A stretch of 64,000 bases of DNA, taken from the NCBI GenBank assembly GCA_018238155.1, contig JABCTZ010000032.1:32001-96000 (forward strand), read 5' to 3'. The notes beneath the pieces are model-generated. The model was not told where the DNA came from, made no database searches, and saw only the letters and a list, made by a program, of their open reading frames with translations. This DNA comes from Candidatus Heimdallarchaeota archaeon. Its GTDB lineage: Archaea; Asgardarchaeota; Heimdallarchaeia; JABLTI01. Below are positions 1 to 64,000 of the stretch, piece after piece; the stretch's first letter is position 1; every line of letters starts with the position of its first letter. Position numbers and translations under genes: made by a program.

Positions 1-1
1 G

Positions 2-562
2 CCTGAAGCTGGGACGGAAAGGTTACGAAATGAAATTTGTAAAGGAGTAACTGATGAAGAGATAATTCAAGCAACAAGTACTGCCTCTGAAGGAGGTCTC
101 TCGAGAATAAAAGCTTACTTTATTCTTGGCTTACCTGGTGAAACTGAAGATGACATTGATGGAATTATTCGATTAGGAAAGGCAATGGCAAAAGAAGGGA
201 AGAACATTAGAAAAATAAGATTTTCTTGTGGTTATCTGATACCTAAACCTCGAACACAATATCAAGATGAATCTATCCTATCCTTAAGTGAACTACAAGC
301 AAAAGGAAAGTATTTGACAAAACAATTTTCAAAAATACCAAAAGTTGATTGCGAAATCTATAGTCCAAAGTGGTCTAGAATTCAAACAATACTATCTGTC
401 AGTGGAGAAGAGATTTCACAACCTCTGAAACTTGCTGCAAAACTTGGAGGTGGGTTAGGAGATTGGCGTAGAGCTCTAAAAGAATTCGGATTAGACATAA
501 ACAAATTAGTAGAAGAAAGAGAAAAAACAGAAACCCACCCCTGGGATTTTATTAAAATTTGA
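2..562 (+). CDS. Radical SAM protein, C-terminal part (5'-truncated by window edge)
   Basis: Frame is open from position 2: PEAGTERLR...KAYFILGLPGETEDD, typical of the B12-binding/YgiQ-like radical SAM C-terminal half. Confidence 0.8.
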   Translation, partial: PEAGTERLRNEICKGVTDEEIIQATSTASEGGLSRIKAYFILGLPGETEDDIDGIIRLGKAMAKEGKNIRKIRFSCGYLIPKPRTQYQDESILSLSELQAKGKYLTKQFSKIPKVDCEIYSPKWSRIQTILSVSGEEISQPLKLAAKLGGGLGDWRRALKEFGLDINKLVEEREKTETHPWDFIKI

Positions 563-594
563 CAAAATACTACTACTCTGATCCACTCAATATT

Positions 595-990
595 TCAAGA
601 GTAAAAACCAGGTTGCTTCTTCTCACCAAAGCTCCTCAAACCTTTCAAGTCTAATTGTTTAAGAAGTTTTTCAGAATCTTCTTCGGACAAATCTCCTTTC
701 TTCTTTAGAAAATCGATTATCTCCTTCGCGTCTTCATTAGTTTCACAACGTCTAATAAAATCAATTACTGTGGGTTTATATCCAACAAATCGAAACGGAT
801 CTGATAAAGGTTTTTTTTCCTCGATTTCCTCCTCTATTGTTTGTTCAATTTGTTGTGCTTCATCCTCATCTACATATTGAAGAGGAAGCATTTTATTTTT
901 CTTTACTAGTTCTTTTTTGAGATGGGGAAACTCGTCTATGTCTTTATTCAAACCATTCACCATTACTTTATTATTGTCCTTCAGCGGCAT
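595..990 (-). CDS. DUF2095-like conserved archaeal protein
   Basis: GYKPTVIDFIRRCET...GLRSFGEKKQPGFY motif; start may be downstream of 990. Confidence 0.7.
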   Translation of the reverse strand: MPLKDNNKVMVNGLNKDIDEFPHLKKELVKKNKMLPLQYVDEDEAQQIEQTIEEEIEEKKPLSDPFRFVGYKPTVIDFIRRCETNEDAKEIIDFLKKKGDLSEEDSEKLLKQLDLKGLRSFGEKKQPGFYS

Positions 991-2176
991 TTATTTTGAT
1001 AATATCGCCATCCTGTAATTCATATTTTTCACCCACTCTTCTTTGAGTTTTTACAATAATCGCATTGATAAATGAATTAGCTAAATCTTGGTGGATCATT
1101 CCAGCAAATTCTTTTGCTGTTGTTCCTCGAGGAACAAGGTACACATCTGGTAAAACGTTTCCATTGTGATCAGTGTATTTTTGTTGGTCTTCTACAGGAT
1201 AGACTGATATAACATCCATTATTTCAAAAACAGCTCTATTGATGAGATCTTGAACACCAGTAGAACCATATTTTTGAAGAATATTCGCTCTGAGTTTTTC
1301 AAGAGAAGCATTATCCTTATCAGATAATTTTTCTGGTTTGAGAATTGTGAAATCTTTGTCACCAGGAGTATAGGAAATAATTTCTTTTTCAGCATATTTT
1401 CTTAAGAAATATTCAGCTAGTGCTGAACTTGGTATTATATCTTTACCATATTTTTCTTTAAGACGAGTATAATTCTCATCAGCTCCTTCTATATCAATTT
1501 TATTCGCAGCAAATATCATTGGTTTTGCTTCTTCCCTAAGAATAGTTAGGAAATGTAGTAATTCTTCATCAGACCATTTAGTTGGAATTGCGATATTTAC
1601 TTTTGATTTTGTTAGTGCTTTTCTAATATGAGTTCTTTTTATTTGTAAGCCAGTAAGCTTTTCTGCAAGAAGTTTGTCTATAGGAATTTTTTCAGTTTCA
1701 GAGGTTCGACTAAGTCTCGTCCAATCTTTCTTGAGAACCTGTTCGAGCCACTTGACTATTTCAAAACTAAGAAAATCAATATCTTTTTCTGGATCATAAC
1801 TTCCACGTTCAATGTTATTGCCATCCTCATCTAACGACCCGGAGAAATCAATAACGTGAATTAAAATATCTGCTCTTCGTAAATCATCCAATAATTTGTT
1901 CCCTAAACCTCGTCCTTTCCAAGCATCGGGAACTAATCCCGCAACATCAAGTAACTGAACTGGAACTAATCGTACTCCATCTATACAAATAGAATTTTGT
2001 GGATTATCTTCTACATTCAATTCCTTGCAAACACAAGGTATCCTAACATATCCTGTACCGGGAATTGCTTCGATAGTAGTGAATGGATAATCTCCAATTT
2101 TTGATGAGGTTAAACAAGCTGCGTTTAGAAAAGTGCTTTTGCCACTAGAAGGTTTCCCAACGATTCCAATTAACAT
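971..2176 (-). CDS. ychF: Obg-family YchF/Ygr210-type translation-associated NTPase with TGS domain
   Basis: GKPSSGKST, YPFTTI, DVAGLV, NKID and C-terminal TGS (IHQDLA...DGDII). Confidence 0.9.
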   Translation of the reverse strand: MLIGIVGKPSSGKSTFLNAACLTSSKIGDYPFTTIEAIPGTGYVRIPCVCKELNVEDNPQNSICIDGVRLVPVQLLDVAGLVPDAWKGRGLGNKLLDDLRRADILIHVIDFSGSLDEDGNNIERGSYDPEKDIDFLSFEIVKWLEQVLKKDWTRLSRTSETEKIPIDKLLAEKLTGLQIKRTHIRKALTKSKVNIAIPTKWSDEELLHFLTILREEAKPMIFAANKIDIEGADENYTRLKEKYGKDIIPSSALAEYFLRKYAEKEIISYTPGDKDFTILKPEKLSDKDNASLEKLRANILQKYGSTGVQDLINRAVFEIMDVISVYPVEDQQKYTDHNGNVLPDVYLVPRGTTAKEFAGMIHQDLANSFINAIIVKTQRRVGEKYELQDGDIIKINAAEGQ

Positions 2177-2262
2177 TTTAATGGTCTCCAGTTACTGACA
2201 TCTTAATTATTCGGGTTAAAGTTTCCTTTAATCGTTTTTATCATTTCTTAACAAAGTGTGGT

Positions 2263-2868
2263 TTATTCTGCATATAAATCATTAAGGTACTCATTTTGAA
2301 TTTGTACTACTTCTAAACTACTGTTAGCAGCAGCATATGCATCTAACAACTCTTTATTCAAACTTAAGAATGAATGACCCCATTTAAAACCGTCTAATAT
2401 TTTGAAAGCATCATTTTTGAAACCAACGATATAAATAGCTGCAGCAATCGCTTCAACAGTACTTAATTTACAAGGCTTACCATAATTCACAGGGTTTGCT
2501 GCAATAAGGTAGGGTAGTATTCTATTGACGAATTTCCAACGACCTTTCTGTTTCATTTTTCCATCCCTAGTTTCATCCAGTCCAAAAGTTTCCTCTGCAT
2601 GAACCCAAGAACAATCTAAACCAACGAGACCTTTGGCTTGCATAACAGGTAAATCTTCAATAGATAATGCTTTTGGGGCAAAAGGATTCAATAGTACACT
2701 GTTCATGGGAATTTTCCCTACACGATAGACTAAGGTAGCTTTTCCAAATTTATGCATGCGAACTGCTGTACATTTCTTAGGATCATCTTGTTTAGTCTTG
2801 TAAATATATACTGTAATATCACTTTCTAAGAGAAATCCTTTTTTGGATTGTGTTGCCATTACATTCAC
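2263..2868 (-). CDS. tsr3: SSU rRNA aminocarboxypropyltransferase Tsr3
   Basis: DDPKKCTA, LDCSW, LPYLIAANPVNYGKPCKLSTVEA, FKWGHSFLSLN. Confidence 0.93.
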   Translation of the reverse strand: MNVMATQSKKGFLLESDITVYIYKTKQDDPKKCTAVRMHKFGKATLVYRVGKIPMNSVLLNPFAPKALSIEDLPVMQAKGLVGLDCSWVHAEETFGLDETRDGKMKQKGRWKFVNRILPYLIAANPVNYGKPCKLSTVEAIAAAIYIVGFKNDAFKILDGFKWGHSFLSLNKELLDAYAAANSSLEVVQIQNEYLNDLYAE

Positions 2869-2990
2869 ACAACATTTAATTCACTAAGGTACTCTTCGAT
2901 ATAAAGATTTATTACTCAGTTGCTAATCTATTTTACTGTGAAACTACTGGATTAGATAAATATATAATGAAAAGCTAGAAGTTAAAATCT

Positions 2991-3269
2991 GTGAATATTA
3001 TAAAAAAATCTAAAACTAGGATGATATTAAACATGGTCAAAGCATATGTATTAATTAATGTTAAAGGTGGAACGGAGTACGAACTTTTTGAAGAATTGAT
3101 GAAAGTGACCGGTTTAGAAGAAATCTCATTAGTTTGGGGATTATTTGATTTAATTCTTAAAATTGAAGCTGATTCTGCAAAAGCACTTGATAGTCTAGTT
3201 ACAGAAGAAATTAGAAAATACAACAACATTTCAAGTACAATGACAATGCTAATTCGTGACGAGGATTAA
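2991..3269 (+). CDS. Stand-alone Lrp/AsnC ligand-binding (RAM) domain protein
   Basis: AYVLINV...VWGLFDLILKIEA...STMTML; true start probably ATG 3033. Confidence 0.8.
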   Translation: MNIIKKSKTRMILNMVKAYVLINVKGGTEYELFEELMKVTGLEEISLVWGLFDLILKIEADSAKALDSLVTEEIRKYNNISSTMTMLIRDED

Positions 3270-3335
3270 TTTTAAGTCTCGTAATTTATAAAGAAATATT
3301 TTTCAATTACATCAAAAAAATTTGTCAAAGGTGAA

Positions 3336-4091
3336 TTAGTATTCACCTGACGCTCGATTTCCACAAACACTACAAAATTCTGTATCAGGATCCAAGAAAG
3401 ATCCACAGTATTCACAAGGAGTTGGAGGTGTGTTTGCTCTTTGGTTTGTAGGTGTGTGATTTCTATCGATATATTCTTCCCTACTTGGACTTTCATTTGG
3501 CATGTAAATAGGACTGTCAAAATCTACGGGTTCATATGTAACTGTTGGAGTTGGTTCAGACTGTGGTCTACCTGGTCTTCTCCTCTGTGATGCGGGAGGA
3601 GGAGTATAATCAAGGCTATCTTCTTTTTTAAAGGGACTAATCAGACCTGCAAGTAATCCAATTACTGTTACTGTTGTTTGAATGACAAGAAAACCATATA
3701 ATGGATTGGGTTGTGTCAAAGTATCAACAGATAATAATGTCTTTTGTATCACTAGGTAATAGATCATTTCCGCGATAAAGAAAAATGAAACTGTAGTGGC
3801 TAATCCTAATCTCGCAGCGTGTTTTTTTCGGAAGAAGAAACTTGCTACGAAAGCAGCAATTACCCAAGGTAAAAATGCAAATAAAATTCTCAAAACCTGA
3901 GGAGCGACAAAAAATATTGTAATTGGTTCTAAAATTGTAGTCTCACATACTTGAAAAATGAGTTCTAAATTCCCTCCGAATAAATCGGAGAAAAAGTTTG
4001 ATACACCCATTGCCTGAAGTAATATATGAATGAAGAGATAGCTTGGTAATGCTATCCCTAGTGATGTTAAAAGACCTTTGAAGTAACCCAA
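3336..4091 (-). CDS. Multi-pass membrane protein with Pro-rich linker and C-terminal zinc ribbon
   Basis: 4-5 hydrophobic segments, then CEYCG...FCSVCG; TTG start with GGAG SD. Confidence 0.75.
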   Translation of the reverse strand: MGYFKGLLTSLGIALPSYLFIHILLQAMGVSNFFSDLFGGNLELIFQVCETTILEPITIFFVAPQVLRILFAFLPWVIAAFVASFFFRKKHAARLGLATTVSFFFIAEMIYYLVIQKTLLSVDTLTQPNPLYGFLVIQTTVTVIGLLAGLISPFKKEDSLDYTPPPASQRRRPGRPQSEPTPTVTYEPVDFDSPIYMPNESPSREEYIDRNHTPTNQRANTPPTPCEYCGSFLDPDTEFCSVCGNRASGEY

Positions 4092-4283
4092 GTTTTTTTG
4101 CTCCTACTCTTAATTCTAAATTATAGTATTTTATATACAATACTATATATGAGAAAAACTAATTAAAACCTTTGTAAATAGGCAGTTATGAAAAATGAAG
4201 AAAAGTAAAATAAAACCTTATCATCTAAAGATTAAATTAGAACAGAAGAATTACCTTTAAGTAATTTCTACAAGGTAAAATCA

Positions 4284-5213
4284 ATGGCGTATACAAAACA
4301 AGAAATTTTACAGTTATCAGAGCAAGAACTGAATTCCCTGATGAAAGAGGCTAGAGAGAGTAGCTGGCAAACTTTTGGTAAAGTTCTGAAGGTTCATTAT
4401 CTTGGAGAAAAATTCCCATCAATAAGTGTTACTGGAACTTATTGTGCTCAGAATTGCCTTCATTGTAATAAACACTATCTAAAAGCTATGAAAGCTATAA
4501 CTCACTCTGGAAAATTAGTGGGGTTTGCGAAAAAGCTAGCGAGCAAAGGTGGTACTGGGATGTTAATTAGTGGTGGATACGATGAAAAAAGTCAAGTACC
4601 TCTGGATGATTTTCTAAAGTCAATTACTACAATAAAAAAAGAGACAAATTTACAAATAAATATTCATACTGGATTAGTTGAAAAAGAACAAGCAAAAGTG
4701 CTATTTGAAATTGGTGTAGATGTTGTTTCATTTGATTTAATTACCGATACAGAAGTAATAAATGAGGTATTAAAGAATGGGAAAAAAGGGCAAGATTATA
4801 TTAGATCCTATAAATTTCTAGTAGATGCCGGATTAAAAGTTGTACCACACATATGTCTAGGATTATATTATGGTTCAGAGAAAGGCAATTTCGAAGCATT
4901 AGAAGTTGCATTAGAATTTAATCCAGAAATAATTGTTTTCCTTGGATTGATTCCTACAAAAGGAACTGGAATGGCAAAAGCCTCTGTTGTTCAACCTGAA
5001 ATAATGGCTAAAGCAATGACTTATGTGCGAATGAATAATCCTGCTATTGAGCAATCACTAGGATGTATGCGAGTTCGTATCCCACAATACGAGGAAATTG
5101 CTGTTCAATCTGGAATAAACAGAATTGCAATACCTAAAGCTAGAACGCTGGAATATGCAAAAAATAAATTTGGTTTAAAGGTAAAAAGAATTGATTCCTG
5201 TTGTGCTCTTTAG
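4284..5213 (+). CDS. Radical SAM protein (biotin-synthase-related archaeal family)
   Basis: CAQNCLHC motif, LISGG, HTG, PHICLG, C-terminal CC. Confidence 0.85.
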   Translation: MAYTKQEILQLSEQELNSLMKEARESSWQTFGKVLKVHYLGEKFPSISVTGTYCAQNCLHCNKHYLKAMKAITHSGKLVGFAKKLASKGGTGMLISGGYDEKSQVPLDDFLKSITTIKKETNLQINIHTGLVEKEQAKVLFEIGVDVVSFDLITDTEVINEVLKNGKKGQDYIRSYKFLVDAGLKVVPHICLGLYYGSEKGNFEALEVALEFNPEIIVFLGLIPTKGTGMAKASVVQPEIMAKAMTYVRMNNPAIEQSLGCMRVRIPQYEEIAVQSGINRIAIPKARTLEYAKNKFGLKVKRIDSCCAL

Positions 5214-5238
5214 CAACAGGTTTAATTTGAAGATTAAT

Positions 5239-6084
5239 TTAGTCCAAGCTTTCAATGGATTTTACAACTTGTTTGAGCTTATAATCTCTTTCGCTTACCA
5301 TGCGTTCTAAAGCCTCAATACGTGCATTCAACTGTTTCCTTGACAGAATTTGTTCCCCATTTTTTTCTTTTAAATGAACAAGTTGATCTTTTGCTTTCGA
5401 AAGAACTTCACGTAATTTTTCTATTTGTTCTTGACGATTATATAATTCAGTAGTCATTTCGCTAATTTGTTGTTGAAAATTCTTACTAATACCCGTTTGA
5501 ACATTCATAGCTTCAATTTCTCTCGATTTACATTGGTCACGTAGATCTTCAACTAATTTCTCTAAAACAGCGGTGCGCCTGTCACGATTTGACAGTTCAC
5601 TTTGTAGGTTTGATTGAGATATTTTGGAATCATCAAAATTCGTTCGGACAGATTCAGCCATCATTTTATAATTTTCAAATTCTTTATCTTTTCTCTCCAG
5701 TTCTTCTTTGAAGCTTTCAGCAACATCCATTTTTATTTTTTCAATCTCTGCATCTTTCTCTAATAGTATTCTTTGCATTTTTGTTTCAAAATCTTGTTTC
5801 AAAACATCAATAATTTCATTTTGATCATTAGAATCTGTTTCCCTCATCTCATGATTAGTAATGAACTTCCGCCATTCTGCAGCTGCAGATAACATATAAT
5901 CCCTTGAAAGTGGATGAACCAAGTTCCAATTCTCTCGAATGATTTGACCAAGAACGCGATGTTCATCATTTACACGTGTTTCATCATAGAGTGGTCTTTC
6001 TTCAATGTTATTTATTGGATTATAATCTGGGTATTCAGTCCAGAGAGTGGTATTTTTCTTTTTAGGAGATTGCCGTCTAAACAA
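5239..6084 (-). CDS. Coiled-coil protein of unknown function
   Basis: Heptad-rich E/K/Q/L sequence over about 200 aa; TTG start with SD. Confidence 0.7.
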   Translation of the reverse strand: MFRRQSPKKKNTTLWTEYPDYNPINNIEERPLYDETRVNDEHRVLGQIIRENWNLVHPLSRDYMLSAAAEWRKFITNHEMRETDSNDQNEIIDVLKQDFETKMQRILLEKDAEIEKIKMDVAESFKEELERKDKEFENYKMMAESVRTNFDDSKISQSNLQSELSNRDRRTAVLEKLVEDLRDQCKSREIEAMNVQTGISKNFQQQISEMTTELYNRQEQIEKLREVLSKAKDQLVHLKEKNGEQILSRKQLNARIEALERMVSERDYKLKQVVKSIESLD

Positions 6085-6319
6085 TTTTTACTACTCCGAT
6101 GTACAAACAAATTATTCTCTAAGATAATATATAAGAATAACCGTTTAATAAATCTTACAAAAGAGGACATATAATTTTAATGTTTTCCTTCTACAGAAGT
6201 TTATATTTGATGGCATTTGACATATTGCAAACACTTAATTGAGATAAATCCAATCTTTATTAACTCAATAGAATAATATTTTTGTAAATTCAAAAAAATA
6301 TCTGGAGCCCTGAAGAAAA

Positions 6320-7561
6320 TTGTCAGAAATAAAACGTGAATTTGTGTTCAAAATTGTTCTAATGGGTGAAGGTTCTGTAGGAAAGACAAGCATTCGATCC
6401 CAGTTTATGGGTGTTGGATTTAAGAGTGAATATATTAAGACCATCGGTGCTGATTTTGCATCAAAAGCAATAATTCTAGGTGAAAATAAAGTTCACTTCC
6501 AAATATGGGATCTTGCAGGTCAAGCAATGTACAAACATGTTCGCTCATCATTCTATAGTGGATGCAAATGTGGATTCCTTGTCTGTGACCTCACTTCACC
6601 TGAAACACTTGAAAAACTTGACCAATGGGTAGAAGAGGCAGTTGAGCATTCTGGGGGCTTTTTGAAGATTTTCATTATCCTTGGGAATAAACATGACCTT
6701 ACTGATAAAATTAAAGTGAAACAGGAAGATATTGACAAACTCCTCGGAAAGATTAAAAAATTGAAAGGTATCGAAGCTAAATATCTGCATACATCCGCTT
6801 TGACAGGGGAAAATATTGACGAAGCTTTTCATTTGATGGGAAAAATGTTTCTGGAAAAAGAAGGTTTCCCTCGTGATGGGGCTAGGGTTAAAGACGAAGG
6901 ATTAGAAGATGCGTCTCAACCATTTTTAGTAAAACCTATGCCTATGCCCCCAAAAATTGATACAGATGTCCCTCAAAAAGAACATATGAATCAGCTCATC
7001 TCAACATTGACTATGCTGAATGAGAAAATTAGTAGCTTGTCTGAAATCATGTCAGCGTTAGAAGAACGGATGTTAGTTGTTGAAACAAAGAAATTTCAGA
7101 TAGATAGTACAAATCAGGAAATCAATTCTTTGAAAGAGAAAATTGAATCTATTGACAAAGAAATGTTAACAGTAGTAGATTCATCAGAAGCTTATGCTGA
7201 ACCCGTAGATGGTGTTTCACCTGAGTTGGATTTGCTGATTCCTGTTCCTCCTATGAATGATTTCGTCCCAGAAAAAGAATCACCTGATAAAGCAAACTAT
7301 GAAATTATTGATAGATCAAAGCTTGATTCAATGCACATAATTGAAGAACACAATCACGAAGAAAGTATAACTGAAATTTTGAGTGAAACTGAGGATAAAC
7401 CGGAATCTATAGAAGATGAAGGGCAAAAACTTGAAGAAGCTAAATCGGAAGCAAAGACGACTAAGACGCGAAAAGGACATTGCCCGAAATGTGGAAGTAA
7501 ATTATCATTTATCAAACAATACAACCGTTGGTACTGCTATCGATGTAAAATATATGTTTGA
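6320..7561 (+). CDS. Rab-like small GTPase with coiled-coil/acidic extension and C-terminal zinc ribbon
   Basis: GEGSVGKT, TIGADF, WDLAGQ, GNKHD, TSAL; C-terminal CPKCG...WYCYRC. Confidence 0.9.
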   Translation: MSEIKREFVFKIVLMGEGSVGKTSIRSQFMGVGFKSEYIKTIGADFASKAIILGENKVHFQIWDLAGQAMYKHVRSSFYSGCKCGFLVCDLTSPETLEKLDQWVEEAVEHSGGFLKIFIILGNKHDLTDKIKVKQEDIDKLLGKIKKLKGIEAKYLHTSALTGENIDEAFHLMGKMFLEKEGFPRDGARVKDEGLEDASQPFLVKPMPMPPKIDTDVPQKEHMNQLISTLTMLNEKISSLSEIMSALEERMLVVETKKFQIDSTNQEINSLKEKIESIDKEMLTVVDSSEAYAEPVDGVSPELDLLIPVPPMNDFVPEKESPDKANYEIIDRSKLDSMHIIEEHNHEESITEILSETEDKPESIEDEGQKLEEAKSEAKTTKTRKGHCPKCGSKLSFIKQYNRWYCYRCKIYV

Positions 7562-7632
7562 TATCCATCCTTCTTTTTTTTTATTATAGAAAGCCTGTTT
7601 TTTTTTTAATTAATATCTGAGAAAAGGTTTAA

Positions 7633-8871
7633 TTGAATTTTCATAATTATTGTATGATTGTCATGAGAAAGATCAAAGTATCTATTGTAAAAGTAGAAAA
7701 TGAAGATGTGTGTAGTGCTGTCAAAAGATCCATCGAATTACTTGGGGGATTAGAACAATTTATTGACCATACAGATGATGTTTTACTCAAACCAAACCTA
7801 CTCTCAGCACATGAAAATGAAGAGATAAGAGCAAAGATAAGAACTGACCCCCGTGTTTTGGAAGCTTTGGCTGACATGTTGTTAAAATTGAACAAGAAAG
7901 TGCTAATTGGTGATACAAGTGGTGCCGGACAAACAGGCGGGACAAGAGCTGCAATTAAAAGAAGTGGATACCTGGAAATAGGGGAAAAAAGTGATAAAAT
8001 AGAGGTTCGAAGTTTAGAACAACATGGACCAATTAAGGTTGCTATAAATGGTAAGAAACTAAAAGAGGCAAATATTTCCAAGGAATTTTTAGAATCGGGA
8101 GCGGTAATCAATATTCCAAAAATGAAAACTCATGGTCTAACACTCTTTACAGGAGCCATTAAAAATTTATTTGGAACAATTTGTGGGGCAGATAAAACCA
8201 GGATACACTCTCTTGGAGCTACTTCTACCGGTTTTGCTCAATGTCTCGTTGATATTTATGCCTATGAGAAAAAGCAGATACGCCTAAATGTTATGGATGC
8301 AATAATAGCCTTGGAAGGAATGGGTCCTGGTGCGGGAGGACGTCCTGTTAAGATGAATCTTATTCTAGCAAGTGCAGATGCTGTAGCTTTAGATTCTGTG
8401 GCATTTAGATTAATGGGTTCAGAACCTAAGAAAGTGCCAACAATAAAATTTGCTGCAGAACAAGGTTTAGGTGTTATGGATATTGATAATATTGAAATTG
8501 TTGGTGAGAGAATTGAAGATCACAAAAGAAAATTCAAACTTCCAAGAAGTGCATTTATAGGAAGAATTCCTATTGGTAAGTTAATGAATGCAGCTATATT
8601 TGAAGTACCAAAATACATTGATGATTGTACAGGTTGCCGAAATTGTGAAAGAGCATGCCCAGAAAAAGTAATTACTATTACAAAAAACAAGAATGGTCTA
8701 TTTATTCCTAAAATTGACTATAATGGTTGTATCTCATGCTTCACATGTATTGAAATTTGCCCAGAAGCTTGCTATCAAACTAAAAATAAGAATGCAATGA
8801 AAACCACTCTCACAATTCTTGGTTTTGCAATAGTTTGTGCAATAATAACCTGCCTTGTCCTTTTACTCTAA
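7633..8871 (+). CDS. DUF362 domain protein with 2x[4Fe-4S] ferredoxin domain and C-terminal TM anchor
   Basis: VLLKPN, PKMKTH, GAIKNLFG, EGMGP; CTGCRNCERACP and CISCFTCIEICP; hydrophobic tail; start likely ATG 7654 or 7663. Confidence 0.85.
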   Translation: MNFHNYCMIVMRKIKVSIVKVENEDVCSAVKRSIELLGGLEQFIDHTDDVLLKPNLLSAHENEEIRAKIRTDPRVLEALADMLLKLNKKVLIGDTSGAGQTGGTRAAIKRSGYLEIGEKSDKIEVRSLEQHGPIKVAINGKKLKEANISKEFLESGAVINIPKMKTHGLTLFTGAIKNLFGTICGADKTRIHSLGATSTGFAQCLVDIYAYEKKQIRLNVMDAIIALEGMGPGAGGRPVKMNLILASADAVALDSVAFRLMGSEPKKVPTIKFAAEQGLGVMDIDNIEIVGERIEDHKRKFKLPRSAFIGRIPIGKLMNAAIFEVPKYIDDCTGCRNCERACPEKVITITKNKNGLFIPKIDYNGCISCFTCIEICPEACYQTKNKNAMKTTLTILGFAIVCAIITCLVLLL

Positions 8872-9320
8872 TTTGGGAGAGTGTACGATGACTTGTATTA
8901 TGCTTCAATCATAAAAGTTCAAAGGATACATCATTAATTTTTGATCTAAAAGAAATAAAGTATCAGTAAGATTGGTGTCAAAAAACATTATCTTACAAAA
9001 ATTTCTATAAGAATGTAGAACAGATGATTACAGAAGGAGCTAAACTAATCATTCCAATATATCTGATAATACTTGATTTAAAAGAAGCAATGTTTTTTAA
9101 AAAAGGAACGGTTGATCATGCAACCTTTGATTCAAAGATTTGGTTAATGATTCATGCAATTGGTTTCAAATGATTGAAAGGGAAAATAATCTATAAGTCA
9201 ATATAAGCATCAGTTTGATTGATAGAATAAACTTCAATCATTTTCCTCTAAAATGGGGAGAATATATATGATTTATCTAATCAAATTTGATAAAACAACA
9301 AAGGTTTTTTAAAAATTGAA

Positions 9321-10202
9321 ATGAATAATCTCTCGATTGAAATGACTAAAATTACCGTAGAGATTTCTCCATTAGCATATGCTAAGATAATTGATTGGAC
9401 TGCAACAAATACTGAAAGAGAAATAGGTGGATATCTTATCGGCAAAATTATGAAAGAGAAACTTTTGATCACAGAAGCAGTTTTTGCAGTGGCAGAGTCA
9501 AATCCTACTTTTGTTTCATTCGACAACATGTTACAATTCAAAATAATTGAACGATTAGAAGAAAAAGGAAAAGGGGAAGTGATTTTGGGTTGGTTCCATA
9601 CACATCCAAATTTAAATGTGTTTATGTCTGGTACAGATGTCGCTACTCAACAGATCTACCAAGCGCTCTTACCCGAAGCTGTTGCAATGGTGAATGATGG
9701 GAACACTTTTGCTAGAACCCGTAATCAAAAGGATTACAAAGCTAAGTTCTTCCGTGTAAATACTGACAACAAATCATTTGAAGTGCCATTTAAAATAATG
9801 ACCGATCCAAATGAAATTATTGATTTGTTAACGAGTCATGTTCAAGATCATGAAAATCCTGAGAAAATAGCTGAAAATACCGCTATGCGAATGGCTTTAT
9901 CTGTGAATCAATCTTTAGAAACTCTTACAAATAAAACATTACTATCCAAAAAAGAATTTGTTGAAGCGGACAAAGTAAACAAGAAAAGCTTTACAAAAAC
10001 GCTTTCTGATCTTGAATCACTAAGTACTACTCTCAATGAGATGAACAAGATTGTAATTAACAAAGATGATTTCAATAAATTCCGTATGCGTTGGAAAGTT
10101 GAATTTAGCCAGCAAAGAATAATATTATTTGTTTCACTTGGTATTTCTCTTCTGAGTCTTTTGCTAGTCATTGTTGTTCTTATTCTTACTTCAATTAGAT
10201 AA
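9321..10202 (+). CDS. JAMM/MPN+ metallo-isopeptidase (Rpn11/CSN5-like) with C-terminal coiled coil and TM tail
   Basis: EIGGYLIG...GWFHTHPNLNVFMSGTD (E..HxHx7SxxD); last ~25 aa hydrophobic. Confidence 0.88.
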   Translation: MNNLSIEMTKITVEISPLAYAKIIDWTATNTEREIGGYLIGKIMKEKLLITEAVFAVAESNPTFVSFDNMLQFKIIERLEEKGKGEVILGWFHTHPNLNVFMSGTDVATQQIYQALLPEAVAMVNDGNTFARTRNQKDYKAKFFRVNTDNKSFEVPFKIMTDPNEIIDLLTSHVQDHENPEKIAENTAMRMALSVNQSLETLTNKTLLSKKEFVEADKVNKKSFTKTLSDLESLSTTLNEMNKIVINKDDFNKFRMRWKVEFSQQRIILFVSLGISLLSLLLVIVVLILTSIR

Positions 10203-10402
10203 TTTGTCTGAATTTCTTTATTTGTAGTTAAAAAAATAACGCAAATTTAGACATTTTATTCAAAAATTTCTATAGTATTTTATGGCTGTTCAAAACCTTC
10301 CCCAAATATGTTGTAAGCGTTCCTAATAATATTGCTTAAAGGGAAAGCTATTTGAAGGATAGTGAATGAAATGAATTTATTAGCTAAATGAGGGAATGAA
10401 CT

Positions 10403-11131
10403 TTGGGTACAACCAAAAAGAATGTAAGTGATTTTATTGAAGAGTTAGCAAATTGGGATGTAGCCACTAGAGAGGAAGCAGCTAAAAATCTTGGCGATGT
10501 TGGTGATGACACTGCAATTGATCCCCTGCTAACAGCTTTGAAAGGCGATGAATCCGAAGATGTTCGTGCTGCTGCTGCAAGTTCTTTGGCTAAATTAGCT
10601 GATGGAAGCGAAATTCCAAAAGAACTTGGTAAAGCTATTTTCAAAGAAAATTCACCCATTGTTCGAAGAGCAATTGCTCATGCTCTCGGGGATATTGGAA
10701 ACACTATGACTGTCAAATTAATGCTTCCCTTATTAGAAAATGAAGAGTCGCATTGGGTTCGCGAAGTAGTTATTGAAGCGTTTGGTAAAAACGGTTCGGA
10801 AGATTTTGGTGAAATTATTTTTGAGCATCTCAAAACAGATCCATCTGAAGAAGTTCGTGTTCAAGCAGCAATTTCCTTATTAAAGTGTAAATCGAGTTTT
10901 GATTTGGATAGCATTTTATGTTGTTTTCAAGAAGAAGAGTCAGATGAAGTTAAGAGTCATATCACAGAATTAATCGCCAAAAAACCAGATGAAAAATCTG
11001 TTGAGTTCTTAACTAATGCACTAGAAAATGATGAATTTAAGCTTACACAAGCTGCTGTTGCAGAAGCTCTCCACAAAATAGCTATTAAATTAGGATACAA
11101 AGATGAAAATGAAATGCTGGATTCCCTTTAA
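10403..11131 (+). CDS. HEAT (PBS-lyase-like) repeat protein
   Basis: Repeated VRxxAAxxLG units. Confidence 0.85.
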   Translation: MGTTKKNVSDFIEELANWDVATREEAAKNLGDVGDDTAIDPLLTALKGDESEDVRAAAASSLAKLADGSEIPKELGKAIFKENSPIVRRAIAHALGDIGNTMTVKLMLPLLENEESHWVREVVIEAFGKNGSEDFGEIIFEHLKTDPSEEVRVQAAISLLKCKSSFDLDSILCCFQEEESDEVKSHITELIAKKPDEKSVEFLTNALENDEFKLTQAAVAEALHKIAIKLGYKDENEMLDSL

Positions 11132-11218
11132 ATCTAATCCATTTCTGTTTTATAAAAATAATTTATTAAGCATTAGCGTACTGTCTTGATTATGTTTCAT
11201 TTATTTTAGGTGTGCTCA

Positions 11219-12316
11219 ATGGATAAGAAAAATGATAAACCGATTATCGAACAGCGAAAAGATGATCATCTTGAAATTTGCTGTAGTGATAAATATGATG
11301 TTGAAATGTCTATTAGTAATGGTTTTGAGGATATCCTTTTTGTCCCTCGCGCAATCCCTGAGATAGATTTTGATAAGATTAATATTGAAAGTAATTTCCT
11401 AGGACATCATTTCTCATCACCAATTTTTCTTTCATCAATGACGGGTGGAGTACAAGAAGCAAAGAGTATGAATGAAAAAATTGCTCGAATTGCTGAGAAG
11501 CTTCAAATTGGTATGGGTGTAGGAAGTCAACGTGCTGCGTTATTGGATCCTTCTTTAGCAGATACTTTTTCCATTGTGCGAGAAGTGGCTCCTACAGCAT
11601 TTATTGCTGCAAATATTGGAGCAGTACAGCTAAATTATAATGTCACAATCAAACAAGTCAAAAAAACAGTTGAAATGATACAAGCAGATGCACTCATTTT
11701 ACATCTTAATCCTTTACAAGAAGTAGTTCAACCTGAAGGCGATAGAAATTTCGAAAAGCTTTTACCTAAAATAGCTAAATTGAGCAAAGAGCTTAGTTGT
11801 CCATTAATTGCAAAAGAGGTTGGTTCTGGTATTGCAATTGAAGATGGCAATGCACTTATCGAGGCAGGTATTCAAGTAATTGATGTCGCCGGTGCCGGAG
11901 GGACGAGTTGGTCAAAAATAGAAGCAATTCGTGCTCAACAACAAATGAAGTTTACTAATCAAAAAATAGGCGAATTATTTGGAAATTGGGGTTTATCAAC
12001 TGCTGTTAGTACTTTAGAAATATCTAAGCTTTCAGAAAATGTGGAAATAATTTCCTCTGGTGGAATTAGAAATGGGTTAGAAGCTGCAAAAGCATTAGCT
12101 CTAAAAGCAAATTTAGTTGGTATGGCTTTACCAATTGCTCAAATATTGAAGGACGGAACCGAAATACAATTAATAGAAAGCATCACTCTTTTTATTCAAG
12201 AACTAAAGACTGCGATGTTCCTTGTAGGAGCAACAAACCTCAAAGATCTGAGATCTGTGCCTTTAGCAATTGTAGGGAAAACAGCTCAGTGGTTATCTGC
12301 CCGAGGTTTTGATTAA
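11219..12316 (+). CDS. fni: Type 2 (FMN-dependent) isopentenyl-diphosphate isomerase
   Basis: RKDDHL, MTGG, MGVGSQRA, ANIGAVQ, HLNPLQE, KEVG, GAGGTSW; ATG 11219 follows AGGTG SD. Confidence 0.95.
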   Translation: MDKKNDKPIIEQRKDDHLEICCSDKYDVEMSISNGFEDILFVPRAIPEIDFDKINIESNFLGHHFSSPIFLSSMTGGVQEAKSMNEKIARIAEKLQIGMGVGSQRAALLDPSLADTFSIVREVAPTAFIAANIGAVQLNYNVTIKQVKKTVEMIQADALILHLNPLQEVVQPEGDRNFEKLLPKIAKLSKELSCPLIAKEVGSGIAIEDGNALIEAGIQVIDVAGAGGTSWSKIEAIRAQQQMKFTNQKIGELFGNWGLSTAVSTLEISKLSENVEIISSGGIRNGLEAAKALALKANLVGMALPIAQILKDGTEIQLIESITLFIQELKTAMFLVGATNLKDLRSVPLAIVGKTAQWLSARGFD

Positions 12317-12343
12317 AGGCAATTAAATTCGGAGTTTATACAA

Positions 12344-13183
12344 ATGAGCAATCTACCTGACGATGATTCCCCAATAAAAGAAAATTTAGAACCACTGATC
12401 ATCATTTTGAAAACAGATTCAGATTGGAATAAGCGTTTTGGTGCAGCTAGTAAGCTTTATCGTTTGGGTCAAGAGAAAGCAATAGACCCACTTATCCATT
12501 CTTTACAATATGATTCTAATACTGAAATAAGACGATTTTCTGCTGATTTACTTGGAAAATTAGCTGATCCCAGAGCTACCTGGGCATTAGTAGCATCCTT
12601 CAGACAGAGCCTTATTGATAAGGATACCACAATGACTCATCATACAAGTGAAGCATTATTACGCATTAAAGGTACTGATCTTCCTTCCATCTTAACAAGT
12701 ACTGTTGAAGACAAAGGAGAAGTATTTGAAGTTCGAATTAAATCACTTGAATTGTTAGGTAAACTTGGAGATAATATAAGCGTTCAATGGTTAATCGCTC
12801 TCATCAAAAATCCTGAAACTGATGGAAAAATACGTGGAAAGGCAATCCAAGAATTAACTTATACTGGTAACCTCGCCGGATTACAACTTATACTTGATCA
12901 GTTAGAATTAACAAAACGAAAAGATTTCCAGATTATCGTAATTCAAGCTTTAAGTAAAACTCCTTTCAAGAATAAGACCATTGCCATTAGAATTGGTGAA
13001 ATTTTGCTCGGAATATCTGAGCAAGAAGAAGCTAAGAAAAACAAAAAAGATCAAGATTTGTTAAATCTTATTGTTACAACACTTAAGAGTCTAGCCAAGA
13101 ATATTGATCTTTCATTCAAGGAATTTATGGATGAATTAATTATAGTAAGAAATAAAATGAAAGAACAAAAAAAGACAAATTGA
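12344..13183 (+). CDS. HEAT repeat protein
   Basis: RFGAASKLYRLG, IRRFSADLLGKL, VRIKSLELLGKLG repeats. Confidence 0.8.
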   Translation: MSNLPDDDSPIKENLEPLIIILKTDSDWNKRFGAASKLYRLGQEKAIDPLIHSLQYDSNTEIRRFSADLLGKLADPRATWALVASFRQSLIDKDTTMTHHTSEALLRIKGTDLPSILTSTVEDKGEVFEVRIKSLELLGKLGDNISVQWLIALIKNPETDGKIRGKAIQELTYTGNLAGLQLILDQLELTKRKDFQIIVIQALSKTPFKNKTIAIRIGEILLGISEQEEAKKNKKDQDLLNLIVTTLKSLAKNIDLSFKEFMDELIIVRNKMKEQKKTN

Positions 13184-13245
13184 CAATTAATTAATTTTGA
13201 AGGAAAGATTTAAAATAGCCTTCTTCTTGTTTCCACTTAGAATTA

Positions 13246-13305
13246 CCTCGGCAATGACCAGCTAATTGATTTATCTATATCGATTAGCGATGAGGAAGCA
13301 CGAGG
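13246..13305 (+). promoter_or_regulatory. Structured 5' leader of rpl7ae (kink-turn-like, probable autoregulatory element)
   Basis: cctcg/cgagg outer stem, 10-bp inner stem 13261-13270/13279-13288, internal loop with AATGA and GATGA; TATA-like tttaaaat near 13208. Confidence 0.65.
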
Positions 13306-13317
13306 AGGATAATAATA

Positions 13318-13689
13318 ATGAGTAAACCATTTTATGTTAACGTAGATATTCCAGTAGAATTGAAGCAAGAAGCTCTAAAGATTCTCGAAAAAGCAAGAGA
13401 CACTGGTAAAACAAGAAAAGGTACCAATGAAACGACTAAAGCAATTGAAAGAAATCAAGCTAAATTCGTTTTGATTGCAGATGATGTACAACCACCCGAA
13501 ATTGTTGCACATTTACCACTTCTCTGTGAAGAAAAGAATATTCCATATGTCGTTTGTGGTTCTAAAAAAGACATTGGTAAAGCCCTAGGATTAGAAGTAC
13601 AATCTTCAAGTGCAGGCATCTTGAATCCTGGTAGTGCAAAAGAAGCTTTAGCAGCATTAGCAAAAAAACTTACTGCTTTAAAGAAATAA
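13318..13689 (+). CDS. rpl7ae: 50S ribosomal protein L7Ae (eL8)
   Basis: RKGTNETTKAIER, IADDVQPPEIVAHLPLLCEEK. Confidence 0.97.
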   Translation: MSKPFYVNVDIPVELKQEALKILEKARDTGKTRKGTNETTKAIERNQAKFVLIADDVQPPEIVAHLPLLCEEKNIPYVVCGSKKDIGKALGLEVQSSSAGILNPGSAKEALAALAKKLTALKK

Positions 13690-13719
13690 GATAACTAACT
13701 CAAAAGGCAAGTGAAAATT

Positions 13720-13971
13720 ATGAGTAGAAGAAGACAAGCTCCAAGAGACACTGGCACTGGACAAGATAGAGGATTTCCAGCTGAAATAGTTCAAGTTGTA
13801 GCTCGTACTGGTGTTACTGGTGAAGTTCTCCAATGCAAGGTTCGTGTATTAGAAGGACCAGACCGTATGAGAATTATGACACGTAACGTTAAAGGTCCTA
13901 TAAGAGTTGGTGATATTCTGATCCTTCGCGAAACTGAACGTGAAGCTCGCAGAATGAGAGGACGAAGATAA
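13720..13971 (+). CDS. rps28e: 30S ribosomal protein S28e
   Basis: [14 protein letters not shown]...[24 protein letters not shown]; conserved gene order. Confidence 0.96.
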
Positions 13972-13987
13972 TCGGAGTAGATTTACT

Positions 13988-14206
13988 ATGAAAGAACAAA
14001 CATGTGCTTTTTGCGCTAAAATCATAGAATCTGGAACAGGAACAATGTATGTAAAAAACGATGGTTCTGCTCTCTGGTTCTGTTCTCGCAAATGCAGAGT
14101 ATCTATGATAGATTTCAAACGGAACCCACGAAAACTCAAGTGGACAGAAAGATACGAGCAGAAAATACTTACTGGTGGACGATCTCGAAGAAGAGGAAGG
14201 AGATAA
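13988..14206 (+). CDS. rpl24e: 50S ribosomal protein L24e
   Basis: CAFC...GTGTMYVKNDG...FCSRKC...RNPRKLKWT. Confidence 0.96.
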   Translation: MKEQTCAFCAKIIESGTGTMYVKNDGSALWFCSRKCRVSMIDFKRNPRKLKWTERYEQKILTGGRSRRRGRR

Positions 14207-14383
14207 TCTCCTTATTCTTTGTGTGAGATACACACCATTCTTTTCATTTTTATCTTTTTTAATCTAGTTTAACCATATTTTAGATGCCAAATTTCTTTTT
14301 GTTAATAACAACAAATTCTTAATATAATACGCCGAATACACAATTAGTTGAAAGAATCATCTATCTAATCTCAATCAATTAAG

Positions 14384-15016
14384 GTGTTAGAAGAAATGAA
14401 ATACCAAGCAGAACTAGAAAAAGCTCAAAATTTTGTCTCCGAAGGGAAACATCTGAAAGCAGCAAAAATCTTTGAAGAAGTCGGCACAAAAAGTCTAAGA
14501 GAAGGTGGAGATGCTGAGAAGAAATCTGCTCCCAAAATTATTGCTAAAAGTATTGCAAGATATATGCTTGCCGGAGAAATTTCCAAAGCTCAAGATTTAG
14601 CTTTTCAAGTAATTTTCATGAAGGAAAGCGACCCATTTCTTTCTCTCCAAATTGAAACAGCAATATCGACAAAAAAGGAATTGATTCGAGCTTTTATTGT
14701 TAAAAAAATTCCTAAAAAAATAACTGAAGATTATGAAGTTTTAACTCAAATCCCACAGAATAGAAAAGTGTTGAAAATTGCAAGTGAAGTTGTAATCAAG
14801 AATATGTGGGAATGGACAAACTTTAGTACTATAAAAAAGAAATATGATTTAATAGATCAGAAATATGCAAGTCCAAAAGAAATGATTAATTTTATCCTTG
14901 CAACAAAAACAGGCGTAACTCTGGTGGGTGCAGAAGCAGAAAGTGGTGAAAAATTATTAGTTTTATTTGCTGTGACATTCAATCAAGATCCAGTAGAAGT
15001 TATTGGCCCAAAATAA
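14384..15016 (+). CDS. Hypothetical protein (helical, TPR-like N-terminus)
   Basis: 210-aa ORF with normal composition; no recognised family. Confidence 0.6.
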   Translation: MLEEMKYQAELEKAQNFVSEGKHLKAAKIFEEVGTKSLREGGDAEKKSAPKIIAKSIARYMLAGEISKAQDLAFQVIFMKESDPFLSLQIETAISTKKELIRAFIVKKIPKKITEDYEVLTQIPQNRKVLKIASEVVIKNMWEWTNFSTIKKKYDLIDQKYASPKEMINFILATKTGVTLVGAEAESGEKLLVLFAVTFNQDPVEVIGPK

Positions 15017-15065
15017 GCTGAAAAGGTCGAGTTCTTTTCGCTTTGATTTTTTTTGAGAAAAAAGT

Positions 15066-15370
15066 GGCAAAACCCCAAACTCGAAATCTCAATTAAAGCC
15101 CCGCTGCCGCCGGTTACCTCCGCGCCGCACCCCTAGAGGCGTGCTTAACGAGGTTGACGGACGCTCGCTTCCGCGCCTAACCGAATTGACCTCTACGCTT
15201 TCTAACCTTTCCCTCCGGAGAAGGCTTCAACGATTAAACACCTTCCAGGACGTCGCTTCGACGGTTTCCGACGGGCGCTTGAATTAATATCAACACCTAA
15301 TTTGGGCATTTGGTCGGTTATAGAGCGTTTACCGTTATAGGGGAGCCCTAGACCCCCACCTAGTCTTGCC
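15066..15370 (-). ncRNA. ffs: Archaeal SRP (7S) RNA
   Basis: GC-rich island of ~305 nt; 5' GGCAAGACUAGG pairs with 3' UUUGCC; helix 6 CCGGAGG and helix 8 AGGCGCGGAAGCGAGC; TATA tttttaaa about 25 nt upstream. Confidence 0.92.
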
Positions 15371-15452
15371 AAGTATTTTTTTGCCTCTTTGCTTTAAAAA
15401 GAATTCTGTTTACTGTGAATTTATATTTGAAAGGGGAAATAATCTTTGCGTT

Positions 15453-16508
15453 CTATTTTGAATGATATGGTGAAGAAGCTGCTTTCTCTATCTCAAAATC
15501 AGTATTGAAAAGAATATCAATCATTTGACAACCTATACATATTACTCCAGTTGAAAGTTCACCACATTTTTCACATAATTGGAATTGCTTTTGCTTCGAG
15601 GGAATATTTTTTGATATAGCTTTCTCTCCACAAAGTCTACTGATTTTTTCCATTCCATTTCGAACACAATTTAATGATCCTGGATATTTGTCCTCAATTT
15701 CAATCAAGAAGTTACGGACATCTAAACGCATTGCTTCTACAGAGTAAGGACATTCTGTTGTGTGATAAGTAATTTCATTATAGAAAGCATATAATACAAC
15801 ATCTCTTTCTGCTACTGCTTGCAAAGGTTTGACCCTTGGAATGAGCAATTCATGAGTTTTTTCGGGTTTTAAGTCTCCACGAATAAGTTTGGAAGAATCT
15901 CCACGGAGAAGATTCAACATAATTGTTTGAGATACATCACTGAGATTATGACCTGTAGCTACTTTATCGCCATCTAGTTTTCTAGCTGCTAGATTAATTG
16001 CTTTTCTTCGAAATACTCCACAATATGAACATGGTCCATGTTGAATTTTTTTTGTTTTCCTTGTAGATGGTAATAGAGTTTGCAATTCTCTCGAGCGCTG
16101 AACAATGTCGTCTAATGAATAACCAAAAAGTTCTTTGAATGAAAATAAATGATACTCAATATCTAATTTTTTAGCATTCATTTCAGCTATTGGTAAACCA
16201 TCATCTCGATATCCATCAATTCCTTCATCAATACAAACAGCAATTAATTCTGAGGGATATTTTTTCTGGATGTGATTAAGAATATCTAATAGAACAGTGC
16301 TGTCCTTTCCACCAGATAGTCCAACAATAATTCTATCATTTCTTTCGAACATCTTCTTTTGTTTAATAGATTTTCTAACTGTAGAGAGAACCCATTTACT
16401 AAAACAATCTTTACAAAAATATCTACCATCTGTTTTTCTGTATGTTATCGCTAGTTTTGAACATGTATAACAAGTTGGCAGGTTTTTAGACATGGATACA
16501 TTCTCCAA
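15453..16508 (-). CDS. tRNA 2-thiolation protein, Ctu1/Ncs6/TtuA family
   Basis: SGGKDS PP-loop, IDEGI, CSYCGVFRR, TGHN, CPY, N- and C-terminal zinc fingers. Confidence 0.9.
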   Translation of the reverse strand: MENVSMSKNLPTCYTCSKLAITYRKTDGRYFCKDCFSKWVLSTVRKSIKQKKMFERNDRIIVGLSGGKDSTVLLDILNHIQKKYPSELIAVCIDEGIDGYRDDGLPIAEMNAKKLDIEYHLFSFKELFGYSLDDIVQRSRELQTLLPSTRKTKKIQHGPCSYCGVFRRKAINLAARKLDGDKVATGHNLSDVSQTIMLNLLRGDSSKLIRGDLKPEKTHELLIPRVKPLQAVAERDVVLYAFYNEITYHTTECPYSVEAMRLDVRNFLIEIEDKYPGSLNCVRNGMEKISRLCGEKAISKNIPSKQKQFQLCEKCGELSTGVICIGCQMIDILFNTDFEIEKAASSPYHSK

Positions 16509-16537
16509 ATAGACAAAAATAACTGCCTATTTTTAAT

Positions 16538-17716
16538 TTAACCTATGGGTACAAAACCATAACGTACCAACGGTAAAATGAGATTTGCTAAGAATAGTAA
16601 AACTGCTAGAAATCTTAAGACGCTAATTATGATTAAAGCTACTTTTTGATTTTTCATGTAGTGTGAAAGAAATGATGTGAGCATTTTATCCCCATCAAGC
16701 ATGAATGGAATGGGTAGAGCATTAAATAATACTGAACCAAAGCTTACAACTAACATCCACATTGTTTGCTGAGCAAAGTGAAATGGGAAGAATTTTCCTG
16801 GGAAAATAAATTTAGGTTCTTGATACGTTAGAGTTTTAACGCCCAAGAATCCAATGGATTCATTTACAGTATTCGTTCCTAAATGAATATTAATCACTCC
16901 ATCTGAAGTATTAACAACGATTAAATCATTAGGTTGAGTTTTCATTATATAATTAGAGAAAGTCTCAACATTTGCCATGTGAGTAGTATTAATATCAAAC
17001 ATAACTGTTCCTTTTTTCAATCCCGCAGAACTTGCCGGCGAATCATCCACTACTTCGAATATCAAAACTCCATCAGGACCGTTGTAGAATGGTGCGAGAA
17101 TATTAGAAGAAAAGATCATCACAGGAATAACTAATAAACCTAAAATAACATTGGGAAACATACCTGCTGCAAAAGTTCTCATTTTTGTTAATGCAGATGC
17201 TTTCATCAATGATTCTTCATCTGGTTCTACAAATGCGCCAAAAAAGACTGCAAAGAAGAGAAGACCTGTCGATTTTAATTCTACTCCATCTGCATGACTT
17301 ACTACGCCATGTGCAAACTCGTGGGGAATCATTACTAAAATTAATGGAATGATGAGATAAAGAAAAGTTTTGAAAGAGATTGTAACACCTGGAATGATTA
17401 GACCAACTGTTGCTCCACCTGTATCCATAGCTGGATTTGGTAGAAAGAAATCAACCAGTGTGTAGAGAAACAACCCCATTGATGCGAACATTAATCCAAA
17501 ACCAACAAAGATAGAAATGTTACCAATTAAACGCCAAAATCGCGCATATTTCTTTGCTACTCTTTTGATAAAATTGTTAAATCGTTTTGTTCTCATTAAT
17601 AGAAATAAAGGACCAATTGTCCAATTGTATTTCTCATCCAATTTGAGATATCTAGCAACAATATAAACTATAAACCAAGCTACTGCTAAAATCAACAATG
17701 TATACCCGATTTTCAT
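16538..17716 (-). CDS. Site-2 protease (M50) with PDZ insert
   Basis: HEFAH, GAFVEPDEE, AAG..N, PDZ (DSPASSAGL), NALP...LDG. Confidence 0.92.
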   Translation of the reverse strand: MKIGYTLLILAVAWFIVYIVARYLKLDEKYNWTIGPLFLLMRTKRFNNFIKRVAKKYARFWRLIGNISIFVGFGLMFASMGLFLYTLVDFFLPNPAMDTGGATVGLIIPGVTISFKTFLYLIIPLILVMIPHEFAHGVVSHADGVELKSTGLLFFAVFFGAFVEPDEESLMKASALTKMRTFAAGMFPNVILGLLVIPVMIFSSNILAPFYNGPDGVLIFEVVDDSPASSAGLKKGTVMFDINTTHMANVETFSNYIMKTQPNDLIVVNTSDGVINIHLGTNTVNESIGFLGVKTLTYQEPKFIFPGKFFPFHFAQQTMWMLVVSFGSVLFNALPIPFMLDGDKMLTSFLSHYMKNQKVALIIISVLRFLAVLLFLANLILPLVRYGFVPIG

Positions 17717-17926
17717 AGTTTACAGTCTCACAATGAATTTTTCTAAGCAAAACATCTGAAGCTTGTCTTCTTTTAAAAAAGCTGCTATAACTTTCTAGGG
17801 AAATATATATTATCTCTCTTTGGATTTTATCGGCTAAGTGTTTATAATGAACAAGGTAAAATATTACTCGAGACAATATCAAAGAATGATCAAATATTAA
17901 GTAACAAATAATTGTAGGTTTGAATT

Positions 17927-18646
17927 ATGAAACGAAGAGGTTCTGGTGTGAAAACAACAGAAATTGCTGATATATCTGAAATATCTTACTCAATGAAACA
18001 TTGGAAGATACTCAAAGAAAAAAGAGATCTTGCTATCGATATTATGGAAAAATTAGCTACAAATAATATTCAAACACTCATTTACGGATCTATATGTCGT
18101 GGTGACGTTTCTGAAAAAAGTGACATTGATCTGTTCATTCCATTTCAAATTTCTTCATTCAAATTAGAATTAACTCTAGAACAAAAAAATCTTAATATTT
18201 TCGAAAAGAGAATTGTCCAAGCCACACCAAAACATCTAGTAAAAGCACATGTTTATTTGAGTGAACTTATTTGTATAACCTTTCCATTAACCTCAATGAG
18301 AGAGCGGGAATTTGATTTCATTCGTTTTGGTGGCACCTTAACTTTAGACGATCTTTTGGAAAATCGTAGAGTTCCCGGAGTGGATAAACGATTAATGTTG
18401 ATAGAACCAACCGAAATTGGTCATAAAGAATCTCCTATTATTGGATTGGAAGCCATAGTTGCAAAGAAAGTGGGAGTCAATGTTGAACTAATTAAAGAAC
18501 GAGTTAGAGTGTTAACAACTCGAGACAAAGTAGGTCGTACAGGTGTTTATCTTAATCATCCATTAGCTCCTGATGAAAACATTGAAGAAATTTTTAAACA
18601 AATTGTTGATTCTGACCCCATAGTAAGAAGAAGAGCAAAAATATAG
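17927..18646 (+). CDS. Archaeal pol-beta-superfamily nucleotidyltransferase
   Basis: YGSICRGDVSEKSDID; VQATP; RVPGVDKRL; RDKVGRTGV. Confidence 0.85.
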   Translation: MKRRGSGVKTTEIADISEISYSMKHWKILKEKRDLAIDIMEKLATNNIQTLIYGSICRGDVSEKSDIDLFIPFQISSFKLELTLEQKNLNIFEKRIVQATPKHLVKAHVYLSELICITFPLTSMREREFDFIRFGGTLTLDDLLENRRVPGVDKRLMLIEPTEIGHKESPIIGLEAIVAKKVGVNVELIKERVRVLTTRDKVGRTGVYLNHPLAPDENIEEIFKQIVDSDPIVRRRAKI

Positions 18647-18674
18647 TTGATTAAATAGTAATGAAATAATTCAT

Positions 18675-19820
18675 GTGATTGTTATGAAAAAGAAAATTAG
18701 ACCATTACAAGGTGGTTCCTACATCAAAGGAACATTGCCAAAAGGTTGCAAACTTTGTAGAAGAGGTGCTCAGTTATTCTTTCTGATTTCAGGAAAATGC
18801 AGTGAAAATTGTTACTATTGTTCATTGACTAAAGATAAACGAGGTGGGGATATCATTTTAGCGAATGAACGTCCAATAACTAATTTTTCTGGAGTGATGT
18901 TAGAAAAAACAAATATGAATGCACTTGGTGCTGCAATTACAGGTGGAGACCCCTTAGAGACAATTGATCTTACTATAGAATACATAACTAATATGAAGAA
19001 GGAATTTGGGAAAAAATTCCATACTCATCTTTATACTTCCGGACGTTTTGCAACGGAAGAAAATCTACAAAAACTAAGTGATGCCGGTTTGGATGAAATA
19101 CGATTCCATCCTCAAAATAGAGAACAAGAAAAAAATATTGAGAAAGCGTTATTTCATAACTGGTCCATTGGTGCAGAAATACCCATTATTCCAAATAATA
19201 AAGAAAAAACATTAAAATTCATGGATTATCTCGAGAGTCTTGAATTTGTTAAATTCTGCAATTTTAATGAGCTAGAAGCTACTGAAGCGAATATTAAGAA
19301 TTTGACTAAAAGGGGTTTTATTCTAAAAACTGAAGATTCATCAGCAATTGAAGGAAGCGAAGCATTAGCTTTAGAGATTCTTGAAGAAACGGATTACAAT
19401 TTCACTCTACACTATTGTAGCTCTTTTTCAAAAGATGCTGTTCAATTTAGAAATCGCTTGCTGAGAACAGCTAAAGTTGTTAAGAAACCCTTTGAAGAAA
19501 TTCAAGATGGAATGCTAGTTAAAGCGGTAATAACTGCACCAAATTATACCATTCCAGAAGAAATAGTTGAAGCGTTAATTGAAGAGTATGAAATTGAACA
19601 AGAAATGATTTTCTTACGTCCTGATAAAAAGATTGAAACAAGCTGGTATATTGCAGATGTCTTGAGAGATGTTTTGTTTGACCGTTACGATTTGACGGAT
19701 ATCGATATTATTTATGAATATCCTACTTATGGTAGAACGATCATTGCAAAAGGATCCCTAAGGGAACTTTCGCTAGCAAAAGACGCAATGGAATCCTCAA
19801 AAAACAAAGAAAAGAAATAA
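18675..19820 (+). CDS. Radical SAM protein (conserved archaeal family)
   Basis: GCKLC, CSENCYYC, ITGGDP, HLYTSG, GLDEIRFHP. Confidence 0.88.
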   Translation: MIVMKKKIRPLQGGSYIKGTLPKGCKLCRRGAQLFFLISGKCSENCYYCSLTKDKRGGDIILANERPITNFSGVMLEKTNMNALGAAITGGDPLETIDLTIEYITNMKKEFGKKFHTHLYTSGRFATEENLQKLSDAGLDEIRFHPQNREQEKNIEKALFHNWSIGAEIPIIPNNKEKTLKFMDYLESLEFVKFCNFNELEATEANIKNLTKRGFILKTEDSSAIEGSEALALEILEETDYNFTLHYCSSFSKDAVQFRNRLLRTAKVVKKPFEEIQDGMLVKAVITAPNYTIPEEIVEALIEEYEIEQEMIFLRPDKKIETSWYIADVLRDVLFDRYDLTDIDIIYEYPTYGRTIIAKGSLRELSLAKDAMESSKNKEKK

Positions 19821-19862
19821 ACTATCTAATTTTTTATATATTGAGCGATATATGCTTAAACT

Positions 19863-20528
19863 ATGACCCGCCTAAATTACGATAAAGTATCATTCCCAAT
19901 TTGCCTAACATTAGGAACAATATTGATGGCAGGTATATTACTTTCAATCGATTTCCTATTTGCAGGAATTCAAGAATTATATCTCTCCAACATAAATCTC
20001 GATTACATCCCTGATAAACAATTAGCAACAATAGTGATTATTTCAAGTTCGATTGCTTTAGTTGTAGGTGCAGTTTTGTATCTCTTGAATGTCTGGCTAT
20101 TAATTCGGAAAAAGAAGATACATAAGCAACTTGTTGATGATCAAATTATCGATCAAGATGAAAGTGTTAATTTTAGAACACTTCAAGTAGAAATTTCTAG
20201 CTCGATAAAAATATTGAGAGATTTGTTTGGTTTTTTAGTAATTGTTGTTCTTTTATCTGGATTATTTAGCTTCTTTCGATTTATCTGGATGATTAGCAAA
20301 TACCGTCTTTATTCAGAACTTTTTATCCACTATTTTCTAAGTAACACTAGCTCGATAATTATAAGCATCTCATTATATATTGCAATTGGTTTGATGATGA
20401 CTTATTTGGTTATTACTTCTCTCCAAAAATACCAAAGATTACAAATTATAGCTGAAAATTATGATGTAGCAATGGACAAAGCATTAGGAAATTTCGGTAA
20501 ACTCATGAGTGAAGATTCTGAAAAATAA
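19863..20528 (+). CDS. Four-TM membrane protein
   Basis: Four hydrophobic segments. Confidence 0.7.
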   Translation: MTRLNYDKVSFPICLTLGTILMAGILLSIDFLFAGIQELYLSNINLDYIPDKQLATIVIISSSIALVVGAVLYLLNVWLLIRKKKIHKQLVDDQIIDQDESVNFRTLQVEISSSIKILRDLFGFLVIVVLLSGLFSFFRFIWMISKYRLYSELFIHYFLSNTSSIIISISLYIAIGLMMTYLVITSLQKYQRLQIIAENYDVAMDKALGNFGKLMSEDSEK

Positions 20529-20612
20529 GAACGTTGAATGAGTATCTCAAGTGACTATTGAGCGAAAGAAAAGGTGAATGATAAATTAGTTCGTTAATGA
20601 GGATGATATCTC

Positions 20613-20939
20613 TTGAAGCGTAGAAGCGATGATTTGGATAAATGGATTGCTATTCTCTCTAAATTAGCTCAAAGTGAGGATGGTATTGCAGATGATAAAA
20701 AGTTAGGTCTATCATTCTATGCAATTCGTAGCTCTACTGTTGGTGATTATCACAAATTAATTGATATTTTAGAAGATATGGCTAAGAAAGAATTTATAGA
20801 AATTGTTGAAGATTTTAAGGATAAAAATAATGAAACCGAAGTGAAAGTAGTAAGATACAAGATAACGCTAAAAGGAATAAAGACCTTATTTGGAGTGTTA
20901 ATTCCTGCAAGAGATGCACTAAGGGGATTAGATTTCTAA
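20613..20939 (+). CDS. Small winged-helix DNA-binding protein
   Basis: LEDMAKKEFIE...RYKITLKG wing signature; TTG start with SD. Confidence 0.65.
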   Translation: MKRRSDDLDKWIAILSKLAQSEDGIADDKKLGLSFYAIRSSTVGDYHKLIDILEDMAKKEFIEIVEDFKDKNNETEVKVVRYKITLKGIKTLFGVLIPARDALRGLDF

Positions 20940-21136
20940 TTTTTTTTAAAAAATCTTCTTAAGAAAAATTTCCGATTTTTTTGGTGAAATTTTTCTTATT
21001 TCTATGAGATTTTGTGATAGCATAAATTATCGAAAGCTTTAATAATAAATAAAATCATTTCTCATTTGGTTGAGAATCCTATCTAACCTATAAGTAAAAC
21101 TAATTCTTGGCTACATGACAATAGCGTGGACTTAAA

Positions 21137-21586
21137 ATGTTTATTGAATTGATGAATAGCACAATAAAAGAAAGGGAAATTAGATTACGTACAATGTTTG
21201 AGAAAAAAGTAAGTAGCAGGGGTAGGAAAAGAAGTAAGAAAACAACTAGAGTACAAGAATTGATTTTAGATACACTTTATGTCACCAATCGATTAATGCG
21301 TTCTTCTGAGATTCGAATTTCAGTTGGAAGAAGAATAAAAGGACTTAGTAACTATCTGTTCTTTTCAGCTTTAAACGATTTGCACACAAAAGACATGATT
21401 CTAAAAAAGAAGAACTTGTTAAATATGAAATATACTTTTTACTCTCTTTCGATTACTGAAAGATGCCAACGAAGTGGATCCAGTTACCAATTTGTTCAAA
21501 TTAGTTGTAAAGAATTGATTTATCTATCCAGTATTCGTTCAGATATAGAAAGTAGTTTACTCTTATTTGGAAGATTCTTTTACTAA
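21137..21586 (+). CDS. Probable winged-helix protein
   Basis: ILDTL..MRSSEI..ALNDLHTKDMI..YSLS pattern; basic N-terminus; start uncertain. Confidence 0.5.
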   Translation: MFIELMNSTIKEREIRLRTMFEKKVSSRGRKRSKKTTRVQELILDTLYVTNRLMRSSEIRISVGRRIKGLSNYLFFSALNDLHTKDMILKKKNLLNMKYTFYSLSITERCQRSGSSYQFVQISCKELIYLSSIRSDIESSLLLFGRFFY

Positions 21587-21609
21587 GCTTCCACCGTTCC
21601 TTTTTTAAA

Positions 21610-22644
21610 TTAGAACCTTCTTTGCTTTTTCGGATATGTTTGGAATGGTGTGTGAGGTTCAAAACTGATCCATTCTTCATTTTGATCTAAATGGGCTAAA
21701 GAATGGAGAATATCATAAGTTACCCATCGGGAAGCTTGTGGTTTTGGAGAATAATTCCAAATTCCGTGGTCAGTTTGTAACTCTTGAATAAATACAACTA
21801 AATTTCTAACTCGAGAGTCTTCTATAGAAGTGCCTAGTTGCCAACAGAATTTCAATATCAATGAAATATCATATCTAGCAAAATATGTGATAAAACCTGT
21901 TGCTTGCTCAAATCCGACAGTTCGGGCAACTTCAAAACCAAGTGTTAGTCGTTCTTTTGTGTCTCGTCCAAGTAATAAATCTAAAGCTCGTCTTGCTTCA
22001 TCACTTGAACAGTATTTCGGATGAAGAGCCAGACAACTTAGAGCGGCAGTGGTATTAGATCTGCATCCCCAACGTGAATGAGCTATTTTTCTATATCCTG
22101 CGACATATCCAAAATTTCCTTTTACATAACCTGTTGGCCAAGCACCATCGGGCATTCTTTGTTCTAATATCCATTGGTAGGCTTTTTCAGAGCGAGTATC
22201 AGTACTATATCCACACATAGCTAATGCTCTCAATGGCAATGCTGTTTGTATGGTCATATTTTCGTATCCTCCAATTTCGAGTTGTTTTTCCCTTGTTTGA
22301 GGTAATGGCCAAGAACCATCATCATTTTGGAGCGAGAAAAGGTATTCTGCACCTTTTGCTATTGCAGTATGTTCTTGGTTATATCCCAGATATCCGAGTC
22401 TTGCTAATGCTTGAGCAGTAGCTAATATTTTTGTGCTATGAGCACCTGAAACATAGTCACTTTTAGACCAATATCCATCCAGTGTTTGGAGAGCAAATAA
22501 GTCAGTAACAATAGAATCCTCTTCCCTCAAGAGGTTTAGTTCTTGTATTTCTTTGTCATTGGAATTTCTTTGTAATAGATTTCTAAGAACTAGATATCTC
22601 AAATTGGCAGATTTATCTATGAGAAGTAATGGCAACCAAGTCAT
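21610..22644 (-). CDS. Prenyltransferase/squalene-cyclase (alpha/alpha barrel, QW-repeat) protein
   Basis: LQTLDGYW, LQNDDGSW, QRMPDGAW, LQTDHGIW repeats. Confidence 0.75.
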   Translation of the reverse strand: MTWLPLLLIDKSANLRYLVLRNLLQRNSNDKEIQELNLLREEDSIVTDLFALQTLDGYWSKSDYVSGAHSTKILATAQALARLGYLGYNQEHTAIAKGAEYLFSLQNDDGSWPLPQTREKQLEIGGYENMTIQTALPLRALAMCGYSTDTRSEKAYQWILEQRMPDGAWPTGYVKGNFGYVAGYRKIAHSRWGCRSNTTAALSCLALHPKYCSSDEARRALDLLLGRDTKERLTLGFEVARTVGFEQATGFITYFARYDISLILKFCWQLGTSIEDSRVRNLVVFIQELQTDHGIWNYSPKPQASRWVTYDILHSLAHLDQNEEWISFEPHTPFQTYPKKQRRF

Positions 22645-25600
22645 TTCGAATCCTCCAATATTTGTTTAATAAATGGTGAAGTAGGAGTTGTTCTTTCAGC
22701 TATTGATTCGGGAGTTCCTTCTGCAATTATTTTCCCTCCTTGAGGACCTCCAATGGGTCCAAGCTCGACCAACCAATCACAAGCTGCAAGAAGCTCAGGA
22801 CAATGCTCAATAACCATTACAGTATTTCCGGCATCTACGAGACGATTTAGAACTTGTATTAGTAAATTGATATCTTCAAGATGTAATCCAACAGTGGGCT
22901 CATCTAAAATATATAATGCATTGATCGGTTTTTTCTTGTTTAACTCCCAAGCAATCTTCAACCTTTGTGATTCACCTCCTGAAAGAGTGTAACCAGGTTG
23001 ACGTAATACAATATAGCCCAAGCCAACATCCTTTACTATTTTCAATTTTCTCGAAATTGATTCTTCATCCTTGAAGAGATTGAATAATTGATCTATTGTA
23101 AGTTGATACATTTCAGGCAAAGAGTAACCTTTCACTTTAATATCCCAAATTTCTGCAGTATGTCCAGACCCTCTGCAAGTTTCGCATGTTTCTATAATTG
23201 AAGGAAGAAAATCCATTTTTATGTATGTCCTACCTCGACCACCACATACAGAACACTTCTGGGCAATTTTTTTACTATCTAATCCCAAAGCTTGGGCAAT
23301 TTCGGTTTCAGCAAAAATATCATAAAATGTCTTTGCCAAACCTAGGAATGTAAAAGGGTTAGTTATTTCTCTCCGAGTTTGATCTACCAAAACAACTCTC
23401 TTCGGTGTTCCAATAATTTCTTTATGTTTTCCGGGTTTAATGGGCTCATAAGCGACTGATGTTGTTTGCTTTTTGGGAACTAAAGCACGTCCTATAGTGT
23501 CGATCATAAGAGTGCTCTTTCCAGAACCTGAAACACCACAAACACCAACAAGTACTCCAAGTGGTAATTTTATTTCCTTTCCCTTGAGATTATTTTCTTC
23601 TGCACCTGTGATTTTCATCCAATCGTTTGGAACTCTCCTTGAGGTAGGATAATCAAATTTCCGTTTTCCTTGTAACCATTTCGCTGTAATCGTAGATTTT
23701 TGTAAAATCTCCTCTATTGACCCCTTAGCAACTATTTTTCCTCCTGCAACTCCTGGTCCGGGTCCAACATCAATTATGTATTCAGCAGCTCTTATAATAA
23801 CCGGATCATGTTCTACAATGATTACAGTGTTACCTTCATCTTTCAATTCTTTGAGTGCAACAAGTAAATTTGAAACTTCTGAAGGATGTAACCCCCTAGA
23901 AGGTTCATCAAGCAGAATTGTAAGTGAGGTTAATCCACTGCCCAATAAGCCAGCTAATTTTATCCTTTGAGCTTCTCCTGCAGACAAAGTACCATGAATT
24001 CGGTTTAGATTAATATATCCTAAACCAACTTGATTTAGAAACTTCAACCGTTTTTGAATTTTCAAAAGGCTAGCTGTACTGTACTTGGGAATATTTTCTG
24101 GAATGGCTATCTTAGATAGTATCTTTATAATTTCAGCTATCGATAAATCTGACAGTTCATGGATATTATAACCAGCAAGAGTCACGGCAAGGTACTGAGA
24201 TTTCAAATGACCACCCTTACATGTCAGGCAGATTTCAGTTTCGGTATATGTACCACCAACATCCCAATCTCGAATCCAACCATAAAAACCAGGATATTTC
24301 TGTTTAAAGTGATGGGTTCTGCCTTTTCTTCCAATAGATATTCCCTCTAAAGGTTCTGGATGTCCAAACAGAAAAGCATCTTGTGCCTTTTTCGACATCT
24401 CATTCCAAGGTGTTGTTTCAGGGTCAAAGTTGTATTTTTCTGCTAATGCTCGAAGAATATAATAACCTCCATTCAAGGGTTTACAGATATATCCAAATGG
24501 AAAAAACCCTGGAGAATACATAGCTCCATTACAAATTGGTTTCTCAGAATTTACAATTAATTTTTCTGGTCGTGGTTTTCTTAAACTTCCAATACCATTA
24601 CATGTCTCACATGCAGCTGCATAATTTTGTGAAGAGAAATGACGAACTTTCGCTTTTGCTTCTCTATTTCCACAAGCAGGGCAATACCATTCTTCTTTTC
24701 TTTCTAGTTGTGTTCCACATTCCGAACACTCTTTTTCTCCAATATTAGCATAAAGAATTGCTAATTGATGAGCTATACCAGTTTCATGGTTTACATTACT
24801 TCTTAAATTATAGCTTCTTTTTCGTGGTCCAATAGAAATCGTTACACCTAACCCTGTAACTGAATCAACAGGTACTTCTGGACCTTCCCTTACTCCTTGT
24901 CGTTCATAAAGTGAAAGAGTTTCCAGAAATCGTTTTCTTGCTTCATTCTCTAATATATCTGAAACTATACTTGATTTTCCAGATCCTGAAACACCAGTTA
25001 CAACTATAAGTGTATTTTTAGGGAAATTAACTGAGATATTCCGTAAGTTATGGATTCTTGCACCTTTAATTGATATACTAGATGAAGCAACATACTCTCT
25101 TTGTGAAGCAATTGTACTGGGATGTATCAATTTTTCAGAGTTAAGAAATTGACCTGTAAGTGACTTCTTATCATTTTGTAACTCTTTAGGCGAACCTGAG
25201 AAAACTAATTCTCCACCTAAATCGCCTGCTTTTGGTCCTAAATCAATCACCCAATCTGCAGCTCTAATTATATCTGAGTTGTGTTCTACAACTAGTATTG
25301 TAGCTCCAACAGCAACTAAACAATCTAACACATTTAGCAATCCAATGATATCCTTAGGATGGAGTCCTGTGGAAGGTTCATCGAGAATTATTATGCTATT
25401 TCTTAATGTTGCTTTTCCAAGATATTTAGCTAACTTTACTCTTTGTGCTTCTCCTCCCGAAAGTGTTGTTGACGGCTGTCCTAAAGGAAGATATCCTAGT
25501 CCAACATCTATCATTGCTTTTAAAATTCGTAAAGCATCTTGTTGGTATTTTTTCACTATATCCTTATCACTTTGGATTAAGGAATACGCTTTTGATACAG

Positions 25601-27503
25601 ATAAGGTATAAAATTCTGCTATTGATAATCTCTTACCGTTAAAGTTTACAGTGTTTTTTAGAACTTCATCAGAGAAACGTTCTCCACCACAAGATGAGCA
25701 TGTTATCCATTGAGACGGGAGATACTTCATTTTTACCTCTTTCGCTCCAATACCTTTACACATAGTACAAGCACCAGCAGGTCGATTAAAGGAAAAATGC
25801 GAAGATGTGAGAGGTGTTTTTGAAGCATATATGTCTCGTATTATATCTGATAATTTCGTATAAGTAGCGGGATTTGATCTCGGATTTCGTCCAATCGGGT
25901 TTTGATCAACAATTACAGGTTTTATTCTTGATCCTATGATCTTTTTGCATCCTCTCACTTCTTTTGAGAGCAAAGAGGCTACAAGAACATCAATAACAAA
26001 AGTGCTTTTCCCTGAACCCGAAACACCTGTAACAACTGTTAATCTATTTAATGGAATTGAGATATCTATATTCTTTAAGTTTCGTAAATTTGCTTCCTTG
26101 ATAGTTAGAAATTCTGCCTGAGAGTTTCTTTTGGTGTGCAATGTTACTTTTTTTCTCATGCTAAAATATTGACCCGTATAGGTTGATGATTTCCACAGAT
26201 CTTCAGTTGACCCATCAAATACTATTTCACCACCAGATGTTCCTGCATCAGGTCCAATGTCTATAGCTCTCTTTGCAATTGCCGCTGCAAATCTATCATG
26301 TTCTACAAAAATAACAGGTCCTTTTAATTTCTGAAATATCGGTAAGAAATTTGAAACATCTGCCATATGTTGACCAATTGTCGGTTCATCTAATACATAA
26401 AGCATATCTTCAAGCTTACTTGATATTGCGACTGCTAATCTTACTCTTTGAGATTCACCTCGAGATAATGTTGGTGAAGACCGATTTAGAGATAAATATC
26501 CTAGACCTACTTGTTGTAATGCTTCCAATCTCTTTGTTATTTCAAACAAAACTCTATCTGCTGTATGAGGTAAATCAACATTTTTGAGTAATTTTCTAAC
26601 CTCATCTACTGGCTTTATAAGCAGATTTGGTAAGTTTTTACCATTTAATAATACCGGAACTGCTAGAGGGTGTAATCCAGTTTCTTTACAAATATTGCAA
26701 CCACTTCCTTTACAATATGAACACTGTGAATGAAAATGTAGTGCTCTTAGTTCACCAAACCAATTTCCACAAACCACACAAATAGATTCTTGGGAGAGTG
26801 TCAATTTGATAATATCCGATTGAACTTCTACTGCATTTATGCCCAAAGAATTAACTTGCTGTAGAATTTCTCGAACCTTTTTTACAGAAGTGTTTTTATC
26901 AATAATACCAATTTTAAGTTTAACAGAATGCTTCTTTTTAGGATGTAGTTTTTCTCCACGATAAGGTTTACCATCAACAATGATATCCTCTTGTTTAAAA
27001 TTCTCTATTAGTAGTTCTAATAATGTTCGATGACTTCCTTTCACATCGATAAGCATAGGTGCAAAAATAATGAGATCATATTTCTTCTTTAATAATAGTA
27101 ATTTATCTATTATCTCATCTTCTTTTAACACCTGTAATGGTGCATCACATTTTGAACAATGACGTTCACCAAATGTGGCATATATCAGGCGTAAAAATGG
27201 GTGTATTCCTGATGCTGTTGCCAATGTAGAAAGAGGGTTTCTATTAAGCAGATTTTGCCCCACTGCAATAGTAGGACCTAATCCAGTAATGTTATCCACT
27301 TTTGCAGGAAATCCCTTGAGATTAGATGAGCGAGAAGAAAAAACATCCAAGAATCGTCGATTCGCTTCATGATATAATGTATCAAAGATGAGTGAGGTCT
27401 TCCCAGAGCCAGAAATTCCAGTAACAACCGTTATGCCGCTCTCAAAATCAATATTGACATTTTTTAGATTGTTTTCCTTCGCACCTTTAACACTAATTTT
27501 CAT
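22641..27503 (-). CDS. Tandem-duplicated UvrA-like ABC ATPase (four nucleotide-binding sites)
   Basis: Four GxSGSGK(S/T), four LSxGE and four LDEP motifs, GA..NNLKN starts, zinc fingers; ATG 27503. Confidence 0.9.
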   Translation of the reverse strand: MKISVKGAKENNLKNVNIDFESGITVVTGISGSGKTSLIFDTLYHEANRRFLDVFSSRSSNLKGFPAKVDNITGLGPTIAVGQNLLNRNPLSTLATASGIHPFLRLIYATFGERHCSKCDAPLQVLKEDEIIDKLLLLKKKYDLIIFAPMLIDVKGSHRTLLELLIENFKQEDIIVDGKPYRGEKLHPKKKHSVKLKIGIIDKNTSVKKVREILQQVNSLGINAVEVQSDIIKLTLSQESICVVCGNWFGELRALHFHSQCSYCKGSGCNICKETGLHPLAVPVLLNGKNLPNLLIKPVDEVRKLLKNVDLPHTADRVLFEITKRLEALQQVGLGYLSLNRSSPTLSRGESQRVRLAVAISSKLEDMLYVLDEPTIGQHMADVSNFLPIFQKLKGPVIFVEHDRFAAAIAKRAIDIGPDAGTSGGEIVFDGSTEDLWKSSTYTGQYFSMRKKVTLHTKRNSQAEFLTIKEANLRNLKNIDISIPLNRLTVVTGVSGSGKSTFVIDVLVASLLSKEVRGCKKIIGSRIKPVIVDQNPIGRNPRSNPATYTKLSDIIRDIYASKTPLTSSHFSFNRPAGACTMCKGIGAKEVKMKYLPSQWITCSSCGGERFSDEVLKNTVNFNGKRLSIAEFYTLSVSKAYSLIQSDKDIVKKYQQDALRILKAMIDVGLGYLPLGQPSTTLSGGEAQRVKLAKYLGKATLRNSIIILDEPSTGLHPKDIIGLLNVLDCLVAVGATILVVEHNSDIIRAADWVIDLGPKAGDLGGELVFSGSPKELQNDKKSLTGQFLNSEKLIHPSTIASQREYVASSSISIKGARIHNLRNISVNFPKNTLIVVTGVSGSGKSSIVSDILENEARKRFLETLSLYERQGVREGPEVPVDSVTGLGVTISIGPRKRSYNLRSNVNHETGIAHQLAILYANIGEKECSECGTQLERKEEWYCPACGNREAKAKVRHFSSQNYAAACETCNGIGSLRKPRPEKLIVNSEKPICNGAMYSPGFFPFGYICKPLNGGYYILRALAEKYNFDPETTPWNEMSKKAQDAFLFGHPEPLEGISIGRKGRTHHFKQKYPGFYGWIRDWDVGGTYTETEICLTCKGGHLKSQYLAVTLAGYNIHELSDLSIAEIIKILSKIAIPENIPKYSTASLLKIQKRLKFLNQVGLGYINLNRIHGTLSAGEAQRIKLAGLLGSGLTSLTILLDEPSRGLHPSEVSNLLVALKELKDEGNTVIIVEHDPVIIRAAEYIIDVGPGPGVAGGKIVAKGSIEEILQKSTITAKWLQGKRKFDYPTSRRVPNDWMKITGAEENNLKGKEIKLPLGVLVGVCGVSGSGKSTLMIDTIGRALVPKKQTTSVAYEPIKPGKHKEIIGTPKRVVLVDQTRREITNPFTFLGLAKTFYDIFAETEIAQALGLDSKKIAQKCSVCGGRGRTYIKMDFLPSIIETCETCRGSGHTAEIWDIKVKGYSLPEMYQLTIDQLFNLFKDEESISRKLKIVKDVGLGYIVLRQPGYTLSGGESQRLKIAWELNKKKPINALYILDEPTVGLHLEDINLLIQVLNRLVDAGNTVMVIEHCPELLAACDWLVELGPIGGPQGGKIIAEGTPESIAERTTPTSPFIKQILEDSK

Positions 27504-27842
27504 ACAAATCAACCAAATGATTAATTTCAAGAATTCTAATTATTCGAATGTATAATATGTCTTAGCTAATTCATTTTGAATAATCTTTTGTCTTCGTTTT
27601 GAAAACAATTCATTTTTTAGTAATTGTTTCAAATCTTTTTCACAAACGGAAGAAGTAAATTGTAACACACCGTGTCCTCTTTCCGTTCTATTGTTTTCTT
27701 AGATATAATTACAAACTGTATAAATAACATAGCTAAGAGATAACTGTAAGTATTGTTGAACCGCTAAAACAACTCAAAAAGAAAGAGATAAGAACACTAA
27801 AGTTCATTGTTTAGCTAGTAATCTGATAACAAGGTTGAATCA

Positions 27843-28520
27843 ATGAATAAAAGATATTATTCTGAAAAACTATCAGCAAATAATCTCAAAAGATGCTATG
27901 GGATTGCATCACCGAGAGTTCAACAATATCTAACAGCTGAAATAGATTTTGTTTTAACTTTCTTAAAACCTGATTCAATTGCTCTTGAGCTTGGATGTGG
28001 ATATGGACGTGTTTTGAAATATGTTGCTATGAATTCTCAAGAAGCATATGGAATAGATACTTCTGCAGAAAGCTTAGAGCTTGCAGAAGAGTATTTATCT
28101 GATAATAAGAACGTGAAACTTTTCAATATGAATGTTGCTGATCTTACTTTTGATGAGAATATGTTTGATATTGTATTTGCTTTACAAAATGGTCTTTCAG
28201 CTTTCAAAGTAAACCCAATACCTCTTATAAAAAAGTGCTTGGAAATAACAAAGAAAGGTGGTAAGGTTATTTTCAGTAGCTATTCTGAAAAGATATGGGA
28301 TGCAAGGTTGGATTGGTTCAAGAAGCAATCTCAAGAAGGATTAATAGGCGAGATTGACTTTGAAAAAACAAATGAAGGAACTATAATCTGTAAGGATGGT
28401 TTTAAAGCAACTACTTTCTCAAAAGATGACTTCTCAGATTTAAGTCTAGATCTGGACGTTGATTCTTATATTAAAGAGATAGACCAATCAAGCATTTTCT
28501 GGGTAATTTCTGTAGATTGA
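27843..28520 (+). CDS. Class I SAM-dependent methyltransferase
   Basis: LELGCGYG, GIDTS, FDIV, KKGG. Confidence 0.88.
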   Translation: MNKRYYSEKLSANNLKRCYGIASPRVQQYLTAEIDFVLTFLKPDSIALELGCGYGRVLKYVAMNSQEAYGIDTSAESLELAEEYLSDNKNVKLFNMNVADLTFDENMFDIVFALQNGLSAFKVNPIPLIKKCLEITKKGGKVIFSSYSEKIWDARLDWFKKQSQEGLIGEIDFEKTNEGTIICKDGFKATTFSKDDFSDLSLDLDVDSYIKEIDQSSIFWVISVD

Positions 28521-28551
28521 AGAAATATTCAGTGATAAAAAAAGATATTCC

Positions 28552-28570
28552 TGGTCAGAGTATCTGACCA
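28552..28570. terminator. Hairpin between convergent genes
   Basis: tggtcaga-gta-tctgacca perfect 8-bp stem. Confidence 0.5.
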
Positions 28571-28576
28571 ATAGAA

Positions 28577-30361
28577 TTATTTGACTAATTTTTCTAATTC
28601 ATCAACAAAATACTCAAAACGTTTCATACCTAGCTTCCAAAAGTCTGGGTCAGTAACATCTAATCCAACTAATTTACCAATTTCAATTGGGGAAAGGCTG
28701 CTTCCTGCTGAAAGGACTTTTTTAAATTTAGGCACAAAATCTTTTCCTTCCTCAATGTACTTTTGATAAAGCGCATAGACAAACATTTGAGCATAGACAT
28801 AAGGATAGTTATAAAATCTGAAGTTGGGCATATAATAATGACCTTTCATGGTCCATTCTGCTTCCATCTCATCTGACCATTCTATTGCATCACCATAGAT
28901 TCTATCTCGGTTCTTTGTCCAATATTTGCTAATTGTTTTGAAATCTAAGTACTCTCCACGTTTGATAGCATCATAAAGATCTTGTTCAAACCAGGCTCTT
29001 GCGGTTACTTGGAATGCTGCCATTCCTGCTCCATCAAGAACTTGACAGATAATTGCTTTTTTCTCATTGTCTGATTGAGCTTGACTCATCAATAAATCAG
29101 TCAATAATAACTCGCCAAAAATAGATGCTGTTTCAGCTACTACCATTGGTGTTCTACTATTAAGAATAGTCTGTGCAGGAATGAAATAATAATCATGTGT
29201 TGCGTGACCAAGCTCGTGTGCTAAAGTGTACACTCCACCTAGTGCATTATTGAAGCTTTGGAGTATAAATGCTGATTTTCCTTTATACCAGCTTGCACAA
29301 AAAGCACCATTTCTTTTTCCAAATCTTGGTGAAGCATCTATGTGTTTTTGTTTGAACATATCCTTAGTAGCAAATGCATATTCCTCGTCAAATTTACCAT
29401 ATGCCCCTATGACAAGTTCCTCTGCTTTCTTAAAATCGTACTTGATATCAGGTGCATCTGGCAAAGGTGCAGTAATATCGTAATTTGCTAATTTTGGCAG
29501 ACCTAACATTTTAGCTTTTAATTTCAAGTATCGTCTATATAAATGCGAATGCTCATCAATTGCCTTTAGTAGGTTGCTAATAACCTCTTGGGAAATATCG
29601 TTTGCTATTAAACTAGCATGCATTTCAGAATCATATTTTCTTTTTTTAGTTGTTGTTTCCCAATCATTGAAAATGTTCCTCATAGCTGATGAGAATATCT
29701 CTCCGTCATTTCTTAATAAACCATATATTGATTTATTAGCTAATTTTCGAGTTTCTCGATCTTTATGAGGGAGTAATGCATTTGCTTGTCCATAGGAAAG
29801 CTGCTTCATTTCTCCTTCAACTTTTACATCAAACATTCGAGTATTGAGCCATTTACTCTGAAGCTGTTGCCAACCATTAACACCGAATTGATCTTTTTCA
29901 ATTATTAATTGCTCCTCAATTTCTGAAAGCTGATGTGGAACACCACGAACAAGTTTTTCCATAAAATGTTTATAATTGCTAAGAATAGGATTTTCAATCA
30001 ATTCTTTTTTCTTAAAGACTAATTTTCCAACATCTAATATGAGGAAAGCAAGTTTCTTAGCATTTTGTGCTTGAATTTTACTCATTCTATCATTTAGTTG
30101 TTGAGTTTCCGGTAGAGTCATATTTGCTGCAAAAGATAAGCGAGCATACATTACGATATTCCCAGATTCAATACGATATTCCTCAAAAACTTGTAAAAGT
30201 TTGAGTAATCCTTTTGCTGATAAATTCTTAATTTTTCCTTGATATTTTGTTGCCAAGTTTGCAACCATTTCATTTATTTTGTCTATTGTTTTATCAATTG
30301 AAGGATCAGTTACACTTGGAAAAACACTAGACATATCCCATACAATGTCGTTTTTTGTCAT
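28577..30361 (-). CDS. pepF: Oligoendopeptidase F (M3B)
   Basis: WDMS, GKRNGAFC, TLAHELGHATH, AETAS, HYY...FYNYPY. Confidence 0.93.
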   Translation of the reverse strand: MTKNDIVWDMSSVFPSVTDPSIDKTIDKINEMVANLATKYQGKIKNLSAKGLLKLLQVFEEYRIESGNIVMYARLSFAANMTLPETQQLNDRMSKIQAQNAKKLAFLILDVGKLVFKKKELIENPILSNYKHFMEKLVRGVPHQLSEIEEQLIIEKDQFGVNGWQQLQSKWLNTRMFDVKVEGEMKQLSYGQANALLPHKDRETRKLANKSIYGLLRNDGEIFSSAMRNIFNDWETTTKKRKYDSEMHASLIANDISQEVISNLLKAIDEHSHLYRRYLKLKAKMLGLPKLANYDITAPLPDAPDIKYDFKKAEELVIGAYGKFDEEYAFATKDMFKQKHIDASPRFGKRNGAFCASWYKGKSAFILQSFNNALGGVYTLAHELGHATHDYYFIPAQTILNSRTPMVVAETASIFGELLLTDLLMSQAQSDNEKKAIICQVLDGAGMAAFQVTARAWFEQDLYDAIKRGEYLDFKTISKYWTKNRDRIYGDAIEWSDEMEAEWTMKGHYYMPNFRFYNYPYVYAQMFVYALYQKYIEEGKDFVPKFKKVLSAGSSLSPIEIGKLVGLDVTDPDFWKLGMKRFEYFVDELEKLVK

Positions 30362-30866
30362 TCAGTTCATCTACATATTTTTCATTTCTCTAATAACTTT
30401 CTCTGTTCTTTATTATCAATTATTCGCTTAAGATGTTGAATAGTTTTCTATTATTCTTGATAATTATTTGAGTGGAATTGGCGCGATACAAATAATATTC
30501 ATTTGGTTGGTAATCTAGAACTACGTCAAAGTCAAAGAATAAGCAATTTTTCATATGTGTATTATTCTTGAGTAAATACAAGATGTCCTTCTCTTCTATT
30601 TTAGTTCCACAGAGTTCTCTGTCTTTTCGCACATTCCATGCTGTAATCAAAAATATTATGCAAAAATTTAGTTATAATACTTGACAATGGATAGAATAGT
30701 GCCAAAAATCAAAGAAAAACTGAAAAATCCACGGAAGATTTTACTAGACATACCGAGTTTTTGAACTATATCTGTGTACTTTTTTTCTATAATGCTTTTA
30801 ATACATTCTGCAGTAGTATATTAGTAAGTATAATGAGATTAGATAACTTTTAGAGTTGACTATTAA

Positions 30867-32033
30867 ATGAATTTTAAAACTTTATTCAAAAACAAAAAAG
30901 CTGTGAGCAACGTCATCGGTGCAGTTATTATGATTGGTGTTACAATATCAGCAGTTTCTTTAGTTTATGGTATTCTAAGTTCAACCATGAGCTTCAACTC
31001 CAGCATTGTTCCAGCAGGAGCAATAAGTGCTGAAGATGTTGATCAAGACGGTTTAATTGATAGAATGACTGTGCCACTAATAAACAAAGGGTTGGCAAAT
31101 GCAGATATTAAAAGCGTTGTTGTAACTCAAGGTGATAATACCTATTTATGGTACACTTTAGACAGCAGTGTCCGAACAAGTACAATGGAAGAACTCAATA
31201 TTTATGCTTTAGGTGTTCTCCAACAAATACAACCAGTTCAAACTTTTAATATTGAAATTTTCTTTGAAGATAGTGTTTATACTTCTCCTGGCTATGTTAT
31301 AATTGATGCCTCAGAAGTTCCAGATGAAATCATCCCAATAATTGTTGAAGGAGAATCTGTTCCTTTTCCTGGTTTTAATACATTAGTTGAAAGAACACGT
31401 GAGGATGATGAATACGCTAAGAGAAGATTCCCATCAGAAACCGGATGCTCTCCAAACTTATGGTTCTTACTTGGTGAATTTGATGATAATAATAAGAGAC
31501 CAGACCTAAATACTGATTTCATTTCAGAATGTGGTAATGGTAATGAAGAAGAATATCTACCATATCTTTTAGATACTACAGAATTTACCGAAGGAAAGAT
31601 TGGAGCCCAAAGTAACAATAGAATTACACCATACAATGACTCTGGTGAGCACGCTGGATTAATTGCATTTAACAAGTATGGCAATTGGGACAAACAAGAC
31701 CAATTAAATTGGGGCAAATATGGTGTTGTCTATATGTGGACATACATCTATGTTCCTGGTGATGATGATATCACAGTTGGTTTAGGAGCTAATGGTGCAT
31801 CCGAATTCAAAGTTTGGCTAAATGGTGATTACACTCTATCTGGAACAAAGAAAAACAGATGGTATGTAGATAATGAAGTTACACTAAATGCTGGTTTGAA
31901 TCTAGTTATGATGAAGATCTCTGCGAAAGTAAACGCACATTTTGCAGGACAAATTGTCTTCTTCAACTCCGAAAACACCAATGCTGATTTGAGCACTCTC
32001 TATAATGTGTGGGCAGCTCTTGGTGATTTATAA
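30867..32033 (+). CDS. Archaeal type IV pilin-like protein with large C-terminal (PA14-like) domain
   Basis: Class III signal KKA|VSNVIGAVIMIGVT; DVDQDGLID Ca-loop; FKVWLNG...VTLNAGLNLVMMK. Confidence 0.75.
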   Translation: MNFKTLFKNKKAVSNVIGAVIMIGVTISAVSLVYGILSSTMSFNSSIVPAGAISAEDVDQDGLIDRMTVPLINKGLANADIKSVVVTQGDNTYLWYTLDSSVRTSTMEELNIYALGVLQQIQPVQTFNIEIFFEDSVYTSPGYVIIDASEVPDEIIPIIVEGESVPFPGFNTLVERTREDDEYAKRRFPSETGCSPNLWFLLGEFDDNNKRPDLNTDFISECGNGNEEEYLPYLLDTTEFTEGKIGAQSNNRITPYNDSGEHAGLIAFNKYGNWDKQDQLNWGKYGVVYMWTYIYVPGDDDITVGLGANGASEFKVWLNGDYTLSGTKKNRWYVDNEVTLNAGLNLVMMKISAKVNAHFAGQIVFFNSENTNADLSTLYNVWAALGDL

Positions 32034-32540
32034 TTAAGACTAAGCCCTTAATAATCCAACCAAATAAACTCTCTGAGTTATAATCTCATTTCTGGGATTT
32101 TTAAGGGAAAACTCTTCCCTCCTTTTTTATTATCTTTTCATGATTTTTATCAACTTTTTATCGAACCTCTTTAATTTTTATTAGTGATTTTTTTACAAAG
32201 TCAAGTAGTTCATTTGATATATATGAGAATTTTATTACTTTATCATGGTTAAGAATTTTCAAGCAAATCGATTTTTTTTAAATAACCAAATTGGAACTTG
32301 GAATAATTGTTTTGGTTATACATCAGGTTATACTAAATATTATTCTATTATATCTTTTAGTATTGAGATCTCTCATTTCCGAGATTTCGAGATTAATACT
32401 ACACCTATTACAGAGATAAAAAATTGAAGAGGATATTTCCTATAGAATTATCAAAATAAATGATACAACTTGTCAGTTATTAAAAAAGGAAAAATAAGAA
32501 AAGAGAGAGTATGACTCTAAGCTCTTTTTTATTAAGATAA

Positions 32541-34067
32541 TTACTTCTTTCTTGTGAAAAGAATTACTACAACACCTGCGCCAATTACTAGTCCACCAAT
32601 AATCACATAGAACCACCATTGAGTGTAAATTGGACCCGTTGGACCAGTGGACGTTGTTGTCGTAGAAGTTGGATTAACAGTTATGGTAAGTGTAGATTCT
32701 AGACCAAGGTAATGTGGGAAAACGTCAACGGTAATAGTAAAAGTGTAATTTATCGGATCACTTCCGACCATAACCATTTCTGATGTGTTCCAATTCGCTA
32801 TAAAAACACCAGTTGCATTTGTATATCCCGTAACTTTATCCTGGTCAGCGTCATCGAAAACTCCTGATTGTGCTTGAATCTGAATATAGGCATTTTCTAC
32901 TGCTGAACCATCTATTTTAACCGTAACAGTGAACTCAACACTGTCGCCAAGAGTTATAGTCTTTTCATCACTCATTGATGTAATACTTAGTACACCTGAA
33001 TATTCTTGCACATGGAAAGTAAGTGTAGAGTAATTTGTAAAAGTACCAATAAGACTTGCAACAATATTGATATCATAATCTGTACCTAAAATCGCTGGAG
33101 TTAAATCATCTGTTTCCCAATGAACTGATATCATTCCCGAACTATTTGTAGTACCTGCGAAATAATCTAAACCACCTTCTGTGAAATTACCATCAACTGC
33201 TGTGAATGTCACATAAACTCCAGAGATAGCATTAACTGGTGCTGTAATTGCATCCTCGAAAACCATAATATCTATTGTTACAATTTGTCCAACAGCAATA
33301 TTTTTTCCCGGTGTGATATCAATATCTAAGATCAGCTGTCCCTCTGCTGGATTAACTGTAATATTAAATTCTGCTGTGTAAGTCCAATTTGTTGAGTCAT
33401 AACTAATATCTAGAATGATGATATAATCTGTTATATCTGTGACATCTGGTGCTGTCCAAATATCCTCATAATAACCATCCGCATCACTCAACCCTGAACT
33501 GGTGTCCGTTGCAGAGGAATCAAAAGTTCCTCCTACACCTGTAAATGTCACATTAGCATCTTCAATAAGAGTGCCTTCATTTTCAACAGTAACCTTTATT
33601 GTAGTTGTTTCTTCCTCGTTTATTTCTGTGAAATCAGCTTCAAAAGTTGTTCCTGAAAAGGTAACTGGTTTTACTAATACTTGTGTTGAAATAGTTTGAT
33701 TTACACTACTTTCTTTCTTTATTGTAGCAGTAAAATTATAATACACATTATAATCTACTAATGGAGCTTCCCATTGAACAGTTATGATACCTGTTGCATC
33801 TGTCGTAGCATTATGAATATTTGTTCCTCCTGAGAATAATCCACTTTCAACGTGTATTCCTACACTAGCATTTTCTACGAGTCCACCAGTTCCTGTAACA
33901 GTAACTATTATTGAAGAATTCTCTAAAGAATAAACTGTTATCGGATTAGCTTGTATCGTAGAAAGGGAAAGGTCATCAGCTCGAACAAAGCTGAAACCAG
34001 GAAATGCTAGAGATACAATTATCAACATTAATGTAGTTGTGAGAGTTATTTTTGTAATCTTGACCAT
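32541..34067 (-). CDS. Cell-surface protein with about four Ig-like (invasin/Big_1-like) repeats and C-terminal TM anchor
   Basis: Signal peptide; repeated VENA.V...G.F...G.TD..G....W.AP units; Thr-rich linker, TM helix, TRKK tail; many NxS/T sequons. Confidence 0.82.
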   Translation of the reverse strand: MVKITKITLTTTLMLIIVSLAFPGFSFVRADDLSLSTIQANPITVYSLENSSIIVTVTGTGGLVENASVGIHVESGLFSGGTNIHNATTDATGIITVQWEAPLVDYNVYYNFTATIKKESSVNQTISTQVLVKPVTFSGTTFEADFTEINEEETTTIKVTVENEGTLIEDANVTFTGVGGTFDSSATDTSSGLSDADGYYEDIWTAPDVTDITDYIIILDISYDSTNWTYTAEFNITVNPAEGQLILDIDITPGKNIAVGQIVTIDIMVFEDAITAPVNAISGVYVTFTAVDGNFTEGGLDYFAGTTNSSGMISVHWETDDLTPAILGTDYDINIVASLIGTFTNYSTLTFHVQEYSGVLSITSMSDEKTITLGDSVEFTVTVKIDGSAVENAYIQIQAQSGVFDDADQDKVTGYTNATGVFIANWNTSEMVMVGSDPINYTFTITVDVFPHYLGLESTLTITVNPTSTTTTSTGPTGPIYTQWWFYVIIGGLVIGAGVVVILFTRKK

Positions 34068-34222
34068 ATTAGCTACTTCCTTCTTGGATGGAATATCAAA
34101 TATCAATTCCGATCCTAAAAATATGAACTAATGCGATGACTATGTTATAATATAGATTAATGTTTTCTATTGCGGCAAAACGAATAAAAAGAATTAGAAA
34201 TGGCACTGATAGCGCCATTCTT

Positions 34223-34858
34223 CTATTTTTCTGATAGAACTATCTCTAAAAAGAGCTCATGAAATCTGGTATCGTCAGTTAATTCTGGATGAAATGTTAC
34301 TGCCAATAGTTTCCCTTGCTTAGCTGCATAGATTTCTTCTGTAGATTTACAGAGAACTTCAACAATTTTTCCAACAGTTTTGATAATGGGAGCTCGAATA
34401 AATACTCCTGGAAAAGTTTTTTTGCCAAAACCTTGGACAACCAGATCTAATTCAAAAGATTCTTGTTGACGACCATATTTATTTCTAAGCACATCTATAT
34501 CCATCAACTCTAACAATGTTTGTGTGAATCCTTTAACTACTTTATCCGTAGAGGATTTTGAGAGCATAACAGTACCTGCACAAGTACCAAATAAAGCCAT
34601 ACCTTTCTTACCTTTCTCTTGGATCATTTTTATGAGCTTTTCATCAAATCGTTTTTCCTCAATGAAACGACTCATAACAGTACTTTCTCCACCCGGAATA
34701 ATTAGACCATCAATCTTTTCTAATTGTTCGGGTGTTTTTACACGAACAGTTTTAGTTGGAATATTCTTTTTCGCTAGAACCTTATCCATCATGAGAACAT
34801 GCTCTAGAACATCGCCTTGAATAGCTAATACACCAATTGTAATGTTTTTCTTAGCCAT
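34223..34858 (-). CDS. pdxT: PLP synthase glutaminase subunit
   Basis: GVLAIQGDV, IIPGGEST, GTCAG, FIRAP, FHPEL. Confidence 0.96.
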   Translation of the reverse strand: MAKKNITIGVLAIQGDVLEHVLMMDKVLAKKNIPTKTVRVKTPEQLEKIDGLIIPGGESTVMSRFIEEKRFDEKLIKMIQEKGKKGMALFGTCAGTVMLSKSSTDKVVKGFTQTLLELMDIDVLRNKYGRQQESFELDLVVQGFGKKTFPGVFIRAPIIKTVGKIVEVLCKSTEEIYAAKQGKLLAVTFHPELTDDTRFHELFLEIVLSEK

Positions 34859-35832
34859 TATGAATCAGCTCCTCGTTCTTGCATACTAAATTTCATTTCT
34901 GCACCTGTTAACCCAAGCATTGCTTTTGTTTCACTGACCATTTCTTGAGCTTCGATAACAACTTCAGGATGTTCCCAATAAGTTGTTGCTAGAACAACTG
35001 CAGAAGCTCTTTGTAATGCGTCTTCACTTTTGAAAATACCAGAACCAACAAAGACTCCATCAGAACCCAATTTCATCATTAGAGCAGCATCTGCGGGAGT
35101 ACTTATACCACCTGCTGCGAAATTAACTGTAGGTAATCGACCCAATTTTGCAGTTTCTAAAACAGTTTCAAAGGAAACTTTCATAGCTCTCGTTTTGAAC
35201 ATTAATTCTTGGTAATCATTAGCTTCGTAGAGACCTTTGATTTCTCTAATTTCATTGTTGACCAAACGAATATGGCGAACTGCTTCTGCAACATTGCCTG
35301 TGCCTGGTTCTCCTTTTGTACGAATCATTGCTGCGCCTTCATCAATTCGACGTAAAGCGCTACCAAGATCAATAGCACCACAAACGAAAGGGGCAACAAA
35401 GTCCCATTTCCATATGTGCCTGAATTCATCTGCCGGAGTTAATACTTCAGATTCATCAAGACAGTCTGCACCTGTCTCTTGTAATACAAGCGCTTCTCCA
35501 GTGTGACCAAGACGACATTTTGCCATTACTGGAATAGTAATTGCATCTAAAATATCACGAATGATTGGTATTGAAGCAGGACGTGCAACTCCACCACTTC
35601 TTCTTACATCAATGGGCAATTTATCAAGAACCATTACTGCCACTGCTCCTGCTTCTTCAGCAATATGAGCTTGTTCAACAGTAGTTACATCCATGATAAC
35701 GCCACCCTTTGTCATACGAGCGAACCCTCGCTTAACGCGATTTGTACCTCTCACAACTTTCACTTCAGTTGCGATTTGTTTTGTAATTTCGCCCGTTTTC
35801 ATATATGATCTTTCGGGGAACAAGTTTTTCAT
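34858..35832 (-). CDS. pdxS: PLP synthase lyase subunit
   Basis: [50 protein letters not shown]; ATG 35832 follows GAGAGGA SD. Confidence 0.97.
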
Positions 35833-35852
35833 TTTGAGAATCCTCTCATTAC

Positions 35853-35890
35853 TATACAAGTTACAACTTGTATATTCAAGTTATAACATG
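35853..35890. promoter_or_regulatory. Tandem palindromic operator in the pdxS / thrC-like divergent intergenic region
   Basis: TATACAAGTT-ac-AACTTGTATA perfect 10-bp arms (35853-35874) and second core CAAGTT-at-AACATG (35877-35890). Confidence 0.7.
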
Positions 35891-36000
35891 CAAATATTGA
35901 AATAGATGATTAAAAAATATTGTGTAGAAATAGCTTTATCGGTAACAGAAACGAAAAGAATAAAATAAATTAGTTAATAGATATCGAGGAGTTTCAATAA

Positions 36001-37458
36001 ATGAAAAAAAATGTTATTTGTGGTAATTGTAAAGCAGAATTGAGCACTTTGCAGAGATCAGCAACATGTCCACAATGTAGTGCTACCGAAGCTGAATTTG
36101 TTATTAATTTAGAAAACAATGAAACTCTCAAAATAAAAACAAACGAACAAGGAATATGGAAATATGAAGATTTTCTTCCAATATTTAAGAAAAGAATCTC
36201 TTTAGGAGAAGGTGATACTCCTCTAAGGCTGGCTCAAAATCTTTTCTCTAAAGATTTACAGCTTTTCGTAAAATTCGAGGGGAAAAATCCTACAGGCTCG
36301 TTTCTTGATCGAGTATCTCCATTAATGGTTTCTGATGCTATTAGTCGAAATATGGATTCGATAGTCTGTGCCTCGGATGGTAATTTAGGTGCATCTATTA
36401 GTGCCTATTGTGCAGCAGCAGATATTAAGAGCGTTTGTGTAATACCAAAAAGCACCTCTCCTGAGAAGAAAGTACAAATGACTGCTTATGGTGCTGAAAT
36501 CATTGATTTTGGTGAAACAATAGATGATAGTTTAGATTTAGCAAAGAAAATGACTGATGTTAAAAGATATCAAGCAACACCAGAGTTCAATTTATTAACA
36601 ATTGAGGGCGCAAAAACAATCTCATTAGAAATAGTACATCAATTACTCTCTCAAACCAACAATGTACAATTACCTTGGATTGAATATCTAGTTGTACCTA
36701 TCGGCAGTGGACGTTTGCTCTATTCAATTTGGAAAGGCTTCAAAGAAGCAAAACGATTTGGGTTGATAGCTGATCAAGAACTACCAAAGTTAATTGGTGT
36801 TCAAATAAAAGGTTATGATTCAATTACAAATGCAATAAAAGCAGGAGCAGCTGAACCAAAAGAAATCAAAAGGCGGAATTCAGTAGATCATTCATTAGGT
36901 GATGCAATTCTCACAAGAAAATCAGTTTATGGTGTAAAAGCAATTCAGAGCATCAAAGAAAGTAATGGGACATCAATTACAGTAACTGAAAAAGAGATGA
37001 TTAATGCTAGCAAGAAATTAGGGAAAGCAGAAGGAGTCTTTGCTGAGCTATCAAGTGCTACAGTTATTGCAGCGATTGAAAAATTAAACAGAAAACAATT
37101 TTTTGAGACTGGTGCCATTGTTTTAGCTGTAATTACTGCTAGTGGGCTTAAAACTTCACGGGCTTTTCAAAAAAGTGCTACTCGTTTGAAAAAAGTCGAT
37201 TCATTTAGAAGCATGGGTACTAAAGTAGAAATATTAACAATAATTGATTCTAAAGAAGCAAATTTTGGGTACAGTATCTGGAAAGCACTCGGACAATCTT
37301 TATCTTTGCAAGCTGTTTATCAACATCTTAAAGAACTATCTTCTAGAAAACATATTGTTGAAATTGAATCCACTGATCGTCAAAAGAAATATCGTTTAAC
37401 AGGAAAAGGTAAAAAATTGATTCAAAAAATGAGTGAATTGGAAGAATTGTTGCCATAA
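36001..37458 (+). CDS. Threonine-synthase-fold protein lacking the PLP lysine, fused to C-terminal winged HTH (putative regulator)
   Basis: SLGEGDTPL, NPTGSFLDR (K->L), ASDGN, PIGSG; C-terminal ILTII..GYSIWKAL..QAVYQHLKEL..YRLTGKG. Confidence 0.85.
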   Translation: MKKNVICGNCKAELSTLQRSATCPQCSATEAEFVINLENNETLKIKTNEQGIWKYEDFLPIFKKRISLGEGDTPLRLAQNLFSKDLQLFVKFEGKNPTGSFLDRVSPLMVSDAISRNMDSIVCASDGNLGASISAYCAAADIKSVCVIPKSTSPEKKVQMTAYGAEIIDFGETIDDSLDLAKKMTDVKRYQATPEFNLLTIEGAKTISLEIVHQLLSQTNNVQLPWIEYLVVPIGSGRLLYSIWKGFKEAKRFGLIADQELPKLIGVQIKGYDSITNAIKAGAAEPKEIKRRNSVDHSLGDAILTRKSVYGVKAIQSIKESNGTSITVTEKEMINASKKLGKAEGVFAELSSATVIAAIEKLNRKQFFETGAIVLAVITASGLKTSRAFQKSATRLKKVDSFRSMGTKVEILTIIDSKEANFGYSIWKALGQSLSLQAVYQHLKELSSRKHIVEIESTDRQKKYRLTGKGKKLIQKMSELEELLP

Positions 37459-37479
37459 ATTTTCTTCCATAGTTCATTT

Positions 37480-39543
37480 TTATTTAGGTGTTTTGTCAGT
37501 TGGTACATGTACAATACCTTCTAAGGGTATTTTTTGCATACAATGAGGACAGATTCCTTTCGTTTTAACCCATTCTTGAAGATGGGATAAATGACCTTTT
37601 GATTCACACAAACTACAGAAACCGATATCCTCTCCAAAATTAATGGGTAATTTACACACTGTACAATGTATTGTTGTTTGTCCACAATCTGGACAGAGTT
37701 TGAATGAGTTTTCGATTGGATATCCACAATAGTAACAAGTATACTCACTCGCTTCTTTGAAACTATTGATAATTCTGTTTATTGCTTCTTCAGCTTCAAC
37801 TGATTCACTTTGGAGCAATTGAGGTATTTTTATTACATCCTTCTGTACTTTAAAAGCAAGTTCATCTGGTAGTTCAAGTAACCATTTTTCTAGTTCTAAC
37901 GTTTCCTTGAATTTGAGAAGTTTTACCATCCGTTCCAAAGATATTTCACTATATCTTTTGATGATTTTTCTCAAGTTAGTTTCTCGTTCCTTTTGTAATA
38001 CTAAATCTGCTTTATTGGTATGTCGTTTCTCTAGAATTTCTTTCTTCTTTTGTTCTAGCTCGTAGAAAACTTGTCTTTGAGCGAAATTTCGTTCGATTGC
38101 TCCTGATTCATAAGCAGCTGTTAATTGAATATAATCCTCGAAACCTAATTTCTTTCCAATTTCACTTAACATAAAAGCAGCTAAAGAACGAACGAGTGTG
38201 TTTTCATCTTTCATTAAATTGATCAATTCAGGGATTGCTTTTTTATGCTCCATCTTTACAATTGAATTTGTAGCTTCTTCTCGAATATCCATATCCTCGC
38301 AGCAACGAATTAAACCAATGAGTGCGGAGGGATTCCCTTTCTTTCCTAATTTAAGTAATGAATTTCTAACTAAGGTTATTATTTCTTCATCTTCATTTTC
38401 TTTATTGAGTATATCAATCAAAGCTGTAATGATTACTTTTGTTCCTATTTGACCTAATGCTTTTGCAGCAGTTTTTCTCACGGTCAAACTTTCATCTTCA
38501 TAAAGCAAAGCAATTAGTAAAGTGGAAGAATTAGTTGAACCGATTTCAACTAGAGATTCTATAGCTTTAACTCTTAATTCATCATCAGTTTCTTCCTCAA
38601 TGACGGTCTCAAGAGCCTTGATGATTTCTCCACCACCAAGTTTTCCAAAGGCATCAATGACTTCTAGTCTCAACTCATCATTTCTTTCTTGTTTCAAAAT
38701 TTCGATAAAAAGATTTGTTGCTTCTTTCGCATTTATATTTCCTAATGCTTTTACTGCTTCAGCTCGAACAAGAATGTCTCCATCATTCAAAGCAGTTTCA
38801 AGAAGAACAGGAATTGCTTCTTTAACTTTCATTTTTCCAAAAGCTTCTGCAGCAACTGCACGTTCATATGGTTGAGAACTCTCCATTAATCTTGTTAGGA
38901 GCTTTGGAATAATTGAAGTGTCTCCTAATCCTCCTAAAACAGCTTCAATGTTCACTTTTACATCTTCATGTTTAATTTTATCTAGTGCTCGATGCAATTT
39001 AGAGATGACTTCTTTCGTACCGATTTTTGCAATGGTTTTAATTGATTCTATACGAACAATTTCATCTTCTTCTTCATTTATGATAATTTTATTGAGAACA
39101 GGAATTATCTCTGAACCAACTATTCTTTCTAATGCTTGAATAGCATAAATCCTAATATTTTGTTCGTTGTAATCTGTGGCTATTCGTTTTAACGGTTTTT
39201 CTGCTTTTCTTGCACCTATACCAATTTTGCTGAAGGTTTCAATTAATAATTGTAGAATTTCCTCATCTTCATAAAAATTGGTAATAAGTTCAATGAGTTC
39301 TGGAACAGCTCTTTCTGATTTTGAACCAAAGTTTCCCAAAGCACCGATAACAATATACAAAACATCATAATTTGTTTCGTTTTGCAATGTTTCAATAAAG
39401 GCTGGAATTACTATATCTGCTTCTTCTTGAAAATTAACTAATTCTTGAGCTGCTTCAAATCGGACTACTTCATCTGTATCCTTCCTTAAAGTTGCTATCA
39501 ATTCTTTTGCTCTTGAAACAGTTTCCTTTTTTTCTTCGCTCAT
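37480..39543 (-). CDS. HEAT-repeat protein with C-terminal PCI-like helix bundle, zinc ribbon and RING-like domain
   Basis: More than 12 HEAT units; YSEISLERMVKLL; CYYC..CPDC; CTVC..CSLC..HLSH..EW..CPHC. Confidence 0.8.
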   Translation of the reverse strand: MSEEKKETVSRAKELIATLRKDTDEVVRFEAAQELVNFQEEADIVIPAFIETLQNETNYDVLYIVIGALGNFGSKSERAVPELIELITNFYEDEEILQLLIETFSKIGIGARKAEKPLKRIATDYNEQNIRIYAIQALERIVGSEIIPVLNKIIINEEEDEIVRIESIKTIAKIGTKEVISKLHRALDKIKHEDVKVNIEAVLGGLGDTSIIPKLLTRLMESSQPYERAVAAEAFGKMKVKEAIPVLLETALNDGDILVRAEAVKALGNINAKEATNLFIEILKQERNDELRLEVIDAFGKLGGGEIIKALETVIEEETDDELRVKAIESLVEIGSTNSSTLLIALLYEDESLTVRKTAAKALGQIGTKVIITALIDILNKENEDEEIITLVRNSLLKLGKKGNPSALIGLIRCCEDMDIREEATNSIVKMEHKKAIPELINLMKDENTLVRSLAAFMLSEIGKKLGFEDYIQLTAAYESGAIERNFAQRQVFYELEQKKKEILEKRHTNKADLVLQKERETNLRKIIKRYSEISLERMVKLLKFKETLELEKWLLELPDELAFKVQKDVIKIPQLLQSESVEAEEAINRIINSFKEASEYTCYYCGYPIENSFKLCPDCGQTTIHCTVCKLPINFGEDIGFCSLCESKGHLSHLQEWVKTKGICPHCMQKIPLEGIVHVPTDKTPK

Positions 39544-39702
39544 AATTTTTCATTTCCATTGTTATCTAATTGAAATTCTCTTTTGAAAACAATAAAATAT
39601 ATTTCTCATTTTTCCTATATGAAGGTTAGTTAAGTGGCATTACTTTACTTTTGAGATGTATTCATTGAATTTGAAAAAATGAATAAATAAAGTAATGTAT
39701 TC

Positions 39703-40161
39703 TTACATGTAAGGAGCAATTCCGCCGGATTCTAAATGCATTTTATCATGAATCCATAGATCCATCAGTTTCTCAATATCCTCATATTTTCCTTGATTTC
39801 CTTCTTTCATCATAAGCTTGGCGTACTTTTCGAAACTTTTAAGCAAATCATTTCTTGTTTCCTCAAAAATTTCACGTGCTTCTTCATAGGTCATATCATC
39901 AAATTTCTCAATTACGACATCATTCCATTTTTCAAGCGGTAACTTTTCTCCATTATGTGCATAGACAAATGTCTTTCGTGCACTTTTCTTAGTTGTATGA
40001 CATAATTCAAGAAATTGATCATCCCAAGACCATAAATGTATCAATAGCTGCCTTTGAGACCAACCATTTGGAAAGGAAAATGTTTCAGGTAGAGAAAGAA
40101 TAGTTTCAGTAGTAATCTCTATTTTTGCTATTTTCTCTATCGGTTTCAAATTTTCAGGCAA
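39703..40161 (-). CDS. DinB/ClbS-DfsB-like four-helix bundle protein
   Basis: GWSQRQLLIHLWSWD, WN, HDKMH. Confidence 0.75.
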   Translation of the reverse strand: MPENLKPIEKIAKIEITTETILSLPETFSFPNGWSQRQLLIHLWSWDDQFLELCHTTKKSARKTFVYAHNGEKLPLEKWNDVVIEKFDDMTYEEAREIFEETRNDLLKSFEKYAKLMMKEGNQGKYEDIEKLMDLWIHDKMHLESGGIAPYM

Positions 40162-40386
40162 AGTATTTCACTCCATGATTGCACTATATTCCAAAGGTGA
40201 ATTGATTAAATAAATCTAGTGATTCCCATAGATGGATTTTACCTATTTTTATTTCACTTTTTTACTTAGTATGTAAATAGATTTGCTTTCTATTCTCTCT
40301 TTTCTTTAGATGAGGTTTAACATCGTTGTTTTTTTCATCTAGGAATGATTTTTTAAGTCTAATTGTTACCTAGAAATATATTATAA

Positions 40387-42057
40387 TTGGAGAAATATTT
40401 TATGAAAACTAGAAAGGATTATATTTCAATTACATATCTAAAACCATTGGACTATAAAGAAAATTATGTTTTTTTACCTAAAAACTATGGTTCAAAAAAG
40501 TACTTTGAACGCAAAGACATTCAAGCAATTAAGAAAGCTGTTTTTGATAATTTGAATTCTATTGATAAAAGAACTAAATTCACAGAACAGATTAAAAATA
40601 GGAAAGTCATAATTAAACCGAATTTAGTTGGAGTTTTTTACAAGCTAGGTTTTAATCCTGAAATTGCACCACAATCAACGGATCCACGTGTAATTGATTC
40701 AGTTATAGAATATTTGAAACAATACACACACAAAATAGTTATTGCAGAATCATCTGGAAGCGGATTTCCAACGAGAACATCATATAGAATCTCCCGGCTA
40801 AAGAAAATAGCTAAGCGCCATCATGTTAAATTAATAAACATTGAAGAACAACCCGTAGTACGCTATTATCTGCCAAAAGCAAGCGCTATGAAGGAAATTT
40901 TAATACCTGAAATTTTTGACGATGTTGTTAAAGGTGATGCATTTTATATAACACTTCCAAAAATGAAAACAAATCTGTACACCGATATATCATTGGGATT
41001 TAAGAATGCCATGGGAATTATTCCATTAAACTTACGACAAAGGGATCATAATCATAATCTTGAGAAGAAGTTAGTGGATATCTTATATCTCATTAAACCT
41101 AATTTAACAATAGTTGATGGAGTAATTGGTGCTGAAGGACAATGCCCAGCTATCGCTGAACCTGTTGATAGCCATGTAATTATTAGTGGAACAAATGTTG
41201 TTGAGACTGATTCTGTTACTTCACAAATGATGGGTTTTGTTCCTGAAGAAGTCAAATTGCTTAAACATGCAAAAAAGCTTGGTTTTGGAAACAAAAATGT
41301 AGAAATCATTGGTAAGAAAAGAGTTATTCCATTTAAAAAAGCAAATCCATCTTTGATGAATGATTCATTCACTGAAAAATTTCCAGAAATTACTGTTCTA
41401 ATAGGACATGAATTGGAAAAATCACCTCAAATATCAACTATAGAATCAGTGACCAACAGCACTATGTGTGAAATGGAACTATCTTGTAGAGGGGGATGTT
41501 TAGTTTGTACAAAAATGGGTCTTGTGATGTTGGTTGCTGAAGAATTTGACAATTATAAAGCAACGATCATTATTGGAAAAGGTGTTAAGATAAATGGCAA
41601 AGGCCCTTACTATTTCGATAGAAATGGTAAACCATTTACCGCAAAAGATATTGGTAAAATAAATGGACCAAAATTAGCTGTAGGAGATTGTTCTGTTCAC
41701 CTTAGAGATATATGTGAACACTATATTCCTGGTTGCTTATTTCATGCAGGTTTAGTACATGTTATGTTGCATAAAATCTCCAAAACTAAATGCCGAATGA
41801 CTTCATCAAAGAATAAATTCCTTTTACCTTTTATTGGAGATACCTTAAAAATGAGAATTGCTAGACGGCAACAGATAAGGAAAGGAAGGTATGTTGATAT
41901 AAGTATGAATGATATTAATACACGAGGTAAACATGAAGCTTTATCTGATTTAGAGAAAAATCGTGATTATATCCGGTGGGATTTCCCTCCAATGGATAGA
42001 AAACTAAAAAGAAAATTAATGAAAGAAGAATGGGAATCACTTCTAATCTTATTCTAG
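40387..42057 (+). CDS. DUF362 domain protein with Cys-rich C-terminal region
   Basis: IIKPNLV, TDPRV, PKMKT, GFKNAMG, EGQCP; CRGGC, GDC, PGC; start may be ATG 40402. Confidence 0.8.
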   Translation: MEKYFMKTRKDYISITYLKPLDYKENYVFLPKNYGSKKYFERKDIQAIKKAVFDNLNSIDKRTKFTEQIKNRKVIIKPNLVGVFYKLGFNPEIAPQSTDPRVIDSVIEYLKQYTHKIVIAESSGSGFPTRTSYRISRLKKIAKRHHVKLINIEEQPVVRYYLPKASAMKEILIPEIFDDVVKGDAFYITLPKMKTNLYTDISLGFKNAMGIIPLNLRQRDHNHNLEKKLVDILYLIKPNLTIVDGVIGAEGQCPAIAEPVDSHVIISGTNVVETDSVTSQMMGFVPEEVKLLKHAKKLGFGNKNVEIIGKKRVIPFKKANPSLMNDSFTEKFPEITVLIGHELEKSPQISTIESVTNSTMCEMELSCRGGCLVCTKMGLVMLVAEEFDNYKATIIIGKGVKINGKGPYYFDRNGKPFTAKDIGKINGPKLAVGDCSVHLRDICEHYIPGCLFHAGLVHVMLHKISKTKCRMTSSKNKFLLPFIGDTLKMRIARRQQIRKGRYVDISMNDINTRGKHEALSDLEKNRDYIRWDFPPMDRKLKRKLMKEEWESLLILF

Positions 42058-42227
42058 TTGGAATCAAAATTAGAAAATCATTTTCTTTCTTGCTTTTTTA
42101 CACTTTGCTACTGTAAAAGTTTTTTTTTTACTTTGTCTGCAATAGTAGAATTTATATCTGCTGATACTAAGGTTACTCGGATAAATAATATTAAATTTCG
42201 TCTTAAAAATAGAAGGAAATAGTAATT

Positions 42228-42728
42228 ATGAAACCAATTAATTTATGTTTAATACATGTCGGAAAAAAAGGCTTAGAATTAGTAGGCTCTCATCCAAAAT
42301 CTCTCCCAACGGAAATCATGAACCAAATTCTTCTTAAGAGTATGCCTTTTGGAGCAAAACCGGGAGACTTTTTAACAACCAGTACAGGAAATAATTGTTT
42401 CTCTGGATTTGTTTTTAGAGTACCTTCAAATATTGGTCGAGATAATTTGGCTACAATAATGGCTATTTTTGATTCAGAAGACTATAATCCAAATTCAGTA
42501 AAGAAATTATTCTCTACAATTTTAGAAAAATTGCAAGAGAATGACTTAGTAAAAATGGAAACAATGGTTAATTTATTGCCAGAAATGTACAGAGGGATGA
42601 GCAAAGGATACTTAAAACTAAAAATAAGTTCTGTTGTGACATTAGAGTTTGATTTCAAATCAGAAGACAAGGAAAGAGATCAAACTGAACGCAAAGTCTC
42701 TGATATTAGAAGAGAACTTTGGCGTTAA
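42228..42728 (+). CDS. Hypothetical protein, probable longin/uDENN-like fold
   Basis: beta-beta-alpha-beta-beta-beta-alpha-alpha pattern (LCLIHV..KGLELV..HP..ILLKSMP..FVF..R..IMAIF); directly upstream of a small GTPase. Confidence 0.5.
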   Translation: MKPINLCLIHVGKKGLELVGSHPKSLPTEIMNQILLKSMPFGAKPGDFLTTSTGNNCFSGFVFRVPSNIGRDNLATIMAIFDSEDYNPNSVKKLFSTILEKLQENDLVKMETMVNLLPEMYRGMSKGYLKLKISSVVTLEFDFKSEDKERDQTERKVSDIRRELWR

Positions 42729-42761
42729 AGAAACTATTAAATGCTAATATGAGGTACTATA

Positions 42762-43292
42762 ATGTCTTTTATTTTATCTTTATTTAAAAAAACTCGGAAA
42801 GTGAATATTACTATAGCAGGTTTAGATAATGCTGGAAAAACTGCTTTTATTAATTATCTACTAAGTGGCACATTTGAGAGTACAATGCCAACAGCAGGAG
42901 TAAATCGTGAAACAATTAATCTACCAAAACTACAAATAAATGTTTTTGATTTAGGTGGACAAGAAAAATTCAGAGTTATGTGGCCCCAAATTAATGAAAA
43001 ATCCAATGGGTTGATTTATGTAATCGATAGTACAGACCATGAACGATACGAAAAGACATTGGAAATTCTTTACGATATTCTCAAAAGACAAGTTAATGAT
43101 TTAATTCCAGTTCTCGTACTTTTACATAAACACGATTTGCCTAACAAGATTGAAATGGAGAAATTCTTAGTTCAAACTGAACTGACAGATTACAATATTA
43201 AATGGGCTTGTTTTGAGACATCTGCAAAAACGGGGATTGGGATAATGGTGGCTATGCAATGGTTTATTTCTGAATTGGAGGCAAAGAATTAA
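42762..43292 (+). CDS. Arf/Sar-like small GTPase
   Basis: N-terminal amphipathic MSFILSLFKK, GLDNAGKT, PTAG, DLGGQ, HKHD, ETSAK. Confidence 0.92.
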   Translation: MSFILSLFKKTRKVNITIAGLDNAGKTAFINYLLSGTFESTMPTAGVNRETINLPKLQINVFDLGGQEKFRVMWPQINEKSNGLIYVIDSTDHERYEKTLEILYDILKRQVNDLIPVLVLLHKHDLPNKIEMEKFLVQTELTDYNIKWACFETSAKTGIGIMVAMQWFISELEAKN

Positions 43293-44206
43293 TGAATAGT
43301 TTTACAACATACTTTCTAATCATTGGAACACTGAGTTCATTAACTTGCGTTATTTTTTCAAGTTTTATTCTACGAAGTTTCTTTAGAAAAAGAACCATGG
43401 GTTCTTTGTTATTAAGTATAACATTTTTATCAACAACCATTGCTGAAATTTTGCTTTGTTCAAGTTTCTATATAGAGACATTTATTAAAGGGTCAAATAT
43501 TGTAAAAATAACCGAATTTCTAACATTTACATGTTATTTATTCTTTGCTTTTAATATCGTTTTCCTTTATGTGTTCGGTAATAGATTATTACTTCATGAT
43601 AATGATATTGTACGATTATTGTTTGTTTTAGGTTTTACTTTTCTAACAGCATTCTCAGCTGGCCTTGTTTACAAGAACATTTTTTCATTGGGAAATCCAG
43701 ATTTGTACACAAAAATTTTACTTGTAGCTCCTCAACTATCAATGATTTTTCCTGAAAGATCATTTATAATTTTAGCAATATTGACTCCACTTGGAGTTAC
43801 ACCTGCTATAAGAATAATTATTGAAGCGATAAAAATTCAACGTGGAACAAAAGATCCAATCGCTAAGAAAGGGTTCCAATTCATTTGGCAAGGAACACTT
43901 TTCTGGTATCTTGGTTATAGTGCTACGTTTGGAATGTTATGGTTTGTAGAATTTATTTCAACTAATCCCATTCTAGTAACTGGGATTTTTACTTTCAAAT
44001 TTATTTTCTCAAATATCATTGGGTTTGCGTTGCTCTATTTAGGTTGGGTTATGCCTGATAGGTTCAAAAGACGATTCAGGAAGAAAGCATGGATTGTTCA
44101 AGTCCAAAATGGAGATATTGTCGCTGATCAAGAAGCATCAGCTGGAGTGTATATTCACAAAAACAATCCACAGAAACCTCAATTTGTAGAAATCACAAAT
44201 GAATAG
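43292..44206 (+). CDS. Seven-transmembrane protein
   Basis: Seven hydrophobic segments; ends LYLGWVMP followed by basic amphipathic DRFKRRFRKK; start overlaps GTPase stop (TAATG). Confidence 0.78.
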   Translation: MNSFTTYFLIIGTLSSLTCVIFSSFILRSFFRKRTMGSLLLSITFLSTTIAEILLCSSFYIETFIKGSNIVKITEFLTFTCYLFFAFNIVFLYVFGNRLLLHDNDIVRLLFVLGFTFLTAFSAGLVYKNIFSLGNPDLYTKILLVAPQLSMIFPERSFIILAILTPLGVTPAIRIIIEAIKIQRGTKDPIAKKGFQFIWQGTLFWYLGYSATFGMLWFVEFISTNPILVTGIFTFKFIFSNIIGFALLYLGWVMPDRFKRRFRKKAWIVQVQNGDIVADQEASAGVYIHKNNPQKPQFVEITNE

Positions 44207-44332
44207 TTAAAATAATTGGTAGATTTAATCTGCCTTTTTTTCTTTATTTTTGAGAAACAGTAAACATTTAATGCCTTTTTTTTAAAAGAAATTCTTCGCT
44301 GTTTAGTGTTATGTTCTTTGAAATCTAAAAAG

Positions 44333-44406
44333 TGGTGCACCGACCGGGATTTGAACCCGGGTTCCTTCCTAGGCAGAGAAGAGTCCTACCACTAGACTAT
44401 CGGTGC
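44333..44406 (-). tRNA. tRNA-Gly(GCC), CCA encoded
   Basis: Full cloverleaf: GCACCGA/TCGGTGC acceptor stem, GGTTCAAATCC T arm, anticodon loop CTGCCTA. Confidence 0.93.
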
Positions 44407-44534
44407 TCTGATATTACACACTTATCTTTTTCGAGATTTTTTACCTTTAAAGCTTTCGCAAAATGTGGTTTTTATGTATAGCACTATTTAATTACTAAAA
44501 TTGGTAATGGATAAAATCTCGTATATTGAAAATT

Positions 44535-45263
44535 CTATTGTGTGTCAAAAAACTTTAGCTTTTCATTTGAAACTTTGATGATTGATGTTGTTGGTTTTCT
44601 TTCTGCTTTATACTTTTCAAGAATAGTGATGTCCTTTGGTGAAATTGCTGGAATTAATTCAGCTTTAATTGTAGTGGGTATTTTGTGTTTCACGTCACAT
44701 TGACCCTTTCTTATTGCATTTACTAAGTCATCGTCATTTTCTAATTCATTGTGGAATTGAGTACTGATGGTACCTACTCTCTCAATATAATGGGCATCAC
44801 TTCCTCCAACTAAAGTTATTCTCATCAATTTAGCTGCTACTTCTGCAGCTCTATTTTGTGCAGATTTAGTTCTACCGTTTAATTCAATACCATCAAAATG
44901 GTGTTCATACACCTTATCTCCAATACTTGGAGCAGAAGCTCTAAATGGATGAGCACATACTGCTGCACCATCTCTATCTTTAATCCAATCAATTGTTTCA
45001 GCAACAGACTTTCGATAAATTGGTTTTTCATCAATGCCGTAAGCTAGTAAATGACCACTTTGAGTAGAAATTTCCACTCCAGTAAAAACTTTAACATTAT
45101 ATTTTCTTGCTAAATCTTTAGCTTTTAGAATCGCTGCTATGGAGTCATGATCCGTAATTGCTATACCATCTAGACCTATTGCTTTCAATTTTTTTAGGAG
45201 AATACCTATTTTAATTTTTGAATCGAAACTTGTATTCGAATGTACATGCAGATCTAGAATCAT
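44535..45263 (-). CDS. PHP-family metallophosphoesterase
   Basis: DLHVHS, AITDHD, GVEI, GH, AHPF, GGSDAH. Confidence 0.9.
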   Translation of the reverse strand: MILDLHVHSNTSFDSKIKIGILLKKLKAIGLDGIAITDHDSIAAILKAKDLARKYNVKVFTGVEISTQSGHLLAYGIDEKPIYRKSVAETIDWIKDRDGAAVCAHPFRASAPSIGDKVYEHHFDGIELNGRTKSAQNRAAEVAAKLMRITLVGGSDAHYIERVGTISTQFHNELENDDDLVNAIRKGQCDVKHKIPTTIKAELIPAISPKDITILEKYKAERKPTTSIIKVSNEKLKFFDTQ

Positions 45264-45856
45264 ATTCCGTTAAGACTCCTCTTATGATATAGCGGAATGA
45301 CACTCAAAATCTAGTAGGCACTTTTACTTAATAACCTCTAGTTTAGAGGCAAAAATGGTTGAAAGAGTTTTCTATTCAAAGAATACATGAGATTTCTCAT
45401 ACCATCATTTTCACTATTTCTTCCGCTTGTTTGATTTCTTGGGGTATGTTTTATTCACTGACAAATTCGTCATTCTATTTTGAAATTACTAAAATTCATG
45501 TTAGAAAAATATTTTAAAGACCAGTTCTACAAAAACAGTAGAGGTATTTCAATGAGGAATAGTGTTCTTCTTAACTGGTGATGATTTTACTTTTCAAAAG
45601 AGTCCTTACAGCAAAGAAGGCACATGTGCTCAAAGAATTTCTTTCTCTTTTGTGAAAGCTTCTATTGAAAGAATTAACATTAGAATCAGTAGTAGCAACC
45701 AATGGAGCTCAAATTTAAAAGCTATTTTTACCTATGTTGTAAGCTCTAATAATAATAAGAGTTTTAAACAATCTAATTGCTGTTCTTTCATTGGTGTTTC
45801 AGAGTTAATCACAAGCAAAGGCATTTGTAAAATTATTATTGGAGTTAAAAAGAATA

Positions 45857-48709
45857 ATGAGTGAATACGATCCAAGCAAAGTGGAGCCAAAATGGCAACA
45901 GCGATGGGCAGAAGCAAAAGCTTTCGAAGCTAATGTTGATCATGCTAAAAAGAAATTTATGACTACGTTTCCAATCGCTTATCTTAATGGTAGTATCCAT
46001 GCCGGACATGGTTATACTACAATGAAAGTCGATTCATATGCACGCTTCAAACGTATGCTTGGTTTCAATGTGGTTTTTCCTCAAGGTTGGCATGCAACAG
46101 GACAACCTATCCAGGGTGTAGCAGAACGGTTGAAAAAGGGTGATGAAGTTCAAAAACGAATCTTACTTCAAAGTGGAGTTACTGATAAAGAATTAAGTAA
46201 ATTCACTGATCCTCTTCACATTTCCAATTATTATAAAAATCATGCGAAAAGAGATTTTATTCTCTTTGGCGTAAGTATTGATTGGCGTCGAGAATTTGTT
46301 ACAACTCCACTCTGTCCACCATTTAGTAGGTTTATTGAATGGCAATATGAAACTTTGAGAAAGTTGGGTTATGTAAAGAAAGGCACTCACCCTGTTATTT
46401 GGTGTTCGCATTGTTTGAGCCCAACTGGAGATCATGATCGATTAAAAGGTGAAGGTGTTTCCTCTACAGAATTTATTGTCATAAAATTCCCATTTGAAGG
46501 TGGATATCTAGTACCGGCAACTTTGCGTCCTGAAACTATTTTTGGCGTCACCAATATGTGGATTCATCCAGATGGTGATTATGTAGAAGCTGAAGTTGAT
46601 GGCGAAAAATGGTTTGTTAGTGAACATGCAATTATCAAGTTAAAGGACCAACTACATACCGTTAAAATAATTCGTAAATTCAAAGGGATCGAAATCATCG
46701 GGAAATCTTGTCACACACCTGTGCGAGAAGAAGATGTGAAAATATTACCTGCAACTTTTGTAGCTGTGGATCATACCACCGGTGTGGTTATGAGCGTTCC
46801 AAGTCATGCACCCTTTGATTATGTTGCTTTGAGAGATTTGAAAAATAACCCTGATATGCTAACTAAATATGGTTTACCTGCTGATTTTGCAGATGACATT
46901 AATTTAATTTCAATGATAAAAACAGAAGGTTTAGATGAGCATCCCGCAAAAGATATTATAGAAAAAATGAGTATTGAATCACAAGATGATCCCAAAACCG
47001 AAGAAGCCACTCAAACGATTTACAAAGAAGAATTCCATAAAGGATTAATGCGTGAAAATTGTGGAAAATACGCCAAAACCAAAGTGAGCGATATCAAAGA
47101 TATTCTAATAAAAGATTTGCAAGTTGATAAAATTACTTCTATATTGTTGGAACCGGCTGAACCTGTCATCTGTCGATGTTCAACTAAAAATCATGTTAAA
47201 ATCTTGAAAGACCAGTGGTTTATTGCTTATGGTGATCAGAAGTGGAAAAAGAAAGCCATGAATCACCTAGATAAAAAGATGACTATTTATCCCCCTGAAG
47301 CAAAACAAGCTTTTGTATATACTATCAATTGGTTACGAGATAAAGCATGTGCACGCAAAAGTGGTCTAGGAACTCCTTTACCATGGGATAAGGATTGGTT
47401 AGTGGAAACATTATCGGATAGCACGGTATATATGGCATATTATACAATAGCACGAATTATCAATGAACATGATATCAAACCAGAACAATTACCAAATGAA
47501 TTGTTTGATTATCTTTTCAGAAATAAAGCAACAATCGAAGAGGCAATTGAGAAATCTGGTTTGCCGAAAGAGTTAGCTGAAGAAATGAAAGAAGAGTTCG
47601 AATATTTCTACCCTCCTGATTTCCGTGCAAGTGCAAAAGAATTGATCTTTAATCATTTCACTTTCTACATCTTTCAACATTTAGCATTGTTTCCCAAGAA
47701 TCACTATCCATTAGAAATCGAAGCAAATGGTATGATAATGATTGAAGGTGGGAAAATGAGTAAAAGTGGAGGAAATTCTGTAACTCTCAAAAAGCTAATA
47801 GAAAAATTCGGTACAGATGCTACACGATTTGGTTTGGCTTTTTGTGGTGAAGGATATGCTGATGCAAGTTTCCGATTTGCAGATGCAGAAGCTGCAGGTC
47901 GAAGAATGAAGACACTGTTCAATGACATTACTACTACAACATTCTCTGATGGAGAAAAGAGAATTGATCAATGGCTCATTAGTCGTTTGCAAAAGAAAAT
48001 ACTTGAAACAACAGACCATTATCAAAATGTTCGTACTAGAAGTGCTATCGGCTCAGCATTCTTCGACATTCTGAACGATTTGAAATGGTATGAAGCGAGA
48101 TCTGAAAATATAAAAGGTCCTGGATATAGAGAAGCATTATTGACATTAGTTGATTTAATGACTCCAATTATACCACATTTTGCAGAAGAAGTGAATGAAA
48201 TCATTAGGGAAACAAAGAATGGTTTTGCATCATTTCGTTCATTCCCCAAAGTAGATAAAAAACGCATTAAGATTATTTTGGAACAAGAAGAGCAACTAAT
48301 TAAAAATGTCAAAGAAGATATTGATGGCATTTTTGATGCAATTAAGAAACAAGAAAAGAAACAACCATCAAAAATCGAAATATTTGTTGCACCAAAATGG
48401 ATGTATAAAATATTGAAAATTCGTCGTGAAGAACCAGAAAATCTCATCAAAGCTATCATGGAACATGATGATATTAAAAAGAATGGCAACAAAGCGGTCA
48501 AATATGCTCAGAAATTAACTAAGCATCCCGGAATCGATTCAACATTGAATATCAAATCGGAATTTGCTGCTATTACAGATGCTAAAAATTACTTCAAGCG
48601 AGAATACAATATTAAGGAATTTCTAATTACATTTGCTTCCAAATCATCTCATCCTAAAGCAAATGTGGCAGAACCTGGTCGTCCTGGTATTGCTATTGAT
48701 TTTTCCTAA
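45857..48709 (+). CDS. leuS: Leucine--tRNA ligase (archaeal/eukaryotic type)
   Basis: YLNGSIHAGH, ATLRPET, VMSVPSHAPFDY, ETLSDSTVYMAYY, KMSKS, AEPGRPGI. Confidence 0.96.
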   Translation: MSEYDPSKVEPKWQQRWAEAKAFEANVDHAKKKFMTTFPIAYLNGSIHAGHGYTTMKVDSYARFKRMLGFNVVFPQGWHATGQPIQGVAERLKKGDEVQKRILLQSGVTDKELSKFTDPLHISNYYKNHAKRDFILFGVSIDWRREFVTTPLCPPFSRFIEWQYETLRKLGYVKKGTHPVIWCSHCLSPTGDHDRLKGEGVSSTEFIVIKFPFEGGYLVPATLRPETIFGVTNMWIHPDGDYVEAEVDGEKWFVSEHAIIKLKDQLHTVKIIRKFKGIEIIGKSCHTPVREEDVKILPATFVAVDHTTGVVMSVPSHAPFDYVALRDLKNNPDMLTKYGLPADFADDINLISMIKTEGLDEHPAKDIIEKMSIESQDDPKTEEATQTIYKEEFHKGLMRENCGKYAKTKVSDIKDILIKDLQVDKITSILLEPAEPVICRCSTKNHVKILKDQWFIAYGDQKWKKKAMNHLDKKMTIYPPEAKQAFVYTINWLRDKACARKSGLGTPLPWDKDWLVETLSDSTVYMAYYTIARIINEHDIKPEQLPNELFDYLFRNKATIEEAIEKSGLPKELAEEMKEEFEYFYPPDFRASAKELIFNHFTFYIFQHLALFPKNHYPLEIEANGMIMIEGGKMSKSGGNSVTLKKLIEKFGTDATRFGLAFCGEGYADASFRFADAEAAGRRMKTLFNDITTTTFSDGEKRIDQWLISRLQKKILETTDHYQNVRTRSAIGSAFFDILNDLKWYEARSENIKGPGYREALLTLVDLMTPIIPHFAEEVNEIIRETKNGFASFRSFPKVDKKRIKIILEQEEQLIKNVKEDIDGIFDAIKKQEKKQPSKIEIFVAPKWMYKILKIRREEPENLIKAIMEHDDIKKNGNKAVKYAQKLTKHPGIDSTLNIKSEFAAITDAKNYFKREYNIKEFLITFASKSSHPKANVAEPGRPGIAIDFS

Positions 48710-48722
48710 ATCAGAATCCAAA

Positions 48723-48748
48723 TGCTTCCTGTTTTAGGAAGCAAAAAA
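48723..48748. terminator. Hairpin between convergent leuS and tsaA
   Basis: tgcttcct-gtttt-aggaagca followed by an A run. Confidence 0.55.
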
Positions 48749-48767
48749 TACTTTTCTTCTTAATTTT

Positions 48768-49217
48768 TCATTCTTGCTTCTTTGGATGTGCAATTGCTTC
48801 CATAAAATCTGGTAAAGCAGTATCGATAATACAATCGGATTTTGGAATGTAAGGTTTGAGATCAATAACTGGTGTGTTGTTGAATGCATCCGATTTATCA
48901 ATGTAGATTTTATTATCTAACACCTCTAAAATTTCCACTATTGTTAAACCAATTGGGTTTGGTCGTAAAGGTGATCGACAAGCAAAAACTCCCGTAAGAG
49001 GTGAGTTCTCTCTATTTCCATCAACACAAGGGAAAACTTGAAGCCGAGCTCTATCTTCTTTTGTATCTCTCCCCTCAATCCACCAAATTGTAATTAGATG
49101 TGAAAATTTGCTTAGATTCAATAATCCCGATTGATATTCTTTTTTAACCTCAATCCATGTTTTTGTTTCATTTTTTCGAATAAAACCTATAGGGTTCACT
49201 TTGAATTTCTTCTTCAT
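48768..49217 (-). CDS. tsaA: TsaA/TrmO tRNA m6t6A37 methyltransferase family
   Basis: PIGFI, FSHL, GVFACRSPLRPNPIGLT, TPVIDLKPY. Confidence 0.9.
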   Translation of the reverse strand: MKKKFKVNPIGFIRKNETKTWIEVKKEYQSGLLNLSKFSHLITIWWIEGRDTKEDRARLQVFPCVDGNRENSPLTGVFACRSPLRPNPIGLTIVEILEVLDNKIYIDKSDAFNNTPVIDLKPYIPKSDCIIDTALPDFMEAIAHPKKQE

Positions 49218-49338
49218 TATTTGTTCCTCGAATTTGTGTTTCTTTCAATAGTTTTTAATGATAGTTCGTACATTAACTAAATATTAAATCTTTTAAAGCA
49301 CAAAAATTATTGTTGCTTTAAACTGAGGTTGTAATTCC

Positions 49339-51543
49339 ATGGCAGACAAGCAACGATATAACACTACTTTATGGACGATTATAATTATCTTTTTGGTGAT
49401 CTCAACAAGTGGAATATTCTTCCTAGCATTTTATATTCCACAAGGATCAGGAGGAAAAGGTGTTAAAATAGCTATTTTAGATACCGGTATAAACATGGAT
49501 GCAAAAATTGCTGGTTATAAAGTTTCAAAGCATTTAAGTGACAGAGTAATTTTAAAGAAAAATTTCGCAACAACGGAATATGGTTTTGATAAAAATTGTA
49601 CCATTGTTGACGATACATCTGTTTTACATGGAACTATTATTGCCCTAACAATTGCAGGCAAAGCAGATGGAATTGCACCTGAATCAGAATTAATTATTGG
49701 GCGGTGTGCAGACACAGATGGTTCTGCAAGTTATGAAGCATTATTGGCTGCTTTTCTTTGGGCAGTGAATGAAGCTGATGCTGATATCGTTAATATTTCT
49801 CTTGGTGGAGGAATATTATATAATGATACTGTTGTTGAAGCTATAAACCGCGCAACTCTAGAAAAGGGTGTGTTGACAGTTGTTTCAGCTGGGAACAGTG
49901 GTGATGAGTTACGATACTCACTATCATCGATTAATGGTCCCGCAAATGCGTTACAATCAATCGCTGTTGGAGCTGTTGATTTTCTTGGTGTTTCTTCTTA
50001 CAGTAGTTTAGGACCTCTAAAAAATCATCAAATAAAACCTGATTTACTTGATTCTGGTTTTGGGTTGAATGTTCTTGGAACGAGTTTCGCAGCACCAAAA
50101 ATTGCCGCTAAAGCCGCAGTGTTACTTTCATGGTGTAGAGAACAAGGATATATTTCATCACCTGGGTTGCTAAAAGCTGCTTTAATGCGAAGTGCTGACG
50201 TCAATATTGATTATCCCGTCCAATTTGGAGGAGCAGGTCTTCCAAGTGTTGAGGAAGCTAAAAAAATTATTACCGATGCAACAAAAATAAATGATGTGCC
50301 TATTCTTTCTTACATATTACCAAGAGAGTTACCCTTCGGTATTTCTGAGGTCTTTCAAGGTGATATTTGGTCTTTCCCATTAACAATAATCTCTTCACAA
50401 GAAATTGATTACACAATAACTTCGGATATTTCATCCGATAATTCAATAATATCGATTGCAAATAGTTTTACAAACAATCAAACTGGTATTTTAGACTGTC
50501 ATTTTGATGTTCCTTCAAATTTCACACCAACAAACAATTATTACGAGCAATTCACATTCACGAACCAATTTGCTGGAACTATTCATCTAAATATTTCTGT
50601 AGATGTAGCAAAACCAATAGTACGCATTGGATTTGATGTTTATCATTCCTTATGGAGTAATGATCATTTATTAGGTCAATTTCTTGAAATGAGAAATTAT
50701 CTAGCTGATGAATCAATAGCATTAATTGAACTCGGATCTCCTGAGAATTACACTGATTTAAGTAACTACGATGCAGTGATATTACCAGATCCAAATTCCT
50801 TTGGTTCCTACATCAATTCAATAAATCAAATGGAATATTTCTATAGACCATTTTCTAATGATACTATTACGGCATTAGTCGATTTTGTCAATAATGGAAA
50901 AGGATTATTCATATTGACGACTGATGCTGATTCTTCCAATATCACAGAAACAAATCGACTATTACAAAATTTCAATATTACCGCAACTAAATTTAGTGTC
51001 CCTTCGACAGAAGTAGACCTTGAAGACGGAACATATGCTGTAGTAAAAATAACAGACTTCTTAGAAAATCACCCGATTATTGCTGGTGAAATTGAAAAAA
51101 TTGATTTTTATGGTGCAATATTAAATGTCTCTGGAGATAATGCACAAGAAATTGCTTGGGGTAAAGGTTCAACTGGTACTTTAAAACCTGTATTAGCTGG
51201 ATTTAATACTTCTCTCTCCAGCTCTGGAAGAGTGCTAGTTTCAGGATCAAATTTCATGATTGATAATTGGGGTATTAATAATGGATATGGCGCAACAGAT
51301 AATCTGAAATTTCTTTACAATGTTATTTCATGGATAACAAATACAACAATTAACTTGCATATATTGAGTAATCCATCACAAAGTGAAGTTTTTTCGAGCT
51401 ATAAGGATTTGCCACAACAACTTGGAATAAATACTGTTATAACAATAAATAGTAGTCAATCAATAGAAACAATGACTTTAGGTATCACATTAAATGTGAT
51501 GTCCTTAAATGAAGAAAAGAAAAAAAGATTCTTTTCTTTCTAA
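49339..51543 (+). CDS. Membrane-anchored S8 subtilase with SKI-1/S1P-like C-terminal domains
   Basis: ILDTG, HGT, SAGNSG, GTSFAAP; N-terminal TM; C-terminal FDVYH..DH..F..M..YL..ELGSP..DLSNY, GRVLVSG. Confidence 0.85.
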   Translation: MADKQRYNTTLWTIIIIFLVISTSGIFFLAFYIPQGSGGKGVKIAILDTGINMDAKIAGYKVSKHLSDRVILKKNFATTEYGFDKNCTIVDDTSVLHGTIIALTIAGKADGIAPESELIIGRCADTDGSASYEALLAAFLWAVNEADADIVNISLGGGILYNDTVVEAINRATLEKGVLTVVSAGNSGDELRYSLSSINGPANALQSIAVGAVDFLGVSSYSSLGPLKNHQIKPDLLDSGFGLNVLGTSFAAPKIAAKAAVLLSWCREQGYISSPGLLKAALMRSADVNIDYPVQFGGAGLPSVEEAKKIITDATKINDVPILSYILPRELPFGISEVFQGDIWSFPLTIISSQEIDYTITSDISSDNSIISIANSFTNNQTGILDCHFDVPSNFTPTNNYYEQFTFTNQFAGTIHLNISVDVAKPIVRIGFDVYHSLWSNDHLLGQFLEMRNYLADESIALIELGSPENYTDLSNYDAVILPDPNSFGSYINSINQMEYFYRPFSNDTITALVDFVNNGKGLFILTTDADSSNITETNRLLQNFNITATKFSVPSTEVDLEDGTYAVVKITDFLENHPIIAGEIEKIDFYGAILNVSGDNAQEIAWGKGSTGTLKPVLAGFNTSLSSSGRVLVSGSNFMIDNWGINNGYGATDNLKFLYNVISWITNTTINLHILSNPSQSEVFSSYKDLPQQLGINTVITINSSQSIETMTLGITLNVMSLNEEKKKRFFSF

Positions 51544-51550
51544 TATTTTT

Positions 51551-52375
51551 TTAGAATAAGAAAGCAATGGACTTTTTCTTTTTGTCTGCCCATTCAATAT
51601 ATCCTTTTTCATGCATGAGTTTGAAAATCCTTTTGAGATCCTGTTGAGGTATAGAACTCCAAGGTTGTCCTGCATCTTGAATGTCAAATAATGTCATTAC
51701 TCTCTCTGCACTTGCGGCTCTACCAGTTTTAATACTCCACTCATAGATGATATCTCCCCATTCATCAAGAGTTCGCCAATACAAGCGCAATCGTATCTTC
51801 TTCTTATCCCACCAAATTCCCATCTCTTGAGCAACAATATAATCACCAATTTCTTGAAATTGCTCTCTATCTAGTTTTTTCTTTACTGTTTTATTGTTAA
51901 ATGGGTAGTTTGAGCTTTCTTCTTCGACATGGATTATGTGTTTGATATTTATTCTAGCATAGTCCATAATAAAGTTAGACCAATCTGAAGACCACGAATC
52001 AAGCTGTTTTTGATGTTCTGGTGTGACATACATCCAAGGTTTATCAATCCATTCCGGAAGAATCTCTTTTAACTGTCTTTCGATATCTTGTCCAAGATCA
52101 AAAAGGTCCTCTCGAGATATTGCTACATCAGATTCGATTAATTGTTCAATTCGAAGCATCGCATTGAATATCTTTTCTTCTGTTGTTACTGGATTTTCTA
52201 TTAAAGAAATAGTAATTGTTGCTTCTTTTGGTGGTTTAATTTTAATTTTAGATTTCTCAGCGGGTATTTCTTCTTTAACTTTTTCTTTTTTTACTTTTTC
52301 CTTTACAGCGACTTGATCTGTCTTGTTACGTTTGGATTTCGTTTTTCCTTTCTTTTTCTTCGGTTTTATTGACAT
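51551..52375 (-). CDS. vps25: ESCRT-II Vps25-like protein with Lys-rich N-terminal extension
   Basis: W..FIMDY, PFNN..VKKKL, W.DK....YWRTLDEWGDIIYEW..TG..VMTLFDI match Vps25 tandem winged helices. Confidence 0.85.
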   Translation of the reverse strand: MSIKPKKKKGKTKSKRNKTDQVAVKEKVKKEKVKEEIPAEKSKIKIKPPKEATITISLIENPVTTEEKIFNAMLRIEQLIESDVAISREDLFDLGQDIERQLKEILPEWIDKPWMYVTPEHQKQLDSWSSDWSNFIMDYARINIKHIIHVEEESSNYPFNNKTVKKKLDREQFQEIGDYIVAQEMGIWWDKKKIRLRLYWRTLDEWGDIIYEWSIKTGRAASAERVMTLFDIQDAGQPWSSIPQQDLKRIFKLMHEKGYIEWADKKKKSIAFLF

Positions 52376-52656
52376 AACGCATTCCCGCTAAATAATAAAA
52401 TAATAGTGTAAACAATCTATTTTAAACTATTTTCCTTATACTCTTTTGTTTACAGATCAAATAATATATTCATTTTGTAGTAATAATCATTTTTATATTT
52501 TATCGAATATGTAATATATTGATGTTCAATAATAGGCAAATCATCTGCGCCACGATTGAAAAACTTAGTAATCATTCGATTGGTACAAACAATTTCCAAA
52601 GAAAGATCTTTGTTTTATGTCTGAGAAAGATAATGGAATATCTTTGAAAGATTGTT

Positions 52657-53841
52657 TCAAATATTTCCAAATTCTTCGGCCCAATCTCTATGTCTAAGTA
52701 ATTCTTCAGGTGCAACACTTGGTTTAATTTTTTCAAATGCTAACATGTAATCTTGTACTGTTACAGCTCGAGCTTTGATGTCAGGATTATCTAAGGCACC
52801 TGAAATATCAAGCTCTCTAACAGGCATCATTATTGCTTCACGACAGATTAATTGAATATCTCTTCCAGAATATCCATCACTCATCTCACCAATTAGTTGG
52901 AAATCAATTGTATCTTCAATTTCTACACCTTTGGAATGAATCTCAAAGATTTTAGATCTTGCAAGTAAATCTGGCAGATTGATATAAATTCTCTTTTCAA
53001 ATCTGCTCCTAAAGGCTGGGTCAATTTCCCAGGGAAGATTTGTTGCACCAATAACCACTACTCTGTCTTCCTTTTTGGTAGTCACACCACTCATTTGAGT
53101 CATGAGTGTTGTTTTCACTCTTCGCATTGCATCATGCTCTCCTCCTCTTGCAGCAGCTATACTATCTATTTCATCAATGAATATTAGAGATGGTTGTTTT
53201 TCTTGTGCAGATTCAAATAATTGTGTAACAAGCTTTTCTGACTCTCCTAACCATTTCGAAATAATACTTGAAGCGCTGACATTGAAAAATGTAGCATCAA
53301 CTTCTGTTGCTACTGCTCTTGCAAGCAATGTTTTTCCAGTACCTGGTGGTCCAAATAATAGAATACCTCTCCAAGGATTCCTTGCACCAGTAAATAAATC
53401 CGGTCTTTTCATAGGTAATATAATTGCTTCTCTTAGAGCTCTTTTTGCATCTTCTAAACCTGCGACATTGCTCATTTTGACATTTGGTTTTTCTACGATA
53501 ATGATTTCATCAATTGCTTCTTCTAATTCATCTTTATCTTCATCTGATTCATCTGAATCTTTGCCACCACTCTTTCTATTGGACCCTCTTTTCTTTCTAC
53601 TTGAATCGGCAGGTTGCATTCCTTGATCTTTCAATTCCTTCGCTCGAGCAAGATATTCTTTTGATTTTAAGAAATACATATTTTTTAGCTGTGGATTGCT
53701 CGTGAAGCTTATTAGTTGCTGCAGTATTTCTGCAGCTTTCAAGTAATTTTGAAAAGCTGATTTATAATTTCCAGCTTGATCTTGGTCATATGCTTTTTGT
53801 GCATATTTTGATGCATATTGATACAAAGATGAATTAGCCAC
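52657..53841 (-). CDS. vps4: Vps4-like AAA+ ATPase with N-terminal MIT domain
   Basis: MIT (A..A...D..GNY..A...Y...Y..RA..LK), EKPNV, GPPGTGKT, SKWLGESEK, FIDEID, ATNLPW, C-terminal KPSV..WAEEFG. Confidence 0.92.
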   Translation of the reverse strand: MANSSLYQYASKYAQKAYDQDQAGNYKSAFQNYLKAAEILQQLISFTSNPQLKNMYFLKSKEYLARAKELKDQGMQPADSSRKKRGSNRKSGGKDSDESDEDKDELEEAIDEIIIVEKPNVKMSNVAGLEDAKRALREAIILPMKRPDLFTGARNPWRGILLFGPPGTGKTLLARAVATEVDATFFNVSASSIISKWLGESEKLVTQLFESAQEKQPSLIFIDEIDSIAAARGGEHDAMRRVKTTLMTQMSGVTTKKEDRVVVIGATNLPWEIDPAFRSRFEKRIYINLPDLLARSKIFEIHSKGVEIEDTIDFQLIGEMSDGYSGRDIQLICREAIMMPVRELDISGALDNPDIKARAVTVQDYMLAFEKIKPSVAPEELLRHRDWAEEFGNI

Positions 53842-53998
53842 TTTCGTTCACGCTCGTTATTTCATAGAATCTTCTATCTTATATATTTACCATTATAGAC
53901 ATTTTTCTCTTGCTATTCGAAACCCTATCTTTAACTATGATATCATGGTGTTTCTCTTATAAAAGTATATTATTTTACACCGTTTATTTAGATTGTAA

Positions 53999-55399
53999 TT
54001 ATTCTTTCAATTTCAAAGCGATTATAAAATCCATAACATTCGTTCCTGTAGATTCAGTTATTATTAAACCATTAGTTTCTTTGAAGAAATTATATGAATC
54101 ATTGTTTGTAAGGAATTCTTGTAAATCTAAATTCAATTGTTTCGCCTTTTTGATAATACAATTATCTATGAGTGCTCCTGCTGCATCTGTTGGACCATCT
54201 TTTCCATCTGACCCTATAGAAGCAATTACTATTGTTTCAGATTTCTTTAATGAAATTCCTGATGCCAATGTTAATTCTTGATTTCTTCCCCCTTGACCTT
54301 GACCGGTTATTTTTACTGTTGTTTCACCACAGCCAATTAGTAGGGTATTCTTTTCAACATTATTTATTGCAGTAGCAATTTTAGAACCAACATCTTTGGC
54401 TTCTCCATTTATCTCAGTAGAGAGGATCTTACAATTTAAACCGATATCAAGCGCTGTTTTTTTCATAGCTAAACACGAAACTGTATTCGAAGCAATAATA
54501 TAATTGCTTACTTTTTTAAATAATGTCTTTGTTTTCTTAGGAGAATTGCTAATTTCATTATTTATTTCCTTCTCAATTATTTTAGCTATTGCTATTGGTA
54601 TTTTTCCTTTCAAGTTATATTTTAGTACTATTTCTTCTACATCTTGCCACGTTGTAGTATCTGGAGCAGTTGGACCTGATGCAATTGTATCTATATTATC
54701 ACCAATAACATCACTGATGATAAGAGAAATTACTTTTGCAGGTTGTGCTGCTTCTGCTAATTTACCTCCTTTAATTTTTGATAAATGTTTTCTAATAGTG
54801 TTTAATTCATGAATTGTAGCACCTACATTTGTCAAGAGGTTGAAAATTATCTGTAAATCTGTAAGAGAGATTGTTTCAAGAGGTAATTCCAAAAGAGCAG
54901 AACCTCCACCACTTATCAACGAGAGAACTATATCATTTTCAGTTAGATTTTCAACTAGTTCTAGAATTCTTTTCGCTCCTGCAACACTTCCCTTATTTAC
55001 AAAAGGATGACCTGCCGATTGTAGAATTATTTTCTTTAATGGATATTTTTTCTTGATTTCTTCAGCTGGAACACATATCAAACCTTGGTGAATTCGTTCC
55101 CCTAAAATCTTCTCTACAGCTAACGCCATTGCAGCAGATGCTTTACCAGCTCCAATTACAACAATTCTACATCCTTTTTTTATCTCTATTTGGGAATAAT
55201 CAGATAATATCAATTCATTATTTTTGATGGATAGAAATTCTTCCACTACTTTCTGTGGGTTTGCTGCTTCGAGACCTTTCTCCAAAACAGCTAAAATGAT
55301 TTTACGTGCATTGAGATTTCTTTCATCACAAACCTTTGATAGTAAAATAGCTCTATTTTTGACATATTGTTCTTTTTTCTGAATTATTTTTCCCCTCAA
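53999..55399 (-). CDS. Glycerate 2-kinase (MOFRL family)
   Basis: GAGKAS, AGHP, ISGGGSAL, GATIHELN, SDVIGD, IASGPT, GETTV, GGRNQE, SDGKDG, TGTNVMD. Confidence 0.93.
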   Translation of the reverse strand: MRGKIIQKKEQYVKNRAILLSKVCDERNLNARKIILAVLEKGLEAANPQKVVEEFLSIKNNELILSDYSQIEIKKGCRIVVIGAGKASAAMALAVEKILGERIHQGLICVPAEEIKKKYPLKKIILQSAGHPFVNKGSVAGAKRILELVENLTENDIVLSLISGGGSALLELPLETISLTDLQIIFNLLTNVGATIHELNTIRKHLSKIKGGKLAEAAQPAKVISLIISDVIGDNIDTIASGPTAPDTTTWQDVEEIVLKYNLKGKIPIAIAKIIEKEINNEISNSPKKTKTLFKKVSNYIIASNTVSCLAMKKTALDIGLNCKILSTEINGEAKDVGSKIATAINNVEKNTLLIGCGETTVKITGQGQGGRNQELTLASGISLKKSETIVIASIGSDGKDGPTDAAGALIDNCIIKKAKQLNLDLQEFLTNNDSYNFFKETNGLIITESTGTNVMDFIIALKLKE

Positions 55400-55660
55400 G
55401 TATTATTTTTTCATCAACTTCTATTGTAAACTAAGAGAACATTCATTAATTACTTTTTCAGTTATTTATTATTGGTTAAATATTATTGCCGGGGTTGACA
55501 AACAATTACAAGTAGATTTCTAAGTAGAACAACAAATGCTCTCTTCAATCAGAGGTTCTTTTTAGGTGTTTATGCACCAATAATCCTTGAGTTCATTGTT
55601 TATGCAATTTATTCTGTTGCAAGAGGCAGTGAGTTCAATTTTGGAACAATCCTTTGGGCA

Positions 55661-56917
55661 GTGATGCTTATTGCTCCCGCTTTATTCTTCTATATGTTGT
55701 CACCTGTGTTTATTTATTATGTTAGTGGAGCAGGAAAATATTATGAGAAAAATCTGAAAGAGAACTTAGATTCACTATTTATATTTTCAGATGATGAAGA
55801 TCATTTAGTTGATAAACAGAAATTAAAGATTAGAGAAGAAATAAATGAAAAGCTAATTCCTAGGTTGGTAAAAGATGTCAAAGGATTGTATATTGATTCA
55901 TATATTAGTCGATCTCGTAGTGATAAGAAAAATAACTTATTGAGTAGCTTTGAATCATTGTTTCTATTTTCTATTCTTTGGTCTATTTTATCTTTAGCAG
56001 ATTTTATTGGTGTAATAATTCTTCATTACACACCAATCGCTTTAGATTTTGTTTATATTGATCAAATCACTAATGGTATAAATGTAGTAATCTTTGCTCT
56101 GATTTTTGGTTCATTAACTATTCTAAGTGATTTACTGGCATTTTATTCACTTGGACGTCTAAGACATTTAATGCTTGAAACTCTTCCAATTGTTATTTAT
56201 GTTGATGAAGAAGAGCAAATTAAAAGAAATAATTACATTAGAGCGTTAAGTCAATTTCCAATAGAAGGATTAGTAAGTGATCGATTATTACGTAAACATT
56301 CAAGACGAATTGATGGAATCTATGAACAAGAGTTTTCCGAACCACTTTCGGAAGCATTGCGTGTATATGCTAGGAATCAAGTTGCCAAACAGCAAGCTTG
56401 GAGGATATACAAACCAATATTAGATGAATTAGAAGTGACTGCTGTGCAAACAGCAATAATCAAGGATCGATTCTTTGATAGTCCTATCTATGAAATTGCT
56501 CGAGATGTTTTTAGTTATGATCATGAACTTCACTCACTTAAAACAGATATTGAATATGTAAAGAATAGATTGAATTTGTGGGATGAGATTTCTGAGGAAG
56601 AAAGAGCAACCTCATTAGTTTTCCTCTTCAGATCAACTGAGCAGCTTTTCAAAAGTATTTTAGATGGATTTGATGCTCCAATTGAGATTAATGCCAATTT
56701 TTCTGCTATGCTCAAATATCTTAAAGAAAAATCTTTGGTGAATGAAAAAGAAGAACAATCATTCAACAAAATTAGAAAGAAAAGAAATACTTTAGTTCAT
56801 CAATCCGGACGTATAGTATCAATTAAGAAGAGTGAAATTGAAAGCTTTCTACAAAGTTTAGAAAGTGTTTTACTTAAAGTTGAAAAACGATTCAAAAGCT
56901 TAAAAAGTAAAAGCTAG
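55661..56917 (+). CDS. Membrane protein with C-terminal HEPN-like domain (frame open from 55499)
   Basis: 3-4 TM segments; FRSTEQL...RKKRNTLVH (Rx4H). Confidence 0.7.
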   Translation: MMLIAPALFFYMLSPVFIYYVSGAGKYYEKNLKENLDSLFIFSDDEDHLVDKQKLKIREEINEKLIPRLVKDVKGLYIDSYISRSRSDKKNNLLSSFESLFLFSILWSILSLADFIGVIILHYTPIALDFVYIDQITNGINVVIFALIFGSLTILSDLLAFYSLGRLRHLMLETLPIVIYVDEEEQIKRNNYIRALSQFPIEGLVSDRLLRKHSRRIDGIYEQEFSEPLSEALRVYARNQVAKQQAWRIYKPILDELEVTAVQTAIIKDRFFDSPIYEIARDVFSYDHELHSLKTDIEYVKNRLNLWDEISEEERATSLVFLFRSTEQLFKSILDGFDAPIEINANFSAMLKYLKEKSLVNEKEEQSFNKIRKKRNTLVHQSGRIVSIKKSEIESFLQSLESVLLKVEKRFKSLKSKS

Positions 56918-57009
56918 GTGCAATATTAACAATAAATTCAGTTCTAGCGAAAAACTTTTTGAATAGACTTTATTCACCTCATTATTAGATGATAAAAGAA
57001 CGTGATATT

Positions 57010-57435
57010 ATGTCAGAAAGAAAGAAAACAACCTCTTCAAAGAAACCTACAAAAAAATCCAAAACATCAGCAGTTACAAAAAAGACTGGAAAAGCTAAAG
57101 CTTCTTCTACAAAGAAATCTACTGCTAAGAAACCCGCATCAACTAAAAAAGTCTCCAAAAAAGCCTCGACTGTAAAAGCACAAATTGTGAGCTATAGAAG
57201 AAGCAATCGATTACAAGTCACTAATCAAGCAATTGCCTTGATTTTAGATGATGTTAATCATAAAGCATTAGTGGGTAGAAAATTCACTCTTAACTTTGCA
57301 GATAGCAATGCTATTGCAAAAGGAATTGTTTCTGCAACTCATGGTCAATTAAGAAATAAGCGAGTAAGACTACGTTTTGCGAAAGGCGGTATGGCTGGTA
57401 AAGCAGTCAATCAAATAATTGAAATTCATATTTAA
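57010..57435 (+). CDS. rpl35ae: 50S ribosomal protein L35Ae (eL33) with Lys/Ser/Thr-rich N-terminal tail
   Basis: IVSYRRS..Q.TNQAI, LVGRK, GIV..THG...VRLRF. Confidence 0.8.
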   Translation: MSERKKTTSSKKPTKKSKTSAVTKKTGKAKASSTKKSTAKKPASTKKVSKKASTVKAQIVSYRRSNRLQVTNQAIALILDDVNHKALVGRKFTLNFADSNAIAKGIVSATHGQLRNKRVRLRFAKGGMAGKAVNQIIEIHI

Positions 57436-57510
57436 AAAAATTCTAGAGAGCAAGGGGGTCTCCTCTTCTCTCCGAGACTAATTCTATTTGTTTTTTATGC
57501 AATTAATTAT

Positions 57511-58917
57511 TTACATTTCTGGTAATTCTTTCTTCCAAGCAGATAGGAGATCAATAAGCATCTGTTTTCTTTTAACTCCACCACTTTTAATCTTATAGAC
57601 TCTAGTCATTCCTGGTGAACCAACATGTTCATACATCTGTTCTATGAACTTATCACATATATCATTAAATGAACTTGTATCATTGATAGCTTCAATATAT
57701 TTAATGAAAACATCAATAACTTTCACAAGCTCAGGACTAGGTTTTCTATCAATTTTAACTGTTTTTTTACTTCTAGAAGCTCTTTTCTTTGTATATGATA
57801 CTTTAGGAACTTTTACTCCTTCATCAAGATCTGGTTGTTCTTTCTCAGAAGCATCATCTTTTGGTTTATCTTTTTGAACACTTTTACCTTTAAGATAATC
57901 ACTTGGTTTAACAGAACGTTCATCTGGATCTTCTTCAATATTTTCTGTTGAAGCTTTGGCAGGTTTTCTTTTAACTACCTCCTGAGTAGTTTCACTTGCT
58001 TTTTGTTCTGTTACTCGTGATTGAGTAGCTTGCTGAGCCGGTGCTGAACTCACAAATTGTCTTGTCATTGAAGCTATTTGAGGTTGGAATATTTTCTCAA
58101 TTTCATGAGCATGAATAGCAATTTGATTCAATATTTTTTGTTTAGTAATATGTCTATCATCTACAATTTCACTTAGCTCTACGCCAAGGAAAGCTATAAA
58201 TTCCTTCTTGAAAGGATCATCTACAGTTCCATAGATTTCATCCAGTTCTCCAATGATATTTTCAATATTCTTGAGTGTTTTATCTGAACCTGACCCTTTT
58301 CTCTTTTCATCCTCATATTCTAGAGCAACTTCTTTAAGTTCTCTTTGAAGATCCTTCAAACGCATTTCTAATTGGCTATTCTCAACTTCTAAATCATTTG
58401 CTTCTTCTAGCTTTTCATCATATTTCTCTTTAACTTTCTTGAAATCAGTTGAAAGTGATTCGTTAGTCATTTTGAGATATTTGCTTTCTTCAGTTAATTT
58501 GATGTTTGTCTCCCTGATTTTTGCGTCTGCTTGGGGAGCTGCGGATAAATTCTTTAACTGACTTTGTAATTCTTTTGCTTGAGCATCAGTTGTTTGATAT
58601 TTGCTCTTTAGAGTAATGTTTTCCTGTTTAAGTGTGGCAGTTTCTATCTCCAATTCTTCATTTCTTTCTGAATATTTCGAAACCATGGAAATCATTCTTG
58701 GTGCCATCCCTAAACTGATTTTTTTATTATCAAGTAAAGAGATCAAATTCTCCAATTCAAAATATTTCATATCTTTTTCTTTAAGAAGGTTAGAAGGTCG
58801 AAGGAGTACATCAATATCTTCAATGAAGAAGCTCAACTTCTCGTACCCGAATTGTTTTGCTTTTTTCTCCAATATAGCAAGTTGTTTTTGAGTTATTGAT
58901 GAAGATTCTTCGCTCAT
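57511..58917 (-). CDS. Long coiled-coil protein with disordered linker and C-terminal helical domain
   Basis: Heptads over roughly aa 80-230; low-complexity charged linker. Confidence 0.7.
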   Translation of the reverse strand: MSEESSSITQKQLAILEKKAKQFGYEKLSFFIEDIDVLLRPSNLLKEKDMKYFELENLISLLDNKKISLGMAPRMISMVSKYSERNEELEIETATLKQENITLKSKYQTTDAQAKELQSQLKNLSAAPQADAKIRETNIKLTEESKYLKMTNESLSTDFKKVKEKYDEKLEEANDLEVENSQLEMRLKDLQRELKEVALEYEDEKRKGSGSDKTLKNIENIIGELDEIYGTVDDPFKKEFIAFLGVELSEIVDDRHITKQKILNQIAIHAHEIEKIFQPQIASMTRQFVSSAPAQQATQSRVTEQKASETTQEVVKRKPAKASTENIEEDPDERSVKPSDYLKGKSVQKDKPKDDASEKEQPDLDEGVKVPKVSYTKKRASRSKKTVKIDRKPSPELVKVIDVFIKYIEAINDTSSFNDICDKFIEQMYEHVGSPGMTRVYKIKSGGVKRKQMLIDLLSAWKKELPEM

Positions 58918-59205
58918 TTTTTTTCGCCACGCATTAGATAAGAACGTTATTCTAATGATTGAAAAAGTTTTTCTTTGTAAAAAAGCTATCGAACTTCTTT
59001 ATTACCTTTCGGTTTGTGCTATTTTCCATATAATTTAGTCCCATACTTGAACATTTAAATATGTTAGAGAATTTTCCTAAAAAACATTTAAAAGATTAAG
59101 ATAACAATTATGCTTATCTGGTATTTAGAATCAATTTGTACTTTCATTAAAGTTTAATAACACATTATTATTGTTATCTTTATAAAACGAATTGAGGGTT
59201 ATTAT

Positions 59206-61245
59206 TTGGTACTCCCAAAAGATTTCAATTTACATGAAAATCGTTTATCCAAAGATTCTTTGGAAAGCATAGAATTTCAATTCGAACGTTTGGGGTTAGA
59301 TTCCAAAGACATAAATATTTTTTTGAAAAGGTTTATTCGAATATCAAACTCAGCGGCATTACCTTCTGATGACTATGAGATTGTGTATTTAGCAGCTAAA
59401 ATTGCCTATATGCTTTCAGATTATGTTTATTTTGAATCAGAAGAATTTTTAGAAAAACAAATGGGAAACGACGGTGCTCGAATTTGGCAAGCCTTAGCCA
59501 AAGCCGCTCAAGGAGATCTTGATGAATCAATTAAAATATTAGAGGATATTAAAAAAATAACTGAAAATTCTGGTGATATTCTTCAACACATAGAAACTCT
59601 CAGTATTCTTGGTCAAATTTGGATTGTTCGAGGTTCCAAAGGTCATTCCAATTTAAATCAGATCATGGAGAGTATCGATAAATTCGAAGAAAAATACAAA
59701 CATTCTTTGCCGGATTTCAATCATATCTTTATGCCTGCTTATTTGCTCAAGGAGCGTTTTATGGCTCTTCAACTTCCACCAAAGGATCTAATTAAAAAAA
59801 TTAACATTATCTACAAAATTGCTGAAGAAATAGGCACTACATATTGGATGACTCATCTTCAATTGGATCTTGCTATAGCTCATTTACAAAATAATGCTGT
59901 AAAAGAAACAAGTGATTTCCTTCAGAAGGCATTTGAAACACTTGAAAATAAAAAATATCTAGCATTAGAAGCAAAAGCAATTAGAGTTCAAGGTACACTA
60001 TTTGAAAAACAAAATAAGAGTGATTTAGCTGAAAAAAAATACTTACAAGCTAAAATAGCATATTCAGAATTGAAGGATCAGATTGGTGTATCCACTTGTA
60101 TCTCGAAATTAGCAAATCTAGCTTTCACTCAAAATCAGCATGATAAAGCTGAACAGTATTTTACTGAATCTTATGCTATCTCTGAATCAATAAGTGATTT
60201 CTATGGTATGACTGTTTCTTTAAATGCACTAGCTGAATTCTCCTCAAAAAAAGGGCAATATGCGGAATCATTTGCAACATATAAACGTGCATTAGAAATG
60301 GCAAAAAATAATTCTTTTGAGCTGCTTCTTCCCTCTATTTATAGTGGTTTAGCTTTTGTCAATTTCATTTCAGGTGATTTCTGGCAGGCTGTAGAAAACA
60401 GAAGTAAAGTTGTCATTTACAAAGAAAAGATGAATACAAGTGAAGAAGAATTACTTTTCGAACATATGAAATTGGGTCAATTGAATGCGATTGTTGGCAA
60501 TTTGGATGCGGCATTTGACGGTTTCGAACAAGCATTAAATTTCTGCATGAAACTTGGTAAAAAAGATGATTTATATTTTGATATTCTTAATTGGCTGTTT
60601 GAAATTTCTACTGCACTTGGAAATTTATCATTAGCAGAAACCTATGTGAGTAGAGCTGACCTTTTCGCTTCAATTCATAATTCTGAAGAGGAAAATGTTC
60701 AAGCTTTAATATCCCGAATACGATTTTTAATTCAAAAAAGAGAACTTGCCAAAGCTGATAGTTATTTAGAAAGCGTTTTTGAGAAAGCACTTGAGTTTCC
60801 ATCAGCATTAACAATGGCATTAGCAATAGTAGAGAAGACTAATGTTTTATTGCTCCAGTATCAAGAAAAAGCTGATGAAAGTCTTTTTGAAGATGCATTG
60901 GGAAAGATGGAAGATATGGTTTTTATTTCATTAGATTTAGAATTTTTACCATTAACTATGTATGCAAAACGTGCTTTAGCAAAAGCTCTTGCTTATAGAA
61001 ATAAATACCAAGAAGGAATTGAAGAAATAGATGAAGCATGTGAATTAGCAGAACAATTGGGTATGGATAAATTTGTTGAAACAATGAGAGACGATCAAGA
61101 TAACTTGAAAAAGAATATGAAAAAAGCAGATACAATGAGTGAGAAAACACTCGAAGAAAAACGACAATCATATTTAAAGGATATTTTTGCAATATTGACA
61201 CAAACTTTCTGGTTAGTAAGTGCATCTGAACATCAACAAATTTGA
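59206..61245 (+). CDS. Tetratricopeptide-repeat protein
   Basis: Repeated LG/LA..G.Y..A...Y..AL units. Confidence 0.85.
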   Translation: MVLPKDFNLHENRLSKDSLESIEFQFERLGLDSKDINIFLKRFIRISNSAALPSDDYEIVYLAAKIAYMLSDYVYFESEEFLEKQMGNDGARIWQALAKAAQGDLDESIKILEDIKKITENSGDILQHIETLSILGQIWIVRGSKGHSNLNQIMESIDKFEEKYKHSLPDFNHIFMPAYLLKERFMALQLPPKDLIKKINIIYKIAEEIGTTYWMTHLQLDLAIAHLQNNAVKETSDFLQKAFETLENKKYLALEAKAIRVQGTLFEKQNKSDLAEKKYLQAKIAYSELKDQIGVSTCISKLANLAFTQNQHDKAEQYFTESYAISESISDFYGMTVSLNALAEFSSKKGQYAESFATYKRALEMAKNNSFELLLPSIYSGLAFVNFISGDFWQAVENRSKVVIYKEKMNTSEEELLFEHMKLGQLNAIVGNLDAAFDGFEQALNFCMKLGKKDDLYFDILNWLFEISTALGNLSLAETYVSRADLFASIHNSEEENVQALISRIRFLIQKRELAKADSYLESVFEKALEFPSALTMALAIVEKTNVLLLQYQEKADESLFEDALGKMEDMVFISLDLEFLPLTMYAKRALAKALAYRNKYQEGIEEIDEACELAEQLGMDKFVETMRDDQDNLKKNMKKADTMSEKTLEEKRQSYLKDIFAILTQTFWLVSASEHQQI

Positions 61246-61320
61246 AATTCAGGTTAGAAATTATTTCTAGATACCAGAAGGTTTTTCGGTCGTTTTTTTC
61301 TATACATCACTTGAATTATT

Positions 61321-61611
61321 ATGACTGATTTCGAAATAATTTGCCAAAAAGTAGATGATCTAATCAATTCATTAGGTGGTTACTGGTCTAAAGAATGGTT
61401 GATTGAACCTGTAATTGAAGAACTAGGTGAATTTTCTAAAGAATTACAGATTAGTGCGGGTTTACACCCTAATAAAACAACGACACCAGAAAAACTAATG
61501 GAAGAATATGGTGACTTGCTTTTTGCAGTAATTGCATTAGGCAGAGGACTAAAAATTGAAGTTGAGAAATCGTTGTTAAATACCATTTCGAAATATAATC
61601 AAAGAAAATAG
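61321..61611 (+). CDS. MazG-like nucleotide pyrophosphohydrolase
   Basis: GGYW, EELGE, EEYGDLLF, KY..R. Confidence 0.85.
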   Translation: MTDFEIICQKVDDLINSLGGYWSKEWLIEPVIEELGEFSKELQISAGLHPNKTTTPEKLMEEYGDLLFAVIALGRGLKIEVEKSLLNTISKYNQRK

Positions 61612-61705
61612 CAATTGAATTATAATCAAATAACTTTAAAACTCAGTTTAGTATTGTTTTTGTTTAGAAATCATTGTTTAATATTATGACAAGAGGAATT
61701 GTTCT

Positions 61706-62896
61706 ATGAAAGATGCAGTTTGGAAAATAGCTCAAGAAATTAAATCTGAAATAACTGAAATTAGACGCCAAATTCATATGAATCCAGAGCTTGGTTTTGA
61801 AGAAAAGGAAACATCTGAGCTTGTAGTTAAGGAACTAAAAGAACTTGGAATTGAAGTAAAAGCGAATATTGCAAAATATGGTGTAGTCGGTCTAATTAAA
61901 GGGGGCGCAGGTGATGGTCCAACTATTGGAATTCGCGCTGATATGGATGCATTAGCATTACATGAAGAAAATGATGTCCCATACAAATCTAAAATTGATG
62001 GAAAAATGCATGCGTGTGGTCATGATGCGCACACAGCGATACTCATTGGTGTAGCGAAAATTTTAGTTAAATTGCAAGATAAAATCAAAGGTAACATCAA
62101 ACTATTTTTCCAACCTGCTGAGGAAGGTTTAGGTGGAGCAAAACCTATGGTTGAAGCTGGTGTACTTAAAAACCCAAATGTTTCAGCTGTTATCGCGTTA
62201 CATGTTGATACGGACAATCAAGTTGGTCAAATCCAAGTCAAAGATGGAAGTTTAACTGCAAGTGCAGATGAATTCTGGATTGATATTATTGGAAAAGGCG
62301 GACATGCTGCATATCCACATGAAACTAAAGATCCAATTTTCATTGGTTCTCATTTGGTTAATACTATACAAACAATTGCTTCAAGAAACACTGATCCCGT
62401 CTTTCCTGTTGTTGTTACTGTTGGAACATTTCATGCCGGATCAGCATTCAATATTATCCCCGAAACTGCTCGCTTAACAGGAACAATCAGAGCTTTATTG
62501 CCAGAGGTTAGAGACGAAACACACAAACACCTCCAAAGGATTGTCAAGGGAACCGAAGAAATGTTTGATGTTAAGGTATCTCTTGGAATAAAAAGAGGTT
62601 ATGCACCTGGTATAAATGATGCGGGTCTTAATGTGATATTAAAAGAAGCTGCAATTGAATTGATTGGAACAAAGAATGTAATAGAGACTGAATATCCTGG
62701 GATGGGTGCAGAAGATTTCTTTGATTTCAGTGACAATTATCGCTTGCCTGTAACTATGTTTTGGCTCGGCTCAGGAAATAAAGAAAAGGGCATAACTGCT
62801 CCTGGTCATAATCCTAAATTTGATATTGATGAAAATGCTTTGCCAATAGGGAGCTCTATATTAGCATTAACAGCAATTAAATATTTAAACAAATAA
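61706..62896 (+). CDS. M20D-family amidohydrolase/carboxypeptidase
   Basis: HMNPELGFEE, RADMDAL, MHACGHD, QPAEEG, GGHAAYPH, AEDF, HNPKF. Confidence 0.93.
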   Translation: MKDAVWKIAQEIKSEITEIRRQIHMNPELGFEEKETSELVVKELKELGIEVKANIAKYGVVGLIKGGAGDGPTIGIRADMDALALHEENDVPYKSKIDGKMHACGHDAHTAILIGVAKILVKLQDKIKGNIKLFFQPAEEGLGGAKPMVEAGVLKNPNVSAVIALHVDTDNQVGQIQVKDGSLTASADEFWIDIIGKGGHAAYPHETKDPIFIGSHLVNTIQTIASRNTDPVFPVVVTVGTFHAGSAFNIIPETARLTGTIRALLPEVRDETHKHLQRIVKGTEEMFDVKVSLGIKRGYAPGINDAGLNVILKEAAIELIGTKNVIETEYPGMGAEDFFDFSDNYRLPVTMFWLGSGNKEKGITAPGHNPKFDIDENALPIGSSILALTAIKYLNK

Positions 62897-62913
62897 TTAA
62901 ACATTTAAAAAAA

Positions 62914-62939
62914 CCCCTTTCGGGGATTTCTTTCTTTTT
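62914..62939 (+). terminator. Hairpin plus T-rich tract after amidohydrolase
   Basis: cccc-tttc-gggg then atttctttcttttt. Confidence 0.5.
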
Positions 62940-63039
62940 ATCAAAATATCCTCATTAATCAAATTTATATGCAGAATGCTTATACAGTAATATTAAATAA
63001 TCATCAAAACTTCGAGAGAAAAGGATGATGAACTAACCT

Positions 63040-63306
63040 ATGTCAGATAAAGAAATGCAAGTTTCAGAAGCAGATTTGAAAGGCGTTAACCTAAAGGAAA
63101 CACAAACAAAAGCTCAAGAGTCAGATATGAAATTAATGTTCAAATGTGATGATTGTAGTAAGACATATGATTGGCCTTTATGTTGCGGTGAATCAATGGA
63201 ATTAGAGGGCGATAATCTGGTTTGCACAGTAGAAGGTTGCGGGAAATCCATTCCTGTACCAGAATGCGATGGACATAAATGTAAACCATTTATAGCAAAA
63301 TCGTAA
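63040..63306 (+). CDS. Small Cys-rich, probably metal-binding protein
   Basis: CDDC, CCGESM, CTVEGC, PEC..HKC; AGGATGA SD. Confidence 0.7.
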   Translation: MSDKEMQVSEADLKGVNLKETQTKAQESDMKLMFKCDDCSKTYDWPLCCGESMELEGDNLVCTVEGCGKSIPVPECDGHKCKPFIAKS

Positions 63307-63358
63307 GTGATTGTTTTAATCTAATTCACAATAAAATAGACTATTCCTTACAAGGAAA

Positions 63359-64000
63359 TCAGGGGATTTTTTCCCCACCTTTAAATTTTTGAGTTTGATA
63401 AGATTTTTTGATAATGTCAATAATTTTACTAATTCTTTTGATGGCATAACTTGGTTTGTGATCTTCTTGTATCTTATCTAGATTTACTTTTTGCTCCGGG
63501 TCAAATAAGACACTAACCATTTTCATTTGATTAGCACCAAGTATATCTGTTTCAATTTTATTACCAATATACATAATTCTTGTAGGATCTTTTAAAGATA
63601 ATTTTTCCATTGCACGTTTGAATCCGACATTTGATGGTTTCCATGATTTAGGGTCTTCATTAATTACTACTATCTCAAAAAAATGTTGGAGCCTTAAGTA
63701 GATTAATTTCTCCCATTGTTTCTTCTTCATGCCATCAGATATTACTCCTATTCGATAATCTTTCATTAAAGTAAGCAATGTGAGTACAACATCTGGGAAT
63801 GGATGTAGCAATGTAGTTTTTGTTTTGTGATATGCAACTACAGCTGCTGCAATCAGTTTTGGATGGACCTCAAATCCAAGTTCCTCAATTAATCTATCAA
63901 AGTGATTAGGATAATTAGAACCATATTTCTTTACAATTTCCAGTAAATGATTAAATGCTATCTTTCTATCGATTTCTAATCCTGCTTCTCGCAAAGCTCT
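63359..64000 (-). CDS. HAD-superfamily hydrolase (5'-truncated by window edge)
   Basis: PFPDV, GVISDG, KP, YIGN..ETDILGA. Confidence 0.88.
   Translation of the reverse strand, partial: RALREAGLEIDRKIAFNHLLEIVKKYGSNYPNHFDRLIEELGFEVHPKLIAAAVVAYHKTKTTLLHPFPDVVLTLLTLMKDYRIGVISDGMKKKQWEKLIYLRLQHFFEIVVINEDPKSWKPSNVGFKRAMEKLSLKDPTRIMYIGNKIETDILGANQMKMVSVLFDPEQKVNLDKIQEDHKPSYAIKRISKIIDIIKKSYQTQKFKGGEKIP

Follow-up and report, generated by a model that had tools for sequence, protein, structure and literature searches.

ThiR, the thiamine regulator of archaea, is derived from an enzyme and joins a winged helix-turn-helix (wHTH) to a recruited enzyme domain. The riboflavin regulator RbkR is likewise an archaeal wHTH protein with a sensor taken from vitamin enzymology, and its palindromic operators serve synthesis and transport genes (PMC5397151). 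For vitamin B6, the closest described system is bacterial. PdxR, from the MocR subfamily of GntR regulators, couples a winged helix to a sensor derived from a PLP enzyme; more precisely, it has an N-terminal GntR wHTH and a fold-type I aminotransferase domain in which the PLP lysine is kept. Its gene is divergent from pdxST, its operators are repeated boxes, and its regulon comprises PLP synthesis (pdxST) together with a pdxU-type ECF transporter (PMC5320631). MocR proteins are not present in Archaea (PMC5320631), and a 2023 survey of PLP pathways names no archaeal regulator.

In this study, we analysed a window of 64,000 nucleotides from an Asgard archaeon (Candidatus Heimdallarchaeota archaeon), where a gene for a 485-aa protein resembling threonine synthase (ThrC) lies beside pdxS-pdxT. 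The protein shares with PdxR the combination of a PLP-enzyme-derived sensor and a winged helix, the gene divergent from pdxST, and tandem sites that recall the repeated PdxR boxes. We consider it likely that this ThrC-derived protein is a transcription factor that binds a palindrome and controls pdxST through a B6 vitamer, probably by repression. From RbkR and ThiR it differs in the vitamin, in the sensor fold and in the placement of the DNA-binding domain. The features of the locus, in positions of the window, are the following.

34223-34858, minus strand: pdxT, glutaminase subunit (TIGR03800 203 bits, cut-off 105.55)
34858-35832, minus strand: pdxS, PLP synthase lyase subunit, 324 aa (NF003215 425 bits, cut-off 395)
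35853-35874, no strand: candidate operator 1, perfect 22-bp palindrome TATACAAGTT-AC-AACTTGTATA (genome scan, 12 orthologous loci)
35872-35895, no strand: candidate operator 2, weaker, 20 bp from operator 1 (PWM 19.8 bits)
36001-37458, plus strand: candidate regulator gene, ThrC-like pseudoenzyme with wHTH, 485 aa (ORF list, domains, fold, homologues)
36019-36078, plus strand: N-terminal 4-Cys zinc ribbon, C7, C10, C23 and C26 (invariant in the alignment)
36196-37137, plus strand: fold-type II PLP (PALP/ThrC-like) domain, residues 66-379, presumed sensor (PF00291, Foldseek)
36304-36306, plus strand: codon CTT, Leu102 at the Schiff-base lysine position (motif NPTGSFLDR)
37195-37455, plus strand: C-terminal PadR-type winged helix-turn-helix, residues 399-485 (AlphaFold model, PadR-family structures)

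The divergent arrangement proposed in the initial annotation is borne out, with pdxST on the minus strand and the regulator on the plus strand. The start of pdxT overlaps the pdxS stop by 1 nt, and an SD-like GAGAGGA at 35841-35847 stands ahead of the pdxS ATG at 35832; orthologue gene calls and the spacer alignment make a pdxS start at the upstream TTG 35859 less likely. Operator 1 lies 21-42 nt upstream of this ATG, over the pdxS core promoter, and operator 2 overlaps the TATA-like TTATAA at 35881-35886. The palindrome of operator 1 is unique in the window (0.06 expected). In a PWM scan of the 4.08-Mb genome, operator 1 was the sole strong site (36.5 bits) and operator 2 the second-best match, and no operator sites were found beyond the pdxS cluster; a match of 15.7 bits at C6:41398 was set aside, as it appears inside coding sequence. 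Operator 1 is kept in 12/12 orthologous pdxS/regulator spacers, while the remaining spacer sequence has diverged. Linkage to pdxST is likewise conserved at all 12 orthologous loci, with differing flanks; the genomes concerned are close relatives (two genera of a single family in the GTDB sample), so that conserved adjacency is shallow evidence on its own. For 34200-37500, no RNA data set is listed; the sequencing runs that matched were marine-sediment DNA with small shares.

The protein itself has a fold-type II PLP fold of the ThrC type. Pfam PALP (PF00291) matches residues 66-379 with an E-value of 1.1e-61, and the AlphaFold model of the whole protein (pLDDT 86) has Foldseek matches to threonine synthases (2zsj, E 1.7e-28, TMt 0.83; 1v7c, TMt 0.84). 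The fold is thus common to the regulator and ThrC (NF004170/PRK05638, TIGR00260), at about 30% identity, as are the NPTGSF-DR, SxGN and TG-GLK motifs and the N-terminal zinc ribbon of archaeal ThrC, whose four cysteines are present in every full-length fusion and in archaeal canonical ThrC. The last 87 residues (pLDDT 91) are modelled as H-H-H-E-E-H, the PadR wHTH fold of three helices, a beta wing and a C-terminal helix. This is the H1-H2-H3-wing-H4 topology of short PadR-s2 proteins such as LmrR and CdPadR_0991, and PadR-family structures are the top Foldseek matches (TMq 0.72-0.82), among them 5dym (0.80), 9qbc and LmrR. Over residues 410-483, Pfam PadR (PF03551) reaches 25.0 bits against a cut-off of 27 and HTH_45 reaches 23.9 bits against 25.5, both narrowly short of threshold, and many homologues carry a precomputed PF03551 match. 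The recognition-helix residues Q441 and H442 are invariant. Two predictions of the initial annotation therefore stand, namely a ThrC scaffold with Leu encoded by CTT at 36304 in NPTGSFLDR, on the evidence of the ORF translation, the PALP match and the fold, and a C-terminal PadR/ArsR-like winged helix, which model and Foldseek place with the PadR type.

In contrast to the PadR family, the wHTH is here an appendage on a 400-residue sensor, and dimerisation is predicted to occur via the ThrC-like domain. The regulator is probably a dimer. Its predicted dimer score was 0.73 against 0.00 for the best control, in runs with at least 55% contact agreement and a partner pLDDT of at least 80, although the predicted interface is the ThrC-like one, so that this score may reflect memory of solved ThrC dimers. 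The mark set for this score is attained by 20/30 proteins whose structures were solved as pairs of one chain and by 1/23 whose structures were solved as single chains.

Fold-type II PLP chemistry requires the Schiff-base Lys. In ThrC (1V7C), an Arg binds the phosphate of the substrate, O-phosphohomoserine, an Asn serves O3' and a Gly loop the cofactor phosphate. Leu102 of the window protein is no sequencing error, because L, M or Q stands here in 35 of the 37 matches that span the position with at least 50% identity, and F in the other two. When the residue was tabulated among ThrC-wHTH homologues, as the initial annotation had proposed, it proved variable. Sixty-two aligned fusions have K (16), R (28), L (10), I (6), M (1) or S (1), whereas all 56 canonical ThrC in the same alignment have Lys; across all fusions, K, R, L, I, M, F, Q, S or Y is found. 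The Arg of the NPYRIEG motif, conserved in canonical ThrC, is absent from 62/62 fusions. The window protein reads SDGNLG where ThrC has STGNTS and NLLTIEG where ThrC has NPYRIEG; in the 62-fusion alignment, SnGNxG replaces STGNTS and GSGgL replaces GNAGN, and the SxGN Asn, the TG.GLK Thr and EGiFxEPxS are still in place. Compared with ThrC, the regulator hence lacks the Schiff-base Lys and the NPYRIEG Arg, has an altered phosphate loop and carries an extra wHTH.

The 485-aa protein also scores under every NCBIfam ThrC cut-off (NF004170, 354.7 against 421; NF006050, 180 against 303; TIGR00260, 137.7 against 167.1), and a true ThrC with the Lys is encoded elsewhere in the genome, on contig C20 (NF006050, 553 bits, cut-off 303). 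Altogether, the lost Lys and Arg, the scores and the separate ThrC argue strongly against a threonine synthase, in agreement with the earlier view that pipelines would give this label to a protein that is none. RbkR is still an enzyme, whereas the residues of the window regulator indicate that it cannot be one. The 442 positions of NF004170 (PRK05638) align over the wHTH as well, so this 'equivalog' is probably the fusion family misnamed as threonine synthase.

The operator has a core, AGTT-nn-AACT, which recurs across related archaea upstream of pdxS, often in tandem, with sites 18-20 bp apart. Where pdxS is missing from the genome, the site instead precedes the gene of an HmpT/PdxU2-like ECF S component (ecfS), even if this gene is unlinked to the regulator. 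For members of the sister R-type clade, a consensus pattern taken from window-clade sites was scanned genome-wide. Allowing 3 mismatches gave no more matches than a reversed-pattern control; therefore, only matches with 0-1 mismatch were used, for which we estimate a chance expectation of about 0.1 per genome. The genome-best match was directly upstream of an HmpT-like ecfS in G133 (0 mismatches), in G003 (tandem, 22 kb from the regulator) and in G026 (tandem, 150 kb away), and pdxS is absent from all three genomes. G196, G097 and G172 possess pdxS, and their sites are upstream of it; in G196 the PWM score is low (3.9), with tandem sites plain by eye. Further R-type loci showed the same operator-target pattern in 8/8 cases. 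Moreover, tandem ATATAAGTTnnAACTTATAT precedes ecfS at 13/13 K-type Loki-like loci, and TAGTATAGTTrTAACTATACTA precedes ecfS in Bathyarchaeial operons, clearly at 9 of 10 loci and not obviously at L023. The regulator is missing from several families that do have pdxS or ecfS, and 14 ecfS or pdxS control loci of such families contained no operator (best score 0.2). This co-distribution of operator and regulator suggests sequence-specific DNA binding by the 485-aa protein. It also lends weight to the claim, made in the initial annotation, that PLP synthesis genes are regulated: a conserved palindrome covers the pdxS promoter, and elsewhere the operator tracks pdxS or ecfS in regulator-bearing genomes.

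The transporter gene deserves attention in its own right. A scan of genome contigs returned mostly distant fusions and true ThrC, none of them beside pdxST, which taken alone would speak against a tie to B6; the neighbour common to the distant fusions, however, was the HmpT-like S component. ecfS is the commonest neighbour of fusions, at 40 loci and in three orientations. The original prediction for HmpT was hydroxymethylpyrimidine transport, which makes B6 only a putative substrate of the archaeal protein. Against the PDB, the ecfS profile matched only 4HZU_S (E 2.6e-28), which is L. brevis HmpT, from which pyridoxamine was extracted as the substrate (PMC4860826). Y120, N140 and Q143 of the HmpT pocket are kept, E41 is D and H84 is K; by sequence, the archaeal ecfS is a PF07155 member and belongs to the HmpT/PdxU2 ECF S components. 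It is thus a probable B6 importer in many archaea. In the 83 genomes of the host's Asgard class, pdxS occurs in 28 and ecfS in 41, never together, and 55 genomes lack pdxS. The genome studied here has pdxST and no HmpT-like ecfS.

These gene sets, pdxST and the HmpT-like ecfS, both with candidate operators in their promoters, form a putative B6 synthesis and transport regulon of the MocR/PdxR kind. The idea of a fold-type II analogue of MocR/PdxR appears to hold for regulon content, PLP synthesis plus a pdxU-type transporter (compare PMC5320631). In function the protein would resemble PdxR, but it is no member of MocR/PdxR, as domain order and fold type differ. The archaeal regulator has a C-terminal PadR-type wHTH and a fold-type II (ThrC) domain in which the lysine is dispensable.

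Our model is that a dimeric regulator would bind the 22-bp palindrome and the weaker neighbouring site over the pdxS-pdxT core promoter, and that occupancy would control de novo PLP synthesis. The ThrC-like domain, with Lys and substrate-phosphate Arg lost and the cofactor-holding motifs retained, would bind a B6 vitamer, most likely PLP, reversibly and so read out the free B6 pool. Under the most likely logic, the vitamer-bound protein would sit on the operator, between TATA box and transcription start, and repress pdxST. The same regulator and operator could work in the opposite sense, with the apo-protein activating pdxST under B6 scarcity and the vitamer releasing it. Bacterial PdxR does activate pdxST, and PLP counteracts it (PMC9997740, PMC5320631); the divergent gene layout is also the same. 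However, the sites are situated 21-63 nt ahead of the pdxS ATG, over the sole TATA-like element and the probable start of transcription. Binding upstream of BRE/TATA is usual for archaeal activators, and we regard activation as unlikely. We give still less credence to a link between B6 supply and amino-acid status, made by a sensor for an amino acid, for O-phosphohomoserine or for a PLP-amino-acid adduct. In its favour, the ancestor of the domain was an enzyme of amino-acid metabolism, aldimines could still form in K-type members, and there are MocR regulators, GabR among them, that detect an amino acid via bound PLP (PMC5320631). Nevertheless, with L, R, I or others in place of Lys, neither an internal aldimine nor transaldimination is possible, no fusion retains the substrate-phosphate Arg or the STGNTS threonines, and the regulon consists of B6 supply genes only (a single site cluster in this genome, pdxS or ecfS elsewhere).

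Two further readings concern the protein as a whole. RbkR joins riboflavin kinase activity with regulation (PMC5397151), and 16/62 fusions keep the Lys, which would suit a protein that is both enzyme and regulator. This is very improbable: catalysis would have to proceed without the Lys that fold-type II chemistry is established to need, that position varies freely within one family keeping one operator and one target set, the substrate-binding residues are lost, and the genome has its true ThrC. TATA-rich palindromes are common in AT-rich archaeal promoters, so the site might belong to another factor or be a promoter element beside a decayed ThrC paralogue with no regulatory role. We find this hardly credible, given that the motif is present at nearly all regulator-bearing loci examined (four clades) and at 0/14 regulator-free control loci, that the gene shows no truncation, is well conserved and encodes an invariant recognition helix, and that linkage persists through three gene orientations. 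We therefore retain vitamer-dependent control of pdxST, most likely repression, as the preferred reading.

The fusions are widespread in archaea. The family spans at least two phyla, with members in Asgard archaea, Bathyarchaeia and Thermococcales, and R-type members have cultured hosts (Thermococcus chitonophagus, Pyrococcus kukulkanii and Pyrococcus sp. ST04). None of the 14 control genomes has a match over the NF004170 cut-off, which excludes the model archaea in this set as hosts. The linkage to B6 genes expected by the initial annotation holds in part: pdxS or ecfS is present at many loci, whereas some R-type members have no B6 gene nearby. This applies to L097-L100 and L102 and to the Thermococcus chitonophagus member, whose gene follows those for a proteasome beta subunit and aCPSF1. 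Of note, the Thor-type clade, in which I, L or M takes the place of the Lys, shows another palindrome, CCTATATATAGG. It stands 8-20 nt ahead of the start of the regulator gene itself and may be an operator or a promoter element. That similar fusions exist in archaea and are not known to have been characterised as regulators, as the initial annotation stated, agrees with our full-text literature search, which covered few subscription journals and yielded no publication about ThrC-wHTH proteins or a B6 regulator of archaea. Altogether, it is reasonably probable that ThrC-wHTH proteins are general archaeal B6 regulators, pseudoenzyme sensors without a covalent Schiff base that act through one operator; the family would thus control whichever B6 supply gene a genome has available, PLP synthase (pdxST) or the HmpT/PdxU2-like importer.

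Our results name a candidate archaeal B6 regulator with its operator and regulon, and assign a probable B6 importer to many archaea. They would also correct a widespread misannotation, since the fusions are called 'threonine synthase' in NF004170 and in many records. The R-type members in cultured Thermococcus and Pyrococcus hosts make the regulator directly testable. If the proposal is right, the protein illustrates well how a PLP enzyme fold can become a cofactor sensor that has no further need of the covalent lysine, and the family would tell B6-making archaea from those that have to import the vitamin. The clean split between B6 producers and importers among Asgard archaea bears on their syntrophic lifestyle and on the design of cultivation media.

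We propose that the 485-residue threonine synthase (ThrC)-like protein of the window, which ends in a winged helix-turn-helix (wHTH), is a regulator of vitamin B6 supply. The features concerned lie in the window as follows:

34858-35859, opposite strand to the regulator: longest pdxS open reading frame, with start TTG 35859 inside the putative operator
35853-35874: perfect palindrome TATACAAGTT-AC-AACTTGTATA, putative operator, 21-42 nt upstream of the pdxS ATG
35872-35895: second candidate site, 20 bp beyond the palindrome
36001-37458, plus strand: regulator, 485 residues, from open reading frame reading

A Pfam PALP domain (PLP-dependent enzyme domain) covers residues 66-379 of the regulator (E 1.1e-61), and residues 410-483 score slightly below threshold for two winged-helix families, PadR (25.0 bits, threshold 27) and HTH_45 (23.9 bits, threshold 25.5). 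In the AlphaFold model of the full-length protein (pLDDT 86.4), a disordered linker (383-405) joins a ThrC-like body to a C-terminal H-H-H-strand-strand-H module. In Foldseek, the body groups with the threonine synthases 2zsj, 1v7c and 6nmx (TMt 0.82-0.84). Modelled separately, the C-terminal 87 residues (pLDDT 90.9) find their best structural matches among PadR-family regulators, namely 5dym (TMq 0.80), 9qbc, 1xma and LmrR. The N-terminal zinc ribbon, with invariant cysteines C7, C10, C23 and C26, is also present in archaeal canonical ThrC.

Several substitutions indicate that the regulator is not a threonine synthase. The leucine that the initial annotation had read in place of the Schiff-base lysine is exactly as described: Leu102 (codon CTT, 36304-36306) lies within NPTGSFLDR, residues 96-104. 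When 62 ThrC-wHTH fusions were aligned with 56 canonical ThrC, this position was Lys in all 56 of the latter and variable in the fusions (K 16, R 28, L 10, I 6, M 1, S 1); F, Q and Y additionally occur among 120 database matches. None of the fusion groups, not even those with the Lys, has the Arg found in NPYRIEG of ThrC, and SnGNxG and GSGgL replace STGNTS and GNAGN, respectively. Retained are the SxGN asparagine, the TG-GLK threonine and EGiFxEPxS. From ThrC structures (1V7C), we take the lost residues to be those holding the substrate and the kept ones those holding the cofactor. Moreover, the window's genome encodes a genuine ThrC with the lysine (GQNPTGTFKSRG; C20:142798-144006; NF006050, 553 bits, cut-off 303). 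The best NCBIfam model for the regulator, NF004170 'threonine synthase', gives 354.7 bits, short of its cut-off of 421, and all remaining ThrC models likewise score it under cut-off. NF004170 (PRK05638) is 442 positions long and aligns over positions 3-441, spanning the wHTH, and no control genome scored above its cut-off. Its equivalog name is thus probably a wrong label for the regulator family.

On the opposite strand, pdxS (NF003215, 425 bits) and pdxT (TIGR03800, 203 bits), encoding the PLP synthase subunits, are both above cut-off. Orthologue gene calls (324 aa), the alignment and an SD-like GAGAGGA (35841-35847) point to ATG 35832 (324 aa) as a more likely pdxS start than TTG 35859. The spacer to the regulator measures 142 bp from the longest pdxS frame and 168 bp from this ATG. 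The palindrome is single-copy in the window, where chance would give 0.06 matches if up to three mismatches are allowed. A PWM from orthologous sites, scanned over the entire 4.08-Mb assembly (90.7% complete), returned three hits above 14 bits: the palindrome (36.5), the second candidate site (19.8) and a 15.7-bit match on another contig, set aside because it appears to fall in coding sequence. TTATAA (35881-35886), the only TATA-like element, is overlapped by the second site, so that the pair would stretch from the TATA box to the probable start of transcription, placed by sequence reading. This region is the usual position of a repressor in archaea.

The divergent linkage to pdxST, central to the initial annotation, recurs in all 12 orthologous loci (57-91% protein identity; L, M or Q at the Schiff-base position), and the palindrome is retained at the same position in 12/12, with the remaining spacer and the outer flanks varying. 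In at least six orthologous loci, an MFS/ATG22-like transporter, absent from the window, adjoins pdxT (for instance, L001:2755-4230, L091:4741-6231, L131:1729-3213 and L133:1743-3284), often followed by a class I/II aminotransferase; the transporter may be a further B6-related gene. The minus strand of the window (37480-39543) also encodes a 687-aa protein with HEAT repeats, a weak PCI match and C-terminal double zinc ribbons, and one of the orthologous loci (L132) has a gene like it close to the regulator.

ThrC-wHTH fusions are common among archaea. Of 301 genomes sampled from the phylum, 171 have a match at E <= 1e-40, a threshold passed by a few canonical ThrC too, and fusions are found as well in Bathyarchaeia, Thermococcus and Pyrococcus. 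In distant fusions (30-42% identity) pdxST is not adjacent, and clustering of their neighbours revealed one outstanding family, immediately adjoining the regulator in 40 loci and in three orientations: same strand in Bathyarchaeia, convergent in the Loki-like K-type (Lys at the Schiff-base position) and divergent in the Thor-type (I, L or M). This neighbour is an ECF-transporter S component (ecfS; PF07155/PF12822). A profile of 24 members matched one PDB chain, 4HZU_S (E 2.6e-28), which is Lactobacillus brevis HmpT (PdxU2), whose extracted substrate was identified as pyridoxamine (PMC4860826). Of the HmpT pocket, Y120, N140 and Q143 are retained, E41 is replaced by Asp and H84 by an invariant Lys. 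By this likeness, the archaeal ecfS is a putative B6 transporter. ecfS likewise adjoins the nearest outgroups of the window clade, which are about 50% identical and have F or L in place of the lysine, and pdxST, instead of ecfS, is divergent from one Thor-type member with Ile. Members lacking a nearby B6 gene exist: in the cultured archaeon Thermococcus chitonophagus, the genes for the proteasome beta subunit and aCPSF1 (KH/beta-CASP) immediately precede an R-type member (L129:7001-8326), which is followed by an amino-acid-kinase-family gene and in whose neighbourhood no B6 gene was found.

The candidate operator tracks the target gene, not the neighbourhood of the regulator. In the tree, the window proteins have a sister clade, the R-type of this class (SH-aLRT 87), whose genomes were searched with a pattern built solely from the pdxS sites of the window clade. 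In G133, the top genome-wide match, without mismatches, lies immediately upstream of the HmpT-like gene; in G003 and G026, the top matches are tandem, again immediately upstream of the HmpT-like gene, 22 kb and 150 kb from the regulator gene, respectively. By chance, an estimated 0.1 such match or so is expected per genome, of which a 150-bp upstream region makes up 4e-5. No pdxS was found in these three genomes or in G213, two of the four being single-contig assemblies. Three genomes with pdxS (G196, G097 and G172) carry the sites upstream of it, and in each of eight additional loci the highest-scoring PWM site of the stretch covered closely preceded ecfS or pdxS (scores 12.7-33.3). As a control, 14 ecfS or pdxS loci of regulator-free families of this class (f3, f4 and f6) had no upstream site (top score 0.2). 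In these families (L160-L173; f4 with ecfS, f3 and f6 with pdxS), B6 supply genes occur without the ThrC-wHTH regulator and without the operator, and would therefore be controlled differently or not at all.

Tandem ATATAAGTTnnAACTTATAT palindromes precede ecfS by 25-70 nt in 13/13 K-type loci, and TAGTATAGTTrTAACTATACTA lies between regulator and ecfS in Bathyarchaeial loci (clear in 9 of the 10 read, not obvious in L023). The core AGTT-nn-AACT is common to the sites of all these clades, in agreement with a recognition helix, SLQAVYQHLKEL, that is near-invariant. The candidate site of the Thor-type clade differs from this operator: a palindrome CCTATATATAGG lies 8-20 nt upstream of the regulator ATG (L025, L027, L028, L029, L125, L126; L127:7785-7830), with ATATATAA about 8 nt farther upstream, and may serve either as operator or as promoter element.

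We propose that the regulator acts as a dimer that would bind palindromes across the promoter of a B6 supply gene. The predicted homodimer scored 0.73 against 0.00 for the best control, with at least 55% of contacts shared between runs and a pLDDT of 80 or more, a mark reached by 20/30 proteins whose solved structure is a pair of one chain and by 1/23 whose solved structure is a single chain. The predicted interface is that of ThrC, so that the score may reflect solved ThrC dimers known to the predictor. The ThrC-like pocket, devoid of substrate residues and of any need for the lysine, would reversibly bind a phosphorylated B6 vitamer, and this binding would set DNA affinity. Operator and targets are shared by the forms with K, R, L or I at the Schiff-base position, which argues that the Schiff base is dispensable for the regulatory role. 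Most likely, the liganded form represses; the main alternative, modelled on bacterial PdxR, is that the apo-protein is an activator.

No description of a ThrC-wHTH regulator was found in the searchable literature. Its design is like that of ThiR, an archaeal vitamin regulator. Bacterial PdxR, which belongs to the MocR subfamily and combines a GntR wHTH with a fold-type I domain, has a regulon of pdxST, pdxK and pdxU, and this subfamily is stated to be 'not present in Archaea' (PMC5320631). The window regulator matches PdxR in regulon content and in function, as read here from sequence. It is also alike in design to the archaeal vitamin regulator RbkR (PMC5397151). Hence, the proposed ThrC-wHTH B6 regulator belongs to a known kind of system, built on a different fold.

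Among 83 genomes of the Asgard class, some of them related and thus non-independent samples, 28 carry pdxS, 41 an HmpT-like ecfS and none both. No pdxS was found in 55 of the 83, which suggests that B6 auxotrophy with uptake is widespread in the class. The window's genome has pdxST, and no HmpT-like ecfS was found in it. A genome of the same GTDB genus (G123) carries the other configuration, with a 36%-identical regulator and the operator before ecfS (L154, G123:C27:1-4500) and no pdxS found; thus, pdxST and ecfS cassettes alternate even within a genus. This switch is seen between genomes of one genus, between those of one family and from one family to another. Such complementarity of pdxS and ecfS is what import of the pathway product by the transporter would lead one to expect.
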